DNA of 64,000 nucleotides from Candidatus Poribacteria bacterium. Lineage in GTDB: Bacteria; Poribacteria; WGA-4E; PCPOR2b. The notes under the pieces were generated by a model that had not been told where the DNA came from, did no database searches, and saw only the letters and a list, made by a program, of their open reading frames with translations. Location of the stretch: NCBI GenBank assembly GCA_965116925.1, contig OZ220744.1:5120001-5184000 (forward strand). The letters are read 5' to 3'. Positions 1-64,000 of this stretch are shown here, piece by piece. Position numbers and translations under genes: made by a program. Position 1 is the stretch's first letter; the number at the start of each line of letters is the position of its first letter.

Positions 1-3000
1 AAAGTAGGCTCACAAAAGTCTAAAAGGACTTCGTTGTCTAGTGCCTTGTCCAAACCGTGGTCCTGATCGATTTGACAATAGCGTCCGATTTCCGGTCCAA
101 CTTGAGGCTGGTAGAGAATCGGCGAAAGATCGATGCCCTTCGCTTTCCAGTGGTCAACTGCCTTTGTCGGCTCAAGTAGGTCGGTGCGACCGATCAGTTC
201 GTTGACAGTACGAACCCCCAACTGCGCCATGATTTCGCGCATATCCTCTGCAATGAAACGCATGAAATTCACGACGTGAGAGGGATCTCCCATGAATTTC
301 TCGCGCAGCTCTGGATTTTGCGTCGCCACGCCCACCGGACAGGTATCCAGATGGCACACACGCATCATAATACAACCGAGCGTCACCAGTGCTGTGGTTG
401 CAAAACCGAACTCCTCAGCACCCAACAGCGCAGCGACAATAACATCTCGACCGGTCTTGAGCTGCCCATCCGTTTCCACGATAATACGAGAACGCAGATT
501 ATTCAATACCAAGGTCTGATGCGTTTCCGCCACGCCAAGTTCCCAAGGTAAACCAGCGTGTTTAATGCTGGTCTGTGGAGAAGCCCCAGTGCCGCCATCA
601 AGTCCGCTAATCAGCACGACATCCGCATGTCCTTTGGCTACACCGGCAGCGATAGTACCAACACCGACCTCAGATACTAACTTAACGTTGATCCGTGCGT
701 GGTGGTTCGAGTTTTTCAGATCGTGGATGAGTTGGGCGAGGTCTTCAATCGAATAGATGTCGTGGTGCGGCGGCGGTGAAATCAGTTCTACCCCCGGCGT
801 TGAGTGCCGCACTGTGGCAATCCACGGGTAGACTTTTCTGCCGGGCAACTCACCCCCTTCGCCGGGCTTGGCACCTTGCGCCATTTTGATCTGAAGTTCC
901 TTCGCATTCACGAGGTAATTACTAGTAACGCCGAATCTACCGGAGGCGACCTGTTTAATCGCACTGTTTTTGGAGTCGCCGTTGGGTTCGAGAAAATACC
1001 GTGCCGGATCCTCTCCCCCTTCACCGGTATTGCTCTTTCCACCAATACGGTTCATTGCAATTGCCAATGCTTCGTGTGCTTCCTTGCTGATAGAGCCGTA
1101 GGACATCGCACCGCTCTTGAAACGCTTGCAGATTTCTTCAACCGGTTCTACCTCGTCGATCGGAATCGGTTCATTGGGGAACTTCAATTCCAAAAGCCCA
1201 CGCAGCGTCGCCATATTCTGAGAGTAATCATTAATCAACTTCGCGTAGTCTTTATAGACCTCGTAGTTATTGGTACGAGCAGCCAATTGCAGCTTATGAA
1301 TCGTGGCTGGATTAAACAGGTGATATTCGCCATCTTGTCGCCATTGGAAATGCCCGCCGACATCCAACGTGCGATTATCAACCGGAATTGCTGGGAAGGC
1401 TGCCCGGTGACGCATCAGGGCTTCGTGGGCGATAACATCAAGTCCAACCCCTTCCACGCGAGTCTCCGTCCAGGTAAAGTAACGATCAACAACCGCTTGC
1501 TTGATGCCGATGGCTTCAAAGATTTGCGCCCCTCGATACGACTTGATGGTTGAAATGCCCATCTTCGCCATCACCTTGACGACGCCTTTGGTAGCTGATT
1601 TGATGTATCCCTTGACCGCATCTTGATACTCGATATCCGTTAGTTGCCCTTCAGCAATCATGTCCGCTAGGCTCTCGAAAGCCATGTACGGATTAACCGC
1701 TTGGACCCCATACCCGGTGAGTAGACAGAAGTGATGCACTTCTCGCGGTTCACCCGATTCAAGCGCGATACCGACTTTTGTGCGTGTACCACACCGAATC
1801 AAATGGTGATGGAGTCCCGAAACGGCTAGCAGTGCGGGGATAGGTGCCGATTTTTCATCAACGCCACGGTCAGACAAGATGATAATGGTATAACCATCTT
1901 CAATCGCACGGTCAGCAGCTTCAAAGAGCTTGTCCATCGCTTGTTCAAGCCCCCCCTCTCCATCGGCGACATTGAATAAGATGGGAAGCGTCGTGGCTTT
2001 GAATCCCGGTAGATCAACACGGCGCAACTGCTCTAACTCCTCATCTGAGATGACTGGGGTGTCGAGGCCAATCTGACGGCAGCTCTCCGGTTCCGGCACG
2101 AGCAGGTTACGTTCGGGGCCTATTGTTGTTTCCGATGAAGTGATAATCTCTTCCTTGAGCGGATCCAACGGAGGATTGGTGACCTGTGCGAATAGCTGTT
2201 TGAAGTAGTTGTAGAGTAGCTGCGGTCGGTTAGAGAGGACCGCCAAGGAGGCATCGTTACCCATCGAGCCGACGGGGTCACGCCCAATTTTCGACATAGG
2301 TCCAAGAAAGATGCGCTGATCTTCAAATGTATACCCGAATGCCTGTTGACGTTGTAAAATCTTGTCGTGGTCTTTTGCGGGTTCCTTCGGTTCAACCGCC
2401 GGCAGATCTTTCAATGGGATGAGGTGTTCATCTAGCCACTGACCATACGGATGCTCAGAAGCAATTTCGTCCTTAGCTTCATCATCGCTGATGATGCGTC
2501 CCTCCTCCGTATCAATCAGAAGGATTCGACCCGGTTGGAGACGACCTTTAGAGACAACCCGTTCGGGGGGAATATCCAGCACCCCAGTTTCCGAAGCCAA
2601 CACAAGTATGTCATCATTTGTGATGTAATAGCGGGACGGACGGAAACCGTTACGGTCTAGGGATGCTCCAACAACTGTTCCATCGGTGAAAGCGATGGAG
2701 GCAGGACCGTCCCACGGCTCCATCAAGCAGCTATGATATTCATAAAATGCGCGCTTCTCTGCGCTCATGCTCTCGTGGTTTTCCCACGGTTCAGGAATCA
2801 TCATCATCACGGAGTGGGGGAGTGATCTACCAGAGAGCGCGAGAAATTCCAGACAGTTATCAAAGATAGCGGTATCACTCCCATCCTCGTCAAGGATGGG
2901 GAAAAGTTTCGGCAGGTCATCGCCGAACAATTCAGATGCTAGCATCGCCTGACGCGTTTTCATCCAGTTCTGGTTCCCGCGCACCGTATTGATTTCGCCG

Positions 3001-3770
3001 TTATGAATCATGTATCGGTACGGATGGGACCGCGCCCAACTTGGGAAGGTGTTCGTCGAAAATCGGGAGTGAAGCAGGACAATTGACGCCTCCAGCCGAG
3101 GGTCTTTCAGTTCGGGGTAAAATTCGGGGACCTGCATCGGGGTGAGCATCCCTTTATAGACTATCGTCCGGCTAGATAGGCTCGGAATGTAGAAATCTTC
3201 ATCTACTCCGCCGTACCGGATGATGTTGGAGGCGCGCTTCCGAATCACATACAGCTTGCGTTCAAAGGCGAGGTCATCTTTGATATTGGGATTTCTGCCG
3301 ATAAAAATCTGCCATACAGTAGGTTCAGAAGAGCGAGAAATCGGCCCCAGATGGAAATTATCGGTGGGAACTTCTCGCCAACCCAAAACCGTCTGTCCCT
3401 CTTCGACAACAATTTCCTCAAGTTTTTGCTGACAACGCTGAAGCAGCTCACCGTCCTCGGTATCGGTGAAAAACACCATGCCAACGCCGTACTGTTTTGG
3501 ATCAGGCAGATCAATTCCTACATCCTTGCAAGCATGTTGAAGAAAATTATGCGGAACCTGCATCAGAATGCCCGCTCCGTCGCCGGTATTTTCTTCGGCA
3601 CCGCGAGCACCCCGATGGTCAAGACAAACCAGCGCATCCAGTGCCTGACGCACGAGCGTATTCGATTTTTCACCTTTGATGTTGACAATAAAACCGATAC
3701 CACAGGCATCATGTTCGTAGGCGGGGTTATAAAGCCCTTGCTTTTTCGGAATACCAATCTTTCCTTTCAT
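1..3770 (-). CDS. gltB: Glutamate synthase large subunit (partial, runs off the window start)
   Basis: Minus strand from ATG at 3770 reads [33 protein letters not shown] (GATase Cys1 motif 'HDACG'). Later motifs include [33 protein letters not shown] and [19 protein letters not shown]. Absent from the ORF track because it has no stop in the window. Confidence 0.97.
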
Positions 3771-4157
3771 GTTAGCCTTTCTTGTTCTACTACATTCCAA
3801 GAATCCATATCTCTTTGTTACTTTTGCTGCGGTTTTTGTTTACTTTCATCTCTGATTTTCTTCTACCCTGATAGTGCCCTGACCATATATCCCCGAATCA
3901 ATGAAAACACTTTTTCAGAATGGATCGGCAGACACAGGAGAATGTCCTAATAGTCCAAAACCTTAATGATTACTTGCTGAAACATTTCGATAAGATGAAG
4001 GTTCAGGAAGGGAAATCATTTGGTGGGAATCCGTGCGCTCACTCCGAGAACACCACATTCAATGGAAAACTGTGACAAATAGATAGACTTGTTATAATAC
4101 ATCACATAAGTGTGCATGTCAAGTAAATTTCCTTGACGCCCCTCCAAACAATTTTGA

Positions 4158-4186
4158 TTGACAATCTCACCCCAAACTTGCATAAT
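4158..4186 (+). promoter_or_regulatory. sigma70-type promoter for pdxJ
   Basis: TTGACA-17 bp-CATAAT upstream of the GGAGG RBS. Confidence 0.65.
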
Positions 4187-4221
4187 AAGGATCTTAAAAC
4201 TCGACATGGAGGAAGAAGGCA

Positions 4222-4947
4222 ATGATCAATCTGAGTGTGAACGTCAATAAGGTCGCAACACTAAGAAATTCCAGAGGCGAAGATGTCCCAAATGTCATTG
4301 AAGCGGTACAGACCTGCATCAATACAGGTGTGCAGGGGATTACGGTGCACCCACGAGAGGATCAACGACACATCAAACCCCACGATGTCTACGAAATTGC
4401 CGAGATGGTCACCGTCGAATATAACATTGAGGGCGACCCCCGACCTGACCTGTTGGATATGGTGATAGAGGTGCAGCCCGACCAGTGCACACTTGTTCCC
4501 GTCACGCCGGGCGAGGTGACCAGCGACCACGGTTGGGATCTAACGACGGAAGGTGAAGGACTCAAGCCGGTCATTCAACGGCTCAAGGATGCCGGCATCC
4601 GTGTCAGCCTATTCAGCGGCACAGACCTCCATCAGATCGAATTGGCGAAAGAGGTAGGGGCGGATCGGGTTGAATTCTATACCGCGCCTTATGCGTGGGC
4701 GAAAACGGAGCAGGAGATTGCACACGAATTTGGGTTGCTCGTCCAAGCCGCTGAAAAGGCGGTCAGCTTGGGTCTTGGCATCAATGCGGGGCATGATCTC
4801 AATCTGGAAAATCTGCCGCGCATGAGAAATCTCCCCGGCTTACTTGAGGTTTCAATCGGTCATCACCTGATGGCACACGCCCTTTATGTCGGGCTTGAGC
4901 AATCCGTCAAGGACTACCGAGCCGCATTGGGTCAGGATGTGGCATGA
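4222..4947 (+). CDS. pdxJ: Pyridoxine 5'-phosphate synthase
   Basis: LSVNVNKVATLRNSRG, GITVHPREDQRHI, NAGHDLN and EVSIGH motifs. Confidence 0.96.
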   Translation: MINLSVNVNKVATLRNSRGEDVPNVIEAVQTCINTGVQGITVHPREDQRHIKPHDVYEIAEMVTVEYNIEGDPRPDLLDMVIEVQPDQCTLVPVTPGEVTSDHGWDLTTEGEGLKPVIQRLKDAGIRVSLFSGTDLHQIELAKEVGADRVEFYTAPYAWAKTEQEIAHEFGLLVQAAEKAVSLGLGINAGHDLNLENLPRMRNLPGLLEVSIGHHLMAHALYVGLEQSVKDYRAALGQDVA

Positions 4948-5102
4948 CCATGTTTTATCGAATGGTAAATTGCTGGTAAGGGTTAAAGAGGTTGGACGAG
5001 AATATCCAAACGGTATCGGAATAAGAAACGATACATCCCGAAATCCTATGAATCCTGATTCAGACGAATACAGAGATGAACAGTACCCATGACAAATCTT
5101 TT

Positions 5103-5149
5103 TGAATCCGTGTAATCCTTTAATCCGCTTAATCCGCGATTCAGACAAT
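5103..5149 (+). repeat. AATCC-based short repeat ending GATTCAGACAAT (copy upstream of the antitoxin)
   Basis: TTGAATCCGTGTAATCCTTTAATCCGC[TTAATCCGC]GATTCAGACAAT; near-identical copy at 5492-5530 and a degenerate copy at ~5041-5065. Confidence 0.85.
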
Positions 5150-5176
5150 GAGGAAATCGCCATTGTGGAAAATTGA

Positions 5177-5485
5177 ATGAATAACTATAGAAACTTCAAA
5201 GACTATCACATTGAACAACTACGCGATCCAGAGGACGCAAAAATATATCTTTCTGTGGCACTTGAAGATTACGGGAAAAACGAGGATATAGAAGCGTTTT
5301 TACTTGCCATAAGAGATGTCGCGGAAGCGCAAGGCGGCATGTCTGAGTTAGCTGAACGCGTCAATCTAACCCGTGCAGGACTTTATAAAGCCCTTTCAGA
5401 AAATGGGAATCCACAGCTAAACACGATGAGCAAAATACTGCATGGATTGGGATTGAAATTTTCGATTGAAGCACGAGAAGACTGA
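5177..5485 (+). CDS. Addiction-module antidote protein (XRE/HTH antitoxin), orphan
   Basis: FLLAIRDVAEAQGGMSELAE..LTRAGLYKALSENGNPQLNTM..IL..LGL is typical of the addiction module antidote family. Confidence 0.88.
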   Translation: MNNYRNFKDYHIEQLRDPEDAKIYLSVALEDYGKNEDIEAFLLAIRDVAEAQGGMSELAERVNLTRAGLYKALSENGNPQLNTMSKILHGLGLKFSIEARED

Positions 5486-5491
5486 TTGCGT

Positions 5492-5530
5492 TTGAATCCG
5501 TGTAATCCTTTAATCCGCGATTCAGACAAT
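5492..5530 (+). repeat. AATCC-based short repeat (copy downstream of the antitoxin)
   Basis: TTGAATCCGTGTAATCCTTTAATCCGCGATTCAGACAAT. Confidence 0.85.
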
Positions 5531-5565
5531 TAACGGAGTCCCTCAATCCAAACAAGGAGAACTCG

Positions 5566-6846
5566 ATGAGAATTTTAGTTGTTGGGAGTGGTGCCAGAGA
5601 ACACACGTTTGTCTGGAAGATTGTACAAAGTCCGCTTGTTGAAAAGGTGTACTGTGTGCCGGGGAATCCGGGTATCGCCCAAATCGCCGAATGCCGATCC
5701 ATTCCCCTAGAGGACAACTTCTCGGCAATTGCGGACTTTGCAGAAACAGAAAAGATAGACCTGACCGTCGTTGGTCCCGAAGATCCATTGGCGAAAGGCA
5801 TCGTTGATGCCTTCCAAGCACGAGGACTCCGAGCATTCGGACCAGATCGAAAAGCCGCGATCCTCGAAGCGAGCAAAGATTTCGCGAAACAGTTGATGGC
5901 GCAAAATGACATTCCCACCGCCGCATATCGCACATTTGAGAAGGCGGACGCAGCAATCGCTTACCTCAAAGAGATTAACGCGCCGGTCTTTATCAAAGCG
6001 GACGGGTTGGCTGCAGGGAAAGGCGTAATTCCGGGACTAACGCTTGATGCCGCCGTTAAAGCGGTTCAGGAAGTCATGGTCGATCGGAACTTCGGAAGTG
6101 CCGGAGACAAGGTGGTAATTGAGGAGGCACTGTTCGGGGAAGAAGCGAGTTTCACCGTCTTAACAGATGGTGTATCCTGTCTCCCCTTTGTGAGTTCGCA
6201 AGACCACAAAATGTCATTGGATGGTGACAAAGGCAAGAACACCGGGGGAATGGGCGCGTACTCACCGGCACCGGTCATGACACCTGAACTCAGCGAGCAG
6301 GTGATGAATACAATCGTGCGGCCCGCTATCAGCGCGATGGCATCGGAGGGACGCACCTTCAAAGGCATTTTGTATGTCGGATTGATGATTACTGACACCG
6401 GCCCAAAAGTAATCGAGTTTAACTGTCGGCTTGGCGACCCCGAAGCACAGGTGTTATTAACTCGCATGGAGAGCGACCTTGTGCCGATGCTGGACGCCTG
6501 CATTGATGGAACCTTGGACAAGGTTGAATGTAAATGGAAATCCGAAGCGGCGACGTGTGTAGTGATGGCGTCAGGCGGGTATCCGGACCCCTACGAAACG
6601 GGCAAAGTGATTACCGGGCTAGGCCGAGCCAACGCGCTGGAGAACGTAACAGTCTTTCACGCAGGAACTCAGATGCAAAACGGAGACATCGCCACGGGCG
6701 GTGGCAGGGTCCTCGGTGTCACCGCACTCGCCCGCGACATCAAATCGGCGATCGAAGGCGCATACCGTGGGGTAGACGAAATCCACTTCGATCAAGCCCA
6801 CTTTCGGACTGACATCGGATACCGGGCGTTAGACCGTGCTTCATAG
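5566..6846 (+). CDS. purD: Phosphoribosylamine-glycine ligase
   Basis: MRILVVGSGAREH, IKADGLAAGKGV, QDHK..GKNTGGMGAYSP, EFNCRLGDPE and GGRVLGV motifs. Confidence 0.97.
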   Translation: MRILVVGSGAREHTFVWKIVQSPLVEKVYCVPGNPGIAQIAECRSIPLEDNFSAIADFAETEKIDLTVVGPEDPLAKGIVDAFQARGLRAFGPDRKAAILEASKDFAKQLMAQNDIPTAAYRTFEKADAAIAYLKEINAPVFIKADGLAAGKGVIPGLTLDAAVKAVQEVMVDRNFGSAGDKVVIEEALFGEEASFTVLTDGVSCLPFVSSQDHKMSLDGDKGKNTGGMGAYSPAPVMTPELSEQVMNTIVRPAISAMASEGRTFKGILYVGLMITDTGPKVIEFNCRLGDPEAQVLLTRMESDLVPMLDACIDGTLDKVECKWKSEAATCVVMASGGYPDPYETGKVITGLGRANALENVTVFHAGTQMQNGDIATGGGRVLGVTALARDIKSAIEGAYRGVDEIHFDQAHFRTDIGYRALDRAS

Positions 6847-6855
6847 ATAATGGGA

Positions 6856-6957
6856 AACGCAGCCAACTGTAGGCGGGGCATCTGGTTTTCCCGCGTCAAC
6901 TGTGCTGAAATGCCTAAGTCCTAAGATAGTAGGGAACGCAGATCTGCGTTCCCTATA
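6856..6957. repeat. Partial family-A MITE right end plus GTAG REP-like hairpins
   Basis: ...TGCCTAAGTCCT end at 6922 (cf. 29719-29729); GTAGGGAACGCAGATCTGCGTTCCCTA palindrome, also at 19545 and 23884. Confidence 0.75.
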
Positions 6958-6968
6958 GGTGAGCAGCC

Positions 6969-7691
6969 GTGCCAACCTCCGAATTTCAATTTCTTGGCAT
7001 TCCTCATATCGTCGCGCTAGCCCTAACAATCGCGCTGCCCATCGTACTATCAGTACTAGTGCGGAAAGTGGATTCATCTGTCCTGACGAATGTGGTCTGC
7101 TACCTTTTGGCTGCGACACTAATTGTCAATGAAATTGGAGTTTGGATTTACCGCGCGGCGACGGTGCAATCGTTCAGTATCTTTGCACAGAACCACCTAC
7201 CCCTTCACATCTGCGGGGTTGCACTCTTTGTCGTAGCGTTTACACTGTTGCGTCGGAACCAGACTCTTTATGAAATCGGTTATTTCTGGGGGATTGTCGG
7301 CACATTAAACGCTGTTCTCACACCGCAACTGGAGGTCGATTTTCCGCACTACCGTTTTTTTCAATATTTTATTGTGCACGGTGGTATTGTCGCTAGTGTG
7401 CTGTTTGCGACGTGGGGGTTGAGAATGCGCCCTACCTTCAAAGGCTTATTGCGTTCATTCCTGCTTGCCAATCTTTATATGGTGGTTATCGCAGGCGTCA
7501 ATCTGCTGCTGAAATCCAACTACATGTTCATTTGCAATCCACCGCATACAAAATCCCCTTTCTTCTTCGCACCTTGGCCTTGGTACATACCCATTTTAGA
7601 TGCGGTAGCTTTTGCCCTTTTCTTTCTTGTTTACTTCCCTTTCTTAATTGGCGATTGGCTGAAATCCCTTTCTCCAAAAAACAATCATTAG
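6969..7691 (+). CDS. YwaF/TIGR02206-like integral membrane protein
   Basis: Multiple TM helices; LPLHICG, YFWGI.G...A.LTP, F.YF..H and NYMF motifs. Confidence 0.82.
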   Translation: MPTSEFQFLGIPHIVALALTIALPIVLSVLVRKVDSSVLTNVVCYLLAATLIVNEIGVWIYRAATVQSFSIFAQNHLPLHICGVALFVVAFTLLRRNQTLYEIGYFWGIVGTLNAVLTPQLEVDFPHYRFFQYFIVHGGIVASVLFATWGLRMRPTFKGLLRSFLLANLYMVVIAGVNLLLKSNYMFICNPPHTKSPFFFAPWPWYIPILDAVAFALFFLVYFPFLIGDWLKSLSPKNNH

Positions 7692-7821
7692 TGAAATCTA
7701 AAAATAAGTAGACATGTACCAATAGCTCCGACCTTCGCGCGATCTCAAAAGTCCCCCTGATAAGGGGGATTTAGGAGGTTGGCTGTGCATTGGAAGTGTC
7801 TAAATAATTCTAAAACCTACT
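7689..7821. mobile_element. Family-B (IS630-derived) MITE
   Basis: Ends TAGTGAAATCTAAAAATAA / TAATTCTAAAACCTACT; internal CCCCCTGATAAGGGGG hairpin; the left end supplies the TAG stop of the upstream gene. Confidence 0.75.
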
Positions 7822-7843
7822 CATGTATAAAAGGAACTAACGG

Positions 7844-9190
7844 ATGACACAGATAGAGCAGAAAAATCAGCACAATACTACAGATGGTCCCCAGATTTTC
7901 GGTTGGTGTATGTATGACTGGGCAAATTCCGCCTATGTTACCACAGTGGTGGCTGGGGTACTACCAATTTATTTCGCTACTGCGATTGTGGGCAAAGCCG
8001 GTGTCCAGATCGGTAACACCGTTGTTAGCGCAGATGCTCTCTGGGCATATCTGGTCAGTGCTTCAGCGATGTTCGTATTTCTGTTTGCTCCCGTTCTCGG
8101 CGCTATATCAGACTTCTCTTCATCCAAGAAAAAGTTCCTGATCACATTTGCCTATACAGGCAGCATCTGTGCAACGCTGCTCTACTTCTGTCAATCTGGA
8201 GATGTATGGCGAACCGCCACCCTATTTCTGATCGCACAGATTGGGTATGTAGGAGCGAATGTTTTCTACGATGCGTTTCTGCCTCAGATCGCCTCCGAAG
8301 ATAAGATAGATTGGGTATCCAGCAAAGGGTTTTCCTACGGGTACATCGGCGGTGGATCGCAATTTGCTATTGCGTTGGGATTGGTCGCCGGCGGCGGAAT
8401 CATCGGGATTGGTCAAGGACTCGCAGCCCGCATTGGGATGGGGATGGCAGGCTTATGGTGGGCGGGGTTTACAATCTTTACGCTCAAAAATCTGAAAGAG
8501 GCGGGAGCGATAGAGGAGATGCCAGAAAAGTACCAATCGCAACCGAAGATAGTCGCTTATGTCGCCATTGGCATAACGCGAACCCTCGCAACGATTAAAA
8601 AGGTAAGACGCTTCAAACATCTACTGCTGTTCTTAATCGCTTTCATGATCTATAACGATGGCGTTCAGACAGTCATCAGTATGGCAACGATTTATGGGAC
8701 TGAAGAATTGGGATTTTCTGCAACGGTCTTAATGGTCACGTTGCTGATGATTCAGATTATCGCTGCCGGTGGTGCCTTGCTATTCGGTAAAATCGCCGGT
8801 AGGATCGGTGCGAAACGGGCTTTGATGCTAGCGTTACTCCTCTGGAGCGGGGTTGTCACCTATGCCTATTTCCTGCATACCGTTACAGAATTTTTCATCT
8901 TAGGTGTCGTTGTAGGGATTGTGCTCGGCGGTTCGCAGGCACTCAGTCGTTCTTTTTACGGTGCGATGATTCCCGAAGAAGCCTCCGCTGAGTTTTACGG
9001 GTTTTATTCCGTTTTCAGTAAGTTCTCGGCGATTTGGGGCCCCTTGGTATTTGCCATCATACGCCAAATTACCGGAACGCCACGATTGGCTATCATTTCA
9101 TTGATAGTCTTCTTCATTGTGGGGTTGATTCTGCTCGCCTTTGTGGATGAGGAGAAAGCCAAAGAAGCCAAACGCTCCGGGGCGTTCTAG
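7844..9190 (+). CDS. MFS transporter (Atg22/UMF1/BtlA-like)
   Basis: WCMYDWANSAY, NVFYDAFLP, YNDGVQT and GGSQALSRS motifs; ~12 TM helices. Confidence 0.9.
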   Translation: MTQIEQKNQHNTTDGPQIFGWCMYDWANSAYVTTVVAGVLPIYFATAIVGKAGVQIGNTVVSADALWAYLVSASAMFVFLFAPVLGAISDFSSSKKKFLITFAYTGSICATLLYFCQSGDVWRTATLFLIAQIGYVGANVFYDAFLPQIASEDKIDWVSSKGFSYGYIGGGSQFAIALGLVAGGGIIGIGQGLAARIGMGMAGLWWAGFTIFTLKNLKEAGAIEEMPEKYQSQPKIVAYVAIGITRTLATIKKVRRFKHLLLFLIAFMIYNDGVQTVISMATIYGTEELGFSATVLMVTLLMIQIIAAGGALLFGKIAGRIGAKRALMLALLLWSGVVTYAYFLHTVTEFFILGVVVGIVLGGSQALSRSFYGAMIPEEASAEFYGFYSVFSKFSAIWGPLVFAIIRQITGTPRLAIISLIVFFIVGLILLAFVDEEKAKEAKRSGAF

Positions 9191-9253
9191 ACGCTTATTG
9201 ATCTCCTGTTGTATAAATTCAATTAGAACCATGAAACCGGTAAGTGCGGTTTG

Positions 9254-9370
9254 ATGAAGTTTAAGTATTTAAATCGGTAATCCCTATTTTCCTCGAAACA
9301 TACGGTAGGCGCGGTTGAAAACCGCGCCGGCGTCGCTAGCAAATTACCGAACTGTTTTTTTAATTTTCAT
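9254..9370. mobile_element. Family-C MITE inserted in the centre of a REP-like palindrome
   Basis: Ends ATGAAGTTTAA / TTAATTTTCAT; near-identical to 47036-47152 and similar to 30024-30140; flanks GCGGTTTG|GCAACCGC. Confidence 0.85.
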
Positions 9371-9626
9371 GCAACCGCACCGGACATTGCGCCGAAGTTA
9401 CCGAATTCATATTTTAATCTTCATAACGTTTGTGCCACAAAAAAGAGATATTTATTATGTAAAATGGTATAAGAATCCCAATGTTTTAACATTAGGAGCG
9501 GTCAAAGGAGGCTAACGTTGGCACTTTAGTTAATCGGAGGGCGGGAATCAAAATTCCAGCCTACGGTTAGCTGGTTGTGCGTGTCACAGCAAATTATCAA
9601 ATTACGGAAGGAGATTCAATAACCGC

Positions 9627-10805
9627 ATGAACTACATAAGAAAAATCACGCTTTTAGCTGTTTTTGTGCTTCTCATTGCAGGGCTTAGTGCCTGTGATGA
9701 GTTGGTTTCGATTCTCTCCGATGATAGAGAGATGCCAGTCCAGATACCCGACGAGATTCGGGTCGGGATTGTCTTGCCCTTTTCAGGAAAATATGTCGAA
9801 TCGCCGGACGATCCGCTCGTGCAACTCTACCTCAACGGGTTTTTGATGGCGGGAGATGAAATTAACGCGGCACAGCTCGCACCAACCCGTCTTAGATTCA
9901 TCATTGAGGACGATCAGAGCACGATTGAAGGTGCCATAGCAGCGTACAATAAGTTAATTCATGAAGATGGGGTCGCCGCTATCTTGGGGCCCGCCAGTTC
10001 AACCCAAGTGGAAATGGCGTTCCCTGTTGCGGAAGAAAACCAGCGGGTGGCTATCGCTGCGTCGTCCGCCGCGCAGGGTTTGAGTGCGATAGGGGATTAT
10101 GTGTTCAGGGTCAACCAGCCGGTGGACACACTCATACCCCGCGGTGTGCGGCTCACCCATGAAAGACTGAAGTATCAGCGCGTTGCCAAACTTGCCACGA
10201 GCGATGATGTTTACTCAACGAGTGCTGATACGCTCTTTGCCGAATCGCTTGATGCGCTCGGTGTTGAGGTCTTGACTACCGAAACGTTCCTATTCCGCTC
10301 TGGCGATTATATCGAGCCACTCACACAGATAAAGGCACTCTCTCCGGATGCGATCATGGTCTCGGCGCAACCTACAGATATGCCAGACATTATGGTTCAG
10401 GCGCGTCAGGTCGGCATCGGGACAGATGTGCCGATAATTATGCCGTTGCTCAGTTCGACCGAGGTGCAGAAAGCGGGAGACGCCGCTGAAGGTATCATTA
10501 CTTTTGCCGCATGGTCTATTGAGGCGGATACGCCCAAGAACAAGACGTTTATTCGCAACTTCCGCACAAAATACGGATCAGACCCTAACCAGTTCAGCGC
10601 GTTGGCTTACACATCGGTTTACCTCTTGAGCGGAGCGATCTCCAACGCCGGGTCAATCGAATCGGAGGCCCTCCGTGATGCGCTCGCTGATACAAAGGAT
10701 TTTGATACGGTGTTGGGCAGCTTCTCCTTTGACACGGTGGGCGATGCGGTTTACGATCCGGTCATGTTGATTGTGCGTGATGGCGTATTGGAGACATTTG
10801 AATAA
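9627..10805 (+). CDS. Branched-chain amino acid-type ABC substrate-binding lipoprotein (LivJ-like)
   Basis: Lipobox LSAC; IRVGIVLPFSG, IIEDDQS, ILGPASS, DYVFRV and G.FSFD..GD motifs; no permease/ATPase partner adjacent. Confidence 0.9.
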   Translation: MNYIRKITLLAVFVLLIAGLSACDELVSILSDDREMPVQIPDEIRVGIVLPFSGKYVESPDDPLVQLYLNGFLMAGDEINAAQLAPTRLRFIIEDDQSTIEGAIAAYNKLIHEDGVAAILGPASSTQVEMAFPVAEENQRVAIAASSAAQGLSAIGDYVFRVNQPVDTLIPRGVRLTHERLKYQRVAKLATSDDVYSTSADTLFAESLDALGVEVLTTETFLFRSGDYIEPLTQIKALSPDAIMVSAQPTDMPDIMVQARQVGIGTDVPIIMPLLSSTEVQKAGDAAEGIITFAAWSIEADTPKNKTFIRNFRTKYGSDPNQFSALAYTSVYLLSGAISNAGSIESEALRDALADTKDFDTVLGSFSFDTVGDAVYDPVMLIVRDGVLETFE

Positions 10806-10806
10806 C

Positions 10807-10888
10807 AGGACTTACGCACTCCAGATTGTAGTTGCCCGATTCATCGGGCGTCCGTTCCGAGACCAGGGTTGGTAACGGTGTCCAGCGA
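10807..10888. mobile_element. Truncated family-A MITE (left end)
   Basis: AGGACTTACGCACTCCAGATTGTAGTTGCCCGATTCATCGGGCG...TTGGTAACGGTGTCCAGCG, repeated at 13118. Confidence 0.8.
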
Positions 10889-11044
10889 TATCTACCTACG
10901 CACCCCCCTCAAATAAGTGACATTCCCCCGCGTGGTCGAGCAGAGAGATTTGTTACGGCACAGCACCCAACGGGTTGGGGGTAAGTTCATACCACCTGTT
11001 GATCTATTTTATTGCGTTTTTAAGTTGCTTCAAGCACTCAACCA

Positions 11045-11081
11045 CAAAAAAGCCCCACGGAAGACATTCCACGGGGCTTTT
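11045..11081 (-). terminator. Intrinsic terminator (probably bidirectional)
   Basis: AAAAAAGCCCC-...-GGGGCTTTT stem with T-tracts on both strands. Confidence 0.7.
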
Positions 11082-11193
11082 TACATCCTAACAACCTGCC
11101 AAGCTAAAACTCAAGTTTATCCCACCGTTCTCTAAACTCCTCCTGCTGAAATAGAACAATCACTCTTAAAAAAATATAATAATAAAAAAAGTA

Positions 11194-11222
11194 TTGACAG
11201 CATTCTAAATATAATATAGGAT
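11194..11222 (+). promoter_or_regulatory. sigma70-type promoter of the structured leader
   Basis: TTGACA-17 bp-TAGGAT after an A-rich UP-like tract. Confidence 0.55.
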
Positions 11223-11227
11223 AGGAT

Positions 11228-11413
11228 GTGGGCTCCGAGTGCTCTCTCGAAGCCCACTGAAGCAAAACGAGTAGGAGCTCGAATCGCTTCGTGATTGTTA
11301 GACTGCAATCTAACAACCACTGATAGTATACACCCTTTACGCCGTTAGTTTCGATCTAAATAAAAAGGGGCTGCACGATTCGGGACCATCCGACCATGCA
11401 GCCCCCTTTTTTT
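11228..11413 (+). ncRNA. Candidate structured leader/ncRNA: three hairpins plus intrinsic terminator
   Basis: Hairpins at 11228-11257, 11259-11290 and 11291-11320; terminator GGGGCTGCA...TGCAGCCCC-T7; no family recognised. Confidence 0.5.
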
Positions 11414-11446
11414 AGGTCAACTAGCAGCTACAAGGAAAGTAACAAC

Positions 11447-13111
11447 TTGAATAGAAAAACAGCAGATAGGATTTATCATCCAGAGCACGATTCCAGTCTC
11501 ACGCGAAGACAATTTATAGAACGATTTTCCACTGCGGGACTAGCTCTCAGCAGTTTAGGACTTTTAGGTTGCGATGTTGGAGATATAATGTCGCCGGTTC
11601 GTACGCCTACAGAGATTGATAGCGACGTGCCTGCTCTCATTATTGGCAGTGGATTTGGAGGCGCGGTAACAGCCTTGAGATTGGGGCAAGCGGGTATCCC
11701 GACGATGGTCTTAGAACGAGGCAAACGCTGGAATAGCGCATCTGCACCGTTTAGTCCTAATTTCCCGCCTGACGGTCGTTCAACGTGGTTACGCAACAAA
11801 ACGGTTTTGCCGTTCGGTCCATCATTGCCTATCGGGAAATATACAGGGGTCTTGGACCGTGTGGATTACCCGAACATGAATGTCTATCGAGGGGCAGCTG
11901 TCGGTGGCGGCTCCATTGTATACGGTGGGGTTAGCCTGCAACCCCCTGAAGATCTTTTCTATCAGATTTTTCCGAGCAGTATCTCCTATCAAGAACTGCT
12001 GCCCTATTATGAACGCGTCCGCCACATACTGAATATCACGACGGTTCCCGCAGACATCGAAGCACAACCCCACTACGATTACACCCGCGTATTTACCCAA
12101 CTCGTAAACCAGGCCGGGATAGACACCATAAAGCTCGGGCAAGCCACGGATTGGGATATTGTCCGCGCTGAGATTGATGGCACGCGCCCACCGTCTGCTA
12201 TTATCGGCGAAGCAGCTTATGGCGGTAATAGCGGATACAAAAATTCTCTCGATAAAAACTATCTACCGATGGCGGAAGCGACAGGGTATGTCCGTATCCA
12301 TCCACTGCATCGCGTTATCGACATCACAACAGAAAACAGCGGTAAATATGTTGTAACAGTTGAGCAGATTGATGAGACGGGCGAGGTAATACAGACGAAA
12401 AAAATTGCCACGACTTACCTCTTTCTCGCTGCCGGCTCTATAGGCACGACAGAGTTGCTCGTAAAAGCCCGCGAGCTCGGCAATTTGCCAAATCTCAACA
12501 ACGCAGTTGGGCACGGATGGGGGACGAATGGGAGTCTCTTATTTAGCACGGGTGTGGGTATAGAAACTGGAAAGCAGCAAGGCGGCCCGCTCATCATAGC
12601 TATTTTAGATCGTGAGAATACAGAGTCTCCCGCGTTCATTAACCCCCCTTTCTTCCCTGTAGGTGTGGAATGTAGGTGTTTAATGCTTTATATGAACGCT
12701 CTACAAACCGAGCGCGGGCATTTTGTCTACGATACAGCCACCCACAGGGCGGAATTGATGTGGCCCGCCGGAGGTCACGACCGCGCTGCATATGCAGCAG
12801 CAGATTTCGTCGAGCGTTTGAACGCTGTCAATAAGGGTCAACTTGGTCTATCAGCAGGGATCCCAGCAGACCTTCCCATCAGTCCACCTGATCTCATTGA
12901 AGATATTACATTTACCCCTTTGGGTGGAATGGTGATGGACAAAGCTTGTGATTTGTATGGAAGGGTACACGGCTATCCCAAAATGTATGTAATGGACGGT
13001 TCTGCGTTACCCGGTTCGTGTGCCGCCGCCCCTCCGTCGTTGACGATTGCGGCGTTAGCCGAGCGCAACATAGAAACCATTCTCGCAGAGGATTTTGCCT
13101 CCACAGGTTAG
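11447..13111 (+). CDS. Cholesterol oxidase-like GMC oxidoreductase, Tat-exported lipoprotein (TTG start inferred)
   Basis: TRRQF Tat motif plus LLGC lipobox; IIGSGFGG, VLERG, GAAVGGGS, SLDKNYL, FLAAGSIGTTELL, WGTNG, YVMDGS and TIAALAERN match the Streptomyces-type cholesterol oxidase layout. Confidence 0.85.
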   Translation: MNRKTADRIYHPEHDSSLTRRQFIERFSTAGLALSSLGLLGCDVGDIMSPVRTPTEIDSDVPALIIGSGFGGAVTALRLGQAGIPTMVLERGKRWNSASAPFSPNFPPDGRSTWLRNKTVLPFGPSLPIGKYTGVLDRVDYPNMNVYRGAAVGGGSIVYGGVSLQPPEDLFYQIFPSSISYQELLPYYERVRHILNITTVPADIEAQPHYDYTRVFTQLVNQAGIDTIKLGQATDWDIVRAEIDGTRPPSAIIGEAAYGGNSGYKNSLDKNYLPMAEATGYVRIHPLHRVIDITTENSGKYVVTVEQIDETGEVIQTKKIATTYLFLAAGSIGTTELLVKARELGNLPNLNNAVGHGWGTNGSLLFSTGVGIETGKQQGGPLIIAILDRENTESPAFINPPFFPVGVECRCLMLYMNALQTERGHFVYDTATHRAELMWPAGGHDRAAYAAADFVERLNAVNKGQLGLSAGIPADLPISPPDLIEDITFTPLGGMVMDKACDLYGRVHGYPKMYVMDGSALPGSCAAAPPSLTIAALAERNIETILAEDFASTG

Positions 13112-13117
13112 GGCTTC

Positions 13118-13231
13118 AGGACTTACACACTCCAGATTGTAGTTGCCCGATTCATCGGGCGTTGGTAACGGTGTCCAGCGGCGATTCATAGCCGAACTAC
13201 AGGGCTTTGACCCTTCAACTGCGTAAGTCCT
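13118..13231. mobile_element. Family-A MITE
   Basis: TIRs AGGACTTACACA / TGCGTAAGTCCT with an internal GTAG...CTAC REP doublet. Confidence 0.85.
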
Positions 13232-13234
13232 ATT

Positions 13235-13373
13235 TATGGTGAATTAGACAAATAAGTGAACATTTGCCAAAGTCCCCCTGACAAGGGGGATTTAGGAGGT
13301 TGTTTGTGGGTACAGATTTCCCAATCTGTACATGTGCATTGGAACTGTCTAAGTAATTCTAAAATCTACCATA
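13235..13373. mobile_element. Family-B (IS630-derived) MITE with TA duplication
   Basis: TA-TGGTGAATT...TAATTCTAAAATCTACCA-TA. Confidence 0.8.
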
Positions 13374-13462
13374 ATAATGGTCTTATTAAGCGTCAGCATA
13401 AAACAACGGACTGATTTGGTTATCAGACATATGGTCGGCCATTGATTGAATAGACGGGAGAA

Positions 13463-14341
13463 CTACTCCCCTTTCACCAGTTGGGCTGCCTCATAGACCG
13501 CAGGCCTTGCCTCATCAACGGTACAGCTAGCAGAAACCCTTGCCCTATCAGCTACCTCCCGTTTAACCTCCGTGACAATCATCCCTTCGTCTGGGAGATA
13601 TTCATCGATCAGTTGTCCGTCGGGATCTATTGCCAAGCATAGTCCGGGGAACCAAGCATTTCCGCTGTGCCCCGACTGATTCGCATAGAAGATATGGAGG
13701 GCATTATCAACCGCACGCCCCGGTAGCAGTTGCATCGCCAACTCCTTGTGAGACTCGGCTTGCTCACGCTGATTTCCGTCGCCGGAAATCTTTTCCGTTG
13801 CCCCGCTGCCGCCAACGGGGATGAAGAAAAGTTCCGCCCCTTGCTGCGCCGCACCCCGAAAAAGTTCGGGGAAGCGCAAATCGTAGCAGATCCCCACACC
13901 AAACGTCCACCCCTGCGAAGCGACCACCGGAAACGTATCACCGGGCACAAACCATTCCCGCTCATTCGGATTGGGCAGATGGAGTTTTGAAAACGTTGCC
14001 AGATATCCCTCAGGGCCCACGATAAGCGCGCTGTTACGGAGTTGCCCTCCAAACGGCTCAATCGTACCAACCACAAGCGTCATCTGTAATTTGTGGGAGA
14101 GGGATTCTAGAAATGGCACCGACTCCTCTGCTGCCGCTGCCGCAATCTTCCGCGCCTCCTCAAACGTCAGGTCAGACTTATTCATCGACCCGGTGATGCA
14201 CTCTTCCGGGAAAATCCCGAAGTCCGCTCCCTGTGCGTGCGCTTTGTGTGCCCATTCCGCCACTCGCGCCAAGTTGGCGGACGGGTCACCCATGACGCTG
14301 TGCATTGCAACCGATGCGACTCGAATCGTATCTTTGTCCAT
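13463..14341 (-). CDS. Carbon-nitrogen hydrolase (nitrilase superfamily)
   Basis: FPE, K(LHL) and GICYDLRFPE catalytic triad motifs; start re-called to MDKDT. Confidence 0.92.
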   Translation of the reverse strand: MDKDTIRVASVAMHSVMGDPSANLARVAEWAHKAHAQGADFGIFPEECITGSMNKSDLTFEEARKIAAAAAEESVPFLESLSHKLQMTLVVGTIEPFGGQLRNSALIVGPEGYLATFSKLHLPNPNEREWFVPGDTFPVVASQGWTFGVGICYDLRFPELFRGAAQQGAELFFIPVGGSGATEKISGDGNQREQAESHKELAMQLLPGRAVDNALHIFYANQSGHSGNAWFPGLCLAIDPDGQLIDEYLPDEGMIVTEVKREVADRARVSASCTVDEARPAVYEAAQLVKGE

Positions 14342-14387
14342 GCTATTTCCCCGTTGGTTCATGTGAAAAGAAAGTACAGAATTTGAA

Positions 14388-14445
14388 GAGAAACCGAGTT
14401 TTTTCTTCAAAACTCGGTTTCTTTGCCTGATTTCTTAACATGAGT
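14388..14445. repeat. AGAAACCGAGTTTT...AAAACTCGGTTTCT palindromic repeat
   Basis: Second copy at ~27160-27218 with the same downstream GATTTCTTAAC. Confidence 0.75.
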
Positions 14446-14505
14446 CTCCTAGTTTATGGCCCTGTAAACGTTCAACCGTGCAACTTGGGAAGTAATTGCC
14501 CAAAT

Positions 14506-15099
14506 TTACATGCGATTATTCTGCGCTGCTGCAAAGTACGGCTTGACAAATTCGGCAACCGCTTTACCGAGCAGCACACTGCCTTCAGGCGTAAAATGGA
14601 CGCCATCCGGTGTCAGATAGCTGTCCCGTCCCGCGTCCGTGATGACGCCAAACAGATCGTTAATCGGGATATCCAAGTCGTCTGCGACCTTGAGAGCAAC
14701 GGCGTTATACGCATCAACATCAGCTTCCAATCGGTCGAACCCCTTCCGCTCATGATGCCAGATCTCGTTGACAGGCGTAGTCAGTGCCCAGATGACGATA
14801 CAGTTGGTCTCCGCCAAAATACGTCCGAGCAAGGCGCGAAGATTTGATTCGTACTGATTAATCGGAATGGCTGGCTCACCGGTGTCAAAATCCTTTCTCA
14901 AATCGTGCAGCCCACAGTTGATATGAACGACATCGGGTGATCGAGAGATAATCCACTCGTCGAGATGTTGCAGAATATTCGCGCTATTTCCGCCGTTCTG
15001 CGTCGGTGCCCAAACGTCGGCAAGTTCGGTAAGTTCACGAATCACATCGGCTTGATAGCCCATGCGAATTGAATCACCGATAAGAATGAGTTCTTGCAT
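14506..15099 (-). CDS. SGNH/GDSL hydrolase
   Basis: LIGDSI, NCGLHD and DGVHF motifs; start re-called to MQELIL. Confidence 0.92.
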   Translation of the reverse strand: MQELILIGDSIRMGYQADVIRELTELADVWAPTQNGGNSANILQHLDEWIISRSPDVVHINCGLHDLRKDFDTGEPAIPINQYESNLRALLGRILAETNCIVIWALTTPVNEIWHHERKGFDRLEADVDAYNAVALKVADDLDIPINDLFGVITDAGRDSYLTPDGVHFTPEGSVLLGKAVAEFVKPYFAAAQNNRM

Positions 15100-15130
15100 T
15101 GAAAAGTTCTCCTTACAACTGTGAGCGAGT

Positions 15131-15706
15131 TTAACAATCAGAAACAACCCGCTTTGCGAGAAAAATATCCGGCTTTCCACGCCCGTTAGCATCGGGCATC
15201 ACCCCTGCGAGGACAAAACCGAGTTTCTGATAAAACTCATAAGGATGGCGGCGCAAGTTTCTGATTCGCGCCACGTGCTCAAGGAGGTTGGGGTAAAGAT
15301 CAACCCCTGCAAGAGTTGTCATACTGTCCTCATCATCAGCCCCAACCCAAATTGTCAAGCCCCCTCGTTCTCGGACGAGATCCTCAAAATCGCACACAAG
15401 CTGCCGTCCAATCCCACACCCTTGTCGGCTCGGTTTAACGACCAATGGATGAAGTTCCCAGACGTTCCCATCATAGAGACTCAATCCGCCGATCCAGCCT
15501 ACGACCTCGCCGCTATTGTCAACGGCGATGCGGCTGATTCGATCTTCTCCAAAGGATTCTCGCACCTCCTCCAAAGCATCTGCCATGTCGGGCCAAGCGT
15601 GTGGTGCATGTGCTTTGAACCCATCAATCAGCAACGCCGCGACCTGCTCAATAACCCGCTCATCATCGGACGAAAGCGTGATGATTTGCACCTCTATATC
15701 GCTCAT
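15131..15706 (-). CDS. GNAT acetyltransferase, AAC(6')-Ia/Ii-like
   Basis: WELHPLVV, RGGLTI..G.DDE, HPYEFYQKLG and ANG.GKPDI motifs. Confidence 0.85.
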   Translation of the reverse strand: MSDIEVQIITLSSDDERVIEQVAALLIDGFKAHAPHAWPDMADALEEVRESFGEDRISRIAVDNSGEVVGWIGGLSLYDGNVWELHPLVVKPSRQGCGIGRQLVCDFEDLVRERGGLTIWVGADDEDSMTTLAGVDLYPNLLEHVARIRNLRRHPYEFYQKLGFVLAGVMPDANGRGKPDIFLAKRVVSDC

Positions 15707-15721
15707 ACACCACCTTACAAC

Positions 15722-16816
15722 CTATTTAATCCAAGTCATTGATTCACCACGCACTAGGAAAGAGCGTTCATCCCACTGACCGGGACGTTCAACCGGGATA
15801 ACGCCGGTTTCCACCGCTACGTCTAGTGGATTAGCGCGTGTCTCTAACGGCAAGCGAACCCGCTCGTGCATCCGAGCTGATTCGTAGACCGCCATCATAA
15901 GCTCTAAGGCAGCCTTCCCATACTTTGCCTCTCCCGGATAGTTATCAATCTTACCGTCGATCCAGTCGCAGACTGCATACGCCTGACTTGTGAATGCGCT
16001 ACCGTACCCAGTCCGATTTTTTTCGGTCGGTTCAAACACCTGCCAGCCCGCCTTTTTAGGAGTCATATATTTCAAGCTGTTATCGTTAACATCCATCATA
16101 CCGTCGCTGCCATATATCGTCGCACCGACCTGATAGAGTCCACCACTGATAGGGACCTCGTTCTCAATAACACCTTCCACATCGTTGGGATATCCGATTA
16201 ACCCGCAGCAGCGGTCCTCAACCCGATGCCCGAAGAGATAATGGTCGGTTTTGCGTTCCACTGAACCCATGACCCACTCCGCCTGTGGATCGCCAAGGAC
16301 AAAAAGTTGGAAATCGACACAGTGAGTTCCCGTGTTCAGCATCCCCGCTCTCACAGAAGACCAGAGCCGGCGCGGTTCACCGATAGCACCGTCCGCAAGG
16401 AGCCGTCTCGCTTCCTGCCACGAAGAGTAGAAACGACGCTGATGACCGATCGCAAATTTAACATCGTTGCGTTCACAGGCAATCATCATCGCTTCTGCCT
16501 CTCCTAACGAGCAAGCCATCGGTTTCTCGCAGAGTATCGCTTGGGGTTTGTGAACCGCTGCTGCAATCGTCATCTCAGCGTGTTGTGGATTCCAAGAGCA
16601 GACACTGACGATGTCCAGCTCCTCCTTCTCCATCATCTCCCGGTAGTCGAGATACTGGCTTTTAACGTTAAAATCCTTTGCATAGCTTGCTAGTGCTTCG
16701 GGATGAGAATCAGCAATCGCAACGATTTCGGTGCGATTACATTCTGTCCAGCCTTGACCGTGTGCACGAGCAATACGGCCGCTTGCAATAATACCAACCC
16801 TAAATTTTTTAGCCAA
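15722..16816 (-). CDS. Gfo/Idh/MocA family oxidoreductase
   Basis: N-terminal Rossmann fold; CEKPMA and GHQRRF motifs. Confidence 0.92.
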   Translation of the reverse strand: MAKKFRVGIIASGRIARAHGQGWTECNRTEIVAIADSHPEALASYAKDFNVKSQYLDYREMMEKEELDIVSVCSWNPQHAEMTIAAAVHKPQAILCEKPMACSLGEAEAMMIACERNDVKFAIGHQRRFYSSWQEARRLLADGAIGEPRRLWSSVRAGMLNTGTHCVDFQLFVLGDPQAEWVMGSVERKTDHYLFGHRVEDRCCGLIGYPNDVEGVIENEVPISGGLYQVGATIYGSDGMMDVNDNSLKYMTPKKAGWQVFEPTEKNRTGYGSAFTSQAYAVCDWIDGKIDNYPGEAKYGKAALELMMAVYESARMHERVRLPLETRANPLDVAVETGVIPVERPGQWDERSFLVRGESMTWIK

Positions 16817-16854
16817 GTTGAATGCCTCCTCGTTATCTGATGATTTGCTGAACT

Positions 16855-17146
16855 TATAGTGAATTCTAAAAATACCAAAGTCCCCCTGAACCCCTCTGAT
16901 AAGAGGGGAAAGACAAGGGAGAAGATCCCCTCTTATCTTCTCCCTTGTCAGGGGAGTTGGGGATTTAGGGGGTTAAAAATCAAAAATCTATCCCCTATGT
17001 GCTAAAGTTGCCTAAGTCCTGACTATAAATGCAGGAATTACGCACTTCAGATTGTAGTTGCCCGATTTATCGGGCGTTGGGAATAGTTACCGGCGTCGAT
17101 AAATCGCCGAACTACAGGGCGTTAACCGTTCAACTGCGTAAGTCCT
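16855..17146. mobile_element. Stacked MITEs: family-B left end, family-A right end (17020), complete family-A copy 17033-17146
   Basis: TATAGTGAATTCTAAAAATA; AGGAATTACGCA...TGCGTAAGTCCT with 5-bp TSD AAATG. Confidence 0.8.
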
Positions 17147-17263
17147 AAAATGAAGTGGAAGCTAACCAAAATTAGTGCGCTGTGTATCCTAGCACAGCAT
17201 AAGTACTGCGTCAAGAGGTTTTACGCACCCCTCTTGCCACGGAAAGAAATCTCTAGGGCTATT

Positions 17264-18173
17264 TATAGTAAACCCAAGAAATAAAGGGACATTTTTTCAG
17301 AAGTATGTTATCCTATTTGCATTATGGCACATTCATCAGATTTACGCACCCGCGTGCTTCAATTCATAGAAAATGGTGGCAGTAAAACAGAAGCGGCAAA
17401 ACGGTTCAAAGTCGGTCGAACTGCGATTTACCGATGGCTCAATGACCCAGACCCACTCACACCGGGCAAACCGGGTCCCACAAAACCGAGACTGCTTGAC
17501 CCAACGGCACTAGCTGAACATGTCAAGGCACACCCTGACCAAACCCTTAAAGAACGCGCTCAACACTTTGGGGTTTCACCGGCCTGTGTTGGCTATGGAC
17601 TCAAAAGACTCGGCTACACGCGGAAAAAAAAACGTTTGGATATAAGGAGCAATGTCCAGAAAAACGACAAGCCTATCAGGAGCAACTCGCAGGAGCAAAA
17701 GCATCAGGCAAAACGCTGATTTACCTCGACGAGACCGGTTTTACAGATGAAACCTTTAGAAGTTATGGCTATGCCCCCCGGGGGCAATGTGTCCATGGGT
17801 TGATACCCAGCCAAAAGACCCGGACTACCACTTTGATAGTGGTGCAACTGAATAATAAGTTGATTGCCCCAAAGTTACTATCGGGCAGTTGTAATGCACA
17901 AAGGTTTAATACATGGCTCGATGAAGAGTTATCACCACATTTAGATGCCAACAGTCTCGTGATAATGGATAATGCACGGATTCACAAGACCCCTGAGACT
18001 CAAGCATTGATACAACGTTGTGGCGCATCGTTGTTATACTTGCCCCCTTATTCGCCGGATTATAATCCCGTTGAACATCAGTTTGCTAATATAAAGAGGC
18101 ACCGTTCATATAATCCTGATAAGCCCATTGAGGATATCATCAACATGTATCGTTAATTGTTAAATCTACTATA
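17264..18173 (+). mobile_element. IS630-family insertion sequence with TA duplication
   Basis: TA-TAGTAAACCCAAGAAATAA ... TTAATTGTTAAATCTACTA-TA, enclosing a two-ORF transposase. Confidence 0.92.
17324..18156 (+). CDS. IS630 transposase, OrfA+OrfB joined by programmed -1 frameshift
   Basis: OrfA HTH (MAHSSDLR..., GYTRKKK); A9 slippery run 17624-17632; the -1 frame gives IYLDETG, MDNARIH and LPPYSPDYNPVE (DDE triad intact). Confidence 0.9.
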
Positions 18174-18475
18174 GTTTTCCGTTTTTTGACCGATTTCGGA
18201 ATGACCCGAGCCCGTAGGCGGGGCATCTTGCCCCGCCGTAGCCTCGACCAGGAGATCGAGTTACGGGAAAATTAAATAACCCTAAGAGACCTCCGAATCT
18301 GATTGATTGCGTTAAGGATACATGCTATAGTGTATCGCGCAAATCAACAGGAAATTATATGGACAGTCCACACGAAAATTGCGAAGATTATATACGAACG
18401 CTGATCTAAATCTGACCTTGTAATCCAAACCCGTTTTTGTTGGTGATTGACACTATTCTGAGGAGGACCTCAATA

Positions 18476-19525
18476 ATGGCTATCAAGACAGCTGCTGAAC
18501 TTGACAAACTCATCCGCGAATCCCTACTAGCCGCGGGAGCCGATGAGCGCAACGCCAACCGTGTCGCTGAAGCGTTAGTTTTATCGACCTTGCGTGGCGT
18601 TGATACGCACGGCATCCTGCATCTGCCGAGCTACGTCGAGAAGATTCAAGATGGTGAAATTGTTCCCACCGCTTGGCCCGAAATCCGGCAAGAGGACGCC
18701 ACAAGCGCACTCATAGCGGGCAATTGGACCTTTGGACATGTGACGGCTAAGTATGCGATGGAGGTCGCCATAAAGAAGGCTAAAAGCCACAACGTGGCGG
18801 TCGTAAGTGCTGTGCAGATAAACCATATCGGGCGTCTAGGCGAATACGCCGAACTCGCAGCCACCAACGGGATGCTATCAATAATCTGGGCTGGCGGGTT
18901 CGGTGCAGAAAAGCCGGTCGCTGTTCCCTTCGGTGGGCGGCAACCGGTGCTGAGCACAAACCCAATCGGCATGGGGTTCCCCGTCGGTGATGGTCCGCCA
19001 ATGATCATTGATTATGCCACGACAGTCGTTGCGGGGAGTAAAGTGCTCACAGCGCGAGATAGGAAGGCACAACTACCACCGGGCAGCATTGTTGACAAGG
19101 ATGGAAATCCTTCCACGGATCCGATGGATTTTCTGGAGGGCGGTTCGTTACTCCCCTTTGGTGGGCACAAGGGCTATGCCCTGATGTTAGCGGTGGAGTT
19201 CTTTGGACGGGTTTTGTCCGGGGCGGATGCCTTTTCTAACGAAGAGAAGCGGGGTGGCACTATCTTCCGTCACTCTGGTGTTACTATGATGGTCATGAAA
19301 GCAGATCTGTTTCAATCGTTGACCGACTACTCGACACGAATTAAGGATCTAGGCGATCAGATCAGATCCGTACCACCGGCACCCGGTTTCGACGAGGTAA
19401 TACTCCCCGGCGACCTTGAGGCACGAGCGGAAGAAGCCCGCGGACGCGACGGCATCCCCATCGCCGACGCGCTCTGGGAAAGGTTAGAAGCACTCGCGGA
19501 GTCGTTGGGTGTAGATATAGATTAA
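18476..19525 (+). CDS. Ldh_2 family oxidoreductase (malate/L-lactate/sulfolactate dehydrogenase type 2)
   Basis: RGVDTHG, NHIGRLG, STNPI and FGGHKGY motifs; AGGAGG RBS before the ATG at 18476. Confidence 0.92.
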   Translation: MAIKTAAELDKLIRESLLAAGADERNANRVAEALVLSTLRGVDTHGILHLPSYVEKIQDGEIVPTAWPEIRQEDATSALIAGNWTFGHVTAKYAMEVAIKKAKSHNVAVVSAVQINHIGRLGEYAELAATNGMLSIIWAGGFGAEKPVAVPFGGRQPVLSTNPIGMGFPVGDGPPMIIDYATTVVAGSKVLTARDRKAQLPPGSIVDKDGNPSTDPMDFLEGGSLLPFGGHKGYALMLAVEFFGRVLSGADAFSNEEKRGGTIFRHSGVTMMVMKADLFQSLTDYSTRIKDLGDQIRSVPPAPGFDEVILPGDLEARAEEARGRDGIPIADALWERLEALAESLGVDID

Positions 19526-19639
19526 CCCAAGTCTAAGGCTTTTCGTAGGGAACGCAGATCTGCGTTCCTTACACAAGTTGGAAAGATCGTTTATACGAAG
19601 GGTTTCAAGATAGGGCGGAAGGCACCGTTGGGTTTATCT

Positions 19640-19826
19640 TAACGCAAGTTGCTAGTTATATGCGACGCAGTAAAAGGCGACTCCCAATATCCGTAGGTCG
19701 GGCATCTTGCCCGACTCATAGCCCCAGCGGGGCGACATGTGTATAGAAAACAGGATAAAACCAGCCTTAAAGCCCCAGCGGGGCGACATGTATATGGTAT
19801 CGTAACGCAACTAGCAACTTAGGTTA
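19640..19826. mobile_element. Family-E MITE with REP-like cargo
   Basis: Ends TAACGCAAGTTGCTAG / CTAGCAACTTAGGTTA; two copies of AGCCCCAGCGGGGCGACATGT inside; the right end overlaps the acetamidase stop. Confidence 0.7.
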
Positions 19827-20700
19827 TCTTAGGAAAAACAACTCGGATCGTCGCGGGGAAGTTATTCGGATTGCAAACTTGACCAATTCGCACATCGCCG
19901 GTGGCACTTATGAGCAGATAGGCTTCCTCAAATGAAACGTCAAGTTTGCGCTGGAGAAGACTCGCCATCTCCTCACAAGCAACGGTGATCGCATCGACTA
20001 ACTTTGGGGCATCCCCTGTGGTTATCCACGCGTCCGCTGTTTCAATCCACGGACGAGCGATCGACTCCCCTTTAATCAATTCTATCCCTACAGTAACTTC
20101 CGCACAAATTTCTATCCCAAGCATAGAGACTTCCCCATCACCCATAGCAGCGTGAACATCCCCAAGCCCAAACAACGCGCCTTCCACAAATACGGGCAGA
20201 TAAACACGCGAGCCGACTGTCGCATCTTGATGATCCATGTTACCACCGTGGGGACCGGGGTAGAGCGTTGGCACAGCTTCTCCGGCAGGTGCCGTGCCGA
20301 TGACACCAACCATCGGACGAACTGGAAAACTAATTCGATCATCAAAGTGAGCGGTATCTCCTTCAATGTGAATGATTTTGGTTACGTACTGTTCTGCGAG
20401 ATGTCCTAAGTTTCCCGTGCCGGCTTTGATACCGATAAAGCCTTGTGAGGCAAGTTGGATACCTTGGATTTCAACGCACAAGGTATCCCCCGGTTCGGCA
20501 CCACGCACAAAGAGAGGTCCTGTCGCAGGGTTTAGACCGCGTGGATGGGGTTGATCGAGCAGGTCGTTCTCACTCAGAATCGTGCCGGTACGCGCATCGT
20601 AAGTCTCGAAGCAGATTTTATCACCCGGATTTGCCTCACCCACAGGACGATGGTCCCGACTGAAATTATAAATAATACGGTCGCGTGTGATGATGTGCAT
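19819..20700 (-). CDS. Acetamidase/formamidase family protein
   Basis: NPATGP...GAEPGD, PGPHGGNMD and LGDVHAAMGDGE motifs. Confidence 0.92.
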   Translation of the reverse strand: MHIITRDRIIYNFSRDHRPVGEANPGDKICFETYDARTGTILSENDLLDQPHPRGLNPATGPLFVRGAEPGDTLCVEIQGIQLASQGFIGIKAGTGNLGHLAEQYVTKIIHIEGDTAHFDDRISFPVRPMVGVIGTAPAGEAVPTLYPGPHGGNMDHQDATVGSRVYLPVFVEGALFGLGDVHAAMGDGEVSMLGIEICAEVTVGIELIKGESIARPWIETADAWITTGDAPKLVDAITVACEEMASLLQRKLDVSFEEAYLLISATGDVRIGQVCNPNNFPATIRVVFPKIT

Positions 20701-20748
20701 TATAGTGGTGCCCCCTCAAAGCGGTGACACAGTTCATCTAGAAAATCG

Positions 20749-21654
20749 TTATTCCGCACCGAAAGGGAAAGCGTCAATATCGTTTTCCACTGCCTTCAGT
20801 AGTATAGAAATTTCCCGCTTATCCTCCGCATCCAACTCATGGGGCGCAGGTGCCCGCTCCACCATAGAGGTCAAGACCCCTCGACGTTTGAGAATATAAC
20901 GGACAAACTGATGGTTTTCCAAGTTAATCAACGGAAGCAGACGGGTATGTAACTCCCGCGCACCGGTCTCATCTCCCGCCCACCAAAGCTCCATAATCTT
21001 TGCGAGCAGATCGGCAAATTCGCAAGCAGGCATACAACCATCTGCACCGCGTATTATCTCCGCCGGCAGCACCTTACCGGCAGCACCCCCAAAGATGGTC
21101 TTGATCCGATCCCCAGCCAACTGCTTTACCTCGCCAATGTGTTGCGGTCCTGGCTGCCTCTCCTCTTTGACATATTCAATCTGTGGGACATCTTCTGCGA
21201 GTTGAACAATCTGCTCCCCGGTCAACGGCGCGTAACTGTCGGCATTTTGCACCATAATTGGTCCATCGAAAACCTCGCCAAGCCGTTTGAACATATCTAT
21301 CGCCGTCGCTGCATTGGTCCGTGCCGGTGCCATAGCGATTATCGAGTCTACCCTCGCCTGCTGTGCAGCCCTTGCGTAGAGCAACGTCTGCGGCACAGAG
21401 ATTCCAGAGCACCCAAAAACCACCGGCAATCTGCCATTGACTGTTTCAAGAACGGCATCCAAGTTACGGATCCGTTCCTCCTCGCCCAGAAAATAAAACT
21501 CCCCGACCATGACGGGCCAAACAATCCCGTGTTGTCCCGACTCACAGCAGAAATTGGCGACAGCCTGTAGATCACTGGTATGGATGTCGAGATCTTCCGT
21601 ATAAGGCGTGGGAAGCAGACCAAAAACCCCCTTCATCGGATCAAATTTTGCCAT
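20749..21654 (-). CDS. DapA/DHDPS-superfamily aldolase/dehydratase
   Basis: TIM-barrel pattern PTPY..., GEF..L..EER, YVKEE (Schiff-base Lys) and GADGCM. Confidence 0.85.
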   Translation of the reverse strand: MAKFDPMKGVFGLLPTPYTEDLDIHTSDLQAVANFCCESGQHGIVWPVMVGEFYFLGEEERIRNLDAVLETVNGRLPVVFGCSGISVPQTLLYARAAQQARVDSIIAMAPARTNAATAIDMFKRLGEVFDGPIMVQNADSYAPLTGEQIVQLAEDVPQIEYVKEERQPGPQHIGEVKQLAGDRIKTIFGGAAGKVLPAEIIRGADGCMPACEFADLLAKIMELWWAGDETGARELHTRLLPLINLENHQFVRYILKRRGVLTSMVERAPAPHELDAEDKREISILLKAVENDIDAFPFGAE

Positions 21655-21954
21655 AATATTATAAATTCCTCTGTTTGTTGTCTCTCTAATTTATGATTGT
21701 AGAAGTTACATTGGGTTTGTAGTAGCGCAATTCATTGCGCGTCAGATACCAACAACGGCGCACAATAGTCATGGTATTTTATTCGATAAATCGCCCGACT
21801 ACAAGGCCCGATTCCTTTGTGTTGAAAAATACTGCCCTAATCGAGTTCTCTCGGTTGTGTGTCGTTGTTCCCTACTGCGTAAGTCCTAGAGCGTCTATTC
21901 GGATAATCATTGTGATGCAACCTCACGCAAATTCCGAACCTGTGAGCGAATCCG

Positions 21955-22452
21955 CTACTCTGATGTAAGTGCTTTTGGACGCCACAAATTCAGCAACTCC
22001 CCTTGTACCTCGTAATCCAATTCAGTCCATTTTTCAATCGGGAGAGCGACATGAGCAAGTGCCGCTGTCGGCATCGTTTCCATTCTACCTGTCAGGTGGG
22101 CGACTAGTGCCTCCATCCCAGGATTGTGTCCGACCACCATCACCCGCTGGTCATCGTCCGGGACGTTTTGCAAAACAGCGAGATACGATCCCGGGCCCGC
22201 ATGATAAAATTCCGATGTCAATTCAACCTTATCCTCACAATGACACGCTTTGGCGACTGCCTTGGCGGTGTTTCGCGCCCGCTTGGCGGTTGAACTAATT
22301 ATCCTGTCGGGCACCAACCCCTGCTCCTGCAACAACCTTCCCATTCGCGGCGCATCCCGTTTGCCACGCTTATTGAGCGGACGATCATGATCCGCCAACG
22401 ATGTGTCTTTCCAACTCGACTTTGCATGACGTAAAATTAGTAATGTTTTCAT
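21955..22452 (-). CDS. SixA-like histidine phosphatase
   Basis: LRHAKSSW, DHDRPL, SSTAKRA and VGHNP motifs. Confidence 0.92.
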   Translation of the reverse strand: MKTLLILRHAKSSWKDTSLADHDRPLNKRGKRDAPRMGRLLQEQGLVPDRIISSTAKRARNTAKAVAKACHCEDKVELTSEFYHAGPGSYLAVLQNVPDDDQRVMVVGHNPGMEALVAHLTGRMETMPTAALAHVALPIEKWTELDYEVQGELLNLWRPKALTSE

Positions 22453-22665
22453 GTTTTCCCCGTTTCGTGTGAGGAACTGCTCACCTGTCGCCGCATATCG
22501 ATTCCTGCATCGACACAGGACAGCATGGGTGTGAATAAGACAATTTACGCATCACGTTTCACGCATCACATTCTATAAATACGGGTTCGGACAGGTAACG
22601 GAACAGCGGGCGACAACTTACCCCATCTTATCACAAACTCAAATAGACATCCATACAAAAACTTC

Positions 22666-22694
22666 TTGTCGAAAAATAAGAGTTTGGCTATAAT
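22666..22694 (+). promoter_or_regulatory. sigma70-type promoter upstream of the PhyH gene
   Basis: TTGTCG-17 bp-TATAAT. Confidence 0.55.
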
Positions 22695-22898
22695 GAGCGG
22701 ACGATATGCTATTTGGTTAACGCTTTTTTTCTAAACTCTTGTATAAGTTCATGTGCACCCATGAAGGTCGGGTGGCTAACCCGAAAGGTATCAGCCACTG
22801 AATCAATGAGCTAATAGTTTTCACGAATCACGTTTCACGTTTCACGTTCTCTGCGTTTCGCGCTTTCTTGTGACACGAGCCAATTAGGAGATATATGT

Positions 22899-23708
22899 AT
22901 GCCTATACCCACGACCAACGCCGACGACAAACCGGCGATAGAATTCACCGAAGACCAGAAATTCATCTTCGACACGCGGGGGTGGATAGCCCTCCCCGGT
23001 GTGTTGACCGATGACGAAGTCGCTGAGATGCGAGATTTTTGCTACCGTCTGAAAAAGTCCCCGGAATCCATTCCTGAACATCATCGCTCATCCATCGGTG
23101 GACCCCTCGAAAAATTGACTGACCATCCGCTTGTTCTCGGCTTCATGAACGAATTTGTCGCAACAGGTTACTCAGGAGAAGACTGCTACGGTTTTCGCAT
23201 GGAGGGCACGTTCCTGACAATTCGGCCCAAAGGCCATGACAACTTCAGTCCTCATGGCGGACGGGGTATATTGAATTTTCCGGGCAACTCGCATACCTAT
23301 CACATGCACCACGACAAAGCGCACAGTGGATTGACGCGGGTCGTATGGGAACTGAACCCAGTCAAGAAACGCAGCGGTGGCACCCTGTTCTTGACGGGAA
23401 GCCACAAGGGGGCTTTCCCTCCACCAAAATCGACGCAGGATCGGGATTGTCCACTATGGGATGATTACTCCTGTCCAGCGGGATCGGTGTTGTTTTTCAC
23501 GGAGGCGATTACCCACACCGGCGCACGATGGGAAGACGATACGGTAGATCGGGTCGCTATCTTTAACTGCTACAATGTTGTCGGCAACAAATGGCATAAG
23601 TGGGAACCTCATCCGAAACACCTCACCGAAATGCCGTTCAAACGTTCCACACTCTTCCGTCCCGTCTACTGTCAGGATAATGTGCTTTCGCCAGCAGACG
23701 ATGTGTAA
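22899..23708 (+). CDS. Phytanoyl-CoA dioxygenase (PhyH)-like protein
   Basis: F..RGW.....VLT..EV, GGTLFL.GSHK and AGSVLFF.EA.TH motifs; has PHGG in place of HxD. Confidence 0.85.
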   Translation: MPIPTTNADDKPAIEFTEDQKFIFDTRGWIALPGVLTDDEVAEMRDFCYRLKKSPESIPEHHRSSIGGPLEKLTDHPLVLGFMNEFVATGYSGEDCYGFRMEGTFLTIRPKGHDNFSPHGGRGILNFPGNSHTYHMHHDKAHSGLTRVVWELNPVKKRSGGTLFLTGSHKGAFPPPKSTQDRDCPLWDDYSCPAGSVLFFTEAITHTGARWEDDTVDRVAIFNCYNVVGNKWHKWEPHPKHLTEMPFKRSTLFRPVYCQDNVLSPADDV

Positions 23709-23745
23709 TACGCATAATGCTAGTTTGCAACTGTTGATACGCTAC

Positions 23746-24088
23746 TATAGTGAATTCTAAAAATAATAGGACTTACGCAGTTGAACACTCAGATACCTGT
23801 AGTTCGGCGTTTTATCGCCGCAAGACACTATCTCCAACGCCCGATGAATCGGGCAACTACAGCAGAGGCTCCATAAGGAGTCCGTAGGGAACGCAGATCT
23901 GCGTTCCCTACTGAAGTGCGTAACTCCTAAATAATAGGACTTACGCAGCGCGTTCATAAGTCCCCCTGACAAGGGGGATTTAGGGGGTTGGTTGTGCATT
24001 GGAAGTGTCTAAATATGGTGAATTCAAAAAATAAAGAGACACTTTCGCACCGGTTTGGATTGTCTCATTAATTCTAAAATTTACTATA
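23746..24088. mobile_element. Nested MITE cluster: B left end, A (23768-23928), A left end, B (24014-24088)
   Basis: The A copy has TSD AATAA; the B ends carry TA duplications; several GTAG hairpins inside. Confidence 0.8.
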
Positions 24089-24248
24089 ATTTGGTTCATT
24101 GGTGCATTGCAGAAGTGTGGAAGCGGGTAAGAAGGGAATAAATCCTCTCGCCACCTCGCTTCCTCATACACTCGCCATCTCCCGTAAATGAACTGATGAA
24201 CACTTAAATGATATCGGTTCGCCGACATCACTCAACCGGAGGTCATAC

Positions 24249-25385
24249 ATGAAGATTACAGCGGTTAAACCGTTTATTGCATCAACCGGAAATTTTTTCG
24301 TCAAGGTCGAGACAGATGCAGGCATCTACGGCATCGGCGAAGGCGGCTTGAGACGACGGGGACGCGCTATGGCAGAAGTCATCCATTCCTCTGAAGCCAT
24401 CCTACTCGGTCAAGACCCATTTCGTATTGAGTATCTGTGGCAGCGGATGTTTCGTGGCGGTTTCTTCCCCGGCGGCGTGATTCAGTCCGCAGCGGTGAGT
24501 GCGGTGGATATCGCGCTGTGGGATATTAAAGGTAAGGCGTTGGGTGTACCGGTATATGAACTGTTGGGAGGCAGGACACGCGATAAAGTGGTCTGCTATC
24601 CCCACAACGGCGACCCGAATAATATTGAATCGCTCGTCCAGAGTTGCCGGCAGACCTACGAAGCGGGGTGGAAATTTGTTCGATGGGGGGTGTGCGATCC
24701 AGAAGGCGACAATCGGTTTGAGCCGACACGGGCAGTGCGATTCGGAATTGAACAGGTAAAGGCGGTCAGAGAGGCACTCGGCGACGATGTAGAGATTCTT
24801 GTGGATGCCCATACGCGGTTGGATCCGCCCGCCAGCATCGAATTCTGTAAAGGGGTTGAGCAGTACCGCCCCTTCTTCATTGAAGACCCACTCCGCAGCG
24901 AAAATCCTGCGAGTCTGAAGTTGGTTCGGCAGAACACATCCGTCCCGCTGGCAGTAGGGGAACAGTTTGACAGCAAATGGAGTTTTCGGGAAGTAATTGA
25001 GGAGGACCTGATGGATTACTGTCGGGTAGACCTCTGCATCGCCGGGGGCTTGACTGAGGCGCGGAAGATCGCAGGTTGGTGTGAGACGCACTATATCCAC
25101 ATCGTGCCACACAATCCGCTCGGTCCGGTTTCAACAGCAGCCTGTCTCCATCTCTGTCTGGCATCATCCCTTGTCGGAGTACAGGAGCTACCGCGTCCAC
25201 CCATGACGAGCCTTACCGATCTCTTTCCGGTTCAGATGCCGTTTGCTGACGGCTATCTGCTTCCACCTGAAGGCACTGGACTTGGTATTGAGTTCAATGA
25301 AGATGCGCTTGTCAATGCTACACCACCGACTCCGGGCCCGCCTTCCGGTTACCAAAGGGACGATGGGGCATATACTAACTGGTAG
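24249..25385 (+). CDS. Mandelate racemase/galactonate dehydratase-like enolase superfamily enzyme
   Basis: SAVDIALWDIKGK, VDAH, FIEDP, AVGE and PHNP motifs. Confidence 0.92.
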   Translation: MKITAVKPFIASTGNFFVKVETDAGIYGIGEGGLRRRGRAMAEVIHSSEAILLGQDPFRIEYLWQRMFRGGFFPGGVIQSAAVSAVDIALWDIKGKALGVPVYELLGGRTRDKVVCYPHNGDPNNIESLVQSCRQTYEAGWKFVRWGVCDPEGDNRFEPTRAVRFGIEQVKAVREALGDDVEILVDAHTRLDPPASIEFCKGVEQYRPFFIEDPLRSENPASLKLVRQNTSVPLAVGEQFDSKWSFREVIEEDLMDYCRVDLCIAGGLTEARKIAGWCETHYIHIVPHNPLGPVSTAACLHLCLASSLVGVQELPRPPMTSLTDLFPVQMPFADGYLLPPEGTGLGIEFNEDALVNATPPTPGPPSGYQRDDGAYTNW

Positions 25386-25569
25386 ATGCTTAGGGACGGT
25401 TTATATGAGCATTAATCGTCGAAATTTTCGATCTGCACAGCAACTTGGGTGACGATAACGAAAAATTTACTTGGAAAGACAACAAAATTCTGGTAAAATT
25501 ACAGGCGAAGTTGGTGTCTGACGAAAACAACAGCGGTTACACCCACCCAAAAACAGGAATAATAGCGTA

Positions 25570-26559
25570 TTGCAGAACCAAGAATCCCTAAAAATACCGA
25601 TACAAAGCACCACAGAAGCCCAGCTGCTTTTTGGTCAATCTGATGCCTTTCTGAACATTGTCGAATCGCGTTTTAACGTCAAAGTGTTGTTAAAAAGCGA
25701 AGGCTTAGAGATTACGGGCGAAAACTTCGATCATGTTAAGCGTGTAACCAAAACTTTTGAGTCTTTACTTCATCTCATCCGGAGTGGGCAATCTATCAAT
25801 GCGAATGATGTCAAATACGCGCTTCGCACGTCCACAGCAGATACACCTGTCCCGTTGGAAAAAGCAGCAAATGAAACTATCTCTGTCTTTTCCAAGCGTG
25901 GTGTTGTGCGGCCAAAGACCCCTACCCAGAAGTGCTATGTGGCCGCAATCAAATCACATGATCTCGTCTTTGGTATCGGTCCCGCAGGAACCGGAAAAAC
26001 GTATCTCGCTATGGCGATGGCAGTTTCTGCCTTGAAAAGTGGACAAGTCAGCCGAATCATCCTAACCCGACCTGCGGTGGAAGCTGGCGAAAGGCTCGGT
26101 TTTTTACCCGGTGATATTGAAGCGAAAATTAATCCTTATCTGCGCCCTCTATACGACGCACTCTACGATATGGTGCCTCCCGAATCCCTTGAACGTTATG
26201 TTGAACGGAATGTGATTGAAGTGGCGCCGATTGCCTTCATGCGCGGACGGACGTTGAATAATTCGTTTGTCGTTCTTGATGAAGCACAAAACGCAACCAT
26301 TGAGCAGATGAAGATGTTTCTCACACGGCTCGGGTTTGATTCCAGAGCCGTTATCACCGGAGACATAACCCAAACGGACTTGCCGACCGGGACAAAGTCA
26401 GGGCTTGTTGATGCACAGTCGGTACTGTCAGATATTGACGGTATCGCGTTCATCCACTTTTCAAAAGAGGATGTTGTCCGACACGAACTGGTGCAGCAAA
26501 TCGTAGAAGCCTATGAGGAGCGTGATGCCCAAAGGTTAAGCAAAACCAATAGCGTCTAG
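25570..26559 (+). CDS. phoH: PhoH-family ATPase
   Basis: GPAGTGKT, RPAVEAGERLGFLPGD, FMRGRT and DEAQN motifs. Confidence 0.96.
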   Translation: MQNQESLKIPIQSTTEAQLLFGQSDAFLNIVESRFNVKVLLKSEGLEITGENFDHVKRVTKTFESLLHLIRSGQSINANDVKYALRTSTADTPVPLEKAANETISVFSKRGVVRPKTPTQKCYVAAIKSHDLVFGIGPAGTGKTYLAMAMAVSALKSGQVSRIILTRPAVEAGERLGFLPGDIEAKINPYLRPLYDALYDMVPPESLERYVERNVIEVAPIAFMRGRTLNNSFVVLDEAQNATIEQMKMFLTRLGFDSRAVITGDITQTDLPTGTKSGLVDAQSVLSDIDGIAFIHFSKEDVVRHELVQQIVEAYEERDAQRLSKTNSV

Positions 26560-26670
26560 TACACTGTCAGGCAAATTATGATTGTCTATATGGATTAAGA
26601 CTCATAATACTTCGTAGGGGTCGGGTCACCCGACCCCCTTGTTGATATGCAAAACTTATATGACTGAGTA
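26560..26670. mobile_element. Family-G MITE (IS701-like ends) with CTAG duplication
   Basis: CTAG-TACACTGTCA...TGACTGAGTA-CTAG; internal GTAGGGGTCGGGTCACCCGACCCC hairpin. Confidence 0.75.
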
Positions 26671-26722
26671 CTAGCTTCGACCCGAAAATAGAGTCAACTG
26701 CCTGTTGTAATGGCGACTGCCG

Positions 26723-27154
26723 ATGGTATTCATTAACAACAACTGTCAAAATATTGATTTTGATGAAGCAATTATTTATAATGCGACGTTGACCACGCTA
26801 AAGGCTCACGGTTCTGCTGAGTGTGAAGTGAGCATTCTTCTAACAGATGATACCGAAATTCAGGTGCTGAACCACCAATATCGCCATATTGATGAGCCCA
26901 CTGATGTGCTTGCCTTTGCGATGCGAGAAGGCATCGGTGCGGATTTGAATCCTCAACTGCTTGGCGATTTGGTCATATCTGTTCCAACAGCCCAGCGCCA
27001 ATCAACTGTGCATGGGCATTCACTTGATATCGAGCTTGCCATATTGAGTGTACACGGTACCCTTCATCTTCTCGGTTATGATCATCAAACACCAGAGGAA
27101 GCGGAGATCATGTTTGAGGAACAAGAGGTCCTGCTTCGTTTGATTAGCACCTAA
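26723..27154 (+). CDS. ybeY: rRNA maturation endonuclease YbeY
   Basis: PTDVLAF, LGDLVIS and HGTLHLLGYDH motifs. Confidence 0.96.
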   Translation: MVFINNNCQNIDFDEAIIYNATLTTLKAHGSAECEVSILLTDDTEIQVLNHQYRHIDEPTDVLAFAMREGIGADLNPQLLGDLVISVPTAQRQSTVHGHSLDIELAILSVHGTLHLLGYDHQTPEEAEIMFEEQEVLLRLIST

Positions 27155-27212
27155 TTTTTAAGAAACCGAGTTTTTTCTTGAAAACTCGGTTCCTGTTACA
27201 CGATTTCTTAAC

Positions 27213-28556
27213 GTGAGCGAATTAGGTCATAGATTTTCGCAGACTCTGGTTGATAAGTTCCTTGGGGGTGTAATCCTACGTTTGGACGATATAGACATAA
27301 TTAAGCTGGTTAGCTTGGTTGTTTTGTCAATCTTCGCGGTGTTGTTCTCTGTCGTGGAGGTACTTATCAACAGGCTTAGCCGGAACGAAATACTGAATAT
27401 CGCGGAAACTGGAGGGCCACAGCATGAGATTTTAACCTCTCTACTGCGCCACCCACAAAGATCTTCTGCAACGATTATTGTCGCCAAGAGCGTATTAATT
27501 GTTTGTATTGTTGTCTTGCTGCTCTCCTTGTTCGATTTCGATTCCCTGAGAGATCGAATTATTGGTGCCCTCCTTGCAATCCTCCTCATTGTTGTTGTGA
27601 CAGAGCTTATCCCGAAAAATTATGTACAGGGCAGCTCTGAAAACTCAACAATCTATGCCCTCCGTTTTGTGCATGTTGTTTATTGGGTACTATATCCTCT
27701 AATTAAACCGGTAACCCTGCTAAGCTATCTTGGCGTTCGGATTCTAGGTGGAAAAGGCCAAACCGAACAGGATAGCAGCGTCTCGCCGGAAGACCTTGAA
27801 GCGTTGGAAAATGTTGGGAGTGGCCAAGAAATCTTGGAGGAGGAGGAACGAGAAATGATCTCGCGCATCCTCGACCTCCCCGATAAGGTTGCCCGCGAGA
27901 TTATGGTGCCCCGAACGGATGTGACGTGCCTTGATGTCTCCTCCCCAAAAGAAGTTGTACTTCAAACTGCGATCGAGTCGCGGCATTCGCGTATTCCTGT
28001 CTACGAGGAGCAGATCGATCGCATTATTGGTCTCCTCCATGTCAAAGATATGTTAGACGGGTGGGCAGAAGACGAACCCCTCGATCTGAGATCTATTGCT
28101 ACAGAGAGACCTCCGCTTTTCACGCCAGAGAGTAAAAAAATATCCGACCTCTTCCAAGAACTACGGGCAAATAAACAGCACATGGCGATCGTTGTCGATG
28201 AGTATGGGGGCACAGCGGGAATCGTGACGCTCGAAGATATTATTGAGGAGATTGTCGGAGAAATCCAAGATGAATACGATTTTGATGAACAAGACGAGTT
28301 CATCGTCCTCAATAAAAATAGCTATTCAGTTGATGCACGGATGCATCTTATTGATCTCAATGAACAGCTAGAGACGCAACTTGAATCGGAGAATGCAGAC
28401 ACGATCGGCGGATTCATTTTCGATCATCTGGGGAGAGTTCCTGAACAGGGTAATCAATTCTCTTACCAGGGACTGACATTCACAATACTAGAAGCGGATG
28501 AACGACGTATCCATCGAATCCGGATTCAGCAGCTAGAGGATACGACGGAAAAATAG
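27213..28556 (+). CDS. HlyC/CorC (CNNM-CBS-CorC) membrane protein
   Basis: TM region with ELIPK; REIMVPR, HSRIPV, VVDEYGGTAGIVTLEDIIEEIVGEI; C-terminal CorC domain. Confidence 0.93.
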   Translation: MSELGHRFSQTLVDKFLGGVILRLDDIDIIKLVSLVVLSIFAVLFSVVEVLINRLSRNEILNIAETGGPQHEILTSLLRHPQRSSATIIVAKSVLIVCIVVLLLSLFDFDSLRDRIIGALLAILLIVVVTELIPKNYVQGSSENSTIYALRFVHVVYWVLYPLIKPVTLLSYLGVRILGGKGQTEQDSSVSPEDLEALENVGSGQEILEEEEREMISRILDLPDKVAREIMVPRTDVTCLDVSSPKEVVLQTAIESRHSRIPVYEEQIDRIIGLLHVKDMLDGWAEDEPLDLRSIATERPPLFTPESKKISDLFQELRANKQHMAIVVDEYGGTAGIVTLEDIIEEIVGEIQDEYDFDEQDEFIVLNKNSYSVDARMHLIDLNEQLETQLESENADTIGGFIFDHLGRVPEQGNQFSYQGLTFTILEADERRIHRIRIQQLEDTTEK

Positions 28557-28566
28557 AAAAGCAGGC

Positions 28567-28595
28567 TTGACAGATGCTAGCGTGTATGATAAAAT
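28567..28595 (+). promoter_or_regulatory. sigma70 promoter of tRNA-Pro
   Basis: TTGACA-17 bp-TAAAAT with extended TG. Confidence 0.75.
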
Positions 28596-28613
28596 CACAC
28601 GCTGTACCATAAT

Positions 28614-28688
<75 letters not shown>

Positions 28689-28771
28689 TTATTCTCATGG
28701 GACAATGGAACGATGAAATAAGGCAACAATAAATTCATCGTTCCATTGTCCCATTTTATTATGGAGGTAGA

Positions 28772-29521
28772 ATGCCAGTTCAAAAAACACAGGCGATTGT
28801 CATTCGCTCACATCCACTCGGTGAAGTGCACAAGATTATCCGGTTCTACACCATTGAATTTGGCAAAGTCAGTGCGGTGGCACACGGTAGTAGGCGACCC
28901 AAGAGCCGTTTCGGAGGAAGCCTTGAACTCCTCAACTACGGTAACCTTGTGTTCTTTGAATACCCGAATAAAGACCTCCATAGGGTCGATGACTTTGACC
29001 TGATTGATGCCTTTGACCCAATCAAAGCGGACTTTGACCGCACCACTTACGGTTGTTATTTGGCAGAACTGATTGATGCCACAGAGCTAGCAGGGCAATT
29101 GGCAGACCAGAGCGTCTTCCACCTACTGCAATACGCATTTGAAACGCTGGCACAGACCGAAGATATTCCGTTGCTAGCGCGTGCGTTTGAACTCCAATTT
29201 CTGGGGTTGACAGGCTACGCACCTCAACTCTCGCGGTGTGTCACCTGTGCGGAGGTATTCCACGGTGCCACGGTACATTTCAGTCCGAGCCATGGCGGTT
29301 TGCTCTGTGCCAATTGTGAGGGGAACGACACAACCGCGAGACCGATTTCACGTGGAAGTTGTGAACTGATGAAGCAGCTGCAAAAATTCGGCTTTTCTTA
29401 TCTACACCGCTTTCGCGCCTCCGATCTCAATCACCGAGAGCTTAAGTTTGTCCTTTCAAACTTCATCTCCTATCATACCGAACGCACTTTGAAAAGCCGC
29501 GAATTTATTGACAATTTATAA
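28772..29521 (+). CDS. recO: DNA repair protein RecO
   Basis: T.AIVIR...GE..KI....T...GK....A.G.R..KSRF; CxxC...GG..C..C zinc motif. Confidence 0.95.
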   Translation: MPVQKTQAIVIRSHPLGEVHKIIRFYTIEFGKVSAVAHGSRRPKSRFGGSLELLNYGNLVFFEYPNKDLHRVDDFDLIDAFDPIKADFDRTTYGCYLAELIDATELAGQLADQSVFHLLQYAFETLAQTEDIPLLARAFELQFLGLTGYAPQLSRCVTCAEVFHGATVHFSPSHGGLLCANCEGNDTTARPISRGSCELMKQLQKFGFSYLHRFRASDLNHRELKFVLSNFISYHTERTLKSREFIDNL

Positions 29522-29523
29522 AG

Positions 29524-29729
29524 AGGACTTACGCAGCCAACTGTAGTTGCCCAATTCATTGGGTGTTTTTACTGTAGTTGCCCAATTCATCGGGTGTTTT
29601 TACTGTAGTTGCCCGATTCATCGGGTGTTTTTACTGTAGTTGCCCGATTCATCGGGCATAGGCAGAATCTATACCCATCGTAGGCGGGACATCTTGCCCC
29701 GCGCCAACTGCGCTGAATGCCCAAGTCCT
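29524..29729. mobile_element. Family-A MITE containing a 31-bp tandem repeat
   Basis: AGGACTTACGCA...TGCCCAAGTCCT, TSD ATAAA; ~4 tandem copies of ACTGTAGTTGCCC(A/G)ATTCAT(C/T)GGGTGTTTTT at 29540-29657. Confidence 0.85.
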
Positions 29730-29823
29730 AATAAAGTGTGAGGCGTGGGATAGTATTAGGCATACTCCGTATGCCGTAACTCTGCACACCCCGATCTATC
29801 GAGGTTCGTTCATAGTGCCTAAT

Positions 29824-29931
29824 TATAGTGAATTCTAAAAATAAATAGACACTTTCGCTCCCCATGTTTGGTAGGCACTGTTTCCAACGGCGCCGATTTG
29901 GAGTGTCTCGTTAATTCTCAAATCTACCATA
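29824..29931. mobile_element. Family-B MITE
   Basis: TA-TAGTGAATTCTAAAAATAA...TTAATTCTCAAATCTACCA-TA. Confidence 0.8.
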
Positions 29932-30023
29932 TAACGCACGTTGCTATCTATTGAAAATCCATCAATTTTCCCGTAGACGGGCGGGGTTCCCCCGCCCGTC
30001 AGGTATTCAACCTTTCGCTCCAG

Positions 30024-30140
30024 ATGAGATTTAAGTATTTAAATCGGTAATCTCGATTTTCCTCGAAACACACGGTAGGCGCGGTTTGCAACCGCGCTGG
30101 TGTCGATAGCAAATTACCCAATTAATAAATTAATCTTCAT
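30024..30140. mobile_element. Family-C MITE in a CGCTCC/GGAGCG palindrome
   Basis: ATGAGATTTAA...TTAATCTTCAT; flanks CGCTCCAG|GAGGAGCG. Confidence 0.8.
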
Positions 30141-30213
30141 GAGGAGCGCGATGTGTGTATCAATGCCAAACCAATGAACTCATGAACCAATATAACACAG
30201 CAAGGCCCCCAAC

Positions 30214-30988
30214 ATGCCAAAGCACTTTCACGAAAAACTAATCAATCTCCTCAAAACCGACCCCCGTTTCGTTGACGCCGAAGGCGAGCTAGTCAAAGCA
30301 GCGGTGATAGATCGGGCATGGAAGATCGACCACGACCTCTTGGGAAGATAGCAGATACGATGCCAACATCTACGGAACGCAAATTGTAAAATCACTCGTA
30401 CCTAACTGTGACTTCGCTTTTCCAAAATCACTTTGGAATGTCTATGACTGTTTGTATTCGGTGGTAGCCGATGATAAAGACGCGATTATTTTAGATTTCT
30501 TCGGCGGGAGCGGTACAACTGCCCATACCGTGCTGGAATTAAACAAAGATGGCGGGAACCGAAAATTCATTATTTGTGAGCAAATGCACTACGTTGAAAC
30601 GGTAACAAGGGAGCGCATCAAAAAGGTTATTGAGCAAAACAATTGCGGCGACTTCATCTATTGCGAACTAATGCCATACAACCAAGCCTTCATCGACAAA
30701 ATCCAAGCTGCCCAATCCTCCGAAGAGCTGGTAGCACTCTGGCGCGACATCGCCGAAAACTCATTCCTGAACTGGTACGTCAACGCAGAAATCCCGGAAG
30801 ATGCGGTAGAGGATTTCATCGCTATCGGTCAAGGCGAAAATGGGTTAAAAAAACAGAAAAAACTCTTGACGGAACTGCTGGATAAGAACCAATTATATGT
30901 GAACCTTTTGGAGATAGAGGACGAGGATTTCGGCGTCAGTGAGGAAGATAAGGCGTTGAATCGGGCGTTTTATTGTGATGCTTCCTAA
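30214..30988 (+). pseudogene. Type III R-M methyltransferase (mod) with a large internal deletion
   Basis: N-terminus MPKHFHEKLINLLKTDPRFVDAEGELVK stops at ~30351; another frame resumes WEDSRYDAN..F.FPKS...ILDFFGGSGTT...NKNQLY-like C-terminus; no DPPY motif and no res gene. Confidence 0.8.
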
Positions 30989-31050
30989 ATCGCCGGATCG
31001 AAGGGAGCTTTCCAACGGTGAAAGGAAGAAAATTCACCTATAATTTACTA

Positions 31051-31363
31051 GGTTCTGTTGACATTTAACGGCCCGTAGGTTGGGTTGAACGGTTAAAATC
31101 CAATCCCTATCAAGTCCAATAGAGGCTTGATCTTTCAACGACACCTGCTTATAGACAGATAGAGTGAAACCCAACTCCGTTTTTCATCGGGAAGTCTCCT
31201 TTTGAAAACATTATTCCCTAAAAGCTGTCTTTTGTACCACGGTCTGTTAGATTGTGATCTCCGTCCGCAAACCAATCCCGACATGTCGGGACACGACTGA
31301 TGGCAGATTCCCCGATGATTACAGCGTTTGCCGAATCAGCAGCTTCAAAATGTCAACACGCCC
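31051..31363. mobile_element. Family-D MITE (IS5-like ends) with TA duplication
   Basis: TA-GGTTCTGTTGACATTT...AAATGTCAACACGCCC-TA; left ends also at ~46919 and ~51115. Confidence 0.75.
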
Positions 31364-31880
31364 TAAAGTTTGGAAAATTTTTAGGTGAAAAAAGGCAGAA
31401 AAGAGGTTATCCTTTCAGAAATCACCACAAGGTAGGTCTGCACTAAAGTGTGGAGTAGTGAAATCGGCACTCAAGTTTGCAAAATCGTTCATACAGCAAC
31501 AAGGCATTCATCAGAGAAATCCTCAATGAACACGGGGTTTCGAGGCGTATTACCGATGTATGCCATTTTTGGGTGTGCCTCGGATTTTGCCCATAATTTC
31601 AGACATTTGATGCCTACCACACTTAACTGCGGTGCTACCCACCACAATTTTGAAGGTAGAAATTGTTATCAAACTGTCTACGGATCAAAATTCACAAACT
31701 AAAATCTGTCTGCAACGCAAGCGAAAACCAACCCTCAAAATAGAAAAACTTACCCCTTAAAAACCCAATTCCTTCTTTTTAGTGATTGATTTGTAGACCG
31801 CTACGTGGAATTCATCATGAACTTCAGTAGCATCCCTCCTCCTGTTTTCGTTTTAACTTTGCAGCCAATCTTTTTTCTCC

Positions 31881-31909
31881 TTGACAAATAGATTTGATTG
31901 GTTTATAAT
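31881..31909 (+). promoter_or_regulatory. Consensus sigma70 promoter upstream of CBASS
   Basis: TTGACA-17 bp-TATAAT, overlapped by inverted repeats. Confidence 0.75.
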
Positions 31910-32072
31910 TTGGCGAATTTTTTGAATTTTTGTCAACCAATCTTTCTGTTAGTAGAATTATGCCGTAAATCCATTTACCAGTTACACTCTTGTTTATTTT
32001 ACTTGCTTTTTTTAACACATGTATAAAATTTAACGTTTGCGTAATGCTGGACAGCATAAAGGAAATTTTTCT

Positions 32073-33584
32073 ATGGCAAAATCCATTGACGCACGAAGAA
32101 AGGGGGATGAATACCAAGCTAGATTCTTTTGGTTGAAGCTACTTGAACTGAGAACTGATGATTATGTTGAATCAGTTACCTTTGAAAGTGATGAAGTATC
32201 TTTTGTGGATGATATTGTTGTTTCCTACTGTGAGCCTAAACTAGATCGGGGGACAGGTAAGCGAATTGTTCGCGACCTATTTCAGTGTAAGTATCACATG
32301 ACACAACGCGACGCGTTCACTCATGAAAAACTGATTGAACCGCGTTTTATAAAGCGTAAGATTTCCATGCTTAAATGCCTGTACGACGCATATTTGAAAC
32401 TTTCAGGAGAGTTAGATCCAGATACATTTCGATTGTATATTGTCTCCAACTGGTATTGGGATTACCGGGATCCACTTGCTAAGTATTTACATGAGGAAAT
32501 GATTCGTCCAGACTTTTATGAAAAAGGGACGCGGTCGATGAGGGATATAGCACGCTCAAGATGGTACAGGCATCTTTCCATATCACCGGAAGAACTTCGT
32601 TCATTCTTAGATACTGTTCGGTTTAGTCTGGGAAAAAATCTTATTGATTTAACAAGGGAAATGGAACTGCGTCTTAAACTTGCTGGGCTGCAACCGATTG
32701 ACCTGACTGTGACTAACATTGTTTATGATGACCTCGCTTGGAAGCTTTTTGGGCGGGGATGCAACTCTTTTGATAAAAATTCCTTTAACCAAATGATACG
32801 CGAAGAAAAACTGGTGGTTTCGCCGCCCACAGAACACAGTGAAATTTCCATTCAAAGTTTCGCGCAATATGCACGACGACCCCGTGATCTTCAAGCAACG
32901 CATCTTGATTTATGCAAATTTTTTGATGGGCGTTTTCCGAAAGATGGTTCTTGTTGGAAACAGGAGATTCCTAAACGGGTTACGACATTCATGTTGAATG
33001 AAGGCTTGAGCAATCTGCCTCAACCCATTCATTTGTTCTTTGACTGCCATCTGAGCATTGCGTTCTTAGCGGGGCATTTGATTAGTCCTAAACATCGGAT
33101 TCAGATTATACCCACACAAAAGGAAGGAATTGACTATGTGCTTTGGGCACAGAATGTGCCCGATACCAATGATAATCTCTGGCAGTTCAAAACCATTGGG
33201 GAAATAAACAAGGAGCTGATTTTGGGGATTTCTGTGACGCATCAAATACAGACAGATCTGCAATCCTATCTAGAGGTTGAGGGTTTAAGCAACTTGCCTC
33301 AAGTTTTGGTTTGCCCAACGGGAGGTGCTAATCCCCGAGCCGTATGTGATGGGGACCATGCTTGGCAGCTTGGATATCAGCTTGCTAAACGGCTTCGCGA
33401 GATGCTCCCACATACGCGTCATACGATACACCTCTTTTTTGCGGGTCCCGTTGCATTAGGATATATTTTTGGACACACACTTCGTCATATCACTCCACAG
33501 ATTCAACTTTATGAACACGACTATGAAGGACAGCGTGGCGGACAGAGATATTATCCAAGTCTACGTATTCCTTATCAATCTTAA
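32073..33584 (+). CDS. cap4: CBASS effector Cap4 (restriction-endonuclease-like domain + SAVED)
   Basis: G.EYQARFFW...E...VDDIV...FQCKYH nuclease motif; SAVED with HLSIAFLAG and HLFFAGP...GH motifs. Confidence 0.9.
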   Translation: MAKSIDARRKGDEYQARFFWLKLLELRTDDYVESVTFESDEVSFVDDIVVSYCEPKLDRGTGKRIVRDLFQCKYHMTQRDAFTHEKLIEPRFIKRKISMLKCLYDAYLKLSGELDPDTFRLYIVSNWYWDYRDPLAKYLHEEMIRPDFYEKGTRSMRDIARSRWYRHLSISPEELRSFLDTVRFSLGKNLIDLTREMELRLKLAGLQPIDLTVTNIVYDDLAWKLFGRGCNSFDKNSFNQMIREEKLVVSPPTEHSEISIQSFAQYARRPRDLQATHLDLCKFFDGRFPKDGSCWKQEIPKRVTTFMLNEGLSNLPQPIHLFFDCHLSIAFLAGHLISPKHRIQIIPTQKEGIDYVLWAQNVPDTNDNLWQFKTIGEINKELILGISVTHQIQTDLQSYLEVEGLSNLPQVLVCPTGGANPRAVCDGDHAWQLGYQLAKRLREMLPHTRHTIHLFFAGPVALGYIFGHTLRHITPQIQLYEHDYEGQRGGQRYYPSLRIPYQS

Positions 33585-33603
33585 CTATTCGGAGGATTAA
33601 ATC

Positions 33604-34737
33604 ATGAAATTACCAACCTATTTTACGAAATTTCTCCAAGAGGTTCGTCCAACAGAGAATCAAAGGGAGGATTGCAAAACAGGACATCAAACGCTACGTG
33701 ATCGGCTCACAGCAGATGAACAGTTGAAACTGATTATCGTAAGTACATTTCTACAAGGAAGTTACCGTCGAGCTACCGCTGTTCGTCCAAAGGGAGAAGC
33801 TAAGTTAGATGTAGACATCATCGCAGTAACTCGAATTAATCAGTTTGAGTACCCAAACCCAGATGACGCGATGGATCTATTCGTTCCTTTTTTAGATGAA
33901 CACTACAAAGGCAAATATCAAAGGCAGGGACGTTCATTTGGAATCGAGCTTTCGTATGTGAATCTCGATTTAGTTATTACTTCAGCACCATCCGAAGCTG
34001 AAGAAGAAATTTACGAAAGCAAAGCAGTTAGAATGGACTTTACACTTGAGGATATTGACGATTGGCTATTGACGAAGTCTTGGATTCCGCCGGCTGAAAG
34101 GGTAAACCAAACTGTTTTCTTGGAAAGCCTACGTGAGGCAGAATGGAAAACCGAACCATTATGGATTCCAAATCGCGATGCTGGCGAGTGGGAACGGACG
34201 CATCCATTAGAGCAAATCAAATGGACTTGGGCGAAGAATGCCAGTTGCAATAAGCATTATATCAATGTGGTTAAGGCAATTAAATGGTGGCAGAGAGTTT
34301 ATCATGAAGATGACCGTCCCAAAGGGTATCCGCGTGAACACCTTGTAGGTGTCTGTTGTCCTGATGCCATAACGTCTGTTGCGGAAGGAGTTACGCTGAC
34401 ATTAGAGGCCATTGTCGCGAATTACAGGACATATGCTCTGCTTAAGCGAGTGCCCTATCTTGCCGATCACGGCGTTCCTGAACACAATGTTTTGGGGCGA
34501 GTGTCTGGCGAAAAATTTGCTGAGTTTTACGAACATGCCAAGAAAGCTGCTGAAATAGCACGTGAAGCTCTTGATACTGATGATAAAGAGAAGTCTATTG
34601 AGAAGTGGCGTGAATTATTTGGCAGTAAGTTTCCGGATTCCGATGATAATGGGAATGAGGGAAATAGTTCCAGGGGTCCCTTTACGCGGTCCCCTAGAGA
34701 CCAAACTGGTGATCTAACACCTCGCAGATATGGATAA
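33604..34737 (+). CDS. cdnD: CBASS CD-NTase, CdnD-like
   Basis: STFLQGSYRRATAVRP....DVDI, QGRSFGIELSYVNLDLV, THPL.QI.W, KWW, DHGV.EH and W..LFGSKFP; C-terminal Gly. Confidence 0.92.
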   Translation: MKLPTYFTKFLQEVRPTENQREDCKTGHQTLRDRLTADEQLKLIIVSTFLQGSYRRATAVRPKGEAKLDVDIIAVTRINQFEYPNPDDAMDLFVPFLDEHYKGKYQRQGRSFGIELSYVNLDLVITSAPSEAEEEIYESKAVRMDFTLEDIDDWLLTKSWIPPAERVNQTVFLESLREAEWKTEPLWIPNRDAGEWERTHPLEQIKWTWAKNASCNKHYINVVKAIKWWQRVYHEDDRPKGYPREHLVGVCCPDAITSVAEGVTLTLEAIVANYRTYALLKRVPYLADHGVPEHNVLGRVSGEKFAEFYEHAKKAAEIAREALDTDDKEKSIEKWRELFGSKFPDSDDNGNEGNSSRGPFTRSPRDQTGDLTPRRYG

Positions 34738-36580
34738 AATGCCAAACCAGAGGGAAATCCCATATATTGTGATAGAAGCCTATAACTCTCTGCGACAACA
34801 CCGGATTGTTGAAATTAGCAAACCGATTGCTTGGAGTCAGAGCGAAGGTGCTCCGGGTTGGGTATTTGAGTGTGCTGCCAAAGTGCCCTATCCGAATCAG
34901 GAGAAGATTCCCTGTGAAGTTCCTTTACACGTCTTGATTCCTGAAGCATTTCCAAGCCAACCAGTTGAAATCGTTTCTCTGTCTGAACAAGTGAGTGGCT
35001 TCCCTCACCAAGAGGCAGGATCGAGAAAATTATGCTTGCCAGAAGAACATCTAGCTCCTCGGAATGCTCAACGGCTTGTTTGCTACGTTAAATGGGCAAT
35101 TGAATGGCTTGAGGAGGCAGCAAATGGGACACTTCTTAAACCGGATGACCCGTATGAATTACCTGCCTTTAGTTATAAATTTCACCCAATAAAATCTCCT
35201 TTAATTTTTGAAGAATCATCAGACTCCTACGAAAAATGGGAGTCTCATATTGGTCAATCTGGTCGTGTTGAATGCTTATGGGGAGCGGAAATTCCGGCGA
35301 TATTCGCTGTCAGATTCTGCGATGAAGGCGGTTCACTGATTAGAGAATCAAAATTCTCTACGGCGGTCCTAAACAAAGATGCCAAAATTGATGGGAAGTG
35401 GATTATTGTACCCGACCTCCGTTATGAAAGGCATCGCCCACCTCAAACCTATCAGGAAATGGCCGAGTTGTGTTCAAAGAATAATTTGAACTTTCACGTG
35501 ATTCTCGAAGAGGCTTGGAATCTTGAAAATTCGATTAAGTTTGGAATTCTGCTCATCGGTTTTCCAATTCCCAAAATTGTTGGACAGCCGCCCACCGAAA
35601 TCCATTGGCAACCCCTGCTTTTTAAAAATGTCAATCAGTATCTTAAGGAATTCAATATCCCGGGTGCCAAGCAGAGACCAAAAGGTCAATCTCAGACACC
35701 TAGAAAAATCTGGGGGAGATTGATAAACAATGGTAATTTTTCAGCATCTAAACAGCTGCCTTGGGGAACAGTTGAAAATGTTGCCCATGGGAGATTATAT
35801 GCAAGAGGTGCCCACCCTCCCAAGGTTCAATCGACATCTATTGCTTTTTTCGGTTGCGGCGCGTTAGGGAGTTCTGTGGCAGAATTACTTGCACGAGGTG
35901 GTGTAAACCAACTGAGCCTATTTGATCCGGATTTAACAAATTTTGGTAATCTCTGTCGTCATACCCTTGATGGCTCATCTGTCAGTGTGAATAAAGCAAA
36001 GGCGTTAGCAGCTAGACTATCGCGAGCGAACCCCCTTTCGACGGTAAGGGGGTATCCTGTAAGAATACCACTAAACTCACGATCGGATGAAGCAATTCAT
36101 CGAATGCTTGCGGAGGCCGATGTATTTGTCGATTGCACCACGAGTGAGGCAGCATTTGACTGGTTGAATCAATATGCTGTAGAAAACAACAAGCGTTTGA
36201 TTTCTTTCTTCTTCAGTTTCCATGCAGAATTGCTAACGATATGTATATCGGGTGATTCCACGTCGTGTGGGGACATATTTAAGGATTTAACATGTTCTAT
36301 CGAAAATGAAAAAACACCGCTTGATTCCGAGGTATATTTTCGTGATCCTCCAAAAGGAGAACAAATCATAGAAGGTGCAGGATGTTGGCATCCGACTTTT
36401 CCTGCTCGAAGCGCTCATGTCCAAATTCTAGCAGCGCACGCTGTAGATATTCTCAGCAACTCTATTGACTCAAAGCAAAAAATAGGGCTTGCAGCAATTG
36501 TCAAGAGGCAGTCAGTGGCGCAAAATGGTGTCCAACCAGGACCGCTTGTTGAGGTGATATGGGCAAAAGAATATCCATAA
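34730..36580 (+). CDS. cap2: CBASS Cap2 (E2-E1 ubiquitin-transferase-like)
   Basis: FPHQ..KLCL (E2 Cys); GCGALGS..A..LARGG, NLCRH, DCT and GCWHPTF (E1 Cys). Confidence 0.9.
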   Translation: MDKMPNQREIPYIVIEAYNSLRQHRIVEISKPIAWSQSEGAPGWVFECAAKVPYPNQEKIPCEVPLHVLIPEAFPSQPVEIVSLSEQVSGFPHQEAGSRKLCLPEEHLAPRNAQRLVCYVKWAIEWLEEAANGTLLKPDDPYELPAFSYKFHPIKSPLIFEESSDSYEKWESHIGQSGRVECLWGAEIPAIFAVRFCDEGGSLIRESKFSTAVLNKDAKIDGKWIIVPDLRYERHRPPQTYQEMAELCSKNNLNFHVILEEAWNLENSIKFGILLIGFPIPKIVGQPPTEIHWQPLLFKNVNQYLKEFNIPGAKQRPKGQSQTPRKIWGRLINNGNFSASKQLPWGTVENVAHGRLYARGAHPPKVQSTSIAFFGCGALGSSVAELLARGGVNQLSLFDPDLTNFGNLCRHTLDGSSVSVNKAKALAARLSRANPLSTVRGYPVRIPLNSRSDEAIHRMLAEADVFVDCTTSEAAFDWLNQYAVENNKRLISFFFSFHAELLTICISGDSTSCGDIFKDLTCSIENEKTPLDSEVYFRDPPKGEQIIEGAGCWHPTFPARSAHVQILAAHAVDILSNSIDSKQKIGLAAIVKRQSVAQNGVQPGPLVEVIWAKEYP

Positions 36581-37080
36581 ATAGACCTTCGCTAAGTTGG
36601 CAGTCTGACTGTAGACGGTATACAGTGCTCATATCCAAGTCTTGCCTGCTTAAGATGGTAAGAATGGCGCAGAAACATTATCCCAACGAGGTAGGAACAT
36701 CGTTAGTTGGCTGTTATTCTGATGATGGTTTTGAGGCTTCTGTTCTCGAACTTGCACCCTTGAGTCCAGACTCAAAAGGTTCTCGAACTTCGTTTTATAG
36801 GGGAGTTGCAGGTTTGCGAAATTTCTTTACAAAACTGCAAAAGACTTTCTCTGGTAGACGGTATTATGTGGGCGAGTGGCATAGCCATCCAGATGGTGAG
36901 CCCGTTCCAAGCAGTACGGATAACCGGAATCAGTTAGAGATTGCAAAGGACACCAAAACAGACTGTCCTGAATGTATTCTTATTATTATCGGAGGTACAG
37001 ATTCTAATTTCGATAAAATAGGTGTTTTTGTGTATTCTCGAAAGCATGGACGGGTTATGCTTTACGACGCAGATAGATGA
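36559..37080 (+). CDS. cap3: CBASS Cap3 JAB/MPN metalloprotease
   Basis: PNEVG..LVG and YYVGEWHSHP....PS.TD motifs. Confidence 0.92.
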   Translation: MGKRISINRPSLSWQSDCRRYTVLISKSCLLKMVRMAQKHYPNEVGTSLVGCYSDDGFEASVLELAPLSPDSKGSRTSFYRGVAGLRNFFTKLQKTFSGRRYYVGEWHSHPDGEPVPSSTDNRNQLEIAKDTKTDCPECILIIIGGTDSNFDKIGVFVYSRKHGRVMLYDADR

Positions 37081-37327
37081 ACAACGATCTAAAACACCGG
37101 GATATAATCCGAAAGATTACTGGGATGTCTCTGAGGTACATAAATTTTTAGATAATGGTTTCTGTGTGAGTAATCACTGTCCTGTGTGTGGAAGTTCTAC
37201 ATAACCAATAACGACGACTGATTTTTGAACTCAATTCAATAGTTACCTACTGCCTCTCTAACATCTTCCTCCTTTTCCCACCTTGACTGTGCAAGAAATC
37301 CCTCTTCTCCTTAGATCTTTTTTTTCC

Positions 37328-37385
37328 TTGAAAAATTAATCCGTTTGATTCATAATTAGGCAGGTTTAAGGGCTGTTTGTAAACC
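37328..37385 (+). promoter_or_regulatory. Promoter plus candidate operator of the HTH-ImmA/MazF operon
   Basis: TTGAAA-17 bp-CATAAT followed by GGTTTA-N11-TAAACC. Confidence 0.5.
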
Positions 37386-37419
37386 CAATTCTTCATTGAA
37401 TCCATGTGAGGACAAAATA

Positions 37420-38952
37420 ATGTCAACCAAACATGACGAAATTGCCAAATTTATTGCGGCTCGGGAAGGCGTTTCTTATAATCAGGGCCCAGGTCCAGAT
37501 ATCAAAACGCCTCATCAAATTATTGAGGTGGAAACAGCCGACACCATTACAGATGCCGCTCGACAACTTCGAGGGTACAGAGGCCCCGTCTACGTGGTTG
37601 GAGTAGACTCCAAAGCCACTGAGGCGGCTTTGGAGCACTACAAAGATACAACAATTGGAGTGATGGATGCTTCCGGTAAAATCCTGAAGCGTTCGACACG
37701 CAAGAGGTCGTCTTCAATGAACATTGAAAAAGAAGAGCTTGCAACTGAACAAAGAGATACTGCGCTCATGTTGGGAGAACGATTGAAACGATTTAGGCTT
37801 GCTCGTGGCATGTCGCTTGACGACCTAGAGGCTGCTATTGATGGACTAGTTACCAAGCAAGCTCTATCAAAATATGAACGCGGGAAGATGCAAGCCAAGG
37901 TGACAACACTCAATCGAATTGCTGCCGCATTGGGAATTAAATCTGCTCAATTGTGGGGCGAACCAACCTGTCAGGTGGAGTGGGTTGCCTATCGAAAACG
38001 CGCTCGCATGGGTAAGAAAGAACAAGAACAGCTACAGAGTCTTGTCGCTGAAGTGTTGGAGAAACGGGTCTCCCTACTGGAGCGGATGGGTGAACACAAA
38101 ACTCTTGAACTTCCGATTCAAGAGTTTCCTATTTCCAAAATAGAAGACGCTGAAGGTGCTGCCCTCGTGCTCCGTCAGCAGTGGGACCTCGGCATTGCCC
38201 CAATTGCAAATCTTGTGAGTGTGCTTGAAGACCATTTCATCCACATCATTGAGGTTGATGCGATTGAAACCTTTGATGGCATTTCTGCTGTGGTGCGAGA
38301 TAACGACAAAAATGTGCTGTCGGCAGCGATCGCAACGCGCCGGGGCACACCGGGAGACCGACATCGACTCAACATAGCACACGAACTCGGACACCTGACT
38401 TTGAAATTGGGTGAAGGGATTGATGCAGAAAAAGCTGCTTTTCGATTTGGTGCCGCTTTTCTTCTGCCCGCCGAGGAATTGCGTCGGGAAGTCGGTGAGA
38501 AGTTAAGTCGAATTCAGTCAGAACAGCTCCAGTACCTAAAATGGCGTTACGGAATGAGTATTCAAGCAATTCTTTATCGGTTGAAGGATTTGCGGATTAT
38601 TACCGACTCCTACTATACACAGTGGTGCATGGAAATCAACAAATTGGGTTGGAAAAAGCGAGAGCCCATTGAAATACCTCCTGAAAAACCAAAGTGGTTT
38701 CATCAGCAGGTGTTTCGCGCGCTTTCCGAAGGATTGATAGAGGAGGAGGAAGCCGAACAACTCCTTAACGACACACTGGAGACCGCTTCATCCCCGTCGC
38801 TGATTGAACGACGCGCTTTCTTTGAACTGCCAACGGATTTGAGACGCAGCCTGTTGAGAGAACAGGCGAAGCAAATGGCGGATTATTACCAAAACGATCC
38901 CGAATGGCGCGAACTTGAAGGGGGGGACCTTGTTGAATACGAATCCACCTAA
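37420..38952 (+). CDS. Fusion: small PD-(D/E)xK-like domain + XRE HTH + ImmA/IrrE metallopeptidase + antitoxin-like acidic tail
   Basis: PDI...IIEVET; GERLKRFRLARGMSL..L....TKQALSKYE; R.NIAHELGH and E..A.RF..AFLLP; tail RRAFFELP..LRR.LL.EQA..MA.YY..D.EW. Confidence 0.8.
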   Translation: MSTKHDEIAKFIAAREGVSYNQGPGPDIKTPHQIIEVETADTITDAARQLRGYRGPVYVVGVDSKATEAALEHYKDTTIGVMDASGKILKRSTRKRSSSMNIEKEELATEQRDTALMLGERLKRFRLARGMSLDDLEAAIDGLVTKQALSKYERGKMQAKVTTLNRIAAALGIKSAQLWGEPTCQVEWVAYRKRARMGKKEQEQLQSLVAEVLEKRVSLLERMGEHKTLELPIQEFPISKIEDAEGAALVLRQQWDLGIAPIANLVSVLEDHFIHIIEVDAIETFDGISAVVRDNDKNVLSAAIATRRGTPGDRHRLNIAHELGHLTLKLGEGIDAEKAAFRFGAAFLLPAEELRREVGEKLSRIQSEQLQYLKWRYGMSIQAILYRLKDLRIITDSYYTQWCMEINKLGWKKREPIEIPPEKPKWFHQQVFRALSEGLIEEEEAEQLLNDTLETASSPSLIERRAFFELPTDLRRSLLREQAKQMADYYQNDPEWRELEGGDLVEYEST

Positions 38953-39295
38953 TCCGCGTCGGGGAGAGGTTTGGGATCTAAACTTCGATCCGACGATTGG
39001 CGCAGAAATTCAGAAAATCCGTCCCGCTGTAGTTATCAGTTCCGATCGCGTGGGACATTTGCCGATTAAGTTGGTCGCCCCAATCACCGGTTGGCAAAAC
39101 CGATTTCTGAGAAACGTCTGGCATGTTCGTATCGAGCCCAGTGGCATCAACGGCTTAACAAAGATTTCAGCTGTTGACACGCTGCAAATCCGGGGGGTGG
39201 ATGTGAAACGCTTTATTAGCAGACGAGGCAGACTCAACACAACACTTATGCAAGAGATTACTGCGGTAATCGCCGCAATTATCGAATACGAATAA
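38933..39295 (+). CDS. MazF/PemK family endoribonuclease toxin
   Basis: PRRGEVW...FDPT.G.E..K.RPAVVIS, VAPIT and S.VD..QIR.VD motifs; the start overlaps the upstream gene end. Confidence 0.93.
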   Translation: MNTNPPNPRRGEVWDLNFDPTIGAEIQKIRPAVVISSDRVGHLPIKLVAPITGWQNRFLRNVWHVRIEPSGINGLTKISAVDTLQIRGVDVKRFISRRGRLNTTLMQEITAVIAAIIEYE

Positions 39296-39337
39296 TTCTG
39301 TGCACAGGAGGTAAGGAAGGCAGCAAGTAAAAGAATC

Positions 39338-39702
39338 AAGACTTACGCACTTCAGAGTTTTGACCTGCCAGTGCCCTGCCAAATCCCTGACATTTGGCAA
39401 GATTATGGTGCCATTTGAGTGAAAAACGGTTCATAAACAGTGCGTATTTGGCAGGTCAAAAAGCCACCTGGACGTACCTTTTGTTGAGCAGTACAAATCT
39501 ACAAACGCTCTGAAGCTAGGCCCCATCAGGGTTCAGAGAGACATCGGCTAATGATGAACCCCCGATGTGGGGTTGAAATTTTTTTTTGGACCTGCCAGTG
39601 CCCTGCCAAATTACCAAATCGTGCCGGTGGGGCATTAAAGCAGCGGTGTAAATTCCGCGTAGCGGAGGAGGTTAGCTTTAAGCGTTCAACTGCGTAAGTC
39701 CT
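39338..39702. mobile_element. Family-A-ended element with atypical repeat-rich cargo
   Basis: AAGACTTACGCACTTCAGA...GTTCAACTGCGTAAGTCCT; 23-bp direct repeat at 39362 and 39589. Confidence 0.75.
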
Positions 39703-39803
39703 ATCAAATTTTTCAAAAAACTATGAAAACTATGAAAATTCCAAGAATTTTTTAACGATATTTTTCAAATAGCAGCTTGAGTGACTATAAGGAATCATTA
39801 AGG

Positions 39804-42800
39804 ATGACATTTCAAGAGATCATACTTGCTCTGGAGCGATTTTGGGCGGATTACGGCTGCACCATTCAGCAGCCGACCGATGTCGAAGTCGGTGCAGGAA
39901 CGTTCAATCCCGCCACCTTCCTACGCTGCCTCGGACCAGAACCGTGGCAAGTCGCTTACGTCGAACCCTCACGTCGCCCCGCCGACGGTCGGTACGGCGA
40001 AAACCCGTTTCGGCTTGGAGCTTACTATCAATATCAGGTGATACTTAAACCCGCACCGACAGACGTACTGCCGCTCTACCTTGAGAGTTTGCGGCATCTG
40101 GGAATCGACTCCCGCCAAAATGACTTCCGTTTCGTTGAAGACGATTGGGAGGCACCGACACTTGGGGGATCTGGCCTCGGTTGGGAAGTCTGGTGGAACG
40201 GTGCCGAAGTAACACAATTCACCTACTTCCAACAGATGGGTAGCATCGAGTTAGATCCAATCTGCGCTGAATTGACCTATGGGCTGGAACGCATCGCGCT
40301 CTATCTACAAGATGTCGGAAGCTTCTTCGACATCAAATGGAATGATCAACTATTCTACGGGGACGTGTATCACCAGAGCGAAGTGGAATTCTCCAAATAC
40401 CATTTTGAGAGTGCGGACGTTGAGACACTGTTTAACCTCTTCGATGCCTACGAAAAAGAGGCGTTCGCCTGCTTGGAATCCGATTTAATACTGCCGGCAA
40501 CGGACTATGTCCTCAAGTGTTCGCATACCTTCAACGTCCTTGATGCCCGCGGCGTCATCAGTGTGACGGAACGCGTGGGTTACATTGAGCGCGTCCGCCG
40601 CCTCGCACAACGGACAGCACGGGCTTATGTCGCGCAACGTGAGGAGATGGGGCATCCGCTGTTGAACCGTTGGAAACCCAAGGTGGATGAAGAAAAGGTT
40701 TTAGACCCTCGATCAGAGCCTGAGAAACCGGCAGAAGCACAAACAGAAAACAAAACATCTGCGGATTTCCTCCTAGAGATTGGAACGGAAGAGATCCCTG
40801 CGGGCTATATCCCACCGGTCTTAGATCAACTTCGAGAGATTGCTTCCCAATCGCTTACAGATGCTCGGCTTCCATTTGAAAATATCCGGACGCTAGCGAC
40901 CCCACGACGCCTAACCTTATCGGTTCAAGGACTAACAACCCTACAACCGGATCAGGTCACTGAGGTGAGCGGTCCTCCGAAGCGCGTCGCCTATGATGAG
41001 GACGGGAATCCCACTAAAGCGGCAATCGGTTTCGCAAAGGCACAAGGGGTCAACGTCGAAGATCTAAAAATCGTTGAAACACAACGTGGGGAATATGTCG
41101 CTGCGGACAAACTCGAAAAAGGTCAATCCGCCCACGATTTTCTCAAAACAGAGATCCCTGAGTGGATCCAATCCCTGAATTTCCCCAAAACAATGCGCTG
41201 GGATAAGTTGAGGTTTGCGCGTCCTATACGATGGTTAGTTGCTTTGCTGGGAGATGGGGCGGTGGATTTCCAACTGGACACTTTGCGCTCGGGCAGGCAG
41301 ACATACGGTCATCGATCGCTGAACCCGGAACCAATTGAGCTGCCTTCTGCCTCCCTCGGAGGCTATATTGAGCGTTTACGTGAGGTCAACGTGCTTGTCG
41401 ATCAGGAGGAACGGCGAAAGGAGATCGAGAACCAAGTCACAGACATCCTAAAAGCCGAAGGATGTTTGACCACGATTGATTCGGAATTGTTGGACACCGT
41501 CAATTTCCTTGTCGAAAATCCCCAAGCGATTACAGGTAGTTTCAGCGAATCTCATCTCTCTCTGCCGGCCGAAGTTCTGATTACCCCCATGAAGACACAA
41601 CAACGCTACTTTCCGATGTGGCAGGCTGATGGGAAGCTAGCGTCAAAGTTCATAACAATCTCCAACGGGACGGACGGCAACTTTGACGGCGTCCGCCACG
41701 GCAACGAGCGGGTCCTGCATGCCCGACTCAACGACGCAGCATTCTTCTACAACGAGGATCAGAAAACCTCGCTCGCAGATAAAGTAGATCGACTGCACAA
41801 TGTTATTTTTCAGGTGAAACTTGGCTCACTGCATGATAAAATCACCCGATTGAAGGAGCTTGCTACATTCATCGCAAAGGAAATTGGCGTTGATGAGAGT
41901 GCCACAGATCACATCATTCGAGCAGCGTCGCTTTGTAAAGCGGACCTGACAACGCAGATGGTAATTGAATTCCCATCCCTGCAAGGGGTTATGGGGAAAT
42001 ATTACGCCGAAAATTCCGGTGAACCCGCTGCAGTTGCGTCAGCGATTGAGGAACACTATCAACCTATCGCCGCTGACGCGCCTATCCCGCGCACCGACGT
42101 CGGGATAATCGTCGCACTCGCGGATAAAATCGACACCATTGTTGGATACTTCGGTATTAATGAGCGACCCACGGGTTCCCAAGATCCGTATTCACTCAGA
42201 CGACACGCAATCGGAACAATACGCATCCTCCACGAACGCAACCACCGCCTCTCACTGACTCCTGTCATTGAGAAAGCGATTGAACTATATCGAGTGGATC
42301 TCGTCGAAGATACAAAGACCGCTGTGCTTGATTTTATCAAAGGGCGAATGGAAGTGCTCCTGGCTGGACAAAGTTACATGCCCGACTTCAACTACGCTCC
42401 GGACCTTATTGATGCAGTCCTGGCAACAGACGAAGTGGATGTGATTGATATTCTAGAACGAGCGTCAGTCCTCAAAACTTTCTGTGAGCAACCGGACTTT
42501 GACAGGGTATATCCAGCACTGAACCGTGTTCTGAGAATTTTGCCAGACCAACCACCAACAAAAATTCAGGCCGACCTTTTTCAGGACGAGGCTGAAAAAC
42601 AGTTAGGAAAAGTTGTAGCTGCCGCAGAAGCGGAATTAAGCCGATCTGTTCAAAAGCGCGACTACGAGGAACTTCTTACCCGGCTTGGTGAACTCCAGCC
42701 CGCAATAGATCAGTTCTTCGATGATGTGATGGTCATGGCGGAAGATGCTACTATCCGATCTAATCGACTCGCGCTGCTGAACGCTATCGCCCAAAAGATA

Positions 42801-42845
42801 TACCCGCTTGCTGACCTGACAAAGTTAGTCATTGCAGGGAATTGA
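39804..42845 (+). CDS. glyQS: Glycine-tRNA ligase, fused alpha+beta subunits
   Basis: Alpha: [36 protein letters not shown]. After a linker, beta: [45 protein letters not shown]. Confidence 0.96.
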
Positions 42846-42870
42846 ATCAATGGTTTATAATTCCCTGTAG

Positions 42871-42971
42871 ATAACTCCGACCTTTGCGAAGTTTCCAAAG
42901 TCCCCCTGATAAGGGGGATTTCGGGGGTTGGCTGTGCATTGGGAGTGTCTAAGTAATTCTAAAATCTACTA
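42871..42971. mobile_element. Family-B MITE right half
   Basis: Matches 7734-7821 including CCCCCTGATAAGGGGG and TAATTCTAAAATCTACTA. Confidence 0.7.
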
Positions 42972-43040
42972 AGGATGACTTTTGAAATGGACTCTTACGC
43001 ATTACAATACGCATTACGCATTAAAAAAAGGAGATCAAAA

Positions 43041-46000
43041 ATGAAGCAAAAATTAGTGCTGTTTATCGGTTTTGTACTAGCAATCGGTATTCTCACCGGC
43101 TGCGCGGAGAAGGAAGATAAAAACATTCTTGAAGCAAGGGTAGCCATTGCGAAAGCGGATTACGCCACCGCCCGAAGTGCTATAGAAACCGCGCCCGACC
43201 TTCCAGAAACGCGATCGCTGCGAGCGTTACTTCAGCTACATGCCGCTTCAGGGTGGAGTACTGATGCCGCTGCTTGGCACGGAACCATTCAAAAGGTTGT
43301 TGAGTATTTGCAGCCACTCAATAAAGATATAAAAACATTGGAGACGCAAGAGGATCCGGACTCCGATGATCTCGATCGCTTAGAACGCCTCATCCGGTCC
43401 AGAAATTCAATTGCCGGACTCCTTGCAACTGGACTCGCTGCAGCTGCTGAAAAAAGTGCCAATCTCCCCTCAGAACTGGTCAATCAGCCCGACTCTGCTG
43501 TCATCATAGGACTCTTGGAGGCTGAGAAATGCTTCGACCCGACCGCTAGCGGTGCAGCGATGACCCTAATTCACGAATTGGGTAATACACCAACAGTCTC
43601 GAATCTACTCATCACCGCAACGCAACACCCGGACGCCGACATTAGAAAGGGAGCCGTCAGGCATTTGGGGGATCTGGAAGACCCGAAACTAATTCCCACA
43701 TTTGAATCAATTCTGAAAAACAAGAACGAATCTCCTTATGTGCTTTACAACGTAATCGTTGCACTAGAGAGGCTTAGGGAGGAACCAATCGTGCCCGCCC
43801 TCAAGCTAGCGACGCAAACCAATGCCGGGCAGGTGCGGATGCATGCAGCAAAATTGATCGGGCAACTCAAAGCAGAGGAGGCAATCCCTTCACTGATTCA
43901 CCTGCTAGCGGACCTAGATGCAAATGTCAAAACCGCATCGATCAACGCACTGACGGAGATCGGTAACGTGTCTATCGCGCCTCTAATTGAAGTGCTCGAC
44001 TCCGGTGCCCAAAATGTCCTTCCAGATGAGAATTCGGTCGAGTTTCTCCAACTGACATCGGAGTACCAATACCTCGCAAACGCGTATATTGACACAACCC
44101 GGCGTAAAAATCATCGTATTAACACACAGGCTGCCGCAGCGCAAGCACTCGGCGCATTAAAAGCCGAAGAAGCAATTCCCCGCCTGATTAGCTTGCTTGA
44201 TAATGATGACCTCCGTGCGAGTGCAGGTGCGGCGTTACGGGCGATGAAAGGCGTTGCCATTCCGGGGCTCGTCGATGCCTTGAAAGATCCGAGAGATGAT
44301 GTCAGGATTCGGAGCGCAGAGGTGCTAGCGGGTATCACCGATTTGCGCTCGGTGGACGGCCTTAGTGAGGCGTTAATGACCGACCCGCGAAAAGATGTAA
44401 GAGCAGCGGCTGCCAAAACCCTTGGTGCCTTGAGAGGGCGCGGTACAAACAACATCGCACGCGATGCGCTGATTCAAGGACTGAAGTTGGATGACACAAC
44501 CGCTGCCAACGCTGCTACCGCGCTCGGTGAAATCCAAATTGGTACTGATGAAGCGATTCAAGAACTGATCACAATGGCGATGGACAAGCGAGGGCGTGAA
44601 ACCGTGCGAAGTGCTGCGCTATCTGCTTTAACTAGGCTCGCGGCCGCCCAAGCAGTACAACCGATGCTACTCCTAATGTTGAGCGATGAAACTAGCCCTG
44701 CCCTCCGCAAAGGGGCTGTGGCTGCTTTGGGAGAAATCAAGGCACCAGAATCTGTGCCCCCCCTTGTCTGGGTTTTGGGGACACGCTATGAAGATATCAA
44801 AGACTTCCAAAGACACCTGAAAAGGCAGTACAACACCCTCGCACGATTGAAGGAAGCGATCACGAACTTGGGAGTTGAGTGGACGGGTGAATACACACCA
44901 CCCGACTATCGAACGTGGGGCGAACTCAAACCAATTCCGAGCCTTGTTCGTAGTGAAGTCGCACTCTCACTCGGTAAAATCAAGGGCGATGCCGTTGTCG
45001 AGCCGCTAATTGATGCGCTCAAAGAAGATGAACGCGCTGCTGTCCGTAAGAGTGCTGCCTTCGCGCTAGGAGAGGTCAAAGGCGAAATAGTTGTTGATCC
45101 CCTAATTCAAGCACTCAGGGACGATAAACAAGGGATTGTACGTCAAGAAGCCGCCGTTGCTTTGGGTAAAATCAAAGGCGATAAAGTGGTAAATCCTTTA
45201 CTGACAACACTCAAAAGGGATAAATTTGAGGGTGCACGCAAACAAGCAGCCATCGCGCTACGCGAACTGCCCGCCGAACTTGCCGATGATGGACTGGTTG
45301 ATGTCCTAAAAAAGGGATGGGGAACGTTTGAAGAGAAAGAGGAAGTCCTATCTGTTCAGACTGAAGTGATTACCTCCTTAACCAAACTCGGCAGAGCGGT
45401 GACAGCGGAATCTATTATAAATGCCCTCAAATCTGTGGAGGACGACTGGACGCGATGGAAACTGGTGTTTGCGCTCGGACGGCTTGAGGAAAACGACGAT
45501 TCTCCTGTGGATGCAATAGCTACTGAGTTAGAACACCCAAACTATGTTGTTCGCAAAGAGGCAGTGCTTGGGCTTGGACTCAGCAAAGATCGGAAATCTC
45601 TCGAAGTATTGATCCAAATCCTTGAGGACAAAAACGAATACAAATCGATCCGGGCGAGTGCCGCAACAGCACTAGGTACACTACTCGATGAACGCGCAGC
45701 ACCACCACTCCTTGCTGCTCTGGATGGCAAGCATATTGAAATCCGAGCAAGTGCGGTCACTGCGTTAGGTGCTATCAGAGAAGCTAGGGCGGTCGATAAA
45801 CTCATTGAAATGTTTTACGCACCTCTGGAAGATAAAACGGTAAAAGCGGCTTGCGTAACCGCACTTGGATTAATCGGAGGCGAGAAAGCCGAAGCAGTGC
45901 TTCTTGACATTTTGGAGACAGATACGGAAAGAGGAGCTATTTTTACGAACGCGGTCACAGGACTCGGAGTGTTGAAGAGCACAAAGGCTGTGCCAGCACT

Positions 46001-46880
46001 GATTGAAATCCTCGAAGACCAAAGCCTAGAACTGGATGCCCGTTGGGATGCACTTGCGAAGCTTTCCGCTCGTGTAAAAGCCGCCATAGCACTTGCCAAC
46101 ATTAAAGACCAACGCGCCGCCGAAGCATTTGGAAGACGGCTCATTGACGAATCTGAATATGTCATTGCGATAGTAGACAAAGATGGCAAAAAAATTCCAA
46201 AACACAACTGGGGTTGGGAAAACTTTGTCATAGCTACAAAGCCGTTTCGGCTGCCTGCGTTTATTGTACCCAAGATGATTCAGCGAATTGAAGACCCACT
46301 GGAAGAGTGGCCCGTAAAAGCGTACGCTGCGAATGCTCTCGCAAAATCCGGTGACCCAGCGGTTATACCGAGAATCAGGGAACTACTCGCCGATCCAATC
46401 GTGCAGATTCGCCAACACACTGCACTTGGTGTTGGTGAAGGCAAGCTCAGTGAATTCAAGGACGATCTTATAAAAAAGATGCTCGGTGATGGCGAAGCCA
46501 ACGCTGACGTGCGACGGTGGGCAACACAAGGACTCGGCGATCTTGGTGATCCCTCCGTTGTACCAGCCCTTGCAGAGACACTCAACAATGATGTTAATGT
46601 TATCGCACTCCGTCAGGATGCAGCACTTGCCCTTGGGAAGATTGGAGATGATGCGGCGGTCGCTGCACTGTCCGCAAAGCTGGAAGCCCTTCAGGCGAGC
46701 CAGTCGGAGAAGAAGTTGCGGATCGACATCCTTAAAGCGCTTGGCGAAGCGAAAAGCCAAAAAGCCGTACCGGTGCTTAAGACCGCTCTGGAAGATTCGG
46801 ATGGTGACATCCACTTCTGGGCGGCGGATGCCCTGTATAAAATCACAGGCGATGGGCACGGATATCACCGTGTGGGCTAG
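43041..46880 (+). CDS. Large HEAT/PBS-repeat lipoprotein
   Basis: Lipobox LTGC; many VR..AA.ALG.I....AV..L...L.D repeats; AAGGAG RBS. Confidence 0.9.
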   Translation: MKQKLVLFIGFVLAIGILTGCAEKEDKNILEARVAIAKADYATARSAIETAPDLPETRSLRALLQLHAASGWSTDAAAWHGTIQKVVEYLQPLNKDIKTLETQEDPDSDDLDRLERLIRSRNSIAGLLATGLAAAAEKSANLPSELVNQPDSAVIIGLLEAEKCFDPTASGAAMTLIHELGNTPTVSNLLITATQHPDADIRKGAVRHLGDLEDPKLIPTFESILKNKNESPYVLYNVIVALERLREEPIVPALKLATQTNAGQVRMHAAKLIGQLKAEEAIPSLIHLLADLDANVKTASINALTEIGNVSIAPLIEVLDSGAQNVLPDENSVEFLQLTSEYQYLANAYIDTTRRKNHRINTQAAAAQALGALKAEEAIPRLISLLDNDDLRASAGAALRAMKGVAIPGLVDALKDPRDDVRIRSAEVLAGITDLRSVDGLSEALMTDPRKDVRAAAAKTLGALRGRGTNNIARDALIQGLKLDDTTAANAATALGEIQIGTDEAIQELITMAMDKRGRETVRSAALSALTRLAAAQAVQPMLLLMLSDETSPALRKGAVAALGEIKAPESVPPLVWVLGTRYEDIKDFQRHLKRQYNTLARLKEAITNLGVEWTGEYTPPDYRTWGELKPIPSLVRSEVALSLGKIKGDAVVEPLIDALKEDERAAVRKSAAFALGEVKGEIVVDPLIQALRDDKQGIVRQEAAVALGKIKGDKVVNPLLTTLKRDKFEGARKQAAIALRELPAELADDGLVDVLKKGWGTFEEKEEVLSVQTEVITSLTKLGRAVTAESIINALKSVEDDWTRWKLVFALGRLEENDDSPVDAIATELEHPNYVVRKEAVLGLGLSKDRKSLEVLIQILEDKNEYKSIRASAATALGTLLDERAAPPLLAALDGKHIEIRASAVTALGAIREARAVDKLIEMFYAPLEDKTVKAACVTALGLIGGEKAEAVLLDILETDTERGAIFTNAVTGLGVLKSTKAVPALIEILEDQSLELDARWDALAKLSARVKAAIALANIKDQRAAEAFGRRLIDESEYVIAIVDKDGKKIPKHNWGWENFVIATKPFRLPAFIVPKMIQRIEDPLEEWPVKAYAANALAKSGDPAVIPRIRELLADPIVQIRQHTALGVGEGKLSEFKDDLIKKMLGDGEANADVRRWATQGLGDLGDPSVVPALAETLNNDVNVIALRQDAALALGKIGDDAAVAALSAKLEALQASQSEKKLRIDILKALGEAKSQKAVPVLKTALEDSDGDIHFWAADALYKITGDGHGYHRVG

Positions 46881-47035
46881 GGTGTAATCTCGCTTTGCTT
46901 AAATAACCTAAGTTGCTAGGTTCTGTTGACATCTCATCGCAATTAGACCATCAAGAGGGAGCACAAACATATAATCCTTCGTAGGGGTTGGGTCTCCCAA
47001 CCCGTTGTTCACTCGTCAGAGACGATTGCAGTTTG

Positions 47036-47152
47036 ATGAAGTTTAAGTATTTAAATCGGTAATCCCTATTTTCCTCGAAACATACGGTAGGCGCGGTTTT
47101 CAACCGCGCCGGCGTCGCTAGCAAATTACCGAACTGCTTTTTTAATTTTCAT
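47036..47152. mobile_element. Family-C MITE in a REP-like palindrome
   Basis: Near-identical to 9254-9370; flanks GCAGTTTG|TTAACCGC. Confidence 0.85.
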
Positions 47153-47219
47153 TTAACCGCACCGGTTTGGCGTGTCCCATTAATTCTAAAATCTACTATA
47201 AATAGGAAAGAGCGAATGG

Positions 47220-47405
47220 GTGAACGTACATAACAATCCTCTTATTGAGGAGCTGCTGAGATCCAAAAAAGGATCCATATTCCGAGAGTTTCCACGTGAA
47301 TGGATAAACCGCCATTGGAATGAATTGGAGTGTGCCGCTCGTGCGGGGGACAAGAGTGCAAGGAAAGCCAAAAAGCTCTTAACAGACCGACGCTTCGCTA
47401 AATGA
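47220..47405 (+). CDS. Small basic protein resembling a polymorphic-toxin C-terminal tip
   Basis: KGSIFREFP.E......E..A..GDK.ARKAKKLLTD.RF.K, a pattern I associate with Rhs C-termini; GTG start with AGGA RBS. Confidence 0.5.
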   Translation: MNVHNNPLIEELLRSKKGSIFREFPREWINRHWNELECAARAGDKSARKAKKLLTDRRFAK

Positions 47406-47419
47406 ATTAAAGGTGAATC

Positions 47420-47989
47420 ATGTCCCAGCCAGATCTAAAAGAAAAAGACATTCCTATCACCGAGCTTGTTCATATATGGAAACACCGCGATCCCCTAGCA
47501 ATGATGCCGCCAGAAGAGTGGGAAACCGTAATCTCGCTTATCCAAAAATTGCTTCCTGAATATGCTGTGCGAGATTTTACGAACATAGAAAACGATCATT
47601 GTTACATAGTTGAAGTATTATTGCATCAAGGACAAACGGATTTTCTGGACGACGGTTTAGAACTTATAGCTCAGACCGGTGGGAAAACGCGTGTCTTACA
47701 AACTTTCGTCAGCCGAATTGCCCCTTCTTATTATTATTATGTGTGGGAAATGTTCACGAATGGTACTGATGAGGATTTGATGTTCGCATATCCCAAAAAA
47801 TCGCAGTTATCGCAGAAAGAAAGCCAAATTGCGTTCCTCATTGAGCAGCTGCTCAACAGTTTCGGTTACAAACTACTTCCTCTACGCACAGCAGCAACGA
47901 TTGTCCCAGAAATCGAGACAGAGTGCCTTGAGAAAGGTGAGGTAACAGTTTTTAATCTGCTATTCAGTGAACTGTTTTCTGTGCACTAG
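47420..47989 (+). CDS. Acidic hypothetical protein, putative cognate immunity protein
   Basis: AAGG RBS 14 bp after the toxin-like ORF; acidic and aromatic-rich; no recognised family. Confidence 0.55.
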   Translation: MSQPDLKEKDIPITELVHIWKHRDPLAMMPPEEWETVISLIQKLLPEYAVRDFTNIENDHCYIVEVLLHQGQTDFLDDGLELIAQTGGKTRVLQTFVSRIAPSYYYYVWEMFTNGTDEDLMFAYPKKSQLSQKESQIAFLIEQLLNSFGYKLLPLRTAATIVPEIETECLEKGEVTVFNLLFSELFSVH

Positions 47990-48036
47990 GCTATCTTGAT
48001 TTTGAATAACAATTCGGGTGGAGCAGCTCTGCGAAT

Positions 48037-48139
48037 TATAGTGAATTCAAAAAATAAAGAAACACTTGCGCCTCCCCGGTAGGTGCGGTTTGTAACCGCA
48101 CCGGTTTGGCGTGTCCCATTAATTCTAAAATCTACTATA
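48037..48139. mobile_element. Family-B MITE with GTAG REP hairpin
   Basis: TA-TAGTGAATTCAAAAAATAA...TTAATTCTAAAATCTACTA-TA; GTAGGTGCGGTTTGTAACCGCACC inside. Confidence 0.85.
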
Positions 48140-48234
48140 ATATTTCGCTTTGCTCAACTGACAGCCCAATCGAAGCACCACATCCATGCTATACTGTCGT
48201 GGTTCACTCAGATCAATGAAAGGAGGATAAACAG

Positions 48235-48750
48235 ATGAAATCAAACCCGAACCGACTCATTGACCATTTCTTTCAAATGCAGGAAGAGATTGACCGTCTT
48301 TTCGATGATTTTATGGAACCGTCCCAAGATTTAACAACTGAGACGGCGCATTGGCGACCGCCGATGGACATTTATGAGACGGTTGATAGTTTTGTTGTTA
48401 AAATTGAAATTGCAGGCATAGAACCGAACGAAGATCTTAAAATCCAACTGAATCGAAATGTCTTGACCCTCAAAGGATATCGACAAGAGCGAACTGCTCT
48501 AAAAAAAGAACACTACCATCAAGCTGAATTAAACTACGGCCCCTTTGAGCGATCGATTGTATTGCCGAATATCTTGGCGGATGATGTGGAGCCGGTCGCA
48601 AATTATACAAACGGCTTTCTTGAAATCCATATCCCAAAGGCGCGGGTAAATAAACCAAAAGAAATTGTCGTCCAAGCCAAGCAAGAGTTAGAGGTGGGAG
48701 CAACTGAAGACCCAGCACGAAAGGAGCTTGATGATGGCATCGAAAGATGA
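48235..48750 (+). CDS. Hsp20/alpha-crystallin small heat shock protein
   Basis: W.PPMDIYET, E..YG.FERSI.LP and A.Y.NG.LEI.IPK motifs. Confidence 0.93.
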   Translation: MKSNPNRLIDHFFQMQEEIDRLFDDFMEPSQDLTTETAHWRPPMDIYETVDSFVVKIEIAGIEPNEDLKIQLNRNVLTLKGYRQERTALKKEHYHQAELNYGPFERSIVLPNILADDVEPVANYTNGFLEIHIPKARVNKPKEIVVQAKQELEVGATEDPARKELDDGIER

Positions 48751-51115
48751 AAACAGACAAGAAACGAACGTTGAAGAACCGAAAGAACTGCCAATTATTC
48801 CTGTCCCGGGCGATCTAGTTATCTTTCCGTATATGCCGCCGGTGCCCCCGTTTCCGCCGCATCACGTTGTGTTATCGGGAGAGAGTATCACGGCGGCTGT
48901 CGATGAAGCCCTGATCGATGGCTCACGGCTGCTCTGTATCTTTAAACTTCAATCGGAGGAAGACAAACCGGCGTTGACGGTTAAAGATTTTAATCCTGTT
49001 GGAACACAGATTTACATCATTAAGTGTCGCAAAGAGGATGAAAATGTCCTGTTCCTTGCACAAGGGCGTGCAAGGGTCCAGATTGAAGAAATTACGCAGA
49101 CCGATCCATTCGTCAAAGGGCGTGTGCAGATCGTTGAAGACAAAGAGGAGGAAACAACTGTTGAAGTAGAAGCGCTGATGCGCAGTGCTACCTCTCTATT
49201 TCAGAGGATCGTTGAGCTTTCGTCACGATATCAGGAAGAATTCAGCATTATCGCAGACAATATTGAAGAACCGGGGCGGCTCGCAGATTATATCGCCGCA
49301 ACGCTCGATCTCAAGCCTGAAGATAAACAGATACTCTTGGAGACCATCTCTCCTACGGATCGGTTAGCTCAGTTAATCGTCTCGCTCACTAAAGAGCTAG
49401 ATCTGCTGGAACTGGAAAGCAAGATTCAATCGGATGCCCAAGGTGTGATTAACCAAGGGCAGCGAGAATACTTCCTCCGTGAACAGATGAAAGCTATCCA
49501 AAAAGAGCTCGGTGAAGCTGATGATCTGTTGCTAGAGGTTGAGGAGATGCGTGAACAGATTGAAAAGGCAAATATGCCCGAAAAGGTACACGCCATCGCA
49601 GAAAAAGAACTCAATCGCCTCTCCAAAATGCACTCAGCCTCCCCAGAGTCAACCGTGTCGCGAAATTATCTCGATTGGCTCATCAATCTGCCTTGGGATG
49701 TCAGCACACAAGATCACCTTGATATTGCTCACGCGAAGCAGATCCTTGATGAAGATCACTATGATCTCGAAAAGGTCAAAGACCGGATTCTGGAATACCT
49801 TGCGGTGCGGATGCTCAAGGAAGATATGAAGGGGCCCATCCTCTGCTTTGTGGGACCGCCGGGAGTCGGCAAAACCTCGTTGGGGGCGTCAATCGCCAGA
49901 GCGATGGAGCGAAAATTTGTTAGAATCTCACTCGGTGGGGTTCACGATGAAGCAGAAATCCGAGGACATCGACGCACATACATCGGCTCAATGCCGGGGC
50001 GTATTGTAAAAAGTCTGCGTCAGGTAGGATCCAATAACCCGATTTTTATGTTAGACGAAATTGATAAACTCGGTTCAGATTTTCGCGGCGACCCCGCTGC
50101 TGCCCTGCTTGAGGTGCTCGATCCAGAGCAGAATTCTGACTTCGTGGACAACTACCTTGAGGTCGCCTTCGATCTCTCGAAGGTCATGTTCATTACCACA
50201 GCTAATCAGCTGCACACCATTCCTCCGGCTCTGCTTGACCGTCTCGAAATCCTCGAACTCCCCGGCTATACCGCCAACGAGAAACTGATGATCGCCAAGC
50301 AATACCTCATCCCGCGCCAACTCGAAACGCACGGCATTGGAGAGGACGCGCTTTCAATTGCGGATGACGCGATTCATCAGGTAATTGACAAATACACCCG
50401 TGAAGCAGGGGTCCGAAATCTTGAACGTGAGATGGGGACCATCTGCCGAAAGGTTGCTCGCCAGATCGCCGAGGGAAAAGAGACACCGACCGGTGTGACC
50501 AGCGATGATGTGCCGGATTATCTAGGACCAATCAAATTCTTCTCGGAAATTGCTGAACGGAAGGAGGAGATTGGGGTGGTCACCGGTATGTCCGCCACCG
50601 CTTATGGGGGCGAGATCCTGTTCATAGAAGCGACTAGCATGGCTGGTGAGGGAAAGTTACTTCTCACGGGTCAACTTGGCGATGTGATGCAGGAATCCGC
50701 CCAAGCCGCGCTGAGTTATGTCAAATCTCAGTCAGAGGTGTTACATTTCGACCCGGATTTCTTCCAAAAGCACGACATCCACGTGCATGTGCCAGCCGGG
50801 GCAAGTCCGAAAGATGGTCCCTCCGCCGGTATCACCATCGCGACAGCACTCGCTTCTCTAGCGACGAGGCACAGCGTCATCCCTGAAGTTGCTATGACCG
50901 GCGAAATTACGCTGCGGGGGCGTGTGCTACCGATTGGTGGCTTAAAAGAGAAAACCCTCGCTGCCAAACAGGCGGGGATTAAGACTGTTATCCTGCCTGA
51001 ACGCAACCAGAAAGATCTCGTTGAGGTGCCCGACGATGCGAAGAAGGGACTGGAGTTCATATTTGTTGATCACGTGGATGAAGTCCTTGATCGAGCACTC
51101 AAACCGGAAAACTAG
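48728..51115 (+). CDS. lon: ATP-dependent Lon protease
   Basis: [32 protein letters not shown] and GGLKEK motifs. Confidence 0.97.
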
Positions 51116-51170
51116 ATTCTGTTAACATTTATCTGAAGTGTGTCTGTAATTCGCCAATAAATGCTTAGTC

Positions 51171-51259
51171 GTAGGGGCGAGGTCCCCTCGCCCAATGGGT
51201 TAGGAAACCCAACCCCTACAGGAGTTGACCAAATGTAGGGGCAACCCTTGTGGTTGCCC
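51171..51259. repeat. GTAG-type REP-like hairpins
   Basis: GTAGGGGCGAGGTCCCCTCGCCC...CCCCTAC and GTAGGGGCAACCCTTGTGGTTGCCC; similar hairpins at 46981 and 60628. Confidence 0.75.
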
Positions 51260-51322
51260 AAAATACGGCTTGTTTTCAGATGTTGCCAACAAATCTCTCA
51301 ACCAAATAAAGGAGAATTCCTT

Positions 51323-51979
51323 ATGGCAGTTACCATAGAAAAGATGTTTGACTTTCCGGGACCCCAACCAAACGGCATGCAAGCCACAGAGGATGGAATC
51401 TGGTTTCTGGATCAGGTCTCAAATCAGGCACTCCTTGTCTCCTACGAAGGAGAAACCTTGAAGGCTATCGACACAGATTCCGAACACGGGAGCGGTGTCA
51501 CGGTGGACGGTACGAACCTTTGGCTCGCATCAACCTTTGTCCCGACGCGCATCGAAGCCGATGGTCCCGTAATTCTAAAGGTTGACCCAGCAAATGGAAA
51601 AACCCTTGAGTCTTATCCGACAGAGGGTGCACAGAAGTCAGGGGCGCACGGATTGGAGTGGCGCGATGGCAAGTTGTGGATGGCAGTGCCACCTTCAGCG
51701 ACAGTTTACCAGTTAGATCCAGAGAACGATCTCGCTGTCCTGCATTCTTTCCCGGCCCCCGGTGTTCGTCCGCACGGTCTCGCGTGGGAGGGAGATGATC
51801 TCTGGTGCGTTGAGACAAACTACCGTGCTATCTATCGCATGAATCTCAAAGATGGTTCAATTATTGATAAGATCGAAATTCCCGAACCACACCCAGAACC
51901 GCACGGCATGACCCGCTGGGATGGGTGCTTCTGGTACTGTGACGCCGGATCGGGAGCCGTTTGCCGGGTGTCGGTCTAG
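51323..51979 (+). CDS. Beta-propeller protein (Vgb/glutaminyl cyclase-like repeats)
   Basis: Repeated P.G..W.G..LW units; AAGGAG RBS before MAVTIEK. Confidence 0.75.
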   Translation: MAVTIEKMFDFPGPQPNGMQATEDGIWFLDQVSNQALLVSYEGETLKAIDTDSEHGSGVTVDGTNLWLASTFVPTRIEADGPVILKVDPANGKTLESYPTEGAQKSGAHGLEWRDGKLWMAVPPSATVYQLDPENDLAVLHSFPAPGVRPHGLAWEGDDLWCVETNYRAIYRMNLKDGSIIDKIEIPEPHPEPHGMTRWDGCFWYCDAGSGAVCRVSV

Positions 51980-52018
51980 TATCTCAAATTGCACAACGGT
52001 TCTTTATTGGAGTAAAAA

Positions 52019-54070
52019 GTGAACCACCCTGAACCCCTATTGCGCGTTGACAACCTCAAGACCTACTTTCGTACTGCGGAAGGGCTTGCCCTCGCTGTCG
52101 ATGGTGTGTCCTTTGAGATTCAGCATAACGAGATTTTTGCGATTGTTGGGGAATCCGGATGCGGCAAGAGCGTGACAGCGTTATCAATCAGTCAGCTCGT
52201 GCCGCAGCCTGCAGGATTTATCGCCGGAGGTGAGATTCACTATAAAAGCAGGGAAATCACCCGATTGCCAGAGGTAGAGAAGCGAAAGATTCGCGGCAAC
52301 GAGATTGCGATGATTTTCCAAGAACCTATGACCAGTCTCAATCCTGTGTTTACCGTTGGGAATCAGATTCTCGAAGCCATCCAGCAGCATCAAGAGATAG
52401 CCGGGAAAGCCGCGAAGGACGCTGCTATCGAGATGTTGGATCTGGTCGGCATCCCTGAGCCAGTGCGGCGTTTTGAGGAATACCCCCACCAGCTTTCGGG
52501 CGGTATGAGGCAGCGTGTGATGATAGCAATTGCGCTATCGTGTCGCCCGGGCCTGCTTATCGCTGATGAGCCGACGACCGCGTTAGATGTTACCATTCAG
52601 GCGCAGATTCTCGAACTGATTAAGCAGCTCCAACGCGAGTTTGGTATGGCAGTGCTGCTGATTACCCACGACCTTGGCGTTGTCTCCGAGATGGCGGATC
52701 GCGTTGCTATTATGTACGCTGGCAAGATTGTCGAGACCAGCGATTGGGGGACACTCTACCACAATCCCCACCACCCCTACACCACCAAGCTGCTTGACTC
52801 CCTCCCCTCGCGTCAAAAGCGCGGCGATTCCTTGCAAACAATCCAAGGACGTGTCCCGCAGGCGACGCAATACCCTGATGGGTGTCGCTTTGCGGATCGG
52901 TGTCCTCAAGTCATGAACGGTTGTGATACTATTTTGCCACCGTCGATTGAGATCGGGGTAGGACACCACACCGCATGTCACCTTTACAACCCTGATTTTA
53001 ATCGCACCGATGATGCAGCAGAGATTACTGCTGCCCCAACTTCAGCTACTGCGGTGCCTGCTACTTCTTCCCAGTCTGATAGCACCGGCGAACCATTCAT
53101 TCAGATGAACAACCTTCGCGTCCATTTTCCAATCGTAAAGGGCATACTCAAGCGGACAGCTGGCTATGTCTATGCGGTGGATGGGGTTAGTCTTACCATT
53201 CCTAAAGGGAAAACGCTCGCCCTCGTCGGGGAGTCTGGGTGTGGGAAAACAACGCTCGGTAAAGCAGCACTTCGGCTCGGCGTTCCGATTCAAGGGGAAA
53301 TCCGTTACGATGATGTTGACCTAGCGCAGTTGAGTCGATCTGAACTTCACCCCTATCGACGACAACTTCAGATTATTTTCCAAGACCCCTACTCATCGCT
53401 GAATCCACGTGCAATGGTCGGTCAGACGATTCAGGAAGGCATGATAGCCCACGGCATTGGGGCAAATCGTTCGGAGCGGGAAGACCGGGTGCGCGAACTG
53501 ATGCAGCGTGTCGGACTGTCTCCTGACATGGTCAGTCGCTATCCTCATGAGTTCTCAGGTGGGCAACGCCAACGGATCGGCATCGCCCGGTGCTTGGCTG
53601 TTGAACCCGAATTTATCGTTTGCGACGAGGCGACGAGCGCACTGGATGTCTCCGTCCAAGCGCAGATTTTGAACCTGCTCAAGGAACTTCAGGACGACTT
53701 GAATCTGACCTATCTGTTTATCACTCACAACCTTTCTGTCGTAGAATATCTCGCGGACGAGGTGGCGGTGATGTATCTGGGTCGAATCGTTGAACGGGGA
53801 ACTACCGAAGAGATCTTCGACCAACCCAAGCACCCTTACACCCGTGCGTTGCTATCGGCTGTACCCAAAATCGATCCAGAGACCGGCATCGAAAAGATTC
53901 AGCTGGAAGGAGATGTACCCTCTCCGATTAATCCACCGAGAGGCTGTCACTTTCATCCACGTTGTCCTGAAGCGATGCCACATTGCAGCGAGGCGTATCC
54001 TGACGAAATCTCGTTCACGGAAACCCATTCGTGCCGATGCTACCTCTATGACACGAAGGACACAAATTGA
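52019..54070 (+). CDS. Fused OppD/OppF-type peptide ABC ATPase
   Basis: Two GESGCGK Walker A motifs, two LSGG/FSGG signatures and two oligo_HPY/GC.F..RCP tails. Confidence 0.95.
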   Translation: MNHPEPLLRVDNLKTYFRTAEGLALAVDGVSFEIQHNEIFAIVGESGCGKSVTALSISQLVPQPAGFIAGGEIHYKSREITRLPEVEKRKIRGNEIAMIFQEPMTSLNPVFTVGNQILEAIQQHQEIAGKAAKDAAIEMLDLVGIPEPVRRFEEYPHQLSGGMRQRVMIAIALSCRPGLLIADEPTTALDVTIQAQILELIKQLQREFGMAVLLITHDLGVVSEMADRVAIMYAGKIVETSDWGTLYHNPHHPYTTKLLDSLPSRQKRGDSLQTIQGRVPQATQYPDGCRFADRCPQVMNGCDTILPPSIEIGVGHHTACHLYNPDFNRTDDAAEITAAPTSATAVPATSSQSDSTGEPFIQMNNLRVHFPIVKGILKRTAGYVYAVDGVSLTIPKGKTLALVGESGCGKTTLGKAALRLGVPIQGEIRYDDVDLAQLSRSELHPYRRQLQIIFQDPYSSLNPRAMVGQTIQEGMIAHGIGANRSEREDRVRELMQRVGLSPDMVSRYPHEFSGGQRQRIGIARCLAVEPEFIVCDEATSALDVSVQAQILNLLKELQDDLNLTYLFITHNLSVVEYLADEVAVMYLGRIVERGTTEEIFDQPKHPYTRALLSAVPKIDPETGIEKIQLEGDVPSPINPPRGCHFHPRCPEAMPHCSEAYPDEISFTETHSCRCYLYDTKDTN

Positions 54071-54108
54071 ACTGGAGAAAACGAGAAAACGAGAAAACGA
54101 GATTGCTG

Positions 54109-54498
54109 TTACTCTCTTGATCTGAGTACCCACTTTTCAGGATTGTTTCCCATGTTGATAAGTTTGCCGAGAATGTCATCGTACTTCTTATGCAGACGAG
54201 TTCCATCATCTCGACTTATGTATCCACACTTCACAGAATATTCAAGCCAAACTTGAGTTTCAGCCGCTTCACCCTCCGCTTCATTCATTTTATTAACGAA
54301 CACTGCTTCATATTTCCTACGCTTCCAGCCCTCCGCGATTTGACCAGAAATTGACCGCGAAGCACGACGAATCTGATTCGTCAAGCTATAGACTTCCTCT
54401 GTTGGGAATGCTTTAGACAATTCGTAAATCTCCATAGCAGCTTCGACAGAAAGTTGATATACATCAAGCTGCCAATGATACTGAATCTTATGAGCCCT
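54109..54498 (-). CDS. Four-helix-bundle (IVS/S23 ribosomal-like) protein; conserved N-terminus lacks a start codon
   Basis: L.VYQ..., FP.EE.YSLT.QIRRASRS....IAEGW and EAAETQ.W motifs; AGG occupies the expected start position. Confidence 0.8.
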   Translation of the reverse strand, partial: RAHKIQYHWQLDVYQLSVEAAMEIYELSKAFPTEEVYSLTNQIRRASRSISGQIAEGWKRRKYEAVFVNKMNEAEGEAAETQVWLEYSVKCGYISRDDGTRLHKKYDDILGKLINMGNNPEKWVLRSRE

Positions 54499-54550
54499 CC
54501 CTCTTTACCTACTCCTATCTCGTCTTCTCGTTTTCCCGTTTTCAGATCCT

Positions 54551-56113
54551 CTAGTTCGTTGGGTTTTCCAGCGTGACGAATGCAGCACCCCTGTTGTTTG
54601 GTTGCCGGATGTATAGCAGAATCTTTGATTTATCCTTAACCGCTTCAATTTGCTCACGGTAATCCTTCAGGTTTGAAATTTCCACGCCTTCAATCTCCTG
54701 AATCAGAGTGCCCACATTAATCTGCGCTCTTGCGGCGGCGCTGCGTCGCTCAACCGCAGCAACAAGCACGCCGCTTTCGCCGTCATACCCATATTGCGCT
54801 GCTAGCTCATCAGTCAAATCCTGCACATGAATGTCCGCAAACGCTCCCACATCTTCTTCATCGGGAACAAAACGTTCACTACCCCTACCACTTAACCTCG
54901 CAAGCACTTCTTGAGTACGCTTTTCAAGTTTGACTCTTAGCACTTTCTCTTTCCCATCGCGAATCACTTTCACTTGAACCGTTTTACCAACACCCGCTGC
55001 GGCAACCACGTGCATCAGGTGATTGCTATCACGGATGGGTATCTTATCAAACTCAACAATCACATCCCTACGACGAATACCGGCTTTCTCTGCGGGCATC
55101 CCTTTGTACGCCTCTCTAATCAACGCACCACGAGGTTCGTCAAGTTTTAACTTCTCTGCCAAGTCATAGTCAAGAGGTTGAAGTGCAACACCCAGCCAGC
55201 CACGCTCAACTTCCCCTTTTTCAATCAATTGGATCATAATCCGTTTTGCGAGATTAATCGGGATCGCGAAGCCAACGCCGGCATTGCTTTGTGAAAATCC
55301 ACCGCCGGTGGCGATTGCCGTGTTAATGCCAATTAACTCACCACGGATATTAATGAGTGCGCCGCCGCTGTTACCACGATTGATTGCAGCATCGGTTTGG
55401 ATGAAGTCCGCGTACTCAACGATGCCAATGTCAGAAGCCGTGCGTCCTTTTGCACTGACCATCCCGCGTGTTACTGTTTGGGCAAGTCCGAATGGACTAC
55501 CGATGGCGATTACCCATTCTCCGGTTTGAAGTTCTTCCGAGTTGCCGAGAGGCAAGGCAGGCAAGCCGTCTCCATCAATCTTCAGAACAGCGAGATCCGT
55601 GCCTTGGCGCCCCGCATCTTTTCCAACGACCTTCGCCTGATATTTGCGTCCGTTCGGCAATACCACCACAATACCCTCGGCACCTTCAATGACGTGGTTA
55701 TTCGTTAAGATGTAGCCGTCTTCGCTAACAATAACCCCGGATCCAAGTCCGCTCGGCACCTCTTCTTTCTCCTCAGGATCGTCTTGATTTTGCGGTTCAC
55801 GACGCTCTCGGGGACCGAACCAAAACTCGAATAAATCGTCACCGAAAAAATCCGAAGGTCCCTGGCGCGTTGAGACCAAACGGGTTGTCGTAACTTGCAC
55901 AACAGCGGGTTTCGCACGATTTACTACTTCGATGAATGCGCGATTTGCCCGTTCCAAATATTCAAAATCCTGATTAAAACTATCGCTGGTTTGACCAAGT
56001 GCGGTCTGAGGGGTAAACGTCGGATTATCTGTGTTGATCGTTACACCGACAGTGACTATTAATGCTATAACTACGAGTGAAATTATCCATTTGGTTGAAT
56101 GTGACTTAAACAT
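54551..56113 (-). CDS. htrA: DegP/DegQ (HtrA) serine protease with two PDZ domains
   Basis: GSGVI, TNNHV, DLAV and IQTDAAINRGNSGGAL motifs. Confidence 0.95.
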   Translation of the reverse strand: MFKSHSTKWIISLVVIALIVTVGVTINTDNPTFTPQTALGQTSDSFNQDFEYLERANRAFIEVVNRAKPAVVQVTTTRLVSTRQGPSDFFGDDLFEFWFGPRERREPQNQDDPEEKEEVPSGLGSGVIVSEDGYILTNNHVIEGAEGIVVVLPNGRKYQAKVVGKDAGRQGTDLAVLKIDGDGLPALPLGNSEELQTGEWVIAIGSPFGLAQTVTRGMVSAKGRTASDIGIVEYADFIQTDAAINRGNSGGALINIRGELIGINTAIATGGGFSQSNAGVGFAIPINLAKRIMIQLIEKGEVERGWLGVALQPLDYDLAEKLKLDEPRGALIREAYKGMPAEKAGIRRRDVIVEFDKIPIRDSNHLMHVVAAAGVGKTVQVKVIRDGKEKVLRVKLEKRTQEVLARLSGRGSERFVPDEEDVGAFADIHVQDLTDELAAQYGYDGESGVLVAAVERRSAAARAQINVGTLIQEIEGVEISNLKDYREQIEAVKDKSKILLYIRQPNNRGAAFVTLENPTN

Positions 56114-56190
56114 TTTAGACCCTCCTTTTCTGGTTCAAAACACACCACTATCTAAATAAAAGTTTCAAAAAAGTACGGCACATTAGACAT

Positions 56191-56228
56191 AAAAAAAGCG
56201 TCTTACGTTTAGACGCAAGACGCTTTTT
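56191..56228 (-). terminator. Intrinsic terminator after hsp20
   Basis: AAAAAAAGCGTCTT...AAGACGCTTTTTT. Confidence 0.8.
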
Positions 56229-56242
56229 TCCAAATCAGGTGA

Positions 56243-56689
56243 TTATTCAACACTGATTTGAATCTCTTTGGGTTCAACCTCTTTTACTTTTGGAATGGAC
56301 ACGGTCAACACACCATTCGTGAATTTGGCTTTAATATCTTGAGGTTCTAAGTTCGCCGGCAATGTGAAAGACCGTTGAAACCGACCGTAACTCCGTTCAA
56401 CGCGATGGTACTTCTTGTCCTCTGCCTCGTTTTCCTGTGTTTTTTCACCTTTGAGTGTGAGAACATCATCCGTCACGGCAACTTGGACATCCTGCTCGGA
56501 AAGCCCCGGCATTTCGGCACGGATTTCAACGTGCTCATTTGCTTCTAGGATGTCAACAACCGGCATCCAATCCAAAGTCTCACCTTCTGTGCGGGAGCGT
56601 GCAGGTCTATACCATTGGTCAAAAAATCGGTTCATGTCATTGTGAATACTAAAAAGGTCTTGTATCGGTCTCCTTGCTAGACTTCTCAT
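56243..56689 (-). CDS. Hsp20 small heat shock protein
   Basis: W.P.VDI.E, AEMPG, ERSYG.F.RSF.LP and NGVL.V.IPK motifs; AGGAGG RBS before MRSLARR. Confidence 0.95.
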   Translation of the reverse strand: MRSLARRPIQDLFSIHNDMNRFFDQWYRPARSRTEGETLDWMPVVDILEANEHVEIRAEMPGLSEQDVQVAVTDDVLTLKGEKTQENEAEDKKYHRVERSYGRFQRSFTLPANLEPQDIKAKFTNGVLTVSIPKVKEVEPKEIQISVE

Positions 56690-56760
56690 TTTTTGTTCCT
56701 CCTGTTGTTCTGATTTGTGATTAGTTTTATGAGTATTGTTACTCAAACGATCTGATATAG

Positions 56761-56776
56761 AGCAAGTGTCATGCCA
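56761..56776 (-). promoter_or_regulatory. sigma54 (-24/-12) promoter of hsp20-htrA
   Basis: Minus strand TGGCATGACACTTGCT (GG-N10-GC); candidate UAS TGTCA-N3-TG(G/A)C at 56921-56937 and 56967-56985. Confidence 0.8.
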
Positions 56777-57208
56777 AACTCTGTTTCTTTTATAAATTAG
56801 AAGGATGAAACATCGCCCAATCCCTGTTAAGACAAGGGTTTCAGCGATGTTTGGACAGCGGAGCCTAGAACCGCTTATAGAGGGTTGGGTTGAGGGACGC
56901 TGCTTGCTATTGAATCACTATATGTCATTATGGCATAGTTTGCGGTTAGACTATCATGCAGCAACAATATGTCATTTTGACCTATTTCTTGGTATAATTG
57001 TTGCAATTGCGTTATACCAATTCTGAGTCCGTGCGTTGCTAGTCTTATGAAGGATCGAAATATTCATAAGTCTCCCCGATAGAAAGATGATAATACATAG
57101 CAGGGAATCTGTCGGCGACGGGAGGGGCACGAAAATGTTTTCAATCCATTCCGTTTTGTGCGAAAATGGTTTCTCCATCAGGTCACTAAGTTTGGGGAGG
57201 TGCTTGTA

Positions 57209-60200
57209 ATGAAACGGGCGTTGTCACGATTCCTACTAATCGGACTGCTACTTGTCGGCGAAGTGTGGGAAGCAGCTGCCCAATCGCAGGGAGATCCAAT
57301 CAGCATCGTCGGTGCCCTCTTCATGCCTATCCCCGATCATACCACCCCGCATGTCGCGGTGCTTGTCCAAGCCGTTAAGGATAGCGAAGTAGTTGACACA
57401 ACGTTGAGCGACGAAACAGGTAGGTTTTCGTTTGCCAACCTGAAACCCGGGCGGTACCAAGTACGGTGCCAAACGCCGGCGGGATATGTCTATCCAGTAG
57501 AAGGAGAAACACATCCGGTCGGTGTTGGAGAAACACTTCAAGTGCATTTCCACATCAGCCCTTTCAAAAAAGGAACGTGGAGACACTATGATACCCTTGA
57601 TGGATTGGCAGATAACGATATTACCGCCATCCACCGTACACCCGATGGTGTCATGTGGTTTGGAACCGATGGCGGCGGTGTCTCTGTATACGATGGCGAA
57701 CGGTTCAACACCTTTACAACCCAAGACGGATTGGCGAGTAACTTCGTCCGTTCTATCTATAGCGCAGACGATACTACCATCTGGTTCGCAACCCAAGCTG
57801 GCGTGTCGCGCTATGACAGTACCCATGGGAACGACAGGCCGCCATTCACCAATCTAACGGAAAAAGAGGGTTTGGCTCATAACGATGTCTACACGATTTA
57901 TCAGACAACGGATGGGGTGCTATGGTTTGGAACGGCAGACGGCATCTTCCAATACAACGGCAAAAAAATTGTCAATCTGACGGAGGAAAATGGATTGACA
58001 CGCGACCATATCTATGCTATTTGCCAAACTTCAGATGGTGTGCTGTGGTTTGCGACACGCGGGAGTGGCGTGTTTGTATATAATGGAGAGGAAATTACCA
58101 AACATTTGGTGGAAGAGGATGGGTTGGTGGACAATCGTGTGTATACCATTTATGCCGCTCCTGATGACAAACTATGGTTTGGTACTGACAGTGGTGTCTC
58201 TGTATACGATGGAAGTGGATTTGTCAAGCATCTCACGGGGAAGGATGGGTTGATGCACAACCGTGTACGCGCCATTTGTCAGGACCCGGAGGGTATGATG
58301 TGGTTCGGTACACCGGCGGGTGCGTCTCGGTACGACGGGAAGACAGTGGTCAACTTTACTCTAGAAGATGGTCTGAAACATAATTCTGTTGCCGCAATCT
58401 ACCCTGTTCCTGATGGGACGATATGGTTTGGGACAGATGGCGGCGGTATTTCCACTTACGATGGAAATGGATTTGTCAACTTCACTGAGGTAGAGGGACT
58501 CGCAAGTAACTGGATTCATGATATCCATCAGGTCCCAGGGGGAGCGATATGGTTTGGGACATCGGCCGGGGTTTCTCGGTACGACCTCGATCCATCGCCC
58601 GGAACGGATGGACGTCGATTTGTTAATTTTACGGCTCAGGACGGTCTGGTTAATGACATCGTACGGGCTGTCTATCACGATTCGGATGGAGGAATGTGGT
58701 TTGGGACGGAGGACGGTATATCTCAATACAATCCAACCCATCACCCTGACGGAAGGCTATTCGTTAATCTCACCACACAAGATGGTTTAGTCAACGATAC
58801 TGTGAGAGCCATCCACCGTACACCCGATGGAACGATGTGGTTCGGAACCGATGGAGGTGTGTCTGTGTATAACGGGGAACGATTCGTCAATCTCACGGCG
58901 CAAGACGGGTTGGCAGACAACCGCATTCGTGCCATCTGTGGGACCCCCAACGGGATGTTGTGGTTTGGGACATACGCCGGTGTGTCCCGTTATCAGCTCA
59001 CAGCGCGCGAAACCGAGAATCGGCTTGTCAACTTCACCAGCGCAGAGGGGCTGCCGAGTAATTTCGTCTATGACCTCCTACCTGCGCCCGATGGGGTGAT
59101 GTGGTTTGCAACATACAGCGGTGTATCGCGCTACCATGCCTCCCCTCTTTCCGATGGAGTGCCATTTGTCAACTTTACAATCAAAGATGGATTGGTGGAT
59201 AACCAGGTCAACACCCTTTATCGGAGTGCTGATGGAACGATGTGGTTTGGAACCGATGGGGGTGTCTCCATGTACGATGGGGTGGCGTGGGGTTCTTTGG
59301 ATACATGGGAAGGATTGGTCGGTGCCAACGTGACGGCAATTCACGAAGACACAAACGGATTCTTATGGTTCGGAACAACCGAAGGTATAACGCGCTATCG
59401 TCGAAATATCGTGCCCTCAACGGTTCGTATCGTAGCTGTAAATGCTGCGTCGGTGCGATCCGACAGGCGATATACACCTTCCGAGAGAATCCCATCTATC
59501 ACCGCCGGCAGCACCGTCACCATCGAATATCAAACCATCGACTTCAAAACCCACCCACAGAAGCGGCAGTATCGTTATCGAATTAAAGAAATTGACGAGG
59601 GGGAACGCTCCACTGCACAACCCTATCTCCCACCAACCAAAGAGACACTGTTTGCGTGGACGCCCCAAAAAGCAGGTATCTATATTTTTGAAGTGCGGGC
59701 GATTGATCGCGATTTGAACAGATCTACTCCTGCAAGGATAACTTTAAAAATCGTGCCGCCATGGTATCTCAACGGTTGGATCGCTATACCTTCAGCAATC
59801 GCACTTACGGGCCTCCTCGTCCTGTTCGTTGTTTTCACCGGGCGTTACTATGTCAGGCACCGTGAAACACAGTACCTACGTGAGGAGATGTTGCAACAGG
59901 AACAGAGTGCTCGGGAACAAGCGGAGGGAAATGCCAATACGCTTCGTAGTCTCGCTCATGCCGTTAAAAATCCGCTGGCAATCATCGAAGCCTGTTCAGA
60001 AAATTTGACGATGTTAGAGCAGACAACGCCTACAGGAACGCATTCTAAAGACGCCACGGACAGATTCTTGCGAGAAATTAAAGAACAGGTGAATCACGCT
60101 CGTCAGACGGTCAATCAATTGCTTGAGGCAGCGGCACAACCCGAATTTCAGCTTTTTGATTTACGTCTTCAGATTGAAGTTCTGTTGCACGAAACACTGC

Positions 60201-60631
60201 AAAGAAATCCGAATTGGGAGCATAAAATCACACTCAGTAAACAGTACGAAGCGGTCCCCCACATCCATGGAGATGCGGATAAGCTGCGAATAGCGTTTGA
60301 GAACCTTGTTATTAATGCGTGTGAGGCGATGGAGGAGACCGGGGGCACCCTAACCCTCCGAATGAACCGGATAGTTGATGTTGTCCAGATTGATATACAA
60401 GATACCGGCTGCGGTATTGACGCGGAAGGGTTACGAAATGTCTTTAAACCGCTCTATTCAACGAAAAAGGATAGAGGCGGCACCGGGTTAGGCATGTGGA
60501 TTGCACAGCAAATTATCAATGAACACCGTGGGCAGATTGATATTCGGTCAAAACCCGGTGTTGGAACAACTATCTATATAGAGTTGCCGATTTTCTTACT
60601 ACGACAACGACGAGATGTATCACTACTGTAG
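57209..60631 (+). CDS. Sensor histidine kinase with beta-propeller (Reg_prop) and Y_Y_Y periplasmic domains
   Basis: Signal peptide; many DGL..N.V.AI....DG.MWFGT..G.S.Y repeats; TM; AHAVKNPL; NLV.NA, D.G.G and GTGLG motifs. Confidence 0.93.
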   Translation: MKRALSRFLLIGLLLVGEVWEAAAQSQGDPISIVGALFMPIPDHTTPHVAVLVQAVKDSEVVDTTLSDETGRFSFANLKPGRYQVRCQTPAGYVYPVEGETHPVGVGETLQVHFHISPFKKGTWRHYDTLDGLADNDITAIHRTPDGVMWFGTDGGGVSVYDGERFNTFTTQDGLASNFVRSIYSADDTTIWFATQAGVSRYDSTHGNDRPPFTNLTEKEGLAHNDVYTIYQTTDGVLWFGTADGIFQYNGKKIVNLTEENGLTRDHIYAICQTSDGVLWFATRGSGVFVYNGEEITKHLVEEDGLVDNRVYTIYAAPDDKLWFGTDSGVSVYDGSGFVKHLTGKDGLMHNRVRAICQDPEGMMWFGTPAGASRYDGKTVVNFTLEDGLKHNSVAAIYPVPDGTIWFGTDGGGISTYDGNGFVNFTEVEGLASNWIHDIHQVPGGAIWFGTSAGVSRYDLDPSPGTDGRRFVNFTAQDGLVNDIVRAVYHDSDGGMWFGTEDGISQYNPTHHPDGRLFVNLTTQDGLVNDTVRAIHRTPDGTMWFGTDGGVSVYNGERFVNLTAQDGLADNRIRAICGTPNGMLWFGTYAGVSRYQLTARETENRLVNFTSAEGLPSNFVYDLLPAPDGVMWFATYSGVSRYHASPLSDGVPFVNFTIKDGLVDNQVNTLYRSADGTMWFGTDGGVSMYDGVAWGSLDTWEGLVGANVTAIHEDTNGFLWFGTTEGITRYRRNIVPSTVRIVAVNAASVRSDRRYTPSERIPSITAGSTVTIEYQTIDFKTHPQKRQYRYRIKEIDEGERSTAQPYLPPTKETLFAWTPQKAGIYIFEVRAIDRDLNRSTPARITLKIVPPWYLNGWIAIPSAIALTGLLVLFVVFTGRYYVRHRETQYLREEMLQQEQSAREQAEGNANTLRSLAHAVKNPLAIIEACSENLTMLEQTTPTGTHSKDATDRFLREIKEQVNHARQTVNQLLEAAAQPEFQLFDLRLQIEVLLHETLQRNPNWEHKITLSKQYEAVPHIHGDADKLRIAFENLVINACEAMEETGGTLTLRMNRIVDVVQIDIQDTGCGIDAEGLRNVFKPLYSTKKDRGGTGLGMWIAQQIINEHRGQIDIRSKPGVGTTIYIELPIFLLRQRRDVSLL

Positions 60632-60739
60632 GGGTAACCCTCGTGGTTACCCTGTCTGGGTTGTCTGTGTTTTTAGGCAGGTGCAAGTTGCTTTAAATCC
60701 CGATTTCATCGGGGACCTGTCCCTACTGGAGGTGCGATT

Positions 60740-62134
60740 ATGTCAGACGAACCGGGAAAAATCCTCATCATTGAGGACGAAGAAATCTACGCAGACGTGT
60801 ATAGCGCGCGATTGGTGCCTCTTGGATATCAGATTGAGACAGCAACGGATGTGCTAACTGCTTTTCAGAAACTGGAGTCATTCCAGCCGGATATAGTTAT
60901 TCTTGATTTGAGATTGCAACGCCAGGATAGTGAAGAAGGACTTGCGTTTCTAACAGAGATTACGGAGCACAACCCTACCATCAAAGTGATTGTCGTCACT
61001 GTCGAGGGGACTGTAGAAAACGCCATGAAAGCCCACAAGTCGGGTGCTTATGATTTCATTGAGAAGAGAACCCAAGGCTACAACGAGCTACCCTTTCGAG
61101 TTAATCAAGCTTATGAAAAATTACAGTTAGAACGCCGAATCGTGGCCCTGCAACAATCTGAAATTGACCGCATAAAAGGGTATCGCTACGGCCCCGACAA
61201 AATCATCGTTGGGGATTCCGAATCCATGCACCGCTTGTTTGAGAGTGTAGACCGCGTCGCTTCGACAGACGCAACTGTTCTCGTCCTTGGTGAAAGCGGA
61301 ACAGGAAAAGAACTTATCGCCCAAGCGATACACCATCACAGTCCCAGAGCTAAGCAGCCCTTTGTTACGGTTGCCTGCGGCCAAACAGATAATGCCCTGC
61401 TCGGCAGCGAACTCTTTGGATATGAGCGGGGGGCATTCACCGGCGCAACCGGGCGAAAGGGTGGAAAATTTGAGGACGCGAACCGCGGCACCATCTTCCT
61501 TGATGAAATTGCTGAACTGGATGCGGAGTCTCAAGTAAAATTCCTGCGCGTCTTGCAGGAAAGACAGCTTGAACGACTCGGTGGGAAGCAGACCATTGAA
61601 GTGGACGTCCGAGTGATTGCAGCGACTAATAAAAATCTAGAGCAGGCAGTCCAAGAAGGCACATTTCGAGAGGATCTCTACTATCGACTCAACGTTTTTC
61701 CGTTACACGTGCCTCCCTTACGCGAGCGCATATCCGATATACCCCTACTCGCCACCCATTTTCTCACCCAAAAATCACATCTAACCGATGGTAAACAGAT
61801 CAGAGGCTTTCAGGAAACAGCAATGGCATTTTTAATGAGCTACGCATGGCCAGGGAACATCCGTGAACTGGAAAACTGTATCGAACAGGCGGCGATCTTA
61901 GCCACAAGTGATTGGATTTCTACCACTGACCTCCAGATTGATACCGCTAGAAAATTCGATGCCGGCAACAGGGGACTCACCGAATTGCTTGATGAATACG
62001 AGCGGATTTTAATCATAAACGCGCTTGAAAACAGTGTAGACCAGAAAACTGCGGCTGCCCATCTCAGTATCCCTGAGTCAACGTTGAGACGTAAAATGGA
62101 TAAGTACAGTATTAAGAGAAGTCAATCTAGGTAG
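60740..62134 (+). CDS. sigma54-dependent response regulator (NtrC/AtoC-type bEBP)
   Basis: REC domain; GESGTGKE, GAFTGA, FLDEI, FREDLYYRL, WPGNIREL; Fis HTH. Confidence 0.96.
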   Translation: MSDEPGKILIIEDEEIYADVYSARLVPLGYQIETATDVLTAFQKLESFQPDIVILDLRLQRQDSEEGLAFLTEITEHNPTIKVIVVTVEGTVENAMKAHKSGAYDFIEKRTQGYNELPFRVNQAYEKLQLERRIVALQQSEIDRIKGYRYGPDKIIVGDSESMHRLFESVDRVASTDATVLVLGESGTGKELIAQAIHHHSPRAKQPFVTVACGQTDNALLGSELFGYERGAFTGATGRKGGKFEDANRGTIFLDEIAELDAESQVKFLRVLQERQLERLGGKQTIEVDVRVIAATNKNLEQAVQEGTFREDLYYRLNVFPLHVPPLRERISDIPLLATHFLTQKSHLTDGKQIRGFQETAMAFLMSYAWPGNIRELENCIEQAAILATSDWISTTDLQIDTARKFDAGNRGLTELLDEYERILIINALENSVDQKTAAAHLSIPESTLRRKMDKYSIKRSQSR

Positions 62135-62150
62135 GTTCGCCAGAAGCTGC

Positions 62151-62366
62151 AATAACGAGAATTCTCGTCGCCGGAAATGGCGAATCGCTGGAGTCCAGTG
62201 TCCACAAGGCTTTGCGGGTTAATTTCCTGCCATAAATCGAAATAACGCGAAATTTGCGTCGCCAAAAATGGCGAACCGCCGGAGTCCAATGTCCACAAGG
62301 CTTTGCGGGTTAATTTCCTGCCATAACGCGAAATAACACGAAATTAGCGTCGCCAAAAATGGCGAA
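62151..62366. repeat. 91-bp tandem repeat (~2.4 copies) with TCGCC-N6-GGCGA palindromes
   Basis: Palindromes at 62168, 62259 and 62350. Confidence 0.9.
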
Positions 62367-62544
62367 GCTATAGGATAAGCAAGTAAAAAGTGATAAGAAT
62401 GTGGTTAGAGTCCACTCAAATGAACGATAAATAATAGGAGTTACCCCTTTTCAGCTCGTAATATGGCAATAACTTGCTCTATAGCCCCCTTCTAATCCCC
62501 ACATTGACTTTCTAACATCTTCCCGTTAAAAATTAATACTGATT

Positions 62545-62727
62545 TTGGGACGCTGTGGCGACACCTATTCCACGAGTGGTTGGTTGAACACCTACACTGC
62601 TGGCGGGATAGACGACGGTAATTATAGCATTAAGAGCACCACTGAAATTAAACTGGAGAATGGTCACGGTTTCAGTGAAGAATTGCCAGCTATATCAAAA
62701 ATAACCCGCTTTGAAGTAGGGGAGTAG
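62545..62727 (+). pseudogene. Probable C-terminal remnant of a gene
   Basis: Protein-like reading frame ending just before the next RBS; no convincing start or RBS. Confidence 0.35.
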
Positions 62728-62737
62728 AGGTGTTACT

Positions 62738-63769
62738 ATGCGTATGGTTATGCTTGTGGCCAGCCTTTGGCTGACCACGAGCCCCCTTTGGGGCAAAATT
62801 GCGTTTTTTTCCGATCGGGATGGAAACAGTGAAATCTACACGATGAACTCTGATGGTAGCAACCAAACACGGCTCACGTTCAATGAGGTAATGGATCGCT
62901 GGCCGACCTGGTCCCCTAACGGTCAACAGATTGCGTTCCATAGTTATCGGGATAATGCGGATAGCCCGGAGATTTATGTAATGGACGCCGACGGGGACAA
63001 CCAACACAGATTAACCCATCATCCCGCTTTTGATGGGAGACCCCACTGGCACCCCGGTGGTCAACGGATTGCCTTTAGTAGCAGTCGCGAGCCTGTTGGC
63101 ATTTATACGGTGGATCTCAGTGGGAATAACCTCCGGTTAGTCACACAGCCGGATTTTAAGTTCGTCTCAAATCCGAGGTGGTCGCCCGACGGGAAACGGA
63201 TTGCCTTTGAAGGGGTTATCGGAGAGGGCACCCGAGAAATTTATGTCGCTGATGCCGATGGCGCGAACTTATGGCAGGTGTCACAAACGGTTCCCCGGTC
63301 ATCAATGCGGCTGGGCGGTTGGTCGCCGGATGGGAAAAAGATTCTTTATACGGTCATTGTCGCGCCCCGTGCACACGGAGGGACGTGGGAATCTTTTATG
63401 GTCATTGCAAAACTCCACCCGTGGCTCCGTGAAGTAACGGAGTTTGAACGGGTGGAGCTTCCCCCCAATTCCCTCGTGGATGTTGAGGGAGAAGGGTGGG
63501 GACCATACGAAAACTCGCTCCTCATATCGGGTCAACTTGTCAACAATGGGATTTGGAATATCTTCCGTTTCCGCTTTTCTGACAATCAGGTTGTACAGTT
63601 GACCCATGATGATAATTTCGCAGCACATGAATGGGATCCACGGTTGCCGGTCACACCAAAGAGAGTGAGACCTATACGATGGGGGCAGCTCAAATCTAGT
63701 CGGTTGCCGCTCAATCTCTCTCATTTTCTTTATAGTTTTGGCATTATCTTTTCTGGTGTGCTCAAATAG
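62738..63769 (+). CDS. TolB-like/PD40 beta-propeller secreted protein
   Basis: Signal peptide; KIAF.SDRDGN.EIY.M..DG....RLT and P.WSPDG..IAF repeats. Confidence 0.9.
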
Positions 63770-63812
63770 GGGTGGATTTGTTAGCTCCGGTAAAAAAGAA
63801 TAATTGATAATG

Positions 63813-63854
63813 GCGGTATCATACCCTTTTTCACGGGTATGATACCGCTTTTTT
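63813..63854 (+). terminator. Intrinsic terminator
   Basis: GCGGTATCATACCC-loop-GGGTATGATACCGC-T6. Confidence 0.85.
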
Positions 63855-63917
63855 ATGGTTACATTGATGGCCCCTTTTTAGCTGAGATAAAAGTTTCAAC
63901 ACTTTGTTGACGACTCC

Positions 63918-64000
63918 GAGCGGGTTTTAATCATAAACGCGCTTGAAGGTGCTGTAGACCAGAAGGCTGCTGCAGCCCATCTCGGTATCCCTGAGTCAAC
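63918..64000 (+). pseudogene. Duplicated Fis-HTH fragment of the sigma54 regulator
   Basis: 72/83 nt identical to 62000-62082 by manual count; continues past the window end. Confidence 0.8.

Follow-up and report, generated by a model that had tools for sequence, protein, structure and literature searches.

A single gene in Candidatus Poribacteria joins a nuclease-like domain, a helix-turn-helix (HTH), a peptidase and an acidic tail in one reading frame, runs into a mazF toxin gene and lies downstream of a CBASS operon. What does such a protein control, and does its reach extend to the neighbouring immune genes? We address this question in a 64,000-nucleotide stretch of DNA (hereafter the window). 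Our preferred reading, to which we assign a probability of about 0.6, is that a repressor-antitoxin of the XRE-COG2856 type controls a defence hotspot and would be released by self-cleavage; it draws on sequence comparison, structural models and analogy with studied relatives.

The conserved core and its toxin

The fusion gene is a single open frame on the forward strand, from an ATG at 37420 to a stop at 38952, and encodes 510 aa ending in EWRELEGGDLVEYEST. Pfam places HTH_3 at residues 122–175 and Peptidase_M78 at residues 313–389, leaving residues 1–99 without a match. Its last 23 nt are overlapped by mazF, an endoribonuclease toxin gene of the mazF/pemK type that starts at about TTG 38930 (38930–39295, forward strand; Pfam PemK_toxin, E 2e-23), and no separate mazE ORF lies between the two. 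Frame reading and Pfam thus bear out the earlier note, which had described an ORF with an HTH, a HELGH peptidase and a tail overlapping mazF, no separate mazE, and a CBASS neighbour (type II by Pfam and PADLOC). An assembly error or one-off stop-loss, which would have undone that description, was rejected: the full-length fusion occurs without stops in 6 copies from 5 of 61 genomes, and 13 of 23 longer homologues, two of them from this genome, are 499–510-aa proteins of the same build. The shorter isoform proposed from a second ribosome-binding site and ATG at 37717 fared less well. These elements are present in the sequence but are not conserved among copies, since an equivalent GAGG 5' of the ATG occurs in 2 of 6 DNA copies and, among 13 fused proteins, 4 do not have the Met encoded at 37717 and 2 have neither internal Met; a conserved isoform was therefore discarded. 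Unfused relatives usually start at the equivalent of 37768 (M117). RNA runs matched only contigs of relatives, at shares of 0.05–0.10 and in some cases over several kb at flat depth, and are uninformative on transcription or co-transcription.

The conserved core comprises an XRE-HTH, an M78 Zn-peptidase and the C-terminal tail, followed by mazF; among 159 genomes of the order, 36 carry this module, which is also present in Chloroflexota and metagenomes. The HTH (37768–37959, forward strand; Pfam HTH_3, E 3e-11) has the recognition helix TKQALSKYE and a dN/dS of 0.06, and it covaries with the operator described below. It is followed by a long helix, the M78 (ImmA/IrrE/COG2856) Zn-peptidase and a helical domain (37960–38790, forward strand; Pfam Peptidase_M78, PADLOC RmrA). 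The HELGH motif noted earlier is intact, with peptidase residues H321, E322 and H325 (38380–38394) and E337 (38428–38430); of 49 cores, 48 keep HEXXH and all keep the third Glu. In PADLOC, 14 RmrA profiles match residues 120–449 (best E 1e-42) and the capP and capH profiles match weakly, while the top fold matches of the core are IrrE and CapP (7t5t), with 6cyj, a Mycobacterium tuberculosis transcriptional regulator, also among the matches. Pfam finds no GAF domain, and the modelled region after the peptidase is all-helical up to the tail.

Could the peptidase be a bystander? The locus might be a classical type II toxin–antitoxin system whose M78 domain is passive, serving to sense a metal or ligand or to scaffold dimerisation, with activation through Lon, ClpXP or the toxin:antitoxin ratio. 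The lack of a GAF domain and the 6cyj match would fit such a role, as would the occurrence of DUF955 domains in the regulators RamB and PrpC (PMC5499597), the reported ClpX dependence of the related RipB antitoxin and the persistence, in 7 of 55 loci, of HTH–tail proteins with the M78 part deleted. However, mazF does not follow these M78-less proteins, and the catalytic Glu and three Zn ligands are retained in 48–49 of 49 cores; we consider a passive peptidase unlikely.

The tail (38791–38952, forward strand; ~53 aa) matches nothing in Pfam, NCBIfam, PDB sequences or the Atlas, and its identity emerges from stand-alone genes, a complex model and its coupling to mazF. Its family contains 520 clusters. 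In other phyla it occurs as a stand-alone gene upstream of mazF (outside Poribacteria, mazF overlaps in 6 of 10 cases), some stand-alone relatives carry a MazE-type DNA-binding domain (P0185), and the tail is also found C-terminal to MazE/AbrB, DUF433, DUF2283 and HTH domains. In a set of 75 evaluable metagenome loci, mazF follows 23 of the 24 regulators that have a tail; it also follows 6 further regulators, all with an acidic C-terminal extension, and 45 regulators have neither tail nor mazF. PIN/DUF3368 accounts for 26 of 44 scanned genes behind these 45 regulators, and PIN toxin genes occur only behind tail-less relatives. The best explanation is that this branch of regulators has MazF as its toxin and sister branches have a PIN toxin. 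No tail, mazF or nuclease-like domain was found in 80 viral loci.

Complex modelling supports binding of the tail to MazF, with a score of 0.74 against 0.00 for the best control, a level attained by 116 of 157 solved pairs and by 2 of 215 mismatched ones, though part of the score may reflect likeness to MazEF complexes already solved. Contacts agree at 48% or more, and partner pLDDT is at least 58. The modelled tail, helical and then acidic, spans the MazF dimer and touches R29 and T51, which we take to be the catalytic residues. MazF itself keeps its active-site motif, has a dN/dS of 0.16 and has as closest solved relatives MazF9 and MazF7, with S. aureus and B. subtilis MazF also related. 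Together these lines uphold the earlier suggestion of an antitoxin tail, which we regard with high confidence as an unnamed MazF-antitoxin domain predicted to bind the MazF dimer. The accompanying idea that proteolysis frees MazF did not find support in its simple form: cutting the tail off would be insufficient, because tail-sized proteins, presumed antitoxins, stand alone.

Predicted operators and the defence hotspot

A palindrome, GTTKAYAA-N20-22-TTRTMAAC, lies within 120 bp upstream of the regulator in 56 of 74 evaluable, independent metagenome loci, none of which was used for deriving the motif. Elsewhere in the same loci it occurs nowhere in 673 kb (control, 1). Where the helix reads KQALSKYE, the operator is present at 14 of 15 loci, compared with 0 of 24 within 550 bp where the helix is changed, the latter group being a single clade. 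Across the 159 genomes, 12 of 14 exact sites are upstream of a module, 6 of these 12 at cargo promoters; the pattern in reverse, used as a control, matched 11 sites across these genomes, so the signal is one of position and not of excess count. This genome has 2 exact and 6 one-mismatch sites, 4 of the latter inside long open frames. The operator is common to the tail-less, PIN/DUF3368-linked relatives. Many full cores of family f2 are without a recognisable operator ("18 of 40 lengths and contexts aside"), with no alternative evident in that family, and a repeat finder did not report the operator. Given how few sites this genome has and how the site tracks the regulator gene from taxon to taxon, LexA or another global regulator of the host is an unlikely binder of the palindrome. 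From these patterns, the regulator is very likely an autorepressor.

The earlier note placed a palindromic operator after the module promoter. One is present there, but in degenerate form; it is the CBASS promoter that has the exact copy. The module promoter (TTGAAA-17-CATAAT; 37328–37356, forward strand), a consensus match only, is conserved in relatives; motif search places its operator, ATTCATAA-N21-TTGTAAAC, at 37348–37384, with two mismatches, both in the left arm, and an exact right arm. The CBASS promoter, read from the sequence as TTGACA (31881–31886), a 17-nt spacer and TATAAT (31904–31909) on the forward strand, aligns as a homologue of the module's own promoter. It carries the exact predicted operator GTTTATAA-N21-TTGTCAAC (31901–31937), found by motif search, whose left arm overlaps the -10 box. 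This is the only match in the window at one mismatch or fewer, against 0.01 expected, for a pattern whose degenerate letters were picked after both cargo sites of this genome had been seen.

The promoter serves a CBASS operon on the forward strand, comprising a nuclease-SAVED (Cap4-like) effector (32073–33584; Pfam SAVED, PADLOC SAVED_PDDEXK, E 5e-111), a CD-NTase (33604–34737; Pfam SMODS, PADLOC cyclase, E 3e-158), Cap2 (E2-E1; 34730–36580) and Cap3 (JAB; 36559–37080), the last two by Pfam and PADLOC. The effector ORF is readable from TTG 32037, and its homologues start at 32073. Further upstream is a 178-aa remnant of a type III RM methyltransferase gene (30452–30988, forward strand; PADLOC MTase_III, E 8e-41, covering profile positions 529–700 only), at whose position relatives have intact res/mod genes. 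The hotspot is ordered recO, type III RM, cargo, module, glyQS. A second module copy in this genome adjoins a long Argonaute operon that is likewise preceded by the operator. The operator occurs at 4 of 4 module-adjacent CBASS loci versus 0 of 13 others, and at 2 of 2 module-adjacent Argonaute loci versus 0 of 5 others. Regulation of the adjacent CBASS, raised as a possibility in the earlier note, thereby gains direct sequence support, and we dropped the view of CBASS as a coincidental neighbour.

The cargo operators could nonetheless be relics of promoter duplication; the module would then be an addiction element that regulates itself and stabilises the hotspot but exerts no control over cargo. 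Homology between cargo and module promoters extends over more than 70 bp, the first codons of the nuclease-like domain reappear as a copy at the start of the Argonaute gene, every case comes from one genus, and toxin gene decay is frequent, with 12 of 29 full cores followed by a broken mazF or by none. Yet in the six cargo promoters, which come from that genus and probably from two capture events, 12 of 21 spacer columns vary and the arms stay at consensus, with no variation in the fixed right-arm columns; the left arm falls on the -10 box (in other taxa, on the -35 box), and its conservation is therefore partly promoter constraint. The exact copy is at the cargo and the degenerate one at the module, and if the HTH recognises its operator at all, it would also bind an exact copy. 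A relic devoid of function is, in our judgement, very unlikely, and we retain control of cargo by the regulator as the better account.

The N-terminal nuclease-like domain

The first 96 residues, or domain (i) (37420–37707, forward strand), are assigned a putative minimal PD-(D/E)XK-like fold from homologues, a structure model (pLDDT 94) and fold search. The best match, 3dnx, has Z 8.3, rmsd 2.5 and 13% identity over 93 aligned residues, a Z near the level that the tool calls common, with the top rows agreeing on the fold; most top matches are restriction-endonuclease-like. The domain can be likened to small PD-(D/E)XK-fold proteins such as SPO1766 (3dnx), YaeQ and the XPF/Hef nuclease domains. 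We presume that 3dnx is linked to MmcB, a link not found in the parts of the literature surveyed. Domain (i) has no Foldseek match at E 0.001, no family profile, no similarity to the core and, like the core, no significant PDB-sequence match; neither it nor MazF matches a PADLOC profile, and the Atlas lead, PDDEXK_14, stands at 0.83 only. Alignment identifies H5, D27, E36, E38 and T39 as conserved. The motif is E-x-E, not E-x-K, with E replacing K in 82 of 87 stand-alone proteins; all 13 fused proteins retain D27, E36 and E38, and with a dN/dS of 0.18 the domain is still under purifying selection.

These 87 homologues indicate that domain (i) is normally a gene of its own. The four-domain chain that the earlier note treated as one system was accordingly rejected as a conserved unit, as 27 of the domain's 36 copies in the order are located away from any such regulator and all 160 metagenome and viral loci lack it; domain (i) is accessory because most copies of the system do without it. 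The linker (37708–37767, forward strand), which includes ATG 37717, derives from intergenic DNA on alignment with an unfused relative, whose TGA stop aligns with TCA at 37714–37716; its dN/dS is ~1.6, from few changes. By this alignment, domain (i) is fused through loss of a stop codon, in one lineage, and the best explanation is that this operon once contained it as a small PD-(D/E)XK-like gene of its own. Fused copies do not form one clade (AU p 2e-5), which allows repeated fusion; the tree of domain (i) was a quick one with poor resolution. That domain (i) instead acts as another toxin or as an effector nuclease, which the regulator would keep inactive, as RosmerTA antitoxins do, until linker cleavage frees it in a two-toxin abortive-infection device, would suit its PD-(D/E)XK-like fold, invariant residues, constraint and possible repeated fusion, but is highly improbable given the copies away from the regulator, the lack of an M78 gene near ten scanned stand-alone copies, the E where the motif usually has K, and its absence from the 160 loci.

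Proposed release from repression and related systems

In the mechanism that we favour, the tail would hold the MazF dimer and keep MazF off, a highly probable step with strong comparative and model support. The HTH would bind the palindrome across the promoter and repress it, which strong comparative support makes very probable. Cargo genes (CBASS or the long Argonaute) would have captured a copy of the module promoter with an exact operator, and the module's own operator would be the weakened one, leaving cargo tightly repressed and the regulator-antitoxin still produced; the sequences make these two steps, taken jointly, probable. Under stress, the intact Zn-peptidase may cut the regulator itself and derepress cargo and mazF. 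Such self-cleavage, for which no site was identified in the regulator, is a candidate activity that we put at even odds by extension from ImmA, IrrE and CapP. A trigger of DNA damage or ssDNA is a tentative suggestion, made by analogy only, and the protein lacks the GAF domain that provides IrrE and CapP with their ssDNA groove; that MazF becomes active only if the tail is destroyed too is somewhat doubtful. A bolder version appears distinctly unlikely: one chain would combine stress sensor, protease, repressor and MazF antitoxin as the fixed end of the hotspot, hand an operator-bearing promoter copy to exchangeable cargo, and by a single self-cleavage induce the immune operon and arm MazF, with the PD-(D/E)XK-like domain as a DNA-damage sensor replacing GAF.

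We conclude that the system is a variant of the XRE-COG2856, RosmerTA and CapP–CapH systems. Predictions from 2009 and 2017 cast XRE-COG2856 (HTH-DUF955/M78) fusions with PIN or RelE toxins as three-component toxin–antitoxin systems with self-cleaving regulators; the passages on them name PIN, RelE and Xre as partners and describe no operator (PMC2701414; PMC5499597). Like them, the module has an HTH, an intact HEXXH peptidase with a third Zn ligand, a toxin gene directly downstream and predicted self-cleavage and derepression, and its nearest tail-less relatives have PIN/DUF3368 genes behind them and share the module's operator. Unlike them, it has MazF and a predicted MazF-binding tail. RosmerTA (RmrA; 10.1101/2022.05.11.491447; PMC10440598; RipAB, 10.1101/2025.09.02.673660) likewise pairs an HTH and Zn-peptidase antitoxin with a toxin, but the RmrA profiles end before the tail, RmrT toxins, described as having other folds than MazF, do not adjoin here, and the Kita pair is reported without a confident complex model, in contrast to the discrete tail docked on MazF. 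CapP and CapH, CBASS regulators that include 15 apparent fusions (10.1101/2022.04.27.489752; see also 10.64898/2026.05.16.725639), share with our locus an M78 peptidase and HTH repressor beside CBASS and a palindrome, here a predicted site, in the CBASS promoter. Those regulators are described as upstream and divergent, whereas the module is downstream and co-directional; CapP, with a peptidase-HTH-GAF architecture, is reported to bind ssDNA via the GAF domain absent here; and the antitoxin tail, mazF and a family mostly without CBASS set our system apart. The family appears to have captured CBASS via a copied promoter. The antitoxin gene overlaps the toxin gene, as in MazEF, and a helical-then-acidic C-terminus is modelled across the MazF dimer; unlike MazEF, the DNA-binding part is XRE plus peptidase, not AbrB or RHH. 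We found no published XRE-M78-MazF pairing in the literature surveyed, in which the NetFlax dataset gives toxin partners by number only.

The signal and targets of XRE-COG2856 fusions have been described as open (PMC2701414; PMC5499597). This locus makes such regulators testable: it offers an operator predicted for much of the family, MazF as a toxin that is simple to read out, and a separable 53-residue antitoxin domain, which also accounts for small hypothetical proteins in several hundred clusters. Less weight attaches to the four-domain fusion itself, a lineage-specific detail. The locus suggests promoter capture by a downstream toxin–antitoxin regulator, in contrast to a dedicated divergent regulator, as a route by which CBASS and Argonaute come under stress control. 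As predicted from sequence, the regulator probably silences both the toxin and the neighbouring defence genes until stress.

Architecture of the module and its antitoxin tail

The 510-aa fusion ORF (37420-38952, plus strand) is an open frame whose product joins domain (i) (residues 1-96) to an HTH_3 domain (residues 122-175, Pfam), a Peptidase_M78 domain (residues 313-389, Pfam) and a C-terminal tail; mazF follows on the same strand with a 23-nt overlap. Both this architecture and the coupling of tail to mazF are evident from sequence comparison. In PADLOC the fusion protein is matched best by RmrA, the antitoxin of RosmerTA.

As the earlier note had proposed, the tail is very probably an antitoxin domain for MazF, a reading supported by stand-alone tail genes, mazF coupling and a model of the complex. 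The tail profile takes in 55 loci, 10 of which, outside Poribacteria, have the tail as a gene of its own (52-107 aa): at six of them an overlapping mazF belongs to the same subfamily (truncated in one case), one has a mazF fragment and three have no mazF. At 50% identity the profile gathers 520 clusters, mostly of 50-130 aa with the domain C-terminal, and HTH-M78-tail proteins of about 390 aa number four among the best 150 of these. One protein of the tail family has a true MazE/AbrB domain ahead of the tail, and two loci from Chloroflexota likewise pair HTH-M78-tail with mazF. Modelled on the MazF dimer, the docked tail scored 0.74 versus 0.00 for the best control, a mark reached by 116 of 157 solved pairs and 2 of 215 mismatched pairs and possibly helped by solved MazEF complexes; contact agreement between runs was at least 48% and partner pLDDT at least 58. 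The model supports the predicted tail-MazF binding.

Behind 29 full cores (HTH, peptidase and tail), the mazF frame is open across 100 or more of its 119 positions in 17 (two without a 5' end), broken in seven and absent in five. Because mazF is broken or absent behind 12 of the 29, the regulator, judged from these frames, is often retained after the toxin has been lost, as would be expected if it had an independent regulatory role. Of 80 loci from metagenomes, 23 carried tail and mazF, one the tail alone and six a mazF together with a divergent acidic extension on the regulator; 45 had neither and five were too short. Of the 44 genes scanned behind tail-less regulators, 26 were PIN/DUF3368.

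At one locus (L036, genome G026) the HTH-M78-tail and mazF pair is present as two tandem copies, the first mazF having an early stop and the second being divergent. The mazF genes of L051 and L076 are also divergent, with the RP of the QKIRPAV motif altered (and the tail shortened in L076), and their products are possibly inactive or of other specificity. Proteins of 137-154 aa at L058, L061, L064, L066, L068, L069 and L071 lack the peptidase, so that HTH and tail are almost directly joined, and are not followed by mazF; they are an orphan derivative in family f2, which also includes full cores.

A predicted operator at regulator and defence promoters

Relatives' promoters share an inverted repeat of 8 bp whose arms are separated by a non-conserved 21-nt spacer. 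In an independent test allowing up to one mismatch, GTTKAYAA-N20-22-TTRTMAAC lay at most 120 bp upstream of the regulator in 56 of 74 evaluable metagenome loci and was absent from the rest of the 673 kb of metagenome DNA covered (reversed control, one match). Across 40 genome loci, operator and regulator were likewise coupled: the motif occurred within 550 bp at 14 of 15 loci with the recognition helix KQALSKYE (including those from which it was derived) and at none of 24 with a changed helix, all of one clade.

Upstream of the module, on the same strand, lies a complete type II CBASS (nuclease-SAVED, CD-NTase, E2-E1 and JAB; Pfam, PADLOC), the island being bordered by recO and glyQS. At this recO-type III RM-cargo-module-glyQS spot the cargo is CBASS in four genomes, and in one it is an Argonaute broken by a transposon. 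The module's own promoter in the window bears an operator copy with two mismatches, and the window's sole match at one mismatch or fewer (0.01 expected) is an exact copy at 31901-31937, overlapping the CBASS -10 box. Exact sites number 14 in 159 genomes (control pattern, 11), and all but two of them precede a module: six are within 400 bp of it, four are some 5.5 kb away at CBASS promoters and two are at a long-Argonaute promoter. Operators were found at all module-adjacent cargo (CBASS 4/4, Argonaute 2/2) versus 0/13 CBASS orthologs and 0/5 other Argonaute orthologs elsewhere, at up to two mismatches. Control of CBASS, which the earlier note had raised as a possibility, is probable.

Since the module promoter and those of the cargo are homologous, and the Argonaute gene opens by repeating the initial codons of domain (i), these sequences point to promoter capture, by which cargo would have acquired a copy of the module promoter. 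Among six cargo promoters compared, the spacer varies at 12 of its 21 columns, whereas the fixed columns of the right arm are all unchanged (P about 0.003 assuming independent columns, the promoters being kin).

A second module copy, 84% identical (L021:6438-11600; G000:C1, about 2357400-2362600, minus strand), has as cargo a long Argonaute of 675 aa (pAgo in PADLOC, E 6e-220) and a 311-aa protein with hydrophobic C-terminal stretches and no family match; the locus is preceded by a type III methyltransferase-like gene and followed by lnt-prfB. Short repeats at window 29500-29950 and 39325-39720, either side of the island, have many copies genome-wide (blastn) and high depth. A 60-codon open frame at 37022-37204, which overlaps the end of the JAB gene and terminates in CVSNHCPVCGSST, is open in three relatives too, with variable cysteines, and is probably a gene remnant. 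In two relatives (L271:2626-3441 and L272:2740-3528) a gene of ~265 aa sits between type III res and mod, its L272 product having a trypsin-like peptidase domain (Pfam Trypsin_2).

Domain (i) and its fusion to the regulator

The earlier note overweighted the four-domain fusion: domain (i) has 36 matches in the order (159 genomes), six fused, three adjacent but separate and 27 elsewhere, while near-full-length HTH-M78-tail cores number 38, spread over 36 genomes. A one-off stop loss or assembly artefact is contradicted by six stop-free fused copies in 5 of 61 genomes (single genus; two copies in the window's genome), and when longer proteins homologous to domain (i) were sought, 13 of 23 matches had the same build. 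On this sequence evidence the fusion is real but local. Domain (i) is indeed separate in some homologs, as its own gene directly upstream of the regulator in three other genomes, and in one of these a TGA stop aligns with the window TCA at 37714. Since 2 of 13 fused proteins have neither internal Met, the product made is probably the fused chain, and a conserved short isoform from the second start that the earlier note envisaged is not supported. For the six fused DNA copies, dN/dS was 0.18 in domain (i), 0.06-0.19 in core parts, 0.10 in the tail, 0.16 in mazF and about 1.6 in the linker. Fusion and fission are labile, since a single clade of fused cores was rejected (AU p 2e-5, 18 of the 40 tree rows) and one split locus sits among fused ones in the tree.

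Stand-alone domain (i) is a 96-aa family with 87 matches, several copies adjoining restriction-modification or transposase genes. Its predicted model (pLDDT 94) is PD-(D/E)XK-like, with 3dnx as top structural match (Z 8.3); Foldseek gave nothing at E 0.001. Deletion products retain its first ~26 codons, joined to the tail at L053:3917-4180 and left as a remnant before the regulator at L012:1439-1516, and so show that domain (i) was once in the operon more widely. In proteins P0102, P0105 and P0107 it forms the C-terminus of an unrelated, unannotated ~440-aa protein, a second kind of fusion.

Peptidase, known systems and proposed mechanism

Of 49 cores, 48 retain HEXXH (the exception is one deletion) and all 49 the third Glu, so that the M78 peptidase looks active from its sequence. 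The full-protein model (pLDDT 86) has IrrE and CapP as closest fold matches but lacks their GAF domain, which is described as forming the ssDNA groove (10.64898/2026.05.16.725639). HTH-COG2856 fusions are predicted three-component TA systems with PIN or RelE toxins (PMC2701414, PMC5499597), whereas the toxin here is MazF. RosmerTA pairs HTH-peptidase antitoxins with other toxins (10.1101/2022.05.11.491447; PMC10440598; 10.1101/2025.09.02.673660), and CapP and CapH, which appear fused in 15 cases, control CBASS and are encoded upstream of it in divergent orientation (10.1101/2022.04.27.489752; 10.64898/2026.05.16.725639; for related work see PMC13705206, PMC6929052, PMC4963859). In a literature search of incomplete coverage, neither a MazF-paired HTH-M78-antitoxin fusion nor the tail family or the operator was found described.

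We hypothesize a proteolytic trigger: the HTH-M78-tail protein would repress via the operator and, upon a putative signal, may cut itself, with MazF conceivably released. Because a cut-off tail would resemble the stand-alone antitoxins, cleavage is more likely to cause derepression than to set the toxin free.
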